Positions 1 to 64,000 of a stretch of DNA of 64,000 nucleotides are shown here, one piece after another. Every line of letters starts with the position of its first letter. Within the stretch, counting starts at the first letter, position 1. Origin of the DNA: Styela clava (lineage: Eukaryota); assembly GCF_964204865.1 (NCBI RefSeq), contig NC_135257.1, positions 14,818,001 through 14,882,000 of the forward strand, given 5' to 3'. A model generated the notes under the pieces. The model did not search any database. It was given only the letters and a program-made list of their open reading frames with translations, and was not told where the DNA came from. Made by a program: the position numbers and the translations under genes.

Positions 1-99
1 ACATTATTCCTTCGCTATTTCGACTATAAATAGATTAGTGAAATAAAACAACAACACAAGGACAAAAAAATAACTACTTTTACAGAAACAAAACATAAA

Positions 100-240
100 A
101 CTGTCACGTGAATCCGTGAATCATGAGCGACGCGAAACAGCGAAATAACGTTACGGTAATTGTCGGGTGCCTTGTCTTCATCAAAGTGACTCCTGTAATA
201 TACCAGTAGTCACTTCGGTCTTCATATAAGTTACGGTATC
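100..240 (+). promoter_or_regulatory. Possible promoter of the MULE-derived gene (E-box GTCACGTG, CpG-rich)
   Basis: GTCACGTG at ~103-110 and CpG-dense 120-240 immediately upstream of ATG 292. Confidence 0.35.
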
Positions 241-291
241 TATTCAGCGGTATTTTTTTCGTTTGTTTGTAAAATGTAGAAAATCTGAATA

Positions 292-2296
292 ATGGACGAA
301 GTACAAAATTTCACGGCAACAGATGCATTGACGTTCATGGGAGAAGTTTCGAGTGGGTTGAAAACTTCCAGCGATGTTCCGATCGTTCTTGCAGGTGGTG
401 GAACATGCTATGCATTTTGCAGCTTGGAAAATCCACGAAAGAGAGGTAAGCACGTCTTTGTTTTTTGTTATCATGCTTATGTATGTGTTTTTCTAAGTAC
501 AATCAAATTTATGTTGTTGTTTTATCTTGATCGGTGATGAATGTGTTTTTCCCCCTTAACACCTCCCATTACTGCATTACCAGCACTCTCATTTATACTT
601 TATACGTCATAGTTATATTGGAATTCATGTACTTTGAGATTTTAAATGACATCACTGATAATTTCATCCACAGAGTCAGGTGCAAAGAACATGTGAAAAG
701 TTGAAAGCCAATTCTGGCTTTGATATCATTGAGATCCATTGAGCATGACAGTCCGAAAATATATTTAATCACAATAATTTTCTTATTTTGTTTACAGATG
801 ACTGGAAGGCAGATGGGTATCGTTGGCGACATACTGGCAAGGCCAAAATTAAAATTAATAACACTGTAATTCGCAAAACATACTTCAGTGTATTCTCAGC
901 TCCAAAAATTTACACCTCTAATTTTCGTCGAATATCTCACGAATGTGATGAATATCCCCACATTGTTATAGTCTATTACAAAGGAGATAGTTCAGTGGCT
1001 GGTAACTTTCCTCATGGCAACAGGAGATGTGGTTCAAAGCCGTTTATCAGAACATGTCCATCTGTTTTGTTGTCATGTAAATATGCAAAAGGCGCCCCTT
1101 CAACGATATATCACAGCATGATCAAATCCACGTCTAATGAGAATGACTGTGCTATCGGAACTCAATTATCTTTACCTAGAGATATTTTACAAGTTGCCAA
1201 TGTCAAAAAGTACATGAGAAAAAAACGCAGGCTTACTCTTAGTGCAATAAGAGAATTACAAAATGAAGATGTGGAAAAATTCATCATTGATATTTCATGT
1301 CAAGATGATAGTTTATGTGCGGTTGTGTATCAAGAAGAAAGGTGTCATAAAATTAATTCACTTTTGTCCAGACTTCCACTGCCGGATGGGACAACATTGA
1401 CATACTGTTTGTGTTCTCATTTTAAAGACTATAATATAAATGTTCTTTTGTGTGAACACCAGGATTCAATTATAATTCATCTTTTGTTTTTCATACATCA
1501 TTCAAAATCTACAATTAATTTGGAATCGATATGGGAAATAGCAAATAAGAAAATCCCAAAATTGTCATTACAAAATATTATATTGGAAAAGAATGATGAG
1601 CACTTGTGGATGACTACACAGAAGACATATTTTGACTTTTCTCCTTTTATATCTGTCATAGAAAAATTAAAAATGTGGGATGATAATCCATGTGATGCAA
1701 TTGATGACCTGCAATGTACTGCAAAGCATCTTCACAATCTTTCATTATATTATCGTTCTTCAGCAAAAAATTTACATTCAAAAATGAACAAGCATGGGAA
1801 ATATCGAATCAATGATAAGTTTACTGGATTATTAGACTTGATGCAAGATGATGTTCTTCTTTGTTGTACTCCAACCTTTGAAGAAGCTACGGCATACGTT
1901 CAAAAAGCTTTTTCGACAAATCGTAACGCAGATAAACTGAACTACAATCCACTTGAGCTCGCCCGAAATATCATTGACAGAAATGGAATAGAATTTAAAT
2001 CCACTACTGGTATATTTTTAATTACTGACGAAATTTCAGTATGGACCGTAAAATTATTTCCAGTGGAGACATGTCACTGTAATTTTCCACCTCCATGTCA
2101 TCATATCATTGCTGCTAAATATTCCATTGGAATTCCTTTTCCTAAACCAACTTTGATGAAACAAAGTCAGTTTAAACGCAAAAAGTTATCTCATGATTTT
2201 CAACCTAATGGAAAAATAATTGTTGAAATATTTGAATCAGAAAATGATGACACAGGGAAAGATGATGAAAGTGTTTTAATTGAAAAGGCCCCATGA
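292..2296 (+). CDS. Two-exon gene (292-445, 798-2296), ~550 aa: CG-1-like DNA-binding domain + degenerate Mutator/MULE-type core + C-terminal SWIM zinc finger (probable domesticated transposase)
   Basis: Donor AG|GTAAG at 445/446 and acceptor tttacag| at 797/798 join in phase (G+AT=Asp) to give ...NPRKRDDWKADGYRWRH... Motifs: KADGYRW and FRR...PHIVIVYY resemble the CAMTA CG-1 domain (RKDGYCW, FHRR..PDIVLVHY); PHGN follows; HLLFFIHHSK is MULE-like; ETCHCNFPPPCHHIIAA is a SWIM CxCxnCxH; basic FKRKK and an acidic tail end the protein; AATAAA at ~2355. Confidence 0.75.
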
Positions 2297-3764
2297 TATT
2301 AGAGTTGATAATTGTTACAAGTACAAATGTCCGAACAAGTCTAAGTTTGAATGAAATAAAAATGAACTACCATATTTTACCGACTATAAGGCACACTTCA
2401 AATAATTTTTTCTTCTCAAAATAACCATGAAAAAATTGTTGTTTTCTTGTTCAATGAGCTTTGCACAATCTAAGCAATTTATTGTCTGGTTTTTGAAAGT
2501 TTTTTCAAGCTTCATCTGATCAGAATCGCTTTTTCCTGTAAAATTTTCAATCTAATCTACTGATGTTTTTCTTCTAAATCAACTCATTCAAGCCTTTTTC
2601 AATTCTCTACTTTTCATCATTTTCCACCTTATTACATTAAATACTGATGTTGGTTATAGAGTATTTTGGAATACTGATGCAGACATATCTCATGTACTAT
2701 ATTGTTTCAATTAAAATTCTCTATTAACAAGCTTTTATACAATAATTAAATACAGAATGAATCGTCCTAATGTCTGCTTTTACATTGGGAAGTCAGATTC
2801 AGTCCTTCCATCAAACTGAGACTTTTTTAGATTTAGTACCATCTTTTCATGCACTATTACTGCTAGATCAGAGAATATATGGGTATCGGGCAGTTGAACT
2901 GAATTATCTGGCAGGATTGCTGCGATTACACGATGTCTTGGGTACATATTGATGGCCATTTCACATTAACCATTGGTTTAAGTAACATGTGGTTTATATT
3001 TAATTAATGGTGGTGTAGTTTGAAGGCGATATGGCTGACAGAGAATGCAGCTCTTTGTGAACTGGAGAGAAAAAGCGCTTCAAGATTGTTGGTGAGGATG
3101 CCCATGGTAAGATGAAATTTATTAAAAATCCAAACCACTTAGCATTTGTAACATTCATTCCATGCAGAAATGACCCCTTGCAATAAAAATAGTGACCATT
3201 TGATATTCTTATTGAATGTATATGGGAAGGCTGCCGATGCATACACTCGGTTATGTGGTCACCACTAAAAATTAATTTCCATTCATACCAAGCCAGATTT
3301 CCTTCTTTCAAAACTTCCCATTTGCAAGAACAAACTCTTCGCGAAATTGGCAGTGTTTTATTATATACAGTAGGCAGTGAAGACTGAAGGAAAAATCTAC
3401 CATAGGAACAGTAATGAAACAAAAGCTTATTTACAAAGAAATTGAGTAGAACTGATAAATTCGTACTTTCAAATTTCAGTTCTAATAAATCATCAAATTC
3501 AGTATGGATATGGCCAACTAGAGGATTATGTTTTTGTTGGCAATCAAATACGTTTTAAACAAGAAATTACCTATATAACCTGATTTCCGCTACTACAACG
3601 ATGCATACCAAAATAATTCAAATAAATGCAATGATTTCCATAACTAACTATACAAATATGAACGAAACCATTTATACACTGCCAAACAAGGCAAATTTGC
3701 AGAAACCCTAGCCAATGTATCATTTGGTAGTAAAGGGAAATTTTTTTTTGTGCACGATGATTTA

Positions 3765-6700
3765 TTACTGTGAGCTTAATTTCTCAATGTCTGCAATTAA
3801 CTTTCTTGAAAAATCCTCATGTGCAATAGGTGAGATTTCAACAACTGTTGATCTCAGCCGCTCTTCATCCTGAAACAACAAGTCATATTACAGAGAAGCT
3901 CTTTTCACCAATAAACAATTCACAAGCAGGAGAGGCCAAAATCAGGCTATTTCTAATACATTTTGATTTTTGATGATATATTATTTTAGAATATCAATTA
4001 AGAGATTCAAACGTCTTGATGCACACTAACTCAAAAAATTTGGAGTGTGACCTTGGTCGGGTGGCACCCTAAAGAAATACAATTGTGTTTTAAATCACTC
4101 GGAATAGTTGTCTTCACCCTTGCTACAGCATCCTTATATTATATGCATATTGACCCACTGGAGTAACAGCATAGAATGGTGTTTCCCAACTATTTATGGC
4201 TTGTGGCCCCCTTCCCAAAGGCTTTTAGCACTCGTGGCCCCCTTTTCATCATTTCCGTGGTATTTATAGTGTTATTTTGATTGGTATATTCCAAATCCCT
4301 CTATGTTCAAACAATTCACGCTCAACAAAGTGATGTTACTCTGTGAAATAACCATATCAAGCAATAAAACTAGGATCCTACATTGTATCTCTCCATTTTC
4401 ACACGAATTTTGAAGAAGTAAGAAGTGAAGTTTGGCTTTTTTAGAAGTTCTTCAAATTGTGCTTCATTTTCTTCCATCAAAGCTCCGATTTCATCAGCTT
4501 TTGAACCAAGTATAATTTCTCCTTGTTCTTGGAAGCATGTCACCCAAATATTGTCAGTCTCATCTGATATATTCATCTGAAGCCAATATACAACAGTTTA
4601 TTTTTTAAATTTTATTAAGGGAATTTGCTCAAAGCAAGGTCACACGTACTCACTCAGATAGATACAAAGAAGAATGATCTCACACTGACTAAATGCAGAG
4701 GAACTACAGCCCATTATAATAATATTTGTAAAATAGGGCACAATGACGCAATATTTAGCCAATCGGGAATAGTTTGCAGTCTGGACACTGATTAGAAACC
4801 AATCACATTTGATATATTTTTTTGAATTCTGTCCGTTTTGTGAAAAGGTTTTACTTTAAATGTAGAGCTCATTCTATGTTTATGAAGAAACTGTAAATGA
4901 ATAAAACTGAATGAAGAAACTATAAAAAGGAAATCTGGCTTGGTAGATGCACTTGGGATGAATGGAAATCCATTTTTAATGGTGACCAATAAGGGGTCAT
5001 TTCCACACTGCATGGAATGTTACAAAATGAAAATTGCAGAAGATATTTTCCTATGCATAATGGTATTGCTAATGTACTATGGAAGTGTTTGCTATCAGTC
5101 TGTTGGTGCTTTAATCAAAACTGCGACAGTGAAATCCAATTTGCATTGTTGCATGGGTTTTATTTCCATAACTGTAAACCATATTTCTTTTGAATAATTT
5201 TTTACGTCAGCATTGTGATTTACGGGTTTTAAAAGCATGCCAATGATGAAATTGGATATAACAAATAATAAGATTTTCATACATTGAGAATCATTCTGTA
5301 TTTGAAGTCAGGAGACTCCTTGTTGCATTTCTCACATCTGAAAGAACCGTTCTGCAAATCGATCACTTTCTTATTACATCGTTCAGTTGCACATGCCTGA
5401 AAATTAAAAAAAGATAATTATCATCCTTTTAGTGAGGAAGTTCCCAACTTATCAACAAAATTACTATGCTCAAACATTGCTACTGAAACCTTGTTTTACA
5501 CAATTCCCTTCCACATTGACCGAAATTATCTAAAATTAGTTATCTACTGATATTTCTGTCACAAAGATAAATCTAAATATAGCAGTTAGTAAGTCAGAGA
5601 ACATAATGAGATTTGGAATCCACGATTCAAAATAACACTATAAATACCACTGGAATGATGACTATGTACTCAGGAACATACATATTTTTATGAAATTGTG
5701 TAACACTTAAACATGACGGTAATTTACAATACTGAATGCAAATTACCTTATATAAAACATTCTCCTTTTTGCAATAAGTGACAATACATTTACATGTCAC
5801 ATAGTCAGGTTTGTCACCCATGCCCATGTTTTCTTCTTTTATATCTTCCAGAGTTTTCCAGTTTGTAGCTGTAAAGCATTTCAAAGTGATAATTAGTTGT
5901 CAAAACATGAAAGAAATAAAGCTATAGCGTAGCCATTGATTAGAAGCTATAGTATATAAACTATAGCAGAAGATTATCAATAATGAAAAATGTGTTACAT
6001 ACTGTATGCGCCTCCACCACCAGTTGTAGTTACTGATGTTGTTTCTTGGTTGCAACCTCCAGATTCAAACCTAGAAAAATTACAAGTGAAACAATATGTT
6101 ATAAATGTTATGAAAGGGTATTATGTAGCAAAAATTTGAATTAATTGGGAAAAAACAATCAACTGGTCTTACATATTACTATTATTAAATAAAATAGTAA
6201 TAGCAAATGACCAATGGAAATTTGACATGGCTTGGTTATTACTTTACAACATATATCAAGAAATTCGTCGCAACGATTGTCTATCCATCAATACTGGCCC
6301 GATGACCTACCTAGTAGTATGAGAATTAGCGACGTAGGTTACAGATCTCTCTTTAAACCCATGCCCAACCAGGCGTAATCAAGTCGATAGGTTTTTTTTT
6401 TAGGCAGTAAAATGTGATTGATGTATGTGAGATTTTCAGGAATTTTGAGCAACATTGGTTTTGGGCATACAAACAATATGTCAAATTCTTCTTTTTTTCA
6501 ATCCAATTCATTGTTGCCATATTTCATCAAATATGAAAAAAAAGTGTCATATTTATCCATCCTGAAAAAACTCAAGTCACTCAGAATTCAGAAATAAATT
6601 TCACCATTGTTTTAATTCAAATGCTTCTGGAATGTCAGGATTCTTCATCATTGTTGTTGAACTAATGGTAGATATCGAACATCCACCAAAATCAGACACT

Positions 6701-9700
6701 CTCACACCTTTACATGCAACAACTGGAGATCCTTCAGTATCAAATTTCTCTGCCTAGAAACCAAAAGCTAAGTTTGCTTTTTTTATGTACACAACACGTC
6801 TTAAAAACTCCATAATATTCATAGCAATACAGGCTCAACTGGTAGGTAACAAATAATATAGTTCAGCCAATGTTTTGAATGTCTTAACAGACAAACTTCG
6901 TCAGATAATGCCCTATTCTCTCCCCTGAAAAAATTTGTCTGTATAGACCAATGTACAATTCTTCCCAAAGAGTACAATTTATTTTGGTACGATGAGAAAT
7001 TTATTAATCATATTTTACATTGATTAGCTTATATATATACTCTCATCATAACCCTGGAGAAAAGCAGAGTACGGCGCGACAGTAATTCTGTAATATGTTT
7101 TTATATCGCCCCCTTTGAGAACCACTTGGCTAGACTAAATGTTTACTTTTTACCAGTTTCATTACTACATGCTCATACGCAACCATCGCCCTCAACAATA
7201 TAGTTGAACTTAACAATATAGAACAAAAACCAATTTTATGATTTTGTATATGTTTTTAAGCTTCAAAATCTCAATACTACAAATCTTGATTTGGATAGAT
7301 TCAACTTCAATAAAAAATAATTCCGTTATTTAGACCTCATCTCCCCATAACGTCATTTGAACTTCAGCTCCAGATTTGTCAACAAGATGGAGGTTTCTTC
7401 TTTTCGTTTCTCTGTTTTGGCTCTTTATCATGATTGATACTGGTTCGTCAGCGAATTTCACAACACCGATCACATCTGAATAGAAATAATAATGTCGACT
7501 AATTTGTTAAACAAGAACTATATGATCATTTCCATGGAAGCTTTTGTTGGATCATAGTCTATTTTTATCAGACATATAACTACAACGAAGATAATCATAA
7601 TAATTGTCATTTTCTATGATTTGGTCTGTCTCCGAATACCCAACTAGGCTAGAAAAATTGATGTGGGTGGATTTGTAGATGATTTGTAGCATCTCCGTGG
7701 CAATGGACGTACACGGATCCATAGGGAAACTACTACAAAGTCTGGGAATGTGAAAAAAACCAAGGCAGCAGCTAAGGCCAATAAAAAACAGGAGCAAAGA
7801 AGTGACTGAAAGCATATAACGCCCCTTAACAGCCTAAACCTAAGAAATACGGATACAGAGGTAGACAAAGAGAAAGGTTCAATACACCAGTACTCCTGTA
7901 TTTCAAACATTATTATAATTTTATTAAGCATAATAAGTTAATAACCTCAAACTTTATTTATTAATTGAACTGTCCTACCAGTTTACAGTGCCATTGCCAC
8001 GATATTGTGTCACATAAAGATTCAAACCTACAAACTTACGCAGGGCAAGCAGTTAACAACTCATACCAGTGCTTCTTAACCTTTTTCATATAGTGGCCCA
8101 CTTTCACTTCGCGGCCCACCCCTAATTAGTTTTTTTATCAGAGGCTAAAATAACTCGAGACAGGGTTGTCCAAAACGAATCAAAAATTAGATTATATTCA
8201 AATATCAATGTAAGTTCGAAATTTTCGAATATATATTTTCGGTGAATTTTCGAATAATTCCGAATAGTAGTCACTTTTCGTCGGGTGTTTCGTATTCGAG
8301 AGAACTGTTCAAACTATTTTCTGCATTTTTTTCATGTATCCTAATGCGGTAAAATAGAATAGTTTCAAAACATTACTATTGTTGAATACCATCATCGTAT
8401 AAATGACAAGGATGGCCACAGACGCAAATAATAGTTACGTTTGAACGCCTGGATTGATGGAATCGACTGATATCCTCATCAAAAAGTCGAAATATTTCCA
8501 ATTTCAAAACAAAATATATAGAAAAATGCAAATAATTTGGCAACGATTTTGCCACCCACCATGAGATGCTTGATGGCCCACCAGTGGCCCGGGGACCATC
8601 GATTGAGAAGCGCTGACTTATACATCGCACTTCAACAAGGCCCCGAACCACTGATATCTTACAATATGTAAGGAGCCACCATCATTCGAAAAATCTGAAC
8701 TTTTCAACAACGAGCCTATTCGAATTGCACTTACCAACAATCTGTGAAATATGATTGGATAATTTTGAGACAGGAACAAAATTATAAATGACTTTGGGCA
8801 AGTCTCCAACTTCAGAATCTTCACAAGGGTTGATGATTGTTTCACGTCTTAACGTCATCTCATAATCATGTGTAGTGTTGTTATATTGTTTATTTGCTGG
8901 TTTCAAAGTTGCGTTCGAAATATAGTAAGCCTAAGATTGAAAAATAAATTAATACAATTTAAAAATATTAATCCAATGAGTCTCAACTGGTCTCAAGGAT
9001 CTCAAGGATCCTAGCTTAGATGGTGAAAAAGCTTTAAATTATCTGTCTGAACAGCATACCGTAACCTACAGTGATACCCCGGTAGTCGAACATAATTTGG
9101 GTGTTCGAGCACCTAATTCCCATTCGAGAACCACAGCATTTTCGACTAGAATTTTTGGGTCGATTACTGAATTGTTAGAGTATCGAGTCGTATGACTACC
9201 AAGGTATCACTGTAGTTTTATGAAATTTTGATGTTAATGTAAAACAAAATCACAACCATCAACCTTGCCAGTTTCCAGCATATCATAAAATTTATCAACT
9301 TCTTCCTTGAAACAAGTGACTCGAATATCACCAGATTCATCCAGAACAGTGAAACTGAATAGTTTTCCTTCTCCTTTGGCATTTTTCCATTCTCGAACAG
9401 ATCCTTTTTGGGTTACTCGAGCTTTTATCGTCCATCTAATTGTTAGACAGAAAATTGGGAATATATACAGGGCCTACTAATGAATCAAATATTTGAAATT
9501 TTTTAAAGAAAACCGTACATTGTTGATTCTATTAGAAATAAATCAAAAAATAGTTTTACTAAAAAAAAATTTTGTTTGAGGCACAATTCTCGCTGATACA
9601 ACAGATACCGTCACGAGATACCGTTTCTCTAATTATGGTATATATATTAACCAGATATCCAATAATAATCTAAAACATTTTGGAGACCGACAATATAGTT

Positions 9701-11947
9701 TGCTCTGAAATGAATGACCAAATCTGAATAGTCTGTTATTCATTGGGGAGATTACTAAGATTCAAAATGTTAATTACAAATCAAAAATATTGAGTCTCAT
9801 TTATTGATCATATTTTATGAGCAGTAATGGCCCATGAAACAACTTACTGAAGATGATATTTTCAAATATGCAACATCGATTACATTCTAATTTAGGTAGG
9901 CCATGTGGTTTGAATGTTGCTGAAAAATTATTACTTGTTCTGATAAGGAGTAAGGCTAGCAATCGGCATCACTCTCATCGGTGTTCCTCCTGGGGTGTTT
10001 GGAGTGGTCCCCTTTGCAAATGGCATTTTTCCAGTTGGTTTGGGACTGTCATAAGCAGAAGTAGAGTTTCCATTTGTTTTGTTGGCTGTTCCATTGAAGG
10101 ATGGTTTTGGCCTCGAACTACCTTTCACTGAATATAAATGTCAGGATGACGATTTATTCATTTACATATTTATTTATGAAAAATTCATTTTTTCATCTAC
10201 CATAAAATTACAAAACAGCCAAATTTGGAGTTTAAAAATATTCACCATGGCTGTGTCACAGCCAATACTAATTTCAAATCTAGGTGCTCCCAAAGTATGC
10301 GAACCAAGATGGCGGACATCGGAACGTAACATGGGTAACAGGTTAGGATTAGGCGATAATTTTTTTCCAATTTTCCTTATTTTAGTCCTATTATCAGTTC
10401 AAAGACTAGCCAAGAGCCTCCCGTAGTATTCATACCAAAAATTATGGCCTAACCTAGTACACATGTTACATTCCGATGTCCGCCATCTTGGTTCGCATAC
10501 TTCGGGAGCCCCCAAATCTATTCTCTTTAACACTTGGAACTTTAGTCCGTGTATGATTATACCCAAAAAGTTTCAGGAATCCAGGGCGTTTCGCACAAAA
10601 GTAATATCCTGTCTAGAATATGTTTCAAATGACCTGGGTCTTGTTTTTTTTTCTAGTTTTTTGAGTGAATATTCAAAAATCATTCATGAAGTATTTATTT
10701 ATCCAATTATATAATTACAAAAGTATGATAATATTTGACTCATGTTAGACATCTATGCCAAACCTATATAACATAACTTCATCGACATAGCATTTCCTGA
10801 AATATTCATAAAATATAAAAACAAACCAAAGTTAGTAGATGATACTGGATCTCCGATTCTTTGCCCAACTTCATCACCTGTTTTGAGTATTTCAATCTCA
10901 AGACAAACAAGGATATGCCTGGTAAAAAAAGCAGTTTTAATGATCTGAATAAAAAAAATGATGGCGTGTGGCGTTCTCCAGTCGGGAAGATTTCCTTCCT
11001 GCAGAAGATTTTATTGTAAAATATGAAAGTTCGGGAATCACTGGACCAGTGTTTGAGGGTTGGATCTATGGAACAAAGGGAACGTACAGTATCGAAAATA
11101 TTCATTAGAAAAGATAAAAGTAAAAAGATAAAACTACCTTGATTGCTGTAGTACTGAGACTTGATATTTTGTTAATTTGATAATTGCATATTTATCGATT
11201 TTCTTCTCTTTCACAAGATGATTTAGCTGAGTGGCAAGCATGGTGGCTGAATGAAAAAATAAGTATGTGTAAATTGTGGGGTTAGCTATGCTAGTGTCAA
11301 TTTTATGTCAAGAATGAAGCTAGTCGCAAAGTGGGTATGACAACATATGAGAATTCATAAAAAGGCATTATTTAAATAGGAAATCTCACTGGCTAAAGAA
11401 TATTCTCCATCTGATACATTGAGACGAACTCTTTCGGTCGCACTGCTTTCAATAATTTTTGTTCCCAGCACTTGAAAAACTGGATTTTCTGGTTGCTCAT
11501 CACTCAGAATTGCCTGGAATGTATATACAAATGTAAATTTTTTGACTAATCACGAATCAGCTAATGCTGTAATTTTCCTCACTTCAACATACAATTCCAA
11601 ATTGATATAGCTAAAGATTTAGCCAAGTTTATTCTCCCAAACTTAGTATTTTTTGAGTTCTTCCCATTTTTAAATGATCAATTAGCATCAAAACCATTGA
11701 TACACACATTTTTGAAATTTGACAAACTGACAAAACCTATTTCTGTATTTATAATAGTATACAAACACCCTAATAATCTGAGATAAAAAAAATTATTAAA
11801 AATTCAGTTTAATTAGAGAATGACTTTAACTGTATTTGTAAACCATTAGACAATACTCTCAGAAGACTGAACAGAACATACCGGTACCGTAGGAGATTGA
11901 AAAAAAATACTTACAGCAACAACCCCTGGCTTTACAAGATCTGCCAT
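3765..11947 (-). CDS. RPA1: Replication protein A 70 kDa subunit (14 coding exons)
   Basis: Exons (- strand): 11915-11947, 11390-11513, 11138-11246, 10827-10918, 9935-10127, 9264-9435, 8735-8930, 7336-7475, 6605-6753, 6003-6070, 5747-5868, 5283-5396, 4382-4576, 3765-3869, with GT-AG junctions. Peptides: [71 protein letters not shown], the zinc ribbon [11 protein letters not shown]...CEKC and [16 protein letters not shown]. Confidence 0.97.
8067..8615. mobile_element. Non-autonomous hAT (Charlie-like) MITE in an RPA1 intron, with an internal CAGGG(A/T)TGTCC-family insert from 8161
   Basis: CAGTGCTTCTTAACC...GATTGAGAAGCGCTG termini; near-perfect 8-bp TSD actcatac/acttatac. Confidence 0.75.
9069..9212. 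mobile_element. Tc1/mariner-pogo (Tigger-like) MITE
   Basis: TA|CAGTGATACC...GGTATCACTG|TA: TIR with TA target duplication. Confidence 0.8.
10283..10512. mobile_element. GG-ended MITE, 8-bp TSD (Merlin-like family A)
   Basis: Long TIR GGTGCTCCC.AAGTATGCGAACCAAGATGGCGGACATCGGAA; perfect TSD caaatcta on both sides. Confidence 0.85.
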
Positions 11948-12283
11948 CGCTACAATACAGCAATATAACTTGATAACGGTATACAGGTATAACGGTTTGA
12001 AACTAACCTAGCACAAAGTTTGATTCCTGAAAGAAAGTTGAATAGTTAAGAGATACCGCAGTCTAGGGATGGCTAATTCCATACTGTAACCCTGCAACTT
12101 CTGAAATTCCCAAATTTGGGGATTGCATACGGTAATCTAGCAATCAGTTAACTGGAAAATATGCAACTGATTACAGGCATTAGCTTAGAAATTAAAATTT
12201 TTCTTGTAATAGTAAAGCATATTCCAAAGATCCAGCTGTTCCCAAACTTTTGGAAAGCAAGTTCAGAAGTAAAAAGCGAGTTC

Positions 12284-12350
12284 GGCGCGGCTGTGTGGCT
12301 CATCGTGCTGAGTGTTAGGAATACGCTCGCCGCAGTACGGTGGTTCACCT
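12284..12350 (+). mobile_element. 5' head fragment of the tRNA-derived SINE
   Basis: GGCGCGGCTGTGTGGCTCATCGTGCTGAGTGTTAGGAATACGCTCGCC matches the SINE head at 44250. Confidence 0.65.
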
Positions 12351-12489
12351 AACTTCACCCTGAGTAATTTTCTTTCTACAGCCGGTCCAACACGACTGCA
12401 TCTAAATGATAGAATGACAGCAAACAGCAGCCAACCTCAAGCTGTCAAGTAGATCTAATACCTGAATGCAGTAATATGATCAACATAAC

Positions 12490-13060
12490 CCCTTTCTGCC
12501 TTTCCCGCCTTTTGCGATATCTGTTGTTATGCTTTCTAGTTGGTAGAGGACAAATTCTACACTCGAATTATCGTTGTGGTATATTCGATTTTAGGATAAA
12601 ATAAATTTTTTCTTTATTAAACATTAATAATAATATTTAATTATTCTTATTTTGCAAATTTATTTTTTATGTCCGGTAAAATGTTGTCACCAAAGACGCT
12701 AGTGAGCAAAAATGGGACGTTTTGGTTCTCGGCGCGCGATTCCTTTTCTATCAAAGTGACTATATCATAGACACTTTGTATTCTATGTTCCACAGTTTTT
12801 GTCCAGCGGTACCAGAGTTCCTCCAGCCCACAATCAACCTCCGGTCAACGGGTTAAGCCACTATTATGATATAAGTTATACTCAAAGTATAATCGTCTGT
12901 AAAAACGAGATTTCGCGCCAAGGGTGCGAACCAGTTTTAATTCAATAATTTCATATGACCCGCACGATGATATTTTTTTCAATGACCTAATTGTCACATC
13001 TTTGATAGCCCGGAATCTATATAGACGAAACACAATGAAAACGTATCGAACGCGCCACTC
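12490..13060 (-). promoter_or_regulatory. Probable RPA1 promoter with E2F-type sites
   Basis: TTTCCCGC at 12501-12508, TTTCGCGC at 12911-12918, GGCGCGCG at ~12731 and ACGCGCC at ~13049, in a CpG-richer patch 0.5-1.1 kb upstream of the RPA1 ATG; RPA1 is a replication gene of the E2F-regulated class. Confidence 0.55.
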
Positions 13061-13145
13061 TCAGTCCCTTTATTCACAAAGAAGACACACGCTTAAATCA
13101 GCTTCTTCTTTATACACTTGGCAAAGAATAGCGGTTTTCTTAAAT

Positions 13146-13565
13146 CAGGGGTCGGCAACCTTTCGTAGCTCGCGGGCCAAAATTAAGGTTGCAAGTCATT
13201 GGCGGGCCGCACATATTTTTAGAAAAACGAAAAACCGAACGGATGATACTTTTTATATTAAAAATCAAGCAGTGATACATCTCTCGAATAGAATATAGAT
13301 TTATTTCCTCATTGCATCTCATATAATTCCATTTGAATATTTCAGGCTCCATTGAACCATTTGCACTTAGCATCAACTATTCTGCGTTTTGTTGCCATTT
13401 GCTTAATTATATGCTTATTAAACGAGTAATTGTGAATTATATAATTGTTAGGTTATAATATAATTTAGCCTAAAGAATATATTCGTCAAAACGGATGTTT
13501 TGTTACTATAATTTAGTGAAGCGCCGCGGGCCAGATTACAGTGCTCCGCGGGTCAGACCCGGACA
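13146..13565 (-). mobile_element. hAT-Charlie deletion derivative with transposase remnants
   Basis: CAGGGGTCGGCAACC terminus and GCGGGCC subterminal repeats; the minus strand reads MATKRRIVDAKCKWFN...IQMELYEMQ...LLDF (GTF2IRD2/Charlie-type motifs, with stops). The other end is eroded. Confidence 0.65.
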
Positions 13566-14685
13566 CTAATGCCTATTATTTGTATTTCAAACATGTCATA
13601 TTTGAGTATCGAGTGAAAGAGATGATCACTGCGATAATCGAAAAAAAAGGTTCTGTTTTCCACACCTTATTTTTTTTTTGAAATTTCACTGAGTAAATCC
13701 TGTTTAAATATATATAATGAATTCCTATTTGCGTTCTTCCTGTTCTAAACTGAGACTTGATGTATTTTTATCAGGTAAACTACCTAACGTCTCAGTTCTG
13801 AACAATGGCAAAACTACCATTTGTTCTAAGAATAGTATTTTAGTGAGGAATTCGGGTCTCGACGGGCTCGTGTAACTCGACATACTTATAGGCAGAAGAA
13901 TCAGAACCATGTCGATATTTAAGTACTCGATCCTTTTATAAAGTATTGAATTGGGTAACGGGTGCACCATGTTAGAGGGAGCTTCAATGCACCGATTTTT
14001 TTATTCATGTTTAATCAAACATAAGAATCACTTCCCCCCCATGGCGGTGTGGAGCTATGAGGTTGGTAAATCCGATAAAAAATACAACCAAATGTAAGAA
14101 CATTTTACTGCAAATATAAACTTTAATCTAAACTAAAGCAACAATATATTATTTGATACATAAAATTTCAAGGATATAAAAAAGTTAGATTGGGAATAGA
14201 TTCATCCAGCATCAAAATATTCACAGCAGCTAACTAAAAATAATAATAATATGCTACTTGGTTCCCCAACACACAGTTATGTTTTGTCGTGAGCTTCCAT
14301 TCCTGATTAACTGAATGCATTCGGAAAGAAAAAGATTCGCATGAGCCCAAACTATTAGCATCCAAGCATTCGCTAGATGCATGATACATTTCAATTCACA
14401 CACGGCACTTTTCCGTGTGTAAAAATTTGAATAACATTCAAGTGTATATATCTATCCTATCCACAAATATGCTCTACTGCCGATCTTTTAATGAATATTA
14501 GATGAATAAAGGCATGACACATCTCTCTAAGTATAAATAAAGGAAAATATAAATATGTAATACTCTGTGGGTCTAACAAGACTATTATCAAAAGAATCTA
14601 TTATACAGTATACCGGTATATATACTTCAAACAATATTAATCTTCGAGTAGGAAAGGTGAACCACAAAGAGTATTCATTTGCACA

Positions 14686-17600
14686 CTATTTTTCTCCATT
14701 CATATTAATCTGAGGTAAGCTGTAAGAAGATTCATCCGCAATGACTCCTTTCAATGGTCTGAAATCGCCATCTTTTGGTGTTGAACAATCCATCATATTG
14801 TTTCTCCCATTCATCATATGCACTGAAGTATCTCTTGTTGGAATATGAGACTTTGAAAAGGAAAAAAAATGGTAAAAATCTGTTCTGCGGAACTTATTAC
14901 TGGCACTAAAATTAGTTTCTTAAATTATAACTTCAAAAATGAACAGTGGCAAATCTGTACAACAGAGTTGACTAAGCCTGAACGTTTATTGCCAATACTT
15001 TCAGTGAAAGCGAAATACTTTGGTGAAAAACTACATCCCCAAAAATTCGAAATATTTTGAAAAAGATTGGTTTACAAGTTGCGGTGAAAACCAATTTTTA
15101 TCTCCGCAACAACAATCACAGAAACAAAAATTCATCAACTATCATAAAACTATTTCAATGTCCACTAAGCTCAAAATGAAAATGAGGTTACATTTACATC
15201 CGACAAAGTAACATATCCATTTTCTCTTTTACAAGCATCATGAAGTTCTTGTTTCAAAGCATTAATGTGGGATCTGTAAGATGCGATCTGATCTTCAAGA
15301 GATGTTATTCGTGATACTGCACTGGATTGTACGCGTACAAATGATTGAACAGCTCGCTGTCAAAAAAGTCATTTGAATAACTGTAGGAAAGTTAAAAATT
15401 ATTAAAGTAATTGAGCTAACATACGGTTATTTGATTGGGCAACGATTAAAATGAAGCATGATAACACTATCAGACGTGGCATAAACACAGAAAGTGATAA
15501 AAAAAAGTTACATTGAAAACAGGTGGAAATTTCGAGACTGCTCTCACCGTATTATTTAATTTCACAATACTAGAATATTGAACAAATGTATTGCCTGCAA
15601 AGCAGTTATATTACTACTGTTAAGTTATTTATAATAGAAATTAGAAGTGATTTGCTAATTGTTGGAAATCACAGCGTTTATCTTTTTTCAATTAAAATCA
15701 AGAACAAAAATTTAAGAAGTAACATGGAGAAAGTGAACCCTGGTCTATGCCTAGATATTTTCCAAATTATACATGTACTGTATTATGAATACAGTTTAAA
15801 AAGAGGAGAATCTGTATTGAAACTATTTTGAATTCCTAGTGAGAAAGACTGCATGAATATTTCTTCAAGATAGCTCTTATAGCGAGTCTAATCCTGCAAT
15901 GTTCAACGTAGAAACATAGATGTATTCAACCAGTGTAACTAACCTGAGCAGCAATGACGTCTGGTCCAGCATGGTCTTTTGAGATATTTCCTGGTAGTTT
16001 TGAATCCTAAAATATTAAACAATATTTTTGTAATTGATAATTTGGGTTATAGAAATTACCGATTAAGACCAGTAATAACAAATTTGGAAAAAAATTCACT
16101 CACGACAAGTTCCGCTGGATTATCAGACGTTTTCTTCAATAAATTTTCAACAGATCGAAAATAGGTTGCAAGAGAATCTTTCTCACTAGACAGAATAAAA
16201 GCAAGTTGGAAAATAAAATTAAAGGCATGCTGAACAAAGTTACAGACAATTAGGATCTCAATGGGTTTGTACGAGTGGATTATTTCAATCCAGTGGTTTG
16301 CAACCTTTTTTTCGTAAATTCCTCTCTTCACCTATTTTAGACCCCTTTATTCCTCCCTCGCTATTCATGAAAAGTACTATAGATTACACAGTAGGAAACC
16401 GTTATTTTGTGTATTCAATCTTCAATGGATCCCAAGCTATAGTGTTATGTACAATGCAAACTCGGGCTTTTGTACAGTTCAAGTAGTTCATAATGTGGGC
16501 AGAAAAGAGTATCATAGTAATAAAACTAAAAAATAATAGTAATACTACAGCACATACAAAGCAAAATTTCTACCCAAGAACTGCAAAATTCTCTTTAAAA
16601 AAACTCTTTAGGGAGGAATTCATTTCTGGTTGGGAAATTTTGTTCCAACTTCCAATCGTTTGAAATGCACAATTTTGGGTACTTTTGAAGTATGTGAACC
16701 AAGATGGCGGACATCGGAATGTAATATGTGTACTAGGTTAGGGTTTGGCCATAATTTTAGGTATAAATACTACGGGAGGCTCTTGGCTATTCTTCGAACT
16801 GATAATAGGACTAAAATAAGGAAAATTGGAAAAAAAATTATCGCCTAACCCTAACCTGTTACCCATGTAATGTTCCGATGTCCGCCATCTTGGTTCGCAT
16901 ACTTCGGGAGCACCCAATTTTGTATACCTTGGGTAACGTTTATAAGGTAAGCGAATGCAATCATCAAAAAAGAATCAATAATATAAATATTACCGAGCAG
17001 CTTTCTTCAACGCTTCTTTGGCATCAGACATTTTATTACCAAGATTATCCCTTTCCTGTTCAAGCATCATGACTTTTTTTGTTAACAGTCTCTTACTTTG
17101 TGTACATCTTTTCAACTCCATTTTTACTTCATTTAGGCTCTATAAATAGAATAGAAAAGGTTGGAGATACATACTTCTCAAAATTATTATAACAATCATC
17201 AATAAGGATGTCGAATCAGATGATTATATTCGTGTAAATGTGAGCAAGAATCTTCATGCAAGATATATAAGCCAACAAGATCAAGGCAATGAAACTATGA
17301 ACTTCCTCCTGAAGTCACCGATATCGGAAATCTGAATTACAGACCTTTAACCCTTCCTATGCGATTTTTATTTTTTATTAAATAATCGTATTTGCTACGC
17401 CGACTTTATGCATTTGTACCCCCACAACTAATTGATTGACTAAGGAAAAAGTAATGATCCTCAGCTGCCCACTGACGGCTCGTTGGAAAGCTTATTTAAA
17501 GAGCTTGCAATTGGCGATTAAAAAAAAAATTTTTTTTAAAAGGGGTGGTCTGAGTCACAAACCGGATAGTTGAAACTTCAAACCGTGATAAAAAATAGAA

Positions 17601-20600
17601 ATATTCGCTAAATCCTTTACTGTTACCGCTTCTTGGTTGGCAAACAATAACATAATATTGCTGTAGCAATTTCGTTATCTAACTCAAAATACTTTGGTAG
17701 ATGGAAGGGATAATATGTCTTCTATTACCACCCAAAAAACATCGAAATTTGCATAAATTTCAAAAACACTCCCTCGTTCCGCCGCAAATAAAATTCCCAT
17801 GGTAAATGAAAGCGAGATTTACCGTCACTTATGTCAATCTCGAAGAAGACTTCTTATCAATAAACTAAAACCCGGATAAACTAGACCAACAGTTTGCGAC
17901 CGATTGCTAAATAAAACAGTCGAGTACATCAACGTACCCGCCGCAATCTAGCGAGTTTTGTCGTGGGTACGTATACGTGCCCATTGCACGGAAAGGGTTA
18001 ATGGGGATAATAGAAATTCCTATAAAAGTTCCTAAGGATTTATTAAATAAGGCTTGTATATGTTAGTTTTTGTTATCAAAATTTGATTTTCTTTGAGTTC
18101 AAACTTGGTGTCAAAATTTTTGGAACTCTAGGTAAAGATTAAAATTTTTCGTAAGCCGTAGTCAAAAAAAATTTTTTTGATCAGAAGTCGAGAGACGATT
18201 GTAAATTTTCTCCAATTCCACAGCCTTGAATGAAGCGGCCAATTACAACATTTGCAAAAAATAATTGGCGTTGAAAATATTGTTGCACAACATACCGATA
18301 CTGCATGAGACAATGTATTCTCTTTTTCAGTTCCTTCTGTCCATTGTTCATCAAGTTTAGCACTCAACTCCTGAAATGACAGATACAGATAAGTTTGTTT
18401 TATTCACGCATACTACAAGTTGAAAATTTGTTTCCTCATTTAAATGTGCTGAAACTAAAGAAATTCTTAGTCCACAAACTAAAAAAGGTTGAGAAGCACT
18501 GGTTTAGATGACTCGAGTCACTTCGAGTTTTTGATAAACTGCGACTCAATATCAACTCAATTGGTAATTTTTACTTCAATTTGTGGTTGTATTTATAATG
18601 ACCTGTAATTTTGTGTTTTGTTCATGTAGAAGTTTTTGTGCTTGCTGTTCACGTTCAAGAGCAGCATTTAATTCAGAGCAAACGCCATCGAATCGTTTTC
18701 TTGAAACCAGATGATTTTCACGATCTCGTAACAATTTGATTTCATCAGTTGCAATTTCTAAATCAGCTAAAAACAAAGATATACAATTATCAGAATGGAT
18801 GTATTCAGGTTAGATTACAATCTCCAACAAGAAATTCACTCGATGACCCTTTAAATGACAAAATGTTGTTAGACTAATCCACCATGTTCTCAAACAGGAG
18901 GCCATGACTCACTGCTGGGCCACAAATCTGTTAAAAATTACTGAAGTAATAGTTTGTTTGTGTCACCATAATAACATGATGATGCTGTCATTCTACTACT
19001 TAGTGGTGACTTTCTATGAAAGTCAAATTGTCTGTTTTTGAAGTAAGAATTATTTGTTTTTATTTTTTTTGTTTTTGTAAAGACAGAATGACAACATGAA
19101 GTAAGCCAGGCTATTTGCTCAAAGCAAGGTTATGTTCACTAAATCAGAAGTAAACTCATCTCTGAGCCAAGGGACTGGCAATCACAAAGCCAAGAACTAC
19201 TGAGACTATAAAAATATGCCAATATGCAATACTGCAATACTGCAAATATGCAATACTGAGACTATAAAATTATGCACCAATAAATGTTGATTGATGCAAG
19301 ACTAAATACAGTTCAAATGATTGAGATCAGAAAAAAAAGCTACGAAGTAGTGAATTCCCCATAACAAAAGTTGGAAAAGCGCATTATATGTATATGTATA
19401 AAACACAAGGACAGCACCCAGTATATTAAAATTCTTCAAATACATAGTAAAATGCGACAATACATCAAGAATAAAAATACATATCTCCGCATACTTTTAT
19501 TCTTTGTAAGATGTTGGATGTGTGATTTGAGTTTTGTTTCATTACTTCTTAGATTTCTTTTTTCAACCTCAGTTGCATGAAGTCTCTCAGTGAAATTGAG
19601 TAAATGACGTTGAAGTATAGCCAGTGAGTTCTTGAATACAAAACATGATTAGCAGAGTGGAATGTGATTCTGAGCAGGGATGTTCAAATTTAATGACATT
19701 TGAAGTGAAAATTTATTTAATTGATAATATTCGCTTCTATCTGTGAAATTAGTCATTTTACCTCATAAACAGTTATGTCACAGTAAATTTAGCAAACTTC
19801 ATGTTTTTATTATAGAAAATATGAATTGTTTTATTAAAAATTTAATTACAAATATGAATTTTCAGACACTGCAGACACCATTAGACACAAAGACATCAAA
19901 AATTCTGGGTACGCTTAATTTTTCTGTTCTACATACAGTCGATGTTTGGAGAATCTCACTTTTAAAATGCGAGATCTTTAAATGTGTATGTACCATTTTG
20001 TCATTTTACATTATAAATAAGTGAGCTGAAGCCAGGGATGTCCAAAACAAATCGAATATTCGATTACATTCAAGATTGCTTATATTCGATTCAGTAAATT
20101 CTTGACTTTGCGAATAATTTAGAACACTCCATTCTGTCCCAAGAATTTATTATCTTATGATGAACAGAAAATTAGAAAACAGACGAAATAAAATGGAGAA
20201 TACATTTAAAAATAATCCTCATCTCAAATATTCTGCATAAACAAATTTGATTTATTAGAATTTACAATGGTCTCGAAGAATTTCCTTTCTGGAACAGACC
20301 CATTCAAAAAAATATTATAAATTTCATATCCGAAGGGATTGTTTTAGAATGTATTCGAAATACTAAATTATTCGGTTTTTGCCATCTGTGTTTGTGAAAC
20401 CATTGGATAATTTTACATCAGACTCAGAGCCATAAGGACTCTAGTTCCAACTCCAACCATGTCAAACCCTGACATCACCTGCATGGTTGAACTGGAAGTT
20501 TTCATAAACATTAATAGAATTCTGTCTTAATCCGGGATTTATTTAAATCGATATACTGGTATTTGGATAACAATATAAGACATGTTAAATTACTCACCTC

Positions 20601-23600
20601 AGCAGAATATAATTTGATTGGTTCCTGCAATTTACATTTGATGACAATTCGTTCTAATCCTTCAGATAAAACGCAGATGAGTGAGGTACGTTCCCTGCAG
20701 AAACATTTAAAACAACAGAATTCTATTACATAATCATTTGGATCAGTTTTCTATTTCTTAACGGAGGTGAAGCTACCAGAAATTTTAGTTACTCCAGCTC
20801 CTAACAATCTAATTATTGTTACACATTTATAATTTTCTAATAATTCATACAAATAATAAAACTTATAGTTTTCAGCTTATTCTTTTCAATATCATGTTCT
20901 AATATAATATAAGTTTTTTGCTTAATTTGTACAATTAAAAGTTTAATTTTGATCTTAAAACTCATATCATGGTTCAGTTGCGACAGTACAATTGGGCTGA
21001 TGTTTCATGGTAGTTATCATACCAACAAATACCATTGGCTATGAAGCCTGCTCTGAGAAAAAGAACAGAAATCCAATTGTTTGAACAGAATTTCAAAACA
21101 GTTACCCAGTCATGTTTCTGACTACAAGTCATTATAAGTATAAACTACGCACTGAAATTATTTAAAAATTAAGTTGCAGTGTATAGAGAACACAATATCG
21201 GTCATATGGTTAAAATGTGGCAGCGCAACCAAGTATTCATTTCATACTGACAATTTCATGACAAATAAAGCAGGGAAGTTCATCCCCTTACAAATAGGAT
21301 GGCAGTAAAAAGTCAACATCACATAAATAATATCACCTGACAACATTATTTGTTGTATACACGAGCGAAGAAAACATTGGATGCGTGGAACGTAAAATAT
21401 TCAAAAATGAATTCTTAGCTGTTTTCACAATTGCTCTCGACATGTAACCTTCGAAAAGATAAGCATTTAGAAATAAGATTAGTTAGAGCGAAAATAAAAT
21501 GTATATTATCAAAATATTTTAACAACCTAATAAACATCTGCTTAAGAAGTAATATTGTTGAATACAGCTAATGGAAAGGTTCAATATTTCTGTTCGAATA
21601 ATTTACCGGGTGCGATTGCCCAGTACAACGTTTCCAAACTCAGCTGGTCTGGGTGGGCAACGATTAAACCAAAAATATCACATCCCTTCCAAGACATAGT
21701 AGGACCATGGGTACTCCCATAGTGTTATGTACTACAAGGGTAGGGTTAGGCCATAATTTTATTCCAATTTTACCTATTTTAGTTCTATTACGAGTTCGGG
21801 GACTGTCTGTGTTATCCAAGTGAATATACCCCCCTTCTCATAGGCTCAGTCCCTTTACACAAACTGATGTATAGTAGCTGAACAAAATTAGTTATCTCCA
21901 TAATTGTACACACACTTCTGGAGCGCCGCCCCGTGAATATCAGTTAAGAGCTTTGTTCTAAGAGGAATAAAAAAACGTCATATAGAAAATTTGAAACATC
22001 AACAGATATTCAATTTCGGTAAACCTAATTTGAAATATTTCCCTTTAACAAATTTGTACCTTTTCTATTCCCAGTTTTTTTATCAAGCGCATCAACCAAT
22101 CCACACATGGTATCTCTGACAACATGCACAGTTCGTTGATCACAAAGCCATTGCATTGCACTGTCAGACTGCGATTCTTCAGGTGCAACATCTGCAAATA
22201 TAATCCTTAATGTAAACAAGAGAGCTATGCTCAAATATTTGGACACGAGGACCAAAGCGAAGCAGTAGTATACTTTGACTTTCACAGTACCGGTACCGCC
22301 AAAATAATTTGTATTAATTTCCGAGATGTTATCACACAAAATTTTGAAATGAAAAACTAATCACATAAGGCCCACAGACAGTTTTAGGTATTCCTGAAGT
22401 TTGCGCACCAAGATGTCGCATAACCTGAACCCTAACCTGGTACACAACCTGAGTTCAGGTTGTGCGTCATCTTGGTGCGCATACTTCAGGAGGTCCCAGT
22501 TTTATATCAAAGAAAGTAATGACCCTCTAGCAAAATAATACAATCTTTAACCACTGAAAAATTCAAAGCAATTGATCCAGTAGTCAATATGAGAGGCGAT
22601 TTTTCACAACAAGAAGAAGAAAAGAAAAAATACTAACAAAAACAGCAACATAATAACAAAGAGACCCATAGCTCCACTTTGTGTCCAATAACCAATAAAT
22701 GCATGAAATTATTGATTTGATCGTAAATGAATAAGTGAATCAAAAGACATCGAACCTGTTTTAGATGATTTGGAAGATTTACCAGCAACAACCAACACAC
22801 GATTAGAACTTGCAGATGATTCATCGCACGTAAACATTGTAACATTGGATTGTTGAGCAAAAATACGAAGTCTGTTTGCAGCAAGCACAGTGACAGCGGC
22901 AACTCGAAACCTGGACAGCAAATAGGAAAGTTACACAAATTTCCTGCCAAATGCCTTACACGTTGGTTAAAATAGAACGTGGAGTTTAGTATATTTTCAA
23001 TATTTTAGTGTGGATAAAAAAAATCAAATTCGTTTACAAAAACTCAAAATTCAGTTGTGTTAATTTGTTCGATTTTATCAGAGTTCGAAGCTTGAGCATG
23101 AAATTTTTACAACCTGAGGTCCCAGGCTAGTAAGCCCTGGTTCATCTAAACTCACCACTTTCAACCATATGAAAGTAAATATAGAGTTTTTAAAGACCAG
23201 GACATTTCTGCCTGCTGCAATTTATATCATTCCAAGTGAGATGGCATACTGTTACAGATATATTAAGCCTTTATTTTTGTATCATACTTTCATATTTTTT
23301 ATTAAATAACGAAGCACGAAACAAAGAGCTGAAAATAATATAAAATTTAACACAACGACAACAACATACAAGCATTGTAATGTTAAACAGTTGTATCATC
23401 TGCCATCTGCCTGAGAGAGAATTTGCAATCAACCATGAGTTGAAAAAATACTCAGAATTGAAAAAAAACTTTTGAATTGGACACAAGCTTTGAACTCATG
23501 TGGAAGTTTTGATAATAAAATCTTTTGTGTGCTGAATCCTTCTTTAATAGACTGTTTGGAATACTCTGAATTTCTGTAGAAAATATTAACCTGAACTCTA

Positions 23601-26600
23601 GCAAATCAATTTTTCCAAACTTAGACTCAGATTCTGTAAAAAAAACTCAGCAAAAGGAAAAATCTGATGCAATTCATTCAAGCTGCTAAATTATAAACAA
23701 ACGCACCTGATCAATGGATGTATTTTTCTAAAACTAGAAGCTGCAGCCGGGGTTGGTTCTTCTTGATCTGGTTTTCTTAATTCTTCAGATAATGTTTCAA
23801 CTAATATTCTGTAATTCAGGAATATTAAGCATATATCATATTATTTATATAAAACATATCAGCAAATAAAATTCTAAATTTGTATGGCAGAATAGGTGAA
23901 GTTGGCAGATAGTGGAAATCAAAAATTATTCATTCAATTGGTCCGGTTAATTTGAAGTAACTTAAAAAACAGTGAATGATTTCATTTTTGATATTTCATA
24001 AATTCACATAAACTCTGCTTCATACAAGCATATTTGTTAAGACTGTAATGTTTAGGGTTATGCCAGGGGTGGGCAACTTCTCTAGTCGGCGGGCCAGATG
24101 TAAAAAAATAAAGCCTTCGTTGTGCCGGATTATTACAAAAAATACTTCGATATTCAATCTTTGTCAAATGCTCGACACTCTGTCAACTTTACGTTTTTTG
24201 GGATATTCCATGGTTAATAAAACTTGATATAAAATCTAATTTCTAAAATCTTTTTATATTTAGATTCCAAATATAACTGGTAACAGTAGTGAGGAATGTT
24301 TACAACGCTCTCTGCTCTGACCAGTTGCGTAGCATCCACCCCCCGCAACGCAACCCCCGCGGTCGCAGGAGGGCCCACAGCGCAAAGAGGCCCAAGCGGT
24401 TAGAATTTAGAAATTTAAGCCGCAAAACCAAAAGTTGCACTGCAAAACCAGTATTGTACATCTTATTAACGTTGATGTTAGTTCTGCTCAAATCGTTTGG
24501 TTACGTAACAATGCCAGGGAGTCGTCGATTTTCGGCGTCTTGTGGTTTGATCGCACCGGCAAAATTACGAAGGCTGTCAGAATGATGTCGAAAGCAAAAC
24601 CTCTCAGTGGCGCACAGAATCGCAGAAAAAGGGCAGAAGAGGAAGCACGTATGAAAAAAATTAAAGTAACCAAGATAAACAGCAAATTTTAGGTTACCAT
24701 TGCCTTTTAATAGCGACATGTTATGCTTTTCGACAAAATAAAAAAAGCGTTGTTTTAGCTTATGTCCGAGAGTTTTTAGGGTTATTTCCACAAAATATCT
24801 TTGCGGGAGAGGGGGCACGAGAGTCTTGCTACGCCACTGGCTCTGACCTTATATTGTTTGATTAACAAGTGTGCTAAAGCAATTGTTTGTTTACAAAGGC
24901 AATTGTTTATTTCACCAGCTCGCACTGACAGTGCAGTGAGAGTAGAGCGATCGGCAACTTTCATGAATGATGCGTATGACCACATTACAGTGTGGTTGGA
25001 TACAGTCAGCAGGCCGGTCAAAATCTTGTCCGGCCCGCGGGCGGTATGTTGCCCACCCCTGGGTTATGCATATCATTTTCAATTTCCTAAGATGGTATGA
25101 ATTAATAAAGGAAAAAAAATAAACATAAGGCATACATATACTAGTGTGACAAGTTAGAGAAGAAGTGTGGCAAGTAATAAGTTGATTCTGTTAGTATATA
25201 AGAAAAACATTGGCCCATGCTCCTCATGATCGTAAGTAAACATAACCCTTATAATAAATTTGTACATTACAAATTCCCTCAAAACAAAGATCTTAAAATC
25301 TACACGTCAAAGTTTCCTCACCTCAGCTGATTCTTAAAAATAAGTGAATCATTATTAATTCTCATCAACAAATCACGCTGTCTCGCCAGATCATCTCGTG
25401 ATCTCAATGCAGGGTATAAAGATCCAAGTAATAATGAGCAAGCACATGTGAGTGCATTACGTTCCTAAAAGCAGAAAGAGACAAAACAGTGACACTGTCC
25501 TTACATGAAATCTTAACAGTTGAAGTGTAAAATATGAGAAGCAGTATAGCAAGCCTATATATCTAATTAACCAATCTATATTTCTGTAAGAAAACGTTTT
25601 CATTGATGTTTTGAACAATCATTGAATTGGAGGCAATTACATAAACTACAAATAAGAATGAAATTTGATAAAAAAATAGAATGCTTAACAGGATGTAACG
25701 GTTGTTTGCTTGTTTCTTTAAAATGTGAATATGTATTACATTAAAATATACTTACTTGTTGCAGATTTCCATTTTCACCTCTTAGTTGTGAACACTCCGC
25801 ATGCAATGCATCACTGACTCCATCACCAGCTCTGATACGTTCCCATGCCTCGTCACATAAACCTTGTGATTTCTGAAATAAATAAATTAAAATAAAATAT
25901 ATGTATATATTTAAATCGATAACAAAAACAACATCTACAAATATTACACAATTTCAGTTTGTTTAAAAAGACTCAGAATTTTACATGGCTAAATTTTTCA
26001 TGTAGTATTCATCATCATATAATAAATGATGAAAAATGAAGAACATATTCTTGATGTACTAATGACAAAACCCATATGGAATTCTACCTCTTTAGGAAAG
26101 CAAGTACACTTATAAAAAAACAAAGAAAAAAATAGACTCAGAGTCAGAGCTTGAAGATTAAGATAAGATAATGCACACAATTAGAACTGCAGAAATAGAA
26201 CTCAAAATCTTTGGGAAATTTGAAATCTAGTTTCTATAAAAATAAACCAAGTTTCTAAACTCAATGGACATGGACATTTGCCAACCAATCATATTGGACC
26301 CATGTTTTCAAAATTAGACTCTCACCTGAGCTCTTGACTGCATTTCTTCTAGTAATGCATTGTAATGATCTTCCAATTGTTTTCTTTGTTTTTGTGCTTC
26401 TTCTTCTCTCTCACGACATTGTTTAGCCAATCTATCAACAGATGCTTCATGTTCTCGCTGCATTTCTCCTAACGTTCGTTCCAGTTGATTTACGGAAGTC
26501 TCTTGCTGTACGTTCTGGTTTCATGAAAATATTTTATAGCAAGTTTTCGTTGAATGAAATTTTTACTCTCGCAACATAAAACACTACAATAGAAATAAGC

Positions 26601-29600
26601 ACAGATGTGAAATATGTCTTTGACTTGCTTACTTTATGACACCTATTGTAATAAACGGCTGTAATATAGTTTCAGTACATTATATACTGAATAGTTTCAG
26701 CAGCTCTTGCCATTTCAGGGGTCGCCCCTCTTCACTCAAAGATCAGTCTCCTTTATTTCTGAATAAGTGTGCATAACTGTGCTTTGAGCACTTGATTTAA
26801 AAAATAAAAATTAATAACATAAAATTTGCTATGCTTTTATCAGCTATTCTTTCTCATTCTTCCTCGCAGACAGATTGATAGTAATGAGGACACTTTAGCA
26901 ATGAACAATACATCTCTTTCATACAGGCCTAGTGCAGAAGAAAATGCTTATATAAAAACCCTTGGGAATTTGCTCACATTTCCATGGCAGTGTAGACTAG
27001 AAGTGTGTTTGGTCTTGCATAAACTTTTATTTACAGGTGCCTATGCTGATATCTAAGCATATCAATTGATACATAAAACTTTTTTATCAATGGTGCGGAC
27101 AATTATAGATATTTGTACTAGGCCTTACTTTGAGCAATCATACAAAAAACCTTCAAAAATCGAATTTCATACCTTTTCTTTATATCTGCTAAGACTACTC
27201 AACACAGAGTCAATTCCTTCTCTGACTCCAACAGAAAACTCAGCCCATGTGAATCTGAAAAAAAGTATAAGCTGTCATTGATGCTTCTTGCTTGTTATTT
27301 AGACATAAAACACCAATTAGAGGAATATAATTAAGGTGTATAAACGCATTTCAAGTTTAAAGTAATCTAAATGTCTTCAAGCCAAGAATAAACTGCCTAG
27401 TTATAGCCCTAGAAAATGCATTTGAACTTGTACTTAGATAGCTTATGTGTGAAATCATGCAAAAAAGTCAGAGGAAACCTACCAAGGTCTTATATATTAT
27501 AAAACGTTCACAGGGTCAAATCCCCATGCAATTTCTGAACCTGGAAGATTCTGGTCCCTCTAAAAATTCTGGTTAAATACACATTGTTAGATATTCGACT
27601 CGAATAAGAAATTATTGGAATAACATAACACACAGAAGAGTGGACCATGAACTAAATATTATTATTAAAAATGAGATGAACATAGGATTACTTTGTCAAT
27701 GATGTGATTCCTCTTGCATGTGGTCCAAGTGCGTGATGAAGTTCACGTAAATAAGACATATGTGCTTCCATTTCTGTTTTATGACGATCCATAAGACCAC
27801 TTGCCTTCAAAAATGATGATAAACAACACTATTAACAGTACAGACAACAGAAAGCATACTCATATCAGAAGATTCATCGTCTTGCAACTAGTTTGGCTTT
27901 TGAATATTCATATTGATTCTCTTTTGCAGCAAAATCATGATTTATGCCAAATTTTCGAGTAAAATCATGATTCTACTAGGAATTAACAAATCATAAAGGA
28001 AATTAAATTTATTTCGAATTTCAGAACGAAAGTGTCTGGCATGTAAAAATTAGGACTTAAAAAATTGTGTAGTATAAAGTATTAATTCCAAAATTTCAAC
28101 TTGAAATGTAATGTAATCACGAAACCATGGCACAGTGCGCAATTTTAATTTTGGATGACGTCATCACACTCACACAGTACTTCGAAGTCAAAACAAATCC
28201 TATTGGATCCTAGCAGGTGGCGACAACAACAAGCTTTAACTACTGAAAGTGTGAAAGCAACTATTCCTATGGTTAAAAAAAAAGCTATTGTTTCACAACA
28301 ACACAGTTAAAAACGATCCATACGTCCACATCGAGTCTAATAATATGATAAAGAATTTAACCCTCTACTAACAACAAAGTAAAAAAAATGTCCACAAATA
28401 TTTGCCAATTGGCATACATGGCAAATGACCTGACAATGTCTTTTTCATGTCACCATGCTGAATAAAATGCTGGAATATGCTTCTGAAGAGCCACGAGTGA
28501 AGTTTTATTGAAGGGTTAATTGCAAGCAGTAAGAACTTACATTTTCTTCTAATTGTTTGCATCTGTGTGTTTGTTGTTCTAATTCTCCAGTAACCTCAGC
28601 AAGATCTCTTCTCATTCTATCACATTCTCTGTCATAATCAGATTGTTTTGTCCGGGTACTATCGAGTTCTGCTCTACAGCTCATTATTTCATGCTAAAAC
28701 AAATTATTATCAAGATTGCGATTCAATGCTAAGGTCTATATTTCAAATGGCAGAAAAACTAACTTATGTGTTTTCGTCTATTCTCTGGATCAGCGTTTCT
28801 CAAACTATTTTGTCCCAGAACACCTTCTGCTTTTTATATCACCTCCCGGAATACCAAAACATTCGGAGGTAAAATTGTGTGATGGATTTACTATTTATAT
28901 CAACTTGCACAACCGGCTTATCACAGCATCTTTTTAGTTTTAAATTAACCGTGAATTGAGTAAATTTGGTAAAAAAGTTTGCTGTAAACTTGACAATTGA
29001 AAAATCAAGCCGACGGTCGACGATATTAAACAGTAATGAAAACCCTATGCTGGCAAGGCCTGTCTGTTGCCAGCTGGGAGACAAATTTAAGACGCAGAGT
29101 CGCCGAAGTAAGGCAGAGATCGGATCGCTATGGCGACCAATTTCTATTTCTGTCCTGAGAAACTCTGAAGAAGCTCGCGGAACACAGCTTGAGAAACCCA
29201 GATGAAAGAGATATTGTTAGCTGAAGAAATATCCAAATGAAACGAGCATTCAACCGATTGAGTTTACGGCAAAAGCCAGATTTTCATCTTCACAAACATA
29301 GAAGCTATTGAGTAAAGGTAGATGCTTGAGAAGAGCCTTTTTATGAATGGAGATATAAAACAACATGTAAATATACTATGAATGCAAAGCAACACCTGTG
29401 ATTGTTGCAAATCTTTTTCCCTTGTTAGGGCACGATCTCTGAAGATATTACAGTCCTTTTGCATTTGTTCTTCTGATGATTTACTGGAAAGTAGATCTCT
29501 CTGTATTTATTAAGAATAGATATTAATTTTTCATGGTCTCATATTTAAACAGAAATCCAAAAAAATATTACCAATATTAATGAAAATTTTTTGTAATAGT

Positions 29601-32600
29601 GAAGTATACGACAAAATTTTTCTGGGGTTAGAGGTCGGGGAAACATTCAAAATTCATTCAAATTCATTTGGTTTGTGGTAAAACATGCTAGCTTATATGG
29701 TTTTAGTAGATTGTTACACACTTATCGCTAAGTAGAAGGCTTCAACATCATATGAAACTCACATGTAAATCATCAATATCTTTTTTCAATGCAAGTAAGC
29801 ATTTTCTCAACTTTTCCAAAACTATTTTAGGGTCAGGTGTCACAGACTTGTTTTTATCATTCTTCTTCGGAATAGCTTGAAAAAAATGGTATAATATTGC
29901 AACATATAATTTATACTATATATGAATATTTTAAATACAAATGAAATACTTAATGTAAAATTTCTTTCATACTTCATCCCCTCACCCAGGGTAAGCAATG
30001 CAGAACCAAAAAATTTACAAACCTTTCAAAAATAGCAGCTACTCACATATCAGTATTTTGCTGGCAGAGGCGCAGCTAGGAATTTTTTAACAGAGGGGAG
30101 TTTACTTTATACTAAAACAGTACGCTAGAGGCGCAATGCGTCACACCGTAAGGCATTTCATCATCAAAAATTTGTGTGTCGATAACAGCAAAACGCCATT
30201 GAATATGTTGCGACCAGTGGTGGGATTCAAATTTTTTGTCATCCGGTTCGATCATACAAACGTCGAATTTCCAGGTGGTTCTGTTACAAAAAGTCATGTA
30301 ATGCTAACCGGTTCGCAGATTTCATAAAATTTCGTGAGACGGTTCTATAGAACAGGTGCGAACCGGCTGAATCCCACTACTGGTTACGACCCACGTAACC
30401 AACCTTGGATGCTTGTTCTATTCCTTGTTCAGAGTGAAAGTCATGGAAAAACGTTAGATAAAAGTGGTGACGAACATGTTCCAAATTCATGAATTGAAAC
30501 GTTTTTAACACAATGCAAAGAAAAGGCCTTTCTAAACTTGAGTGATACTTAATTAAGATTGATTGGTCCCGCGCTAGAAAGGTAAAGTCCGAAAAAAAAC
30601 GTACTTGGTTTTGTTAATGATTCATTACAATAAGTAGCCAATAGCATTTCAACTTCTCTCATATTTCCACTGTACGTTTCTTCTAGGTAAATCTATAACA
30701 AAAGACATGAGTACCCAATTGAACAAATATATATAATATTTATGGAAAGTATGTAAATAAAAAGACTTACAAGAAATGTTACATGATATCATACATACCG
30801 GTACTTCAGGCAAGCTCAAACTTGTTTAAACATGAAAAATAAAGTAGTTACTTGAGTACTATTGGCAATTTTAATATGCAACTGTGTCAACTGTAATGTT
30901 CATAAAATCTTTTTCTAAAATTTAGAGTTTAAGATTAGACTTACAATGAGAATACATTTTGGGGAATTTTTGTGCCATAGTGAAAAATCAATTTTCTATG
31001 CTATCAAAATTTCGGTTGTATGAAATGAGTCAATAGTTTTAAATATTCCAAGAACTCATTTAGCATTTGTCGGTTAGTGCATTCGGGCCTGGGTATGTTG
31101 TCATAACAGGTAGAAAGAAGTTCTACCATGTATGTCACATAGGATGTACCGTAATAAATTAGGAGAGGCAATTGAAAACATGACAGATTCTGGTTACTTC
31201 AAAAATATAGCTCTGGCCGTTCGGCGCACCGTGCTAAGCATTAGGAATACTCTCGCCATCACACCACTGATTACGCTTTGGGGGTTCGTTTGAATCCTGT
31301 AGGGGATATTTATGTGCAGGAGAATTGCTGGACTCGTAACTGTTAGCAGGTTTAGGCTTCCTCCACCATCAAGTCCATGCATCTGAAAACAAATAACTGA
31401 CTAACGAATCTCATACCCGACATGGACTGGTAACCTGGCGAGAGGTCAAAGTATGCAATGTGATTAGACTATCTTGTCGGCTTTCCTCTCCACCGGGATA
31501 AAATAAAAAAAGAGACCGTACATATCAATGCTGGTTAGTTGCCTGTCATAGATAAGAAAACACAAAATTGAAAACTTTAGAGTTAAAATTTTAAAACCTG
31601 TCGTTTCCTTGTTTTATTCAATTCTTCTTTCAGCGATTCAAAGTTTTCTTGTTGTTTTGTTAATTGAGCAGAAAGTTCAGTTAATTTCTTAGTTTTCTCA
31701 GACAGTTCATTTTCAAGTTGTTTTCTTACATCACTATAGACCTGCATTGTTCTAACATCAAAGGAAACAGAATATGGAGTTAAGAAAATAAAAATTTTGA
31801 AGCACCATATATTGTTTAGGATTTGAATATCATAAAAACACATCCGGTATTGCAGCCTCCACGACTTCGCAATTTTTAATTTTGATGACCTCTATCGAAG
31901 GGAAAGACTCCAAAATTAAATAAAAATTTTAGAAATTTCATACTTTTCCAATTTCTGGTCAGCTTCATTCGCGCTTTCTTTTGTTGTTTGTACTTCTGAT
32001 TCCAGTTCGTTAGATTTTTTTGTAGCGATTTCAAACTCCTGCTTCAGTTTACTGTTCAGTTCTTTTTCATTTGAAAGTGCAGTCTCAGTTTCTTGATGTT
32101 TCAACTGAAATATAATATTTAAGTAAAATAGCTATACAATTTGAAACGTGCACCTCTCAGAACTTAAATGACAGCTAGGGATGTCCAATTTAGTTTGAAG
32201 GAAATTCAAAATTACTTCTATTCAAAAAATTACTGTGAGACTTTCTGAGAGTCAAAACTACAATTTATTTTTTGGTGAATTCGAATAGTTCGCAGTTAAG
32301 ATATTGCTTTGTAGCACGATTTCCATCCAAAATAGATCCAATACCAAAAATCTTTTAAAAAGTGCACAGCATTGAAATAGGAGTTTTTAAAAGAGATTTC
32401 AGTGTTACCTCAAACAAGACCAGAAACAGCTTCACGATCAATCGAAATTAGTCGGATATGTTGCATTGCATTTCTCTCCGAATAAAACATTTTCTCTCCA
32501 TGTTAGAATTAGGACACAACACAAAAATCAAATACCTGTATTATTTCAGCATTAAATTTTGATTCAAGATGAGCTGCTCTCTCTGCTTCAACACTTTCTT

Positions 32601-35600
32601 CTAATGCATGACATCGAAGGTTGAGATTGTGAAGTTCAGAATGAGCGTGTTGTTCCCTGAAATAACATGGGAACATGCTAAATGGGAACTCATACTATTC
32701 GAGAACTCTCAACCAGCTAAGAGTAAGTGGGATCACTTTGGTTGAACTTTTCTAATGCATAAAATGGTTGATGAAGAAAGCTTTAAGAAAAATAACAGTA
32801 TGAGTGTCTAGTCTACAAATCTGTTCGATAAAACCACAACCCATGAAAATTGAACCTGTATCTAGCGAACAGGGTAGTAAACAATGTGATGGTGTGCCTT
32901 TTTCAACAATTCAACACAATGTGACAATATGGCCGTATTGGAAACCTAAGGAATTAAGTAGAAAAAATACATTGTTCATATTGTTGTGATGTGCTGAACC
33001 TGTGTGCAACCAACTGATATAATAAAATATCAGTTTAGCCATATTGAATAATATTCTATAACGAAGATCTGTTTAATAATTAAAGATTTAAATATTTGAA
33101 TTCGATATATTTTCTTATTCGGGATCTTTTTCTACACGAATGTAATACATTTTACTTCACTGCATAATATGCCAAGTTCAAATAAAAATAAATAGCAAAA
33201 TATTCTTCAAATATATACATTCGGTATCCAATACAACCAGAAACAATACAATTACGGTATGATAAATACAAGCAACTGAAGTTTGAAGAATAATAATATC
33301 AGGTGAAGAGATGAATAAAACTCCAGGTAAAACATTTTGTCATCATTAATCCTTATAATACCAAATAACAACCAATTAAAACAACTTCACAAACGTTCAT
33401 CAAAAGATGTTGATGTAGTATGGTTGAGTTTTTACAATGTTAGAATTAACTATAAAAACATTATCAATAAATTTATTTTGTTTGCAGTAGTACTTCCAGA
33501 AAAATCTATCACTGCGTGAAGCTTGGACCACGCGAATGATTTTTAAAAATCTGAATAGCTCATATGTTTTATTAGAAATTTTTGGGAATTCAAAGAATAT
33601 CGGAATTAGATTTAAAATACTGAAACAACACCAAAAAAATGTTATGAATCAAGAATCAATGGTATACTGTATATTTTGGGAACAGGGAAAAGTGATCTAA
33701 TCAGTCATCAAGATGACTGACCATCACAATTAAAATCACAAAACCGGGCATTGAACGAATACAAAGAATTAAATTGTTTTGTTGAGATAGCTGGTACATC
33801 TTTCTCTACCTACATTGCCAGTATTCTTCACTATAGAATTTGAGGTACTCTCGTAGTATGTGTACCAGGTTAGGGTTAGGACATAATTTTGTTTCGATTT
33901 TCCTTATTTTAGTTCTATTACAAGTTCGGGGACTGTTTGTGTTATCCAAGTGAATATACCCTCTGCCCATAGGCTTCTGTCCCTTTACACAACTTGATGT
34001 AAAGTAGGCGAACAAAATTAGTTTTCTCTATATTGTTACACATACTTCTGGAGCGCCAAATTTAATGCCATACAAAATGAATACAAGGTAAAAAATGGTT
34101 TATCAAAAACGCTGTGTCACACTCGTAACACACTTGTTCCACTGTCCCGGCTTAGGAGAGATATACAACTCAAGTTCTGGGTCAGGATGGATATAATACT
34201 TGCAAACTTGCAACTTAGAGTAAGATATAAAATAGGATTTATACAATTGGGATATAAGTGGTACAATGGGGACAAGTGTGGTACAAATGGGACAAGTGTG
34301 TCTATTTTTGAGACACCCGCGAAAAAGATACCTTTCACTTGAAACCTGGACATCAGTGATTTTCTTTCTTAATTCATCTTCTTGTCTGATCAAACTCTTT
34401 TCCAAATCTTTAACTTTCTTTTTTAGCTCTTCAATCTGTGCATTGTTGATCTGTTTGTCTCCGACTAATTTATCATGATGACTTCTCAAAACTGCTTCGG
34501 ATGCAAGTTTGTCAGACTCGACTTGTTTCTGAGAATTAATTATTTTCAAAAATAATTTAATAAGATAACATCCAGCAGAAAGTTTCCAAATGCTTGGATA
34601 ATTAATTCATAGAATTTTTAATTATGAATATCCCTAATTGCAAAATCTGAAATTAAATAATTTTTATAATTCATGAGTCATTCTTACCAGGTTCATGTAT
34701 ATAAAAATTGAAATAGATAATAAGGAGATGCACAACTACCGGTAGTTACAATCTCATCGTCACAATCTCTCAGTCGAACATTTTTTTCTTAGATTTATTG
34801 TGTTGGAAGTTGTTTGTTTTGCTTATTTTATGTTGCTTAATTATTATGCAAATGATGACACTTTAATGAGTAAATTCCATGCGATAAAGCAGGGGTCACC
34901 AAACTTTTTTGACCGCGGGCCGGGTATGACTCAAATTGTGTTGAAACGGGCCGGATGAATATTTTTGTCAATGCAATACAATAAATTCACAAATGTTGGG
35001 AATATCGCAGAATATAGATCGAGAACATCCTAGGAAAAAAAATTAACAAGATTTCTATATCTAGACAACTATCCTGAGTTTAGCTGTTATCAAAACGTTG
35101 CTGTCATGAATTAGAAATGTTACAAAATCCGCGGCAAAAAATGTACGCATCACGTCTGCTAAGTACCATTACGCCGTGTTGAAATACCGCTCATAAAAAC
35201 GACTGCCTGCTGTAGCTTGGAATTCTATGAAATTTTGACATAATTTAGATAAAATAAACAACTATTATCTGGAATTTGAATTTTTTCATTAGCGCATAAA
35301 TTTCCCAACATTCGACGCTTTTACAAATTACGCTCCAGTTATACGTAGTGCAAATTATTGATATTGTCTATGGACACCAATAAAATTTATATGGACGTGT
35401 GTATTTCTTGTCTAACTTGATACTTACCAATTTTTATGAAGTTCGTACAATCAGAACATCGTTAATTATTACCCACAATGAACCACTGTCAAACTATCAT
35501 GCACAACTCCAGCGTTTATTTGCGACGATCTTTCGGCGGTGTCAATCAATGACCGTTGCCAGAATAAAATCCTGAAATTATCTCAATATACCATAGATGT

Positions 35601-38600
35601 GACGCACATCGAAAGATTAGTGATTGATATGTGTTATTTTTCCATATTTAGTACAGTTCCCATCAAAAAAGTAATACAATCATTATGGGAAAAATTGGCT
35701 GTCGGGCGGTACTAAAATTCCGATATCTCCGTTAGTTTTTATTTAAATCGGATGAACTTCAATTTTTTTGTAACATACCTACATGAATATCCGCATTAAA
35801 GCAGTACAAAAGTTAGTGTGGCTTTTGAAATTGGAGCAGTACGCGAGGGATTACAGTACTGTTAGCACAAAATGCACATTCGACGTTTATTTTAGCACGA
35901 AAAACAAACAGTTTCGTCGAAAGCAAGCGCCACGAGTGAAAATCAGTCAGGGTGACAAAAGTGTCTGAGCGGATGCGGAAAGGCCTATTATTACGTCACT
36001 TTCCTGCATCTCGCCGATTGGCCAATGTTACGAAATAAACAAGGACGACGATGCTCGTGAAAATGCCATTTTTGCGTGTTATTGCGGAACGGATAAAATG
36101 ACGCCGCGGGCCGGATAAAATGACGTCGCGGGCCGGATCCGGCCCGCGGGCCGTAGTTTGGTGACCCCTGCGATAAAGCATAGGTGTGCAACCCTTATTA
36201 ATACAGGAGGTTCGGAGACAATTAACTGAGTGAAACCGCGGGCCACACCTTTATATAATGTAGGCTTTCTAGTAGTTGCAGGCACAAGAATTTTGGTTCT
36301 TGATCTTATGAAATGCATTGTTCGCTTCGCACAAACTAGCTGTTATGGCATTTGTAACGTCATAGGCATAGATAATAAATTGGGCTGAGGTATTGGCTTT
36401 GAAAGGCAAAGGAATTGGAATTACTCTCATGTACGAAATTAAACTAAATTAAAAGCTCGTTTCGCGGGCCACACACTATTCAAAATTGGCACTTCATTTT
36501 TCCCTCATGGGCTGCATTTGACCCGCGGGCCACCCTGCAGTATAAAGCAAAAAAAGAATAAATTTTGGCTAACCTTCTCATCCATTAAAAATGCAATTCT
36601 TTTCTCATCTTCCATTGTTACTCTTCGTGCAATTTGTAAAGCTTTCTCTAAATCTTCTATTTTCACTTCAAGAGCTGACTTTTCAGCTGAAAATGATTCA
36701 CTTTATAAGGATAGTTTCGGTACTTATTTCTAACTTTGATATATCCTCAACCTCAAGTTCAGAGATTTTTTCTATTTCACCAATTGGGCAAATATAACCT
36801 AAGCATATTTGATATTGAATATTTGATTTGATATTGATATTTGAATAAATTCATTAATAGTAAATTTGGAAGTGAACCTACTAAAAGAGCATACCTAATT
36901 TAAATTTTTTCAAATGTTATTAAATATTCAAGAATCATTCAAATTGAACGATTTTTAATCCTATATATAGTTTGGAAGCATGCTTGATTTCTTCCTAGTT
37001 CCATTATCTCTACTTCAAATTATTGATTAATAATTAACCTCAACCCAAAACCCAAAGATTAGGGGATGAATGTTTATTGATAAAAATAAAAGAAACAAGT
37101 GGCAAATTGATTTATCTCAATTTTTTTTATTTTAAAATTCCAACATATAGTTGCTATAGTTGAAATATACTCGTTGTAAGAAAACGAAACTGCTTGTGCT
37201 AACTTAAACATATATCCAAATTTTCTTTTTTACACAAATTAATTGATAGAAATTCAATGGACTTTTTTATGTTAGATAAATGCTAAATCAGATAAGAGCA
37301 ATAAATTAAAATAAGTAGCCTACTCCATGTTATTGTTATTGGCTCACATTTATACTAAAAATATATTACATTTGTATTACTCAAAAATTTACGTAGAAAA
37401 TATTTTTCAACAAACAACTATTAATGACTATTCATGCTGAAAGATTTGAATTTCAGAATTGATGCCCAAAATATATGTCATAGCCAATTCAAATTACCTG
37501 CCAGTGATTTATTCTCATGTGTAAGTGATGATTCTCTTTGTGTTGTGGCTCTCAAAACATCATTAGACTTCTTTTTCACAACCGCCAAATCAAATTCAAG
37601 TGCTTGTCGAGTAGCTTCGCCTTTTTCCAGCTGAGACTGAAGCCTTGCAATCTGAGATATGTTGTCTGCATTTTCCTGGGATTTATCAAGCAATGAATTA
37701 CATGATAAAATAGTATGATACATTTTTACCCACAAAATTGATTTTAGAGTAAGTATTATTCTTAGAATCTTCAAAAAGTATAATTTTTCTATTTTTCTTA
37801 TTGAGAAACTAGCCATTTCAATTGAAACACAATATACCATATTGTCCAGCTAATAAGCTGATTTTGTGGAGCCAATTTTTGTGCTGATTTTCTGTGGTTG
37901 ACTTATTGCACAGCTCAGATCCTTTTCTCTTTTCTGAAGTCAGTTTATTAAAATAGAATCAATAGAGTGCACATAGGTGCTGAACTGGCGAATGGCCAAA
38001 AAAAGTGAACACAATTTTTCTGCTTAAGTCTATTGGACGGCAATATGCAAAAACCACTCCTTTCCAGTGGTAAAATTGACCTCATATTAATAATCGCTGG
38101 GTTGACTTGTTAGCCAAAAAAAACGAGAAGTAAAAAATATTAGTCGTAACCTTTCAACACCCTATAACAATTTGTGAACTTGTTGCAAAATAAATATTAC
38201 AGGATAGACCAGGGGTCGGGAACCCATGGCTCGCGAGCCATATATGGCTCTTTTGGTGACGGCATATGGCTCTCAGAAAAATCTAATATCCCAAGACTAA
38301 GCTTACTATTGTTACGAGATTTCAAATTCTTTTATAGCCAAATTTGGCAGGAAATTCCCAATACGTTTGAGTCCCAACGCGCGTCCAGCACATGTCTATG
38401 TTATGTAAGATAATTACCAGACAGGCATTGTGACAAACAAGGGGATTCTGGAACATATATCGTGACATCACAGAGCGATAGAGTTTTCAAAACACTACGG
38501 AGATGCCTAAACGAAAAAGGGTGATGAGTATCGTAGATTTCCACATTGGGCTGCAGGTGAGCAACCGTTCAAGGCCCGCAGCGACTACATGCAGCATCAG

Positions 38601-39681
38601 AAATCACATTAAATGTATATTGACATTGTATGTGTTGATTTTTGAGTGAACATTTCAGGCCTGATTAAGTGAAGAAATGTTATATGGCTCGCACGGAAAT
38701 GCAATTGAAGATATGTATATTTTATGGCTCTCTTGACCAAAAAGGTTCCCGACCCCTGGGATAGACAATATTTTCAAATTACCCCCAGCAATACAAAGTT
38801 ACATTCCACAATACAGGTGAATGACTTCACTCCCAATACAAAAATGGACCTACCGGTATTCAACTTGAGTTTAGTTCAAACCTTGAATTTAAGAGAATAT
38901 TTGAAATGTGCATTTATTTACCTTGTTGAAGGCTGTTGTCATAGCAACCCTATCATCTTCAAAATTCAGCGCTCTATCACGAAATCTGGACAGTTCCTTA
39001 GATAGTTGATCATTTTCATCTTTCAATGATTTTATCTGGAACAAATTTTTGGACAATGTTTACCGATGACCATTCAAATTACATACTATAAATAAATAAT
39101 TGCTTTTATCGAATGAAGTTTTTGATCGCTCAGTTGCAAATAATGCAAAACAGAATTATTTCATTTGACTAAATTAGGCTTAATTTCCTTTGGTTCATTT
39201 TGGATAATGTAACAAGTCTATATTCAGTCCTGTTAAACTGGAAAAGGTTCCATTTTTTGGGTTACCTTGTATAAATTTTCATATTACAAATCAAATTGTT
39301 TTAGATCAAATTTTATTGTATGCATTTCACATCCTGGATTCTAATATATCACAGTCTTTTAAGTAATTGTTTCTCTTATTTAAAATGAATTTTAATCTTT
39401 TTTAAAGAAAAGCCATTTCAGGCATCGAAGAATGTAAAAAACAAAAATACTACGTTTAAAAGATTATTGATAACTATTCTTATACAGCCTAAAGTGGTAA
39501 CTGGTAATTTTGAAAAGTTTCTGATTTCCACAATATCAGCAGATCCATTCCAAAATACCTGAAGTTTTAGCCGTTTACAGGATTCTTCATTCGTCGTATA
39601 GTTGTTAATATGTCGTTTCTCATTTGGAATAGACACTGAGCTGGAATTCGACAGTACTGATGCTCGTCTCAAATCATCCAT
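14686..39681 (-). CDS. CCDC171: Coiled-coil domain-containing protein 171 homolog (~30 coding exons)
   Basis: First exons 39559-39681, 38922-39035, 37498-37675, 36574-36686, 34332-34528, 32536-32656, 31944-32104, 31598-31751, 30605-30692; last exons ~15198-15356 and 14686-14850 (TAG). Peptides QIARLQSQLEKGEATRQALEFDLAV, VEAERAAHLESKFNAEIIQ, CASLLLGSLYP, FRVAAVTVLAANRL, RLHATEVEKRNLR and ELNAALEREQQAQKLLHEQ match vertebrate CCDC171 as I recall it. Some internal exon edges are approximate. Confidence 0.9.
16678..16914. mobile_element. Merlin-like family A MITE (inverted relative to the 10283 copy)
   Basis: Same TIRs; perfect 8-bp TSD caattttg; internal GGTTAGGG/CCTAACCCTAACC. Confidence 0.85.
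17351..17997. mobile_element. Non-autonomous piggyBac-like element
   Basis: TTAA|CCCTTCCTATGCGAT...ATTGCACGGAAAGGG|TTAA: CCC/GGG termini with TTAA TSD. Confidence 0.8.
20034..20390. repeat. Degraded (C/T)AGGGATGTCC-headed, TTCGAATA-rich DNA-transposon family (other copies at ~8161, ~32177, ~56031)
   Basis: Shared head CAGGGATGTCCAA..CGAAT and a GAATGTATTC tail segment in several introns. Confidence 0.5.
21710..21927. mobile_element. Merlin-like MITE (subfamily with GGTACTCC...GGAGCGCC ends)
   Basis: Shares its internal sequence with the 33844 and 57868 copies; contains AGGGTTAGG; TSD degraded. Confidence 0.7.
22387..22496. mobile_element. 110-bp near-perfect hairpin MITE (Merlin-like)
   Basis: GGTATTCCTGAAGTTTGCGCACCAAGATG...CATCTTGGTGCGCATACTTCAGGAGGTCC; perfect TSD cagtttta. 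Confidence 0.8.
24064..25061. mobile_element. hAT-Charlie-like non-autonomous element (host of a nested insertion)
   Basis: CAGGGGTGGGCAAC...GTTGCCCACCCCTG; perfect TSD ggttatgc. Confidence 0.88.
24322..24839 (+). mobile_element. Nested hAT (Tip100-like) deletion derivative
   Basis: CAGTTGCGTAGC...GCTACGCCACTG; perfect TSD gctctgac; encodes MMSKAKPLSGAQNRRKRAEEE, a typical hAT transposase N-terminus. Confidence 0.85.
28790..29200. mobile_element. hAT-Charlie-like MITE (degraded)
   Basis: CAGCGTTTCTCAAACT...AGCTTGAGAAACCC termini; TSD not preserved. Confidence 0.55.
30215..30382. mobile_element. hAT MITE nested in an older TE remnant (~30065-30415)
   Basis: CAGTGGTGGGATTCA...TGAATCCCACTACTG; TSD gttgcgac/gttacgac. 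Confidence 0.75.
31210..31510 (+). mobile_element. tRNA-derived SINE, diverged copy
   Basis: Colinear with 44250-44587 (TTAGGAATAC, TTGCTGGACTC, GGCTTCCTCCACCA.CAAGTCCATGC, TTTCCTCTCC.CCGGGATAAA). Confidence 0.8.
33844..34057. mobile_element. Merlin-like MITE (subfamily as 21710)
   Basis: GGTACTC...GGAGCGCC; CAGGTTAGGGTTAGG; TSD gaatttga/aaatttaa (6/8). Confidence 0.72.
34098..34320. repeat. Degenerate inverted-repeat element with GGGACAAGTGTG subterminal repeats next to a CCDC171 donor site
   Basis: ACACACTTGTTCCA near the left end is inverted to tandem GGGACAAGTGTG near the right end. Confidence 0.45.
34890..36170. mobile_element. hAT-Charlie-like non-autonomous element, 1281 bp
   Basis: CAGGGGTCACCAAACT...AGTTTGGTGACCCCTG; perfect TSD cgataaag; repeated GCGGGCCGG subterminal motifs. 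Confidence 0.9.
38210..38758 (+). mobile_element. hAT-Charlie deletion derivative, 549 bp
   Basis: CAGGGGTCGGGAACC...GGTTCCCGACCCCTG; perfect TSD ggatagac; internal MPKRK..EYRRF and ..MQHQKSH* transposase-end remnants. Confidence 0.9.
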
Positions 39682-40953
39682 TTTAAAATATCAAGTGTTG
39701 CAATTTATTCATCCGATAGCAATAATTTTCAACTACATATATATTTGAATGAACTTTTAAAGATCAACCAGAAATAAAAAATGATATATAAGGCAAATAC
39801 CAGGAATTATGATAGAAGGGTGAACATTAGGGAACATTTCTCCAAATCCAAGATGCCCGACATTTGGTCAATAAAACAAACACTCTATTTGTCTCTGAAA
39901 CGAGCGAGTCTGGAAATACAGCAGATGCGTCAGATTGCGCCATGCTTGTGTTATTACAGTATTAATAATATTAATTGACCGTGTTCGTCACGTCAAAATT
40001 GCCTTTTTTTTGCTAAAACTCTGGAAAGCCATTCTAAAAAAAATTTTCTCAAGGTAAATTGGATTATTTTATTTTTTGAGAAATCCAATGGTGACGTTTT
40101 TGTTTGCGCTTCCTTTTAGTTTATTGCGCAAAGATTGTTTGCCGATTTACACCGATATGGAGAACCAGACTGTCTCGTGAAGGAGCGGTTTGCACTCACT
40201 GTTATAATTGATGATTTGTTTAGCTATTTTGTTTGGATTAGTAAGTTTTCTTATCTGGAAAATTTTATATGATCCCACCAATCTGCCAATGCTGCAATGA
40301 CTTACCGGTAGCGCAGTAGTGGCCACATGGCTATCAAAGAATGAATCTTGATCAGTAAAGTTTGGCTTTATTCACTAATTCAATATGACTAAGTTTTTAG
40401 CAATCGTATTTGTGTATTGCAATAATCTGGGAATCATATGACCCTGTAAAATACAAACGTATTCTAAATTATTTCTGTATTTAGATATCTGTATTTTCTT
40501 GGTCTACATTAGTGATTACTGACTTTTGCAAACTATTCTGTAATACAACTTGGTCATAAATTTTTGCAACTATTTTTGTTAGTGACCATGGCGCTACCGT
40601 ACTTGGCTACGGTACCGGTATGTGCGTATTATCAGCGGTACCTGACTTGATATGATCTGTATGATGCGGCAATCCACCTTCGGCCTTCCCAGAACAATTC
40701 CATAGTACTCAACAGTAAACCCTCAACAGTCTGCAAACGATACCATAACTATTTAGATTTGAAAATGAACCAGCGAAACGCTACGATCACGCGATAAACT
40801 TGGAAATATCTATCGTTTTCCCATGAACTGATAACACAAAATTTGTAAAAAACCGCTCAGTTTGTGTTTGTCATGCATGGTTGGTTAGCCACCAAGTTGG
40901 TACCGATACGTTAGGAAATCGTGAGCCATGCAATCGTTATCCAATAAAAAAAA

Positions 40954-41495
40954 AAAATATTTTTCTTGCTCTATTGAATCCAGATTTCGTTCATTCCATG
41001 TTAAATTTGCTTTGCGAGCAGTGCCCACTAATGACCTGCTATATAGAATAAGTCCGAAATGTACATTTTGTAATATGCATGTTGAAACTGTGTTAGATTT
41101 ATTTTATCTCTGTGAATTTGTGCAGCAATCTTGGGAAATAGTTAACGCCTGGTTAACCGTTGAGTACGGATTAAACCTCAATTTGACACATAGAGAAATG
41201 TTATTGGGGGTAGGGCAAAACCAGGGTATAAACTGTGTTTTATAATGTGCCAGATATTTTATATACAAATGTAAACTGCGTAATGAAAGGCCTCAATTTC
41301 GCCAATTTTTATATATGAAAAAAAAATATTATAAACTGTGAAAAGACTATTGCAACTAAAAATGGTAAACTATCAATCCATAAGAAGAAGTTGAAAACAA
41401 TTATGTGCTCGTTTTTTTTTTAAATACAATTGTATTTGGGGTATTGTTTCTATATAATGTGATGTTTTTATTGATAAAAAAAATAAAAATAAAGA
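40954..41495 (+). mobile_element. 5'-truncated non-LTR retrotransposon (L1/Tx1-like) 3' end: degenerate zf-RVT region and A-rich tail
   Basis: FRSFHVKFALRAVPTNDLLYRI..CTFC...ETV.DLFY.C.FVQQSW, in-frame stop at 41243-41245, then CARYFIYKCK; ends in AAAAAAATAAAAATAAA. Confidence 0.75.
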
Positions 41496-41949
41496 AATTC
41501 AAAAATAACAATGTAAAAATTCTATTCTTTGCATTGGATTCTATTTCGAATACCAAAAAATCGTCGGCCACTTCGCTTCGTAGTAAAAATGATCAGGGTT
41601 GTAATATCAAAATTATTAATTTACTGTAATGTGCAGTTCATGTTAGTTTCTGCTGCAATGAAAGCTATAATAGCATAGAATGTTTTCTGCGGACGAAACG
41701 GATACACAACAACAAACTAAACTTGACAAAAAAATCTCACAAGCACCACTTTCAAGCGATCGCAATGAAGAAAATAGGCAACTCGACCAACTAGAAATAT
41801 AGTTACACTCCCATAGTTACATGATGTACCAAGTATGTAGATATTGCTCGAGACTAGAGAGAGTATATACTACAAACTAGAGTTGTTGTCCAGCTTTTGT
41901 TGGAATATAGTAAAAATAGTGTGAAACCCAACTTTTTAATATTCAGTCA

Positions 41950-42370
41950 ATACAGATGAAGCAAAATAGTATATTTTCTTATGTGAGGCGAAATAATAAC
42001 AACGGTGAAGGTCAGGACGGCAATGAGCAAAGTAGTTCAAATGTTAAAAAAGGCATTTTCTGCTTTAACAACTATTAAAAACAAAAAAGAAGTTGTTCAA
42101 AGAGTGTAGACATGAGTATGAGAATTGCATTGAACGCCGTGGAGCCACGATTCAAGAAGATTGCAAAGGAAATGCAAGAACAACCTAGTCATTAAATTTC
42201 ACGCTTGTTACCTTCTTTCTGTTTCGTTGTTGAAGTACAAAAATTTGAATTACAAATATTTCGTGTTGAGAGTATTTTGTGTTTTTTTTCAATTTTGTTA
42301 ATTGGGGTTCCATAAAAAACAAAAAATTATATCAGGGGTTCCACAATAACAAAAAGGTTGAATAGCACTG
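41950..42370 (+). mobile_element. hAT (Buster/Charlie) internal-deletion remnant, 3' end intact
   Basis: MKQNSIFSYVRR... joined to KAFSALTTIKNKK/..MRIALNAVEPRFKKIAKEMQEQPSH* (one frameshift); ends AAAAAGGTTGAATAGCACTG. Confidence 0.75.
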
Positions 42371-42690
42371 GTTTAGAATCTTTCCACTTATTTTTTCCAG
42401 TTTATAATAGTGGTATACAATTCTGATCGCTTGTGTAATTTTTTTTTCATTCTGTTGTTTGTTTTGTTGACTTTTTCTTCAACAGCAAGACTGGAGTGAT
42501 AAACATAAATGCAGTGAACGTTCAACTGTTTTAATCTGTGTGGGAGACATGATATATAAGTGAGCTAGGAGAATAATTTTATAAGAATAGCAATATATTA
42601 AATACAGTATCGGTAATTGTTTTATATGTCAATCAAACAACTTTTGACATTATGATATCAGTTATGATGATTTGCTAATATCCCGTAGAA

Positions 42691-43008
42691 CAGTGGTTCT
42701 CAACCTTTTATGACTCGTGGCCCCCTTTCGGAGGCTTTTAGCACTCATGGCCCCCACTTTAATATTCCAGAGGTATTAATAGGGTTATTTTCATTGATAG
42801 ATTCCAAATCCCATTATGTTAAAACAATTTACACAAAAGAAAGCGAAAACACCCTGCGAAATAACCTTGCTGAGCAGCAAACTAGGAAAAACTGTGAGAT
42901 TTCTTTTAAAGTGAAAAGTAAATTCAGATTTCAGCCCATCCTTGTGGCCCCCCTCCAACTTCTCTGTGGCCCCCTTAGGGGGCCGAGGGCCCCGGTTGAG
43001 AACCGCTG
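42691..43008. mobile_element. hAT-Charlie-like MITE
   Basis: CAGTGGTTCTCAACC...GGTTGAGAACCGCTG; perfect TSD ccgtagaa; a related fragment lies at ~4175-4260. Confidence 0.88.
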
Positions 43009-43319
43009 CCGTAGAATATATAGGTACCATCGAATCGCAAACACCCTACGTAGGCTAATATACTGACCCTGTTTGCTGAAATTTCGAGAAAACCCCAAAA
43101 CTCTTATAACCTTGTCCGACCTCAATGTCTGCAAAATGGAAAGAAATCGTGCTCACATTCTTGATAACCATTAGATTCCAATAACAAAGTATCATACTGT
43201 CAATATATTTACCTATACTGTTGAGGCAACATTTATAATAATTGATGGAATTTGGACTATAATTTGACTGTTGTTTGGTGAATGAGGGCTCCTAATGAAC
43301 CTTTTCCACAAGCATCGAC

Positions 43320-43790
43320 TTCCTTCTTTACTTCGTGACATTGGCCAATCAGCAAGCTGCAAAAAGTGACGTAACAATGCTTCCCTCGCATTGGCTCAGA
43401 CACTTTTTTCACTCAGACAGATTTTCAAGCGTGGTCTTAAACATTACCCCGTTTTCGCGTTTTTGAACTCTATTCTTTAGTTTTCAGTTGTGTTTCGGAA
43501 ACTCAAATATAAATCAGATAATTCAATGATCACTCTGTATTTCTAGTGGTTTTAATTTAATTTTTTTTAATTTAACTATTTCGTCTGTTATGCTGAGTCG
43601 GAACGGTATCTTAGTCGTTGGTCGGAATAAACTTAAAATGATGCCAACTTAATGCCACGCTTGGGGTGTCACGCCTTCAATTTGACCGTTGGTTGTCATA
43701 GCTCATACGTATAGTCGCTAGCTTTTTTAGTCTTTTTTAGTCTTCGGCGTGGGCTGTTTTCGGTTTTTTACGGAAGAAAGTCAGGTAATT
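43320..43790 (+). promoter_or_regulatory. Probable promoter plus non-coding first exon upstream of RUVBL2/RAPGEF1
   Basis: ATTGGCCAAT (~43340) and ATTGG (~43390) CCAAT boxes, TGACGTAA (~43367), CpG-rich sequence, and a donor CAG|GTAATT at 43784/43785; no ATG in frame with RAPGEF1. Confidence 0.5.
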
Positions 43791-44249
43791 TGCATGCTAT
43801 TTTTCCACGCTAATATGTACATTGTAATGATATGCTTCTGATGGAATGTGGACAATGTTTAATACAAATGGATATATGACGAATACTGGAGTATCAACAT
43901 TGGATATCATATGTATAATTGATTATTTACCGTATAATGTTTTATTTATCTTCGACTAATCGGAACTCAATACATGCAATTGTTTTCCAAAAAAAAATTG
44001 TTTAATAAAAAAAAAATTTGACAATATAATTGGCTTAAAAAAAAATATTTAAATAATCCCATACCGGTAGTGCTACATTCCAGACAGTGCTAAGCGTTAG
44101 GAATACGCTTGCCAATGCACGTCTGTATGGGTTCATGGATTGAAATCATTAAATATTTTGACGCTATACCAGTACGGTAGTCTACTCTATTTGGCACTTG
44201 ATATACCTACTTAGTTGACAGTTAAGTGAATTTTATTTTAACTGAAGAA

Positions 44250-44587
44250 GCGCGGCGGTGTGACTCAACGGGATAAGCTTTAGGAATACGCTTGCCACCG
44301 CATCTCTGATTACTCTGCGTGGGTTCGCAGGTTTGAATCCCATGCAGGGATGGTTATGTGCGAGAGGATTGCTGGACTCCTCGCCGTCGTTGGGTGTTTC
44401 ACGTAACCGCTGGTTGGTTACGGCTTCCTCCACCACCAAGTCCATGCTTCCGAAAACAAACAATATAACTAATCCCATACCCCACTTGGAATGGTAACCG
44501 GACGAGAGGCCGTGGTTCGTCATATGGATAAGCCGTCTTATCGGATTTCCTCTCCCCCGGGATAAATATGTAAATCCTATCCTATCC
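44250..44587 (+). mobile_element. Full-length tRNA-derived SINE
   Basis: A-box-like TGACTCAACGG (44261), B-box GGTTTGAATCC (44330-44340), ~250-bp body and (CCTAT)n tail; further copies at 31210, 12284 and ~44087. Confidence 0.85.
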
Positions 44588-44748
44588 TTTTTTCCTGTTT
44601 AACAGACTTTATTTTAAAAAAAAAAAAATTTTCACATATTTTTGATTGACGTAGATATAAGGAGTTATGCCGCTTACGTCGCCAAACCTCATACAGTTAT
44701 ATAGTTTTTGTCAGTCTGTAGCTGTTTCAGTGTTTAGCAGACTTTATC

Positions 44749-45205
44749 GGGTCTAGTATAGTTTAGTACCTCAAGTACTTCCAGTGAGCGTAGCATAACG
44801 AATTTTGCATATGTTATTATTCCTAACCCCCACCTGACTATGCCATCCACAAATTATATCACTACGACGTCACCATCGCGTCGTAGGGCTTGCCAAAGTA
44901 CAATTACGATTGCCCAAAATGGCATCCGCGCCACCGATAACGAACTCGACAACGCCGGCAATCTCTCTCCTGTGGTGATCGTTGTGACGAAAAAACGAGA
45001 GAAAAAGCTTGCACGATTTCGTTGGATCGTCTGCGCGTTTTGGATGACCATCCGCATACTTTGGCTGGCCTTATTACCCCACTGTGACGTCCAAATGATG
45101 TAATTTTTCGGTGTCGGAGTCAGGTGGGGGTTAGGATTGACATATGCAAAAATTGTTGAGCCAGGCCAACTAAAAGTGCATGTGGTACCAAACTATACCA
45201 GACCC
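44749..45205. mobile_element. GGG-ended MITE with ~90-bp TIRs and 8-bp TSD (Merlin-like family B)
   Basis: GGGTCTAGTATAGTTTAGTACC...GGTACCAAACTATACCAGACCC; inner CCTAACCCCCACCTGACT/AGTCAGGTGGGGGTTAGG; perfect TSD actttatc. Confidence 0.85.
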
Positions 45206-45630
45206 ACTTTATCCTGGTCCACAAACAAGTAGCCTACATTTAAAAAAAAAACTGATGTACACTCAGAATACATTTTTCTGATAAATGTGTACTGCAGTCT
45301 GGCAGTACCGTGATAACTACCATTCAAATAACATTTAATTTTTTGCTTTTTTTTCTACATTTAATATTGAATAATAACACCTAAATAAATTCACATACAA
45401 TTTTCTAATACGAAATGGATTCTACACTAATATGACATGGATTCTTGGAAACATGGACTCAATGCGGATGACTTGTTAAAACTCATTTATTGTAATTTTG
45501 AATGCTCTGGATAAATTTTCAACTGCTTCACTGACTAAAAAATGAGCTGTTGCTCCCGATCTTGTCTTTTCTGAATATAATTTTAAGAAAAATTTCTCGT
45601 GCTTTTTCGACAATATTTTCTTTTTAGTGA

Positions 45631-47049
<1,419 letters not shown>

Positions 47050-48006
47050 TAACTAATTGAGACTGAGCTATAGCCTTGTAGTAAATTTTCAAAACAAGCA
47101 AGCTTGTTTATAGTATAGCACTATTATACCTCTTGCTTGTGTTTGTATTTTACTTAACGAGACATAGCTAGTTGTCTTTGGTGCAAGCTATCACAGTAAA
47201 AAGTTGCACAAACACTTGTTCTGTTTCATTAAATATTTCAACTAGGCATTAGTTTTAAATTTGTGTTGGTCAGAGCAATGTATTATTCATTCAAATTGCT
47301 TGGTCATTATTAACTCAGTACATACCATAAGTAAAATTTATGTGGTACAGTTTTTTTCTATTGCTGTTATCTCTGCTAAATTTGATAGAAACATTGTTTT
47401 GATGATTTGCCTTTGTTTTTAGTGCCACTGTTAGTTTTGTATAAAATGTGTGTTAGCTTGCATTGGAATTTTCATTTTTTTTTAGATCTTTAACAATCGA
47501 AAAAATCAGTAAAAGAAACATTTTTTAATAATAGTTGAATCCATTTGTTGAAACCATGGAATATACCTGATTGTGGATTTTATATAAGAACAAGGATATA
47601 TTTTCTCATCACAGCGGAAGCTTTGGCATGGCTGAAAATCGTGAGAAACGAGGTAATGAGAGTGATAAATTCTTGTTGCATTTACTGTATAATACACTAG
47701 CATTGCTAATAATTTAATTATTAGTTACGGTCTGCTTATTCAAAGACAATTTTGCAGGCAATAAATGAAATTATGGTTGGAAGGAACATACCACACACAC
47801 AATGTATTTTAGTGTTTACCTTCTGTGATCATTGAGATGCAAGCATGTTTGAACGCATACTTCAAAATTTTGTTTTATGCTTTGATTTTATCTATTCTAT
47901 TTTTAAACTCCGTAATGATATATGGATGATGCATTGTTATTACCCTAATACTAATTATAGCTAATACTAAGAAAAATGTAACTTTTTAACATTATGTGGA
48001 ATAAAC

Positions 48007-48219
48007 GGGACTCCCGTAGTATGTGCCCCAAGATGAACACTGGAACGTAGTATGTGTACCAGGTTAGGGTTAGGCCATAATTTCAGGTGCAAATACTACC
48101 CAAACTCGTAATAAATCTAAAATAAGAAAAATTGAAATAAAATTATGGCCTAACCCTAACTTGGAACACATACTACGTTCTGGTGTCCGCCATCTTGGTC
48201 CGCATACTACGGGAGTACT
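48007..48219. mobile_element. Merlin-like family A MITE
   Basis: ACTCCCGTAGTATG...CATACTACGGGAGT palindrome with GGTTAGGGTTAGG/CCTAACCCTAAC and CCGCCATCTTGG. Confidence 0.78.
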
Positions 48220-48505
48220 CACCCACCCATAAACTCACCCATGGCAATTTAATGATAAATAAGTTTGGGCCATATTCATTGTAAAATACATATATGTCTA
48301 CATTTATAATACTCACAAGTATTTTATCGTTGCCTGTTGTAATCATGCTTTCTTGTATCGACTTTTGAATTGTAAAACATTGGCTTATTTAAGTATCTCC
48401 AATCTGAATGGTTGAAACGAATTTGCATTTGTTTGTTTATTTTGTGATAAGTTGAGTCTTCTTTCGTTTTTAGAAGCGACAGGAAGTCAGGATGCAACTA
48501 AAAGA

Positions 48506-51500
48506 ATGGCAAAAAAACTGAGGACTGCTAAACAAAAACTCACAGAATCTTTCAAATCAGCAGCTCTGAAGGAGTTTTATCGGGAAAAGTACAAGAATAA
48601 TAGAAGAATAAACAAAAGTATGTTCTATATACCTTTTTTGTATAGGGCTACTTGAGAAAAATATAATAGAAACCAGATTTATCTAGTTCTGAAACTTCTC
48701 CAAAATTTTTATACCCGCCCATCTGTAACTGTAATTCGTCTCAGACTCTAAGCTATTAGTATGTTTATTCTAATTCAGATCTATACATTGTAAAGTCTTT
48801 CGCAATATTTTATTGCTTTGTAAAGTCTCAGTGCTGTGTTAATAATTTATTTGTGGCAATTTATACGTAGGTGTGCTGGTTTTAAGAGTTGAGTAACCAT
48901 AGTCTTCCCACTTATGTCTATATTAATATATTGAATTATTCTAGAAGAAGATGATTTAGATATATTGAATTTTTGTGGCATGATACATTAATAAGTCATT
49001 TGATAGTTTTTTGATAGATTGATTTGATAGATATTTTTTCGTTAATGTTTGCCATTCGAATAGTCATATTGAGATAGAGCTAAGGCATTAATATGATTTC
49101 AACTTATGAGAAAAGTAGTGCTCTTTTCAATTTGTTCATAATTATTTGAGTCTGCAGTTGTAAATTGTTGGTAGTGTTTGTGTTTCTTGAGAATTTGATA
49201 TTGTTAGAAGAAGATATGATCAGGATATTAGAATTATAATATTATTCTGTCTATTTGTGTATGTATCTGTTCTTATATTATATTTATATGACAGATATGA
49301 AATTTCCTTATTTATCAAATATAATATGGTGATTACACACTCCAGTCTAGTCTGTGAATTATAACTACCATTAGTTAATTTATTTTAAATTACTTATATT
49401 TTTATTCATTTGTACAGTACAGGGAATTTTTTGTAGCGTAAGTGCTTATTTAGATTTGCTTATCAACTAGGTAAACATTGAATAATATGTTTAATTTTAA
49501 TAAAAGGAAGGAGAGCATTCCTGCTTTGGTATTATCAACAGTAAAAGGTAAACATAATGTTAATTATAAATACTACATGTGTATTTGTTAGTTTTGACAT
49601 TGCCAAGCAAGAATTATAATATCCTTGATCACTGTCTAAAATTATTAAAATTCATCAGGTTATGAAAGAAATCACAAATTACACAGAAGACACAGTCCAG
49701 CCGCTTCCAGCCTTGAAGATTTGTTTCGACCTGGATCTGATGATGGCAGTTTTGATGGAAATAAGGTTGGTGTATAAAAAGTGTTTAGTATTGAATTTTT
49801 GAATTGAAAGCTATGCGTATAGATAATGAAGACATAACTGAAAAAGCAGAGATGCCAAAACTACCTCACTATAAACCTGTCTATAACTCTCTGATTATAC
49901 CCTTTGGAGTGAAGATTTGTCAGATTGTTAACAGGCCTTAAAATGCTGATTGGGGTTAGCTATATTGTATTGGATAATGATGATTACTTTCCTGTCATAC
50001 AAATATGAGATAGAAACATATTGCTTGAAAATTCATTTAGTATTTATATTTAACCTAAATGAGATTTAACCTTGAGCAGAAATATACTCAAAATAATGTA
50101 TTTGTCCCAATGTAATTTATACACTAAACCAGGGGTGTGCTACATTTTTTGTCATTAGGCCATATTATAACCAACTTCAGACATCCAGCTGGGCCACACA
50201 AAAAACATAAACTGTCGGATTAGGATTTTATGCTTGATGGGAAAAAATCTTGAGTGTTGACAAGGGCCACACTAGATAGCTTGGCGGGTCGGTTTGTGGC
50301 GCGCGTAGGTCGAATGCCTGTTGCACAACCCTGCACTAAACCAATGTCAAAGACATTGGGAAAGGACATTGATATGAGATAGCAGGAGAGGTGAAAAATA
50401 TACTGCTTGTTTAAAGCCAATTGTCCAAAATGTCTAATAAATCCACTCATTACAAAAATATAATTGTTTTGATGGTTTTTATGTTAAATTGAATATGTTT
50501 ATATATCTGATTTACATGATATCAAAATGGTTCAAATTAGTAACAACTTGTTTGTATAGTCTGTATAATCATGTAGAAAATATTGATTATTCATTTTGTG
50601 ATGCTATTATTGTACATCTGTAAATACACACAGCACAGTTATTATGTTATTATCATATTTACAATGCATTATTGCATTATTAAAGCATTCCCAATTTTTA
50701 ATTTGCATGTCTGGTAACTAATGATATTTTAAGTCATTATCTCAATTATCTATGATTAGGACAGTTCATTCTCTGTTTCAATTATGTAGGTGGATTGTTG
50801 TCTTTCTGGAAAATCTTTATTGTTCCCTTTTTCATCATATCTCTCTGCTTGATGGTATCAGTGACAGCTCATAGTCGAGTAGGAGAATCCTTCATGAAAT
50901 GAATTGAATCCATGAATTGAAATTTATCTGAATTCAAATTTAATTTACTCATTCAAGATACTTTGGAATAGTAAATTTTTCACTCCAGGCCTTCCCTGGC
51001 CTGGTTATTTTTTCGTTTTTTTTTCATTGTATTTAAGAATATTGTCGCTGATGATTGAATGCTTTAGTATGGGTATTGTGGATTTACACTAATCCATCTT
51101 CATTTTTTTTGCATTGATAAATTATGTGTGATCTAAAAACCCAAGTGACCTCAGTTCTCATATTGCAATACAAACATCTAAATCCGTATTCGTTATTGCA
51201 ACCAGGACTTTTAGTAAATGATAATGTCATCCATCATGTAATATCTATTGCACATTTATTGTACCGATAATTTTGAACAGTAATCTGCCTACAAAACAAG
51301 CCAAGTAGAATGATTGACACTGCTATATGGGAGAGGTCTATTTGCATTAATTTTTTATGAACCTCTCGTTCAAAGCAAAATAAACAACTCTCCCAGCTTT
51401 TCGAGCGAGGTAGCTCCATCATCTGAACAATATTGTTTATTGAGAATACCTAATATGTATGCAAATTTCTTGATTACAGTAATTCATGATCTAAATTTGA

Positions 51501-54500
51501 ACACATTTAGATTGCAATAATTTAACTTTAGCAGATAGTGTGTTGTGTAGATTTATCTTATCAATTCTGTTCAATTTTAGTCGGTCAATTTACGAATGAA
51601 TACTTACATATGTTGTGGCTTGTATTGTACGTAGTGCAATATAACCTATGTAGTGACAACTTTATTATTCATTCTAGTTTTGATTAAAATTTCGTATGAA
51701 TTTCTAAGAAAGTTCAAAATAAATGTTATTACATAAACTATTTTTGGATATCTTCGGCATTTTCCATTGGAATCATTATTCATTTCATGGTATCTCGAAT
51801 TTTACCCTGAAGTTTTACAATTATTATGATTTTTCTTCGAATTGGGTTTAATTTGATGATTAGAACCAAAAATTGATTTTTTTTTTCTGAAACAATGAAT
51901 ATTTGGATATGGATCTTTTTAGGGTATATCTAAATTTATCTCAATTTCTAAACTGCATAAATTATTTTATTTTTGCCAATGATTTAAAATATGTATTTAA
52001 AGCGTTAACATACAAATGCAGCTCTCGACGTATTATGTAACCAAAAATATGACAGCTATAAATAACTGCACTAATATTTTTTTTTGTGTAATCGCTCCAC
52101 CAACTTTAAAGTTCGAGAATCGTGCGTATGCATCATACTATTGATGTCAGAAATAAATTTGTGTGTGGTTGCATTATCGATGAGTCATCACATATAAAAT
52201 TTTGATGACGTAACACGCATTGTGTGTGTGTGTGTGAAGTAACTCATGTCTCTACCTTATTCATATCTTAGATATTATTACCTAATGTGTGGTTATCAAT
52301 ACCCAATAAAGCACACCTTGCCAAAAAATTTAGTATCCAAATCAGTGTAATCTTGATTGTTATGCGAGATTTAAAGTTAAGTCGGATAATTTTGCCGAGT
52401 ATGATATTTTTGCTTTCCATTTTATATCAGAAATAATCAATTTTGTAGTGGGATTAATTACCGTAACTTTAAATTACACAAAGCTTGCTTGTTCAGATTC
52501 CCAAGTTCAAGTAATTGTTAAGGATATCCATATTATGTTTGCTGGCAAATAATTTTGCCTTGGGATTGATGATGGCAAATAGTTTAGATAAGATCCTTCA
52601 GTAGATCTGATTTTTTTTTGAGGGAACCAATGGTTGTGATTTTAGGTTTCACTTTTTTTTGATTCATTGCATAACTTCATTCCACTGTTTTTGTACCGAT
52701 ATTGAGGAACAGCAGCAGCCAGATGTTACCGAAAGAAGGGGGCTGTCTGCAATATTCTGAATTTTACTTTGTAAACTTAAACATGAAACATGACTTTACT
52801 CCCAAAATGGTAAATTCCTTAGTAAATTCCCCATGTAATAGGCATTTATGGGTAGTTTTAAGAATCAGTCTCATGTTTTTTCATAAACAAAATATTATAT
52901 ATTGATTTTTTTGCTATGATTTAATTACAATATTGATTTTTTAAATGTCTTAACTGCGCCTGATACACCACCTGCCAAAATGTAATTGAGCAGATGGAAG
53001 CCCGATTCCCAGAGGAATGTTATTGGCTTAAAATTTTGAACACCTTGATAGAGTGGTTTTAGATTACCATAACTGTTTCACCAGTACCACACTTGCTTTA
53101 AAAAGATTTTTTGTTTTGGCTATTTTGCCAAATAGGTAACGAAATCACCAGTAAAAATAGGACATTGGTAAAGATTCAGGAAATGTATTATGCAAACTAT
53201 AATAGTCTATAATATTCACAAACTATTCATTTTCAACTTTTATATTTTGGATTACTGGCTGTTATAGATTCGTTGAGCGCAAACAAAGACGTTTATCATT
53301 ACCTTTTTATGTTGATGTGTGATGTAAAAAGATTTTTTTAATGATGTCAAGGTCAACAATACATGATTGATTCTCGCTATGTTTTACTGTTGAAAATATT
53401 TATATAAATGTATAAATAAAAGAGAAATGGAGAACTATTTGGACACAGAAGTTGATACCTACCATTATCAGTAGGCCACCACCCTTTAATTTTGAGTATT
53501 TCTCGATCATGGCTGAAACTTTATCATTGGCTGTCATGATTTTTTTTTGAAATAAGGTAAATTTGAGGGGGCACAATGGGCAGATATTAAAAATATGTAG
53601 TTTTACTAGGTGACTCTTTTATTTTTAATCAACTGCCAAAATTTTCAACGGCTATTATTAGACACCATCAGTTTTTGATAAACAAAATAAAGTAGACTGA
53701 TATTTCGAAAAACTAACAGCTTCAGAGCATGAGCCCATTCCTCTGTAATAAGTTTTAATTTGTCTCAAGCATTCGCATATTCGCTAGTTTACTATTCACT
53801 ATTACAATGTTATAAATAAATACGGTAATGTAAAAAACTGTAGGCGGTTTTCCTATTCATCTTGGTTTCATGTGTGAAGCTGACTCAAACGCTCTATGAT
53901 CTATAGGTCTGCTGTATATTGTAGAGTAGGAAAACGTGTAGGCGTCAGTTATGATATCATAATAACAGGTATTTAGTCATATTCTTGATACATCGCATAG
54001 CTAGTAGGAATAAACTGAAATAATGTAAATTTAAAGGTTCAATAACAGAAAAACAACTCATCATCATCGGCTTGTTATCTGCTTCTTGTAAAATAACTTG
54101 TATATGAGTCTATGAAGTGATTGCAATCAGTGTAATTCTCTAATACTGGTCATATTATTGATGCGTCAGGCTTAAAATCATTTCTGACCGGTTTAAATTA
54201 TTTTCTGAAACCAATAGTTTCATTTCAATTCTCAAACCAAGCAATGTCCAATGTGTTGTATGACTAATTGAATACATGGATCACATTGCAATCAATATGC
54301 ATGCTACATCCCAGACTCAAGCTTGGCGAATACATTCAACTGGTGGTTGTAAACGATTAGATTTGAGAAATGTAGCTTCACAATTTTTAACAGGTCAGTC
54401 CCAGGGTACAACTTAATTACCCTTTGGAGGAAGTCGTAGGGATACAGTGATGTGTGACTTGAAAAGTTTTTTTCCGGCTTGACCTTATTTGCTTTAATAA

Positions 54501-57500
54501 ATTGCATCAGCATATTGCAGTATAGAGGTTTGTCTGGAATACTTGATTAATTAACAATCGTGTTTGGTTCCAATTATATGTGATAATCTATATATGGGGA
54601 AATCAGGCTTATAAATAATACAAAAATGTAAACTCAAAAGGTCAAACAATAACGATAATTACACAGTTTATCAATAATTTCATATACATTAGAGTTTGAA
54701 AATATTTTACATCAAATTTCGATGAAGATATTGAAAGATTTTGTCTACTTTATTACATCAGATCTAGACAGCTACCATGCATTATTACATCTCAGTTTCG
54801 GCCATTTGTTTGGTCATAACATGAGTTACCAACTTCCTTATGAACTATAGACCTTCAGTTTAGTAGACGTCAATCATCAACAACTCATTGTTTCGATATT
54901 CAAGCTGTTTAATATTGCCTAAAATTTTGCCTAATTATTAGTTTTCTAAAATCACAGAAACTAGGAAATTTACTAATTCAACATATTCTTTAAAATAGTT
55001 CCGATTCTGAACTAAAATACATTTTGGAATAGCTGTATTTAAAAAAAAAATCTGATCTTTTTATTTGAATGAGGACCCAATTTTGAGGGGAGAAATTAAT
55101 AAGGTTTTTGTTTCTATCGTTTTTCGATATTATCAGTGACCGAATTTCACATTCATTTTGATCAATTTCATTAATTTTGAGAAGGTCACCATATTAAATT
55201 TACGATGTTCAGATATCCAATTAGGAATCCTTTTCTGATTTCCATGTGATAGTAAATTTGCCACTGTCTTTAATAAAAAAATTTTTACTTGCATATTTTA
55301 GTAATGCCTCTGCGTATGCACTTTTTTTATTAAGTACCGGTAGGCCTACTTCACTTTGTGTGTTAAAAACATCAATTAGTAAACGACTGTTTTTCTGGCA
55401 ACATTATTCTTTATTATTAAGTACCACAGATTGACCAGAACTAGCTTTACTTTGATTGAAATACCATAGTCGTTCTTTACACTTTTGGTTTAGTATAGAT
55501 TAATAAGCAGTGTTTTCATTTGGTTAGTGTTGTCTCTATTTTTGGGTTGTTTACTTGGTTTTCCAAACAACTAGAGTTCAAATGAGGTGTCAAATCTTGG
55601 CCTGAGGGTAGATAAACTCAGTCAACTACTGTACGAAATAGCACTTGTGGTGGATGCAAAATTATCAATGATTGTAGATTTCTAGATTTGGATATTTAAA
55701 CATGATTTTTTATCACATTAATATACATTTAATTTCAAGAAACTTTTATAAATCAAATTGAAGGAAATATTTATAATACGGATTCGGCAAAATTCAATCA
55801 ATCACTATTCCTCATATTTTGAAAAATAAATTTTAATTTGGAATATCGATTGAATATGCACAAAACATTATATATTTTATGATTAATTTTAAATATGCAG
55901 ATTTCTTTTCTTTTCTAATTTGTTCAGCTATAGAAAGAGAAAGTATGTTTTAGTCCAATTGTCTAATGCCAATACCTCGATTTTCAAATGAGTACATTGA
56001 AAATTTCAAAACACCACGAAGTTGAACATTCAGGGATGTCCAAGACGAATCAATATTTAAAATTATTTACATTTGATGTTTTAGATTTTGTATTTCAGAA
56101 TAATCTGGGAGGGTTTTAGTTGAAAACTTTTGATTTTGAGGAATTGAAATCTCACATTAGAAAAAATACCTTTATTGATTTAAGCAATTAGAAAATAAAA
56201 AAACAATAGACTCATTGTTTTTCTGAACTTTTCACACATATTCAAATCGAAAATCATTGAATACACATAAACCTACCTAAGTGTTTTTTTTATTTACTAT
56301 AGGCTAGTCTATATTCCATATTGGAAAATAGTATTTCAGAATGTATTCAGGATAGCAGATTACCTGTTTTTGACCATATCTAATTTGAAAATGTTTTAAA
56401 TATCCAATTCATTTGGACATCTCACAATCTGGTATATCAGAAATTTTCATACCATAGTTTTAAGATATTGGATATTCTCAGTCAATATCAATAGACCTAT
56501 GATCTGACTAATCTGTTTACTCTCAAGATCACCAATGAGCTAACTTCATTGTGTTATTCAGCGTTGAGTCATTTTGGCTTCTTGATCAGATTTTTATACT
56601 GATTATACTAGACTGTGCGTGAAATATTTCACATATATTATAATAAATTTATTTGTGAGCCCTTGCGAATAATCTGACCCAATTTTAGTGACACCAGGGC
56701 TGAGGAGTTGGAAACCCTGACCAGTGAATCCATCTCTGAACTGCAAGAAAATAAAATTTTGATATAACAAAAACTTTGGCTTATGCAAGTTTTCTGTAAT
56801 AGGCCGTTGACAATGCTTGGTGAAATTAATACGTTTTGAGCTTTAGTAGGAAGTTTCTGTTAGTAGGAAGACTTATTTAATTACTATTGAAAGTCTAAAA
56901 TTCCGATTTTAAAAACTACATCTGCTTATAGCAGTGATGAGTAGCTTCCCAAGTGTTGTTACTTATTTTTTATAGTTGATTTTACTTTTATTAATATTTA
57001 ATTTTTATTTTCTAGCAGGATGATGCAGAACAAAAACTGAAAAACCTTTGCAAAGATGTGAAACTTTCACTTCTTTATTTTGAAGCGATTGTTTTGAAAA
57101 ATATCACAGAACAGTACGCTGGGTCTGCAACTAAAATTTTAGAAACAATAATGGGAATATTTGATCAATTGTCGCATGGAAATTTTTCACCTGAACAAAG
57201 GTTAGTTTCGAGTTTTTTTTTTAAACATTATTTTTTTTTTATTCCCAAAAAATTGAAAAACACTTGTGGTTGAGAATACATCAGACTCAATGAATATGGA
57301 TTAAGGGATTCGAGAAATAAATATCTGAACTTATATCTGTAAAATTCGATTTGTGATTCAACTATGAAGTTGAAATTCGTCTGAAGAAGTCTCTTTAGAT
57401 GAAACATAACAGAATTATAAATACAGATACATTACAGAAATGTTGGTGTGCAGCAAATCCCTCATTAGATCACATGCGCAAAGGTATGAAGGAATGATAG

Positions 57501-60500
57501 GTAGTTAGTCTCGCGTGACCCCAACTGATAGTGTGAAATTGAAGATGTCTTTAATAAATGATAATCAATTTGTTTTGTATCAATGTACTTCATAACTTAG
57601 ATTTTTAATGTGAATTATATTCTGTAGAAATATTTTTATAGTTGAATTATTTAAAATTCTAAATTAGTATTTTCCATGTCATTTGCACAAATCAATAGTT
57701 ATTCTCATATAACCTGGGAGTAAGATAATGGGTAAAAATGAGAGATTGTTTTGATCTAGCTTTTATTAATGTGGATAGATATCAGGGGATCCCGTTTTGG
57801 TCTCTACTGATTGATCTCAAATTGGGATTAAAAATTTATTATAGGCTCATGCATGTAAATAATTTTGGGCACTCCAGAAGTTGGTGTAACCAATATGGAG
57901 GTACGATAACTAGTAATTTTGTTCGCCTACTTTACATCAAGTTGTGTGCAGGGACTGAAACCTATGAGCAGGGGCTATATTCACTTGGCTAACACAGACA
58001 GTCCCTGAACTCATATTAGAACTAAAATAAGGAAAATATTCGTTACTTTGCAGCTCTGTGCTAATGTCATGCCGAAGTCGTTTAGTGCAAAGTCTTGCTC
58101 AACTCATTCATTGGTCAGATACAACGCTACTTCATACTGCTAAAACACATGAGAAGACGCCGATCAGAGATACAATTCGTAAGTATTTTCAGAAGTTTTA
58201 TCATGGATTCATTGTCCGGCTGACCGCTAACATATGAGTATTCTTCTGCATTGTTTTCTGTGATCAAAGTATCATCAAAGTATTTATTATGTTATTTCAC
58301 AATCTATGTAAAAGTATGGACATTGAACTACGGTATTTTAAATTGGTCTGATGTCATCAAAATCACGAGGAAATACTTCATTAATAAGAATAAGTTTAGA
58401 TTTCTCTCAATTTACAGTGTTTTAAATATCTTATTCAAAATTATTCAAACTTCATTTTTTAAATATTACCAGTACAATCATACATTAGGTTTTATAATGC
58501 ATCTTTCTTGCAATGTAGGTAATTTTTCATTTTGAATTAGGAGATAAAGTTATATTTTTGAAATTCTACAATTAGAATTTACATATCATTGAACTTCGTA
58601 ATGTTGAGCATCAAATAGGGTGTCGCAGCCCGAGATGGAATCTGGCAATCATCATTTGCTAAATCTTTGTTTTTCTATTCAGAATCTGTTCAAAGCGCTG
58701 TTGAAGATCTGGTTGAAGAATCAATCAAGAAAATTCAAACTCAAACAAACAACAGTGCTCCAGTGACTCCAATGAAGGCACTCAAGTAAGAGAATTATTT
58801 TGTAGGAGTAGTGTGCAATGGCTGGCCTGGGAAGTTTGAGTCTCAGACACGATGCTTTTCTCATTTCTCTGAAAAGAATTTGGTAACAGAAATTGTATTT
58901 AGTATACTTTTAAAGTATTCAAGAACTTTGACTTGAATTGAAGGAATAAACTATTGTCCTGTTGCTATATATGTTTTCTGAATTCTGCTCGTTTAACAAA
59001 GTAACTTAGTAGGTAATGTTTATTCGATGAGTTTGAATTTGGAAATGCATAAAAGTGAACATAAACAATGATTTGATTGTTTTGCTTCTTTGTTATAGTT
59101 TTCAGAAATTCAATGAAATTCTTGGTCACAGTTCGAGACTTTTTGCTCAAAATTAAAATCTCTCAAATTTTTAGTTATTTCCAAAATCTAGAATTTAAAA
59201 TATTTGTTTTGTTTTCAACATCCTTGAGTATGAATTATGTATATGCCTTAGTTAGCACGGGCAAACTATATTCCAATCTTTGTAAATGGTGCCAACCAAG
59301 CTAACTCTACTTTTGAGTCTATATTATACAGTAGGCTTAGCTTAAAATTGCTGTATACTCATTACTTACATGCTGCTATCAATTTACCGGATTTCAGCAC
59401 TATGCTGTCATTTGATCCGTCCTCATACCATGGATGTCTGGCGTTCTTATCTATTGCTAGATTAGTACAAGCATGCTAAGTATGCCTCTTTGTGAAATGT
59501 TATACCTTAGGTAGTTCTTAGTCATAAAACCTATTTTTCTTTTATGTTTTTATAAAAGGGTGTACTGTACGCTGGCTAAATTTACCGTAGGTTTTTTTAC
59601 TTCAGTGAGTTTTGTTTAAGTCTAGTAGTTCCTAAATTGGAACTAATAGATTTCTATTTTGATGATGATGTTATTCTTATAATAAAAGTCTAATTTTGTA
59701 AAATTGCAACTGATTGAAATTGAAGCTGAATTCCACCTTGTCCTAATCCATATTTTTCCTTTCAAAAGCCAATGTTTCTATTTTTTACTTTTAACCCTAA
59801 TTTTATTTTCTTCAACCAAAGTTTTTAGTTTACACTACGTAGAGTCATTTTCGCCGAAACAATACATTTTGAAAACATGTTATTGAACAGTTTTCTTGTT
59901 TATCAAACTTGGGAAAAATATTTATTCACAATTACACACTGGTAAGTATGTACATTGATTAAGTTTACTGTTAATACAAACATCATGCTTGATATTTACC
60001 TGTTCCAAACAATTTTCTTTCGATACTGGAATTGAGAATGCTGCGTTTGCACTCCATAAATTTATTTTTGTAATGTTTTGACTCATTAGTATTGGTTTGA
60101 CAGCCTGCATTATGTAATGTTCACTTTTGAGTGTTTATTACAATTTGGAAATAATCCAAGATATTCGATCATGGTATTATATTTATACCCCTATGATTTG
60201 TAGTTCACTGATAAGATGGCAGTGACTTTTTGTATTCATTAATCAGTCTTTAAATTGGGATATTGCTCAACATTTCCAGTAAACATTTGGAGCTTATTAT
60301 GATTATGACTAAAGATGGGAAAACAAATTTGATTAATAATATTATTGACTATAAAAATATTCATTTAACCACTGATTAGTTAAATCGACAATGATGCATC
60401 TGACGGTATGTTTTTGCAATAAAATATTATCATTCCATAAATAAAAATAATTACTAGATAATGGTATTTTGGATAATTTTCTATATATTCAGTAACATAG

Positions 60501-63500
60501 ATACATAAAGATGTATAGTTTTTAAATTGATTTTTCTGAAATATTCGATAATAATCACTAGCGCAACAGATGGTTTGAAATATCCGCCCTCATGTTTGTC
60601 ATAATCTCTTTCCACGAACTAGCCAGTATTTTTGTAAGCTTTCGTTGGAACATAGTCTAACTCAGTGGTTTTCAACCTCTTTGGTTGAGCGGACGGAACC
60701 CTAATGGAACACTCCAGAGGCTCGAGAAACACCTGTGTAATACTTTAATTGCCTCTTTTATTATCTGAATTGTATTGACTATAAATATATATAGCAGAAA
60801 ACCTAATGCTGGCAAAACAAAATGAATTTTAGTAGTGGTGTAACGTTTAATAATAGTGGCAAACGTCGGTATTTGGTTATATTTAAACAATATACATATA
60901 TTAATATAGATTCGGATTTGAATATAAACTCGCGAAACCCCTAGACTATACTGACGGAACCCCGATTGAAAAGCACTTGTCAACTTCTTCAGACAAAACA
61001 AGATATGGCCTATTCAAACAGAAAATCTTGTTTTGTCCAATGAAGTTAGACTATGATCTAAGAAAAGTTCACCAACAAACTGCTGTTAAATACACAATAT
61101 ATTCTTGAAAACACTATATTAAAGTTTATCCGAAAAAAAAATTTTTTTTTCCAACGTCATAGACATTACAATCAGCAAATTCTGGAATATTGTCAAATTT
61201 TGTCAATGTTCATAACATTCTGATATTAAGCTGTCACAGAGTAAATATAGAAAAAAGCTTTTTGTTGACAAACCGATGTCATCATCGTGGTTTTGACACT
61301 CTGGTTTATTTACAATTCACACGCAGTGAACGTCACTTTACAATAAATATCTGGTTACGTCAATATGCAAGCAAGCTTGTTAATAAGGAAACATTACTTC
61401 ATAACATCACTGTTTTAATAAGACTTGGAGATTGGAAATGTTAAATACAGTAGCTATGAGTAGGTATATCTCATAAAATATGTATAATCAGAAACTGCTA
61501 AAATGTTATAATTTTCTGTTCTATTTGTATCATGAAATATTTTTGATTTTTGGGTATTGAACATGTTTTGGATAAGATGATGATTTACCCTAAAATTCTT
61601 ACTAACCAATATACCTTTAGAGAGACTGATTCCAAACAGCAAAAACGCCAAATATGACATTTTCCTATTGAATTTCCAATTTTTGATTTTTTTCGTAGCT
61701 ACAAATGGCAGTTTCTTTATGCAATAGTCCTGAATTAATCATTCTATTTCTCATTCATCAGGTTTTCGTCACATTTAAATGTTCTATTGATCTTGACCAT
61801 TTCTCATCAATAAATACATTGCATGAAAAATTTATCTACAACTCATGGTTGGTTGTTCTATGTAAAATAGTTCATTTATGCTACAACCATGGCAGAGGTA
61901 AAAAAATAATGTCTCAAAGTCATGTTTTATCTGTGGCTTGTGGGTGGCCTTACATGAATGTATTGACATTTTATACATGGAAAATCACTTCGATGCTTTT
62001 ATGTCAAAACATTGACAGTAAATTGATTTGTAGGCTTTTTAACTAATGGATAGCAGAAATAGAAAATTACATCACTTTCTAGTTTATTCATTTGTTTTGA
62101 ACTTGGCAGTGCTGTTAAATTCTGTCAATGTTACAGTTCATTTCATTGAAAATTTGGTTCATAGGGAATCATAGCATACCCAAATTTGGGGATTTTCATA
62201 GAATACTAGTGAAATCTAATATATTTTACTGTCTCTAATTAGGCCCTATCTAGTTATGTGTATGAGATGAATTTGACATGATAGGGAAAGCTTTATATAA
62301 AAAGATAGCAGTATCTTTAATGCCCATGAACTTCTAAAAGACACGCTTATATACAAGTTTATTCCATATTTGGTTTTGATTAACTTTTATGATATTTCCA
62401 AATTTCATGCACATACATTATGTTACCTAGTACCTACATATGTGGCAACGTTTCCAACGTTTCTATTTTGATTGGACAAACGAAAACTAATATATAATAT
62501 GGTGTTATCAAAATTCTTTTAGACCTTTTTTTGATATCGGACATTTACATTGTTTTATACAAGGATTGAATTAAAATATATTAGATATTTCATATTCGAA
62601 AATCTTCTCTCAGAATGTATTCAAAATAGTAAAATATTTGGTTATAATATATAGCCTATTCTATTTTTATAAAGATTTTGGTTGTATTTTCTTCAAACAT
62701 TCAATTGATCACCTGAGTTACGAAGCCCATTGCTACACGAAACGTTTCTATTTCACATTACATCATTACTTGTGACAATTTTCAGTGTTGTATTTCTTCG
62801 ATTCATGAACTTTCATAATATAAGAGCTTGAAGTGTTTCCCAGTAGAGACATGCCCTCAGTGGTTTTAGGGTTTGGTTTCTCAGAATTGTGATTTGAAGT
62901 ATATTTCTGAATTGTTGCTTTTGAATCTCATTGGCCAAATATCATTTTTTAATAATACATTAAAGAGTTTGTATTTTTCTGTAATTTTGTTCAGTATAAC
63001 CAGTGTCCAGTATAATAATATTATACCGGATTTCTCTCCTATGGTCATTTTTAATAATTTAATTCTTATCACAATGGCCTATTCCATTATAGAGATATAA
63101 AACATAATTCCATTTAATTACCACCACAAACAAAGCTTTCTTAATGTGAGAAAACACAAAAACTTTAAAATCTCAAGTTACTACTATTTTAGTATGTAGA
63201 CATCTGTGACGTTTATAACACATCAAATGAGATAATAAACCTGTTTTTGCCATACTTTGTTAATTCAGTATTTGGTGTAATGTGGCAACTAGTAACGTGA
63301 TGTGTCACAAAAATTCAAGATTTAATATTTCCATGTTTGTCTAAATCCATACTGAGTCATTTACTGTGTGATATGTCCACATACTTCCTGTTGCATTTTG
63401 TCCAAACCTGTAGCTAAATTATAGTTTTTCATGATCAATGAATTGATTGAAACGCTTGGATGAAAATTTGCATATTCAGTGCTAAATGTTCACTAAATCT

Positions 63501-64000
63501 CTATTTTCGGTTCGTAAAAGTATTTGCATAATGCACAGGTCGGCAGGTTGAATTTTTTCAGACATGAATTATAGGTATGGATCACTTTGCTAACTTGTTT
63601 TGTTGTGGAAAATTCCCCTTTCTCCGCAACAAATGAACAAATCTATTTCAAATTTTCAGTACTTGACATTTGAAGTATTGACTAAAGGGCTATTATGCTT
63701 TCGTTTTTTCAAATTTACTATGACGTACAATATTGAACCAAAAATTTTGTTTTGTCGTATTTTAATTCATGGGAACACTTTTTCGGCATTTAAACTTGGC
63801 AATTCGTGAGAAGACTAAACCTTGTTTTTTTGACGTACAGTGCTTGCCATGGCCTTACTGATACTGACTACGGTAGTGGGACTTATTTGTTATTTAATTA
63901 TGTTCATTATAAATAATAATGTTATTTTGTATTTAGACCTCCTTGGCCATCTTTAAGTGAGAATCAAACGGATGATTTCACATCAGCTCCACCTAAACCA
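48506..64000 (+). CDS. RAPGEF1: Rap guanine nucleotide exchange factor 1 (C3G), 5' part; continues beyond the window
   Basis: Phase-consistent exons 48474-48617, 49659-49765, 57016-57200, 58054-58178, 58683-58785, 63937->64000. Peptides LLYFEAIV..EQYAGSATKILETI and SSVLMSCRSRLVQSLAQLIHWSD match the C3G N-terminal region (human LRYFKTIV..LPGSASKVLEAI; SSALSSCYSRVYQSLANLIRWSD); SAPPKP begins the Crk SH3-binding proline motif. The start codon is uncertain; the first in-frame ATG is at 48506. Confidence 0.88.
50130..50333. mobile_element. hAT-Charlie-like MITE
   Basis: CAGGGGTGTGC...GCACAACCCTG; perfect TSD cactaaac. Confidence 0.82.
57868..58037. mobile_element. Truncated Merlin-like MITE abutting a RAPGEF1 acceptor
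   Basis: Reverse-complement match to the 21710/33844 subfamily; one end lost. Confidence 0.65.
60663..60978. mobile_element. hAT-Charlie-like MITE
   Basis: CAGTGGTTTTCAACC...GATTGAAAAGCACT; repeated GGAACCC; flanks gtctaact/gtcaact. Confidence 0.65.

Follow-up and report, generated by a model that had tools for sequence, protein, structure and literature searches.

A head-to-head gene pair of Styela clava with a CG-1-type domain on a transposase body without catalytic residues: probable domestication as DNA-binding regulators

Has a transposase gene of the ascidian Styela clava become a host regulator, and how does its N-terminal domain relate to the CG-1 domain of CAMTA factors? Plants and yeasts provide well-known cases in which Mutator-like (MULE) transposases were domesticated as regulators. 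The window analysed here, a stretch of 64,000 nucleotides (NC_135257.1, positions 14,818,001 to 14,882,000, forward strand), carries near its start a gene that an earlier note had read as a MULE-derived protein with a CG-1-like N-terminus, a dead catalytic core and a SWIM finger, domesticated as a lineage-specific regulator and possibly intermediate between Mutator transposases and CAMTA factors.

Gene structure, transcripts and the adjacent paralogue

The joined coding sequence of 1653 nt gave exactly the 550-aa RefSeq protein XP_039272583.2 (P0003), entered at NCBI as uncharacterized protein LOC120346817 of Styela clava, and the two-exon open reading frame of the earlier note was correct as drawn (Table 1). 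The 445/798 junction, which that note had proposed to check, was crossed by contigs in two of four runs (X5 and X7, from one study); in the other two (X9 and X13, from two further studies), it appeared as loose contig ends, exon to exon. All four runs, from three studies, were guessed to be RNA, none being recorded as such. The window contained five open reading frames of at least 130 aa, the long ones among them being that of P0003 and a TIP49/RUVBL frame. The order of genes was SERINC (-), the paralogue described below (-), the P0003 gene (+) and RPA1 (-). The AATAAA named in the earlier note was present, and contig 3' ends lay at window positions 2366-2647, a spread that leaves the 3' end of LOC120346817 not fixed.

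The paralogue, P0004 (XP_039272584.2, LOC120346818, 544 aa), was 32% identical to P0003. The two genes diverge head-to-head with their ATGs 444 bp apart, and the P0004 intron, identical in position and phase to that of P0003, was skipped in all four runs (guessed RNA). The 444-bp stretch between the ATGs had a CpG observed/expected ratio of 1.48 versus a window median of 0.60, a value reached by 2 of 144 bins, and thus bore out the CpG-rich, promoter-like region of the earlier note. Contigs from both genes end or overlap in this stretch, and they carry no strand or start information. The stretch is likely a bidirectional promoter together with 5' UTR. The E-box mentioned in the earlier note (CACGTG, 105-110) also lies within it; as a lone 6-mer it is by itself no evidence. 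In a complex prediction that did not use alignments, P0003 and P0004 scored 0.30 against a mark of 0.34, a value that speaks neither for nor against their association.

Table 1. Features of the P0003 gene and its paralogue (window positions, except where the assembly, G000, is named)
Feature	Position	Strand	Remarks
CpG-rich inter-ATG stretch, window portion	1..291	.	likely bidirectional promoter and 5' UTR
Exon 1	292..445	+	residues 1-51 plus the first base of codon 52; encodes N-terminal helix and strand 1 of CG-1-type domain
Intron	446..797	+	GTAAG...ACAG (GT-AG), phase 1; interrupts DNA-binding domain
Exon 2	798..2296	+	to stop codon
Rest of CG-1/WRKY-GCM-fold domain, to residue 145	798..1078	+	DxxxW D57-W61, HGN 124-126; pLDDT ~96
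Three-helix segment, residues 139-195, ending in KKYMRKKRR (188-196)	1058..1228	+	weak match to Tc3 DNA-binding domain, Z 4.1
RNase H-like shell lacking the catalytic residues	1271..1684	+	Hermes transposase match over residues 200-346 weak, Z 4.2
D1 column, C255	1406-1408	+	
D2 column, N317	1592-1594	+	
E column, S333	1640-1642	+	
SWIM zinc ligands C477, C479, C485, H487	2072..2104	+	CxC-x5-CxH, residues 477-487
FKRKK (510-514) and acidic tail, to stop codon	2171..2296	+	low model confidence
AATAAA, candidate poly(A) signal	2355..2360	+	
Paralogue P0004, just upstream of the window	G000:C9:14815655-14817847	-	exons 14817847-14817700 and 14817141-14815655 (L006 5847-5700, 5141-3655)

The N-terminal domain and the transposase body

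Pfam found no family in the 550-aa P0003 at E<=1, and exon 2 alone gave WRKY at E 1.6 and SWIM at E 2.9; the CG-1, MULE and SWIM labels of P0003 therefore rest on its relatives and on a structural model. The AlphaFold2 model, built with a 149-row alignment, had a mean pLDDT of 76, with about 96 in the N-terminal domain, 80-90 in the RNase H shell, 95 in the SWIM finger and values below 50 at residues 384-433 and in the tail. A model of P0031, a relative described below, was made without an alignment, reached a pLDDT of 33 and was left out of the analysis. In the N-terminal domain (pLDDT ~96), the P0003 model placed a helix at residues 9-20 and strands at 39-43, 61-71, 74-86, 89-101 and 104-114. 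The VIA structure matches over residues 1-135 were WOPR (Z 8.2, rmsd 2.8, 96 aligned), Ssr4 (Z 8.2, rmsd 4.0, 113 aligned), GCM (Z 7.9, rmsd 2.8, 92 aligned), a second WOPR (Z 7.3), NAC (Z 7.3) and WRKY33 (Z 6.7). These six best matches all belong to the WRKY-GCM1 clan, and their Z scores of 6.7-8.2 compare with a background ceiling of 7-8. Taken singly, the scores lie near background; taken together, six matches from one clan do not, which indicates that the modelled domain has the WRKY-GCM1 clan fold. AFT2 was also a fold match to the model (Z 4.7), and a Foldseek search with the whole model gave no match at E<=0.001.

The motifs of the CG-1-like N-terminus described in the earlier note were all present in P0003 (KADGYRW at residues 55-61, FRR and PHIVIVYY). 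D57 and W61, the two defined residues of the DxxxW motif, were retained in 19 of 19 and 18 of 20 intact relatives, respectively. Holm 2022 assigns CG-1 to the WOPR/NAC/Ssr4 subgroup and names the DxxxW motif (PMC9252788), and Plant-TFClass likewise aligns CAMTA with NAC (10.1101/2022.11.22.517060). Residues 45-145 were basic, with 19 K+R versus 8 D+E. Since Ssr4, the joint best fold match, is judged not to be DNA-binding by Holm 2022 (PMC9252788), the fold of P0003 does not prove its function.

Against the Pfam CG-1 family (PF03859, cut-off 23.5 bits), P0003 had no match, P0004 scored 22 bits (under), P0031 scored 25.6 bits (over) and intact transposases scored 26-44 bits. The CG-1-like N-terminus was thus supported by the fold and by the matches of relatives, but not by a Pfam CG-1 match on P0003 itself. 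Among 71 relatives selected for N-terminal coverage, 43 matched CG-1 and 17 matched MULE at E<=0.001. When 76 relatives were scanned singly, five passed both cut-offs (P0038, P0042, P0043, P0059 and P0090), and four of these have the full catalytic set, P0042 being truncated. Several intact relatives additionally carry Ulp1 and PHD domains. A relative from Capitella has six tandem CG-1-type repeats, and its UniRef label already reads 'CG-1 domain-containing'. TIG, ankyrin and IQ domains were found neither in P0003, P0004 and P0031 nor in the 76 relatives scanned. The best 60 of 116 PDB sequence matches included WRKY (E 8e-5), a Mutator-family transposase (E 0.002) and PHD domains, with CAMTA absent from these 60. 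Since CG-1 matches occur across intact relatives, sequence comparison identifies the CG-1-type domain as the usual N-terminal domain of a widespread animal group of Rehavkus-like MULEs, inherited by the Styela gene.

The body of P0003 was related to transposases at the sequence level. P0003 matched P0005-P0007 at E 7.5e-26 to 4.6e-25 with 24-28% identity, and Pfam MULE was above cut-off in two of these three. Its closest full-length relatives beyond P0004 were MULE transposases at E ~1e-25, and hhalign gave 99.7% over 272 columns with P0043. These matches agree with the origin proposed in the earlier note and indicate that P0003 is descended from a Mutator (MULE) transposase. The set of D, D, C, H and E was retained in 25 of 149 aligned relatives (many of them fragments) and was absent as a set from P0003, P0004 and P0031. 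In P0003, the dead core had been placed at YCLCSH (254-259), where C255 indeed stands in the first Asp column; the loss was larger than claimed, extending to N317, S333 and a deletion between them of about 100 aa, including CxxH and the insertion. In P0004, both catalytic Ds were lost, and E330 sits at the E position, counted from the anchor. Between D2 and the anchor that follows it, a conserved helix, lay 126-128 aa in all five intact proteins measured, as against 28 aa in P0003, 28 aa in P0004 and 26 aa in P0031, the three full-length dead proteins, which have the deletion in common. According to Liu and Wessler (PMC5499845), who define the C/D-xx-H motif past the second D, cleavage and joining by Muta1 require D, D, E and W. 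P0003 has lost D/D/E, which Muta1 needs, as well as CxxH and the insertion region with W, and thus cannot be a working transposase.

The other parts of the protein were also compared. The three-helix segment and the basic run at its end are possibly a second DNA-contacting unit or an NLS, to judge from the model. The SWIM finger has been retained, as the earlier note had stated: its ligands occupy the same four columns as in intact transposases, and model residues 432-498 matched ZSWIM8 (Z 5.8) and Shu2 (Z 4.8). FKRKK and the acidic tail were likewise present; the tail, modelled with low confidence, is probably disordered, and FKRKK is not retained in P0004.

Copy number, relatives and constraint

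A DNA search of the assembly with a 4.85-kb query returned the locus itself and six matches of 44-81 bp to the 3' flank (counts are lower bounds); within that scope, no second DNA copy of the P0003 gene was found elsewhere in the assembly. A protein search of the same genome gave two matches, P0003 and P0004 themselves. A scan for terminal inverted repeats (TIRs) with 8-10-bp target site duplications (TSDs), made within 6 kb either side, around each gene and around the pair, found none. As a control, related elements of the same genome showed inverted arms of 1-2 kb. One of them (C16:19142564-19151654) has 1.7-kb arms built of 359-bp repeats, an exact 9-bp TSD and a 96% copy on C4. On C6 and C8, there is a two-gene, head-to-head MULE whose copies are 98.5% alike. 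Descent of P0003 and P0004 from this two-gene element was rejected (p-AU 4e-7).

With a profile of P0003 and P0004, HMMER found 1121 matches at E<=0.001 among 1.84 billion cluster representatives. After the pair itself came P0031 (555 aa, E 2.5e-107) and P0032 (300 aa, partial, E 4e-80), both Logan records on short contigs, and the next match was at 1e-39. The best matches of P0031 and P0032 in the Styela assembly were the pair, at 31-42% identity; at such identity, they are not encoded by this assembly, and the gene is therefore older than one species. Word-based and HMMER searches gave no named orthologue (20 names examined among 150 listed matches), and a search for shorter orthologue fragments gave a single weak match, P0192.

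In a tree of 84 rows (73 alignment rows at 75% coverage, with two alleles dropped, and 11 added), P0003, P0004, P0031 and P0032 formed one clade with 100/100 support. This dead clade was also recovered on residues 52-200 (100/99, 40 rows) and on residues 205-315 (98/96, 33 rows, with a long-branch warning). It was a derived tip on a long stem, nested among transposases; its sister rows were transposase-like proteins, and three of these bear Daphnia names. A sister grouping of P0003 and P0004 was not recovered (p-AU 0.076). The other three dead proteins were 30-36% identical to P0003, and the frames of all three full-length proteins were open.

Conservation within the clade was uneven. Over residues 1-330, the four dead rows all agreed at 52 positions, and 35 of these fell within residues 52-145. 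The mean pairwise identity of the six dead pairs was 0.55 over residues 52-145 versus 0.27 over the RNase H part (210-315), and the same comparison in 231 pairs of 22 intact transposases (of 25) gave 0.36 versus 0.39. Two RefSeq versions of P0003 differed at 22 residues, none of them within 52-150 (Poisson P ~0.02, for a window picked post hoc). The allelic difference of P0004 was 25 residues; alleles differed at 4% of residues. Among the SNPs listed (40 of 195), the P0003 gene had 7 synonymous and 6 non-synonymous changes (pN/pS ~0.22) and the P0004 gene had 4 and 5 (pN/pS ~0.32), both ratios being rough because they rest on 13 and 9 listed sites, with two changes in one codon. Collectively, the within-clade identity, the allelic differences and the rough pN/pS tentatively suggest purifying selection, acting mainly on the N-terminal domain.

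Function, alternatives and significance

We consider it probable that P0003 and P0004 are host nuclear DNA-binding regulators, derived from a Mutator-type transposase, without the catalytic residues and a block of about 100 residues, and encoded by spliced, single-copy genes. In the proposed mechanism, the CG-1-type beta-sheet domain would read the major groove of DNA, as WOPR, GCM, NAC and WRKY domains do, with the three-helix segment assisting. Scaffolding and contacts with other proteins would fall to the RNase H shell, now empty, and to the SWIM finger; co-factors may be recruited through the acidic tail. Both genes are probably expressed together, driven by the 444-bp CpG-rich stretch, and the targets could be host promoters or the ends of related transposons. 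Because the deletion is common to P0003, P0004 and P0031, the deletion probably came before host fixation, followed by the inverted duplication; as both paralogues have it, the duplication would postdate the loss of activity.

Four other readings were weighed against this one. It is rather unlikely that the pair is domesticated chiefly as a transposon suppressor, acting on live CG-1-type MULEs either by binding to their tandem-repeat arms or by poisoning their transposase oligomers. The genome does contain recently mobile elements with the same domain architecture and long tandem-repeat arms, and P0003 retains the DNA-binding domain, helical segment, RNase H shell and SWIM finger that a dominant-negative protein requires. 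However, the live elements examined belong to another clade, and grouping with the two-gene element was rejected by the test given above. Moreover, many positions of the DNA-binding domain fixed in the dead clade were rare or absent in intact proteins (R62 in 1 of 21, K113 in 0 of 23, R128 in 1 of 23), which suggests a different target. The same AU test also speaks against a decaying or non-autonomous relic, perhaps of an element like that on C6 and C8, passively transcribed from the CpG-rich stretch. The live head-to-head element and the high allelic protein divergence (22 and 25 residues) would suit such a relic, but TIR, TSD and a second DNA copy are all missing, and three full-length proteins have kept their frames open at ~30% identity with substitutions sparing the DNA-binding domain. 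In addition, both genes lack the catalytic residues and have one common deletion, so the pair could never mobilise itself; we regard this reading as quite improbable. The single-copy, spliced state, the dead core and the lack of TIR and TSD agree instead with the domestication claimed in the earlier note, and its remark on the missing transposon ends was borne out.

It is very improbable that the domesticated protein serves chromatin complexes as a scaffold without reading DNA sequence, the role proposed for the N-terminal domain of Ssr4. Ssr4 shares the best fold score (Z 8.2, rmsd 4.0, 113 aligned) and the SWIM finger has been kept; against this, residues 45-145 are basic (19 K+R versus 8 D+E), the DxxxW motif of the recognition loop is invariant and the domain is the best-conserved part of the protein. 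The view that the gene is a step in evolution from MULE transposases towards CAMTA factors was not supported, though on indirect evidence, and we consider it extremely improbable. Relatives do match Pfam CG-1 (P0031 above the cut-off, P0004 at 22 bits), but P0003 has no match where intact transposases reach 26-44 bits, its clade sits within the transposases as a derived tip with a long stem (in trees without CAMTA rows), and TIG, ankyrin and IQ occurred in 0 of 76 relatives scanned. CAMTA is common to plants and animals, and its age is thus likely to exceed that of this locus by far. The description as a lineage-specific regulator also needed revision: domestication stood, but the gene has a head-to-head partner and has relatives, P0031 and P0032, beyond this assembly.

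The preferred reading, domestication as DNA-binding regulators, has counterparts among known systems. FHY3/FAR1-FRS and MUSTANG of plants and Rcs1/Aft2 and Rbf1 of yeasts resemble P0003 in having a WRKY-GCM1-fold N-terminal domain from a MULE transposase; like P0003, these plant and yeast regulators are fixed single-copy host genes with quick duplication. Babu 2006 describes repeated transitions from MULE to regulator, and the parts retained in P0003 follow the FHY3/FAR1 and Aft/Rcs1 pattern given there (PMC1702500); Dupeyron 2019 mentions the plant cases (PMC6446971). Unlike FHY3/FAR1 and Aft/Rcs1, P0003 has a CG-1-type domain instead of a FAR1 or AFT type. It also differs from the plant and yeast cases in the clean deletion of the CxxH insertion (~100 aa) with RNase H shell and SWIM kept, in its ascidian host and in its head-to-head pairing. 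Rehavkus-like, foldback MULEs of animals share with P0003 the order of N-terminal domain, helical segment, RNase H and SWIM, whereas P0003 lacks their D/D/E, CxxH, Ulp1, PHD, TIR and TSD and has an intron inside the DNA-binding domain. The elements of the Styela genome resemble Rehavkus in their tandem-repeat inverted arms and, on C16, in the 9-bp TSD, the name being given by resemblance and not by comparison with Repbase. For Rehavkus, Dupeyron 2019 gives a 9-bp TSD, PHD and a minisatellite (PMC6446971), and a Tribolium preprint describes tandem repeats within inverted ends (10.1101/2024.12.02.626372). With CAMTA (CG-1, PF03859), P0003 shares an N-terminal domain homologous at the family level, the fold subgroup and DxxxW; unlike CAMTA, it has no CG-1 match and no TIG, ankyrin or IQ, and it retains the transposase body.

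ZSWIM1/3, DUF5575 (ZSWIM9-type) and CARF/ALS2CR8 are MULE-derived animal host genes. They were ESM Atlas neighbours of P0003 (scores 0.84-0.87), which we treat as leads only; they were not among the named sequence matches, and P0003 has no Pfam match to these families, so they are not orthologues.

We found no publication on CG-1 in transposases or on LOC120346817 or LOC120346818; the search covered titles and the openings of abstracts, for the broad topics those of the top-ranked papers, and the supplement of Holm 2022, Repbase reports and subscription papers could contain such a statement. The term 'Cg-1' in PMC3169594 is presumably a nematode gene name. 'CG-1' does not occur in the main texts of Dupeyron 2019 (PMC6446971), the 2026 arthropod MULE survey (PMC13359780) or the Codebook paper (PMC13538051), whose Supplementary Note 2 could hold the link. 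A Codebook passage that lists transposase-derived domains does not name CAMTA (PMC13538051), and CAMTA does not occur in Babu 2006 (PMC1702500). On structural grounds, Holm 2022 places CG-1 in the WRKY/GCM1 clan, which Babu 2006 ties to MULEs, so a link between CG-1 and MULEs is a natural extension.

MULEs had been considered scarce in chordates, and Dupeyron 2019 found one sea-squirt sequence (PMC6446971). The present pair adds an ascidian case of MULE domestication, in which the active site is gone, the insertion is excised and the strongest constraint seems to fall on the DNA-binding domain. The kind of event was already known; the novelty is the CG-1-type domain together with the common deletion. 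The CG-1 domain is now tied by sequence to intact transposases, and the origin of CAMTA becomes testable. We tentatively propose that a living, widespread, Rehavkus-like group of animal MULEs has the CG-1 domain known from CAMTA as its DNA-binding domain, and that CAMTA either originated from a transposase of this kind or has its domain in common with one. The Styela pair would then be an independent, younger domestication into an ascidian transcription-factor family, and the path from transposon to CG-1 factor would have been taken at least twice. If this is true, the live elements of the Styela genome offer a means of studying that path.

Repeats and genes around the gene pair

In each of the four runs, which are read sets presumed to be RNA, contig depth is very high over a repeat downstream of the stop codon of P0004, the head-to-head paralogue of P0003. 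An inverted relative lies within the SERINC gene. At the other end of the pair, RPA1 converges on the 3' end of the P0003 gene. The frame of a TIP49/RUVBL-type ATPase, also located in the window, apparently lacks introns.

Coordinates of repeats, neighbouring genes and MULE-related elements in the Styela clava assembly (G000; L006, part of contig C9)
Feature	Location	Strand	Remark
Palindromic MITE-like element	L006:2653-2892; L006:394-583; window about 10275-10516 and 16674-16922		about 240 bp
Repeat 3' of P0004 stop codon	L006:3313-3517		relative at L006:1598-1830
RPA1 exons	window about 4370-5900	-	Rep_fac-A_C matches
TIP49/RUVBL-type ATPase	window 45631-47049	+	one open frame, 472 aa
Foldback MULE, copy 1	G000:C6:23733199-23747724		L027-L029
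Foldback MULE, copy 2	G000:C8:5467963-5480993		L030-L032
Another MULE family	G000:C13:4826862-4833110; C18, C5, C14, C220		L015-L020
Rehavkus-like element	G000:C16:19142564-19151654		L033-L035
Copy of Rehavkus-like element	G000:C4 about 16912470-16921435		L036-L038

MULE-related elements on other contigs

The two copies of the foldback MULE (13-14.5 kb, 98.5% alike) have inverted arms built of 72-bp tandem repeats and enclose two head-to-head genes, whose initial 380 bp form inverted repeats of 94-95%. One gene, broken in both copies, encodes a transposase in which D, D, CxxH and E are present; its sister carries altered catalytic motifs together with Ulp1 and PHD, and its frame is open on C6 (1013 aa). 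The sister gene may be a degenerate helper paralogue within a two-gene MULE. The family on C13, C18, C5, C14 and C220 was probably active in the recent past, because its copies are dispersed and near-identical (C13 and C18, 99.5% across 6.2 kb). The Rehavkus-like element on C16 has arms of 359-bp tandem repeats, a 9-bp TSD, and a DDE frame of 647 aa followed by an Ulp1 frame. Its counterpart on C4, with 96% similarity, is broken.

Other members of the CG-1-type protein group

Altered catalytic motifs were observed in P0086 and P0132 (492 aa each), P0079, P0087, P0152 and P0172, which lie on separate branches and are possible independent domestications. P0033 (Capitella, 1394 aa), P0039, P0063, P0074 and P0055 each contain between two and six CG-1-type domains in tandem, and the domain scan found no MULE match in them. 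They may represent additional domestications, or else the best link to CAMTA.
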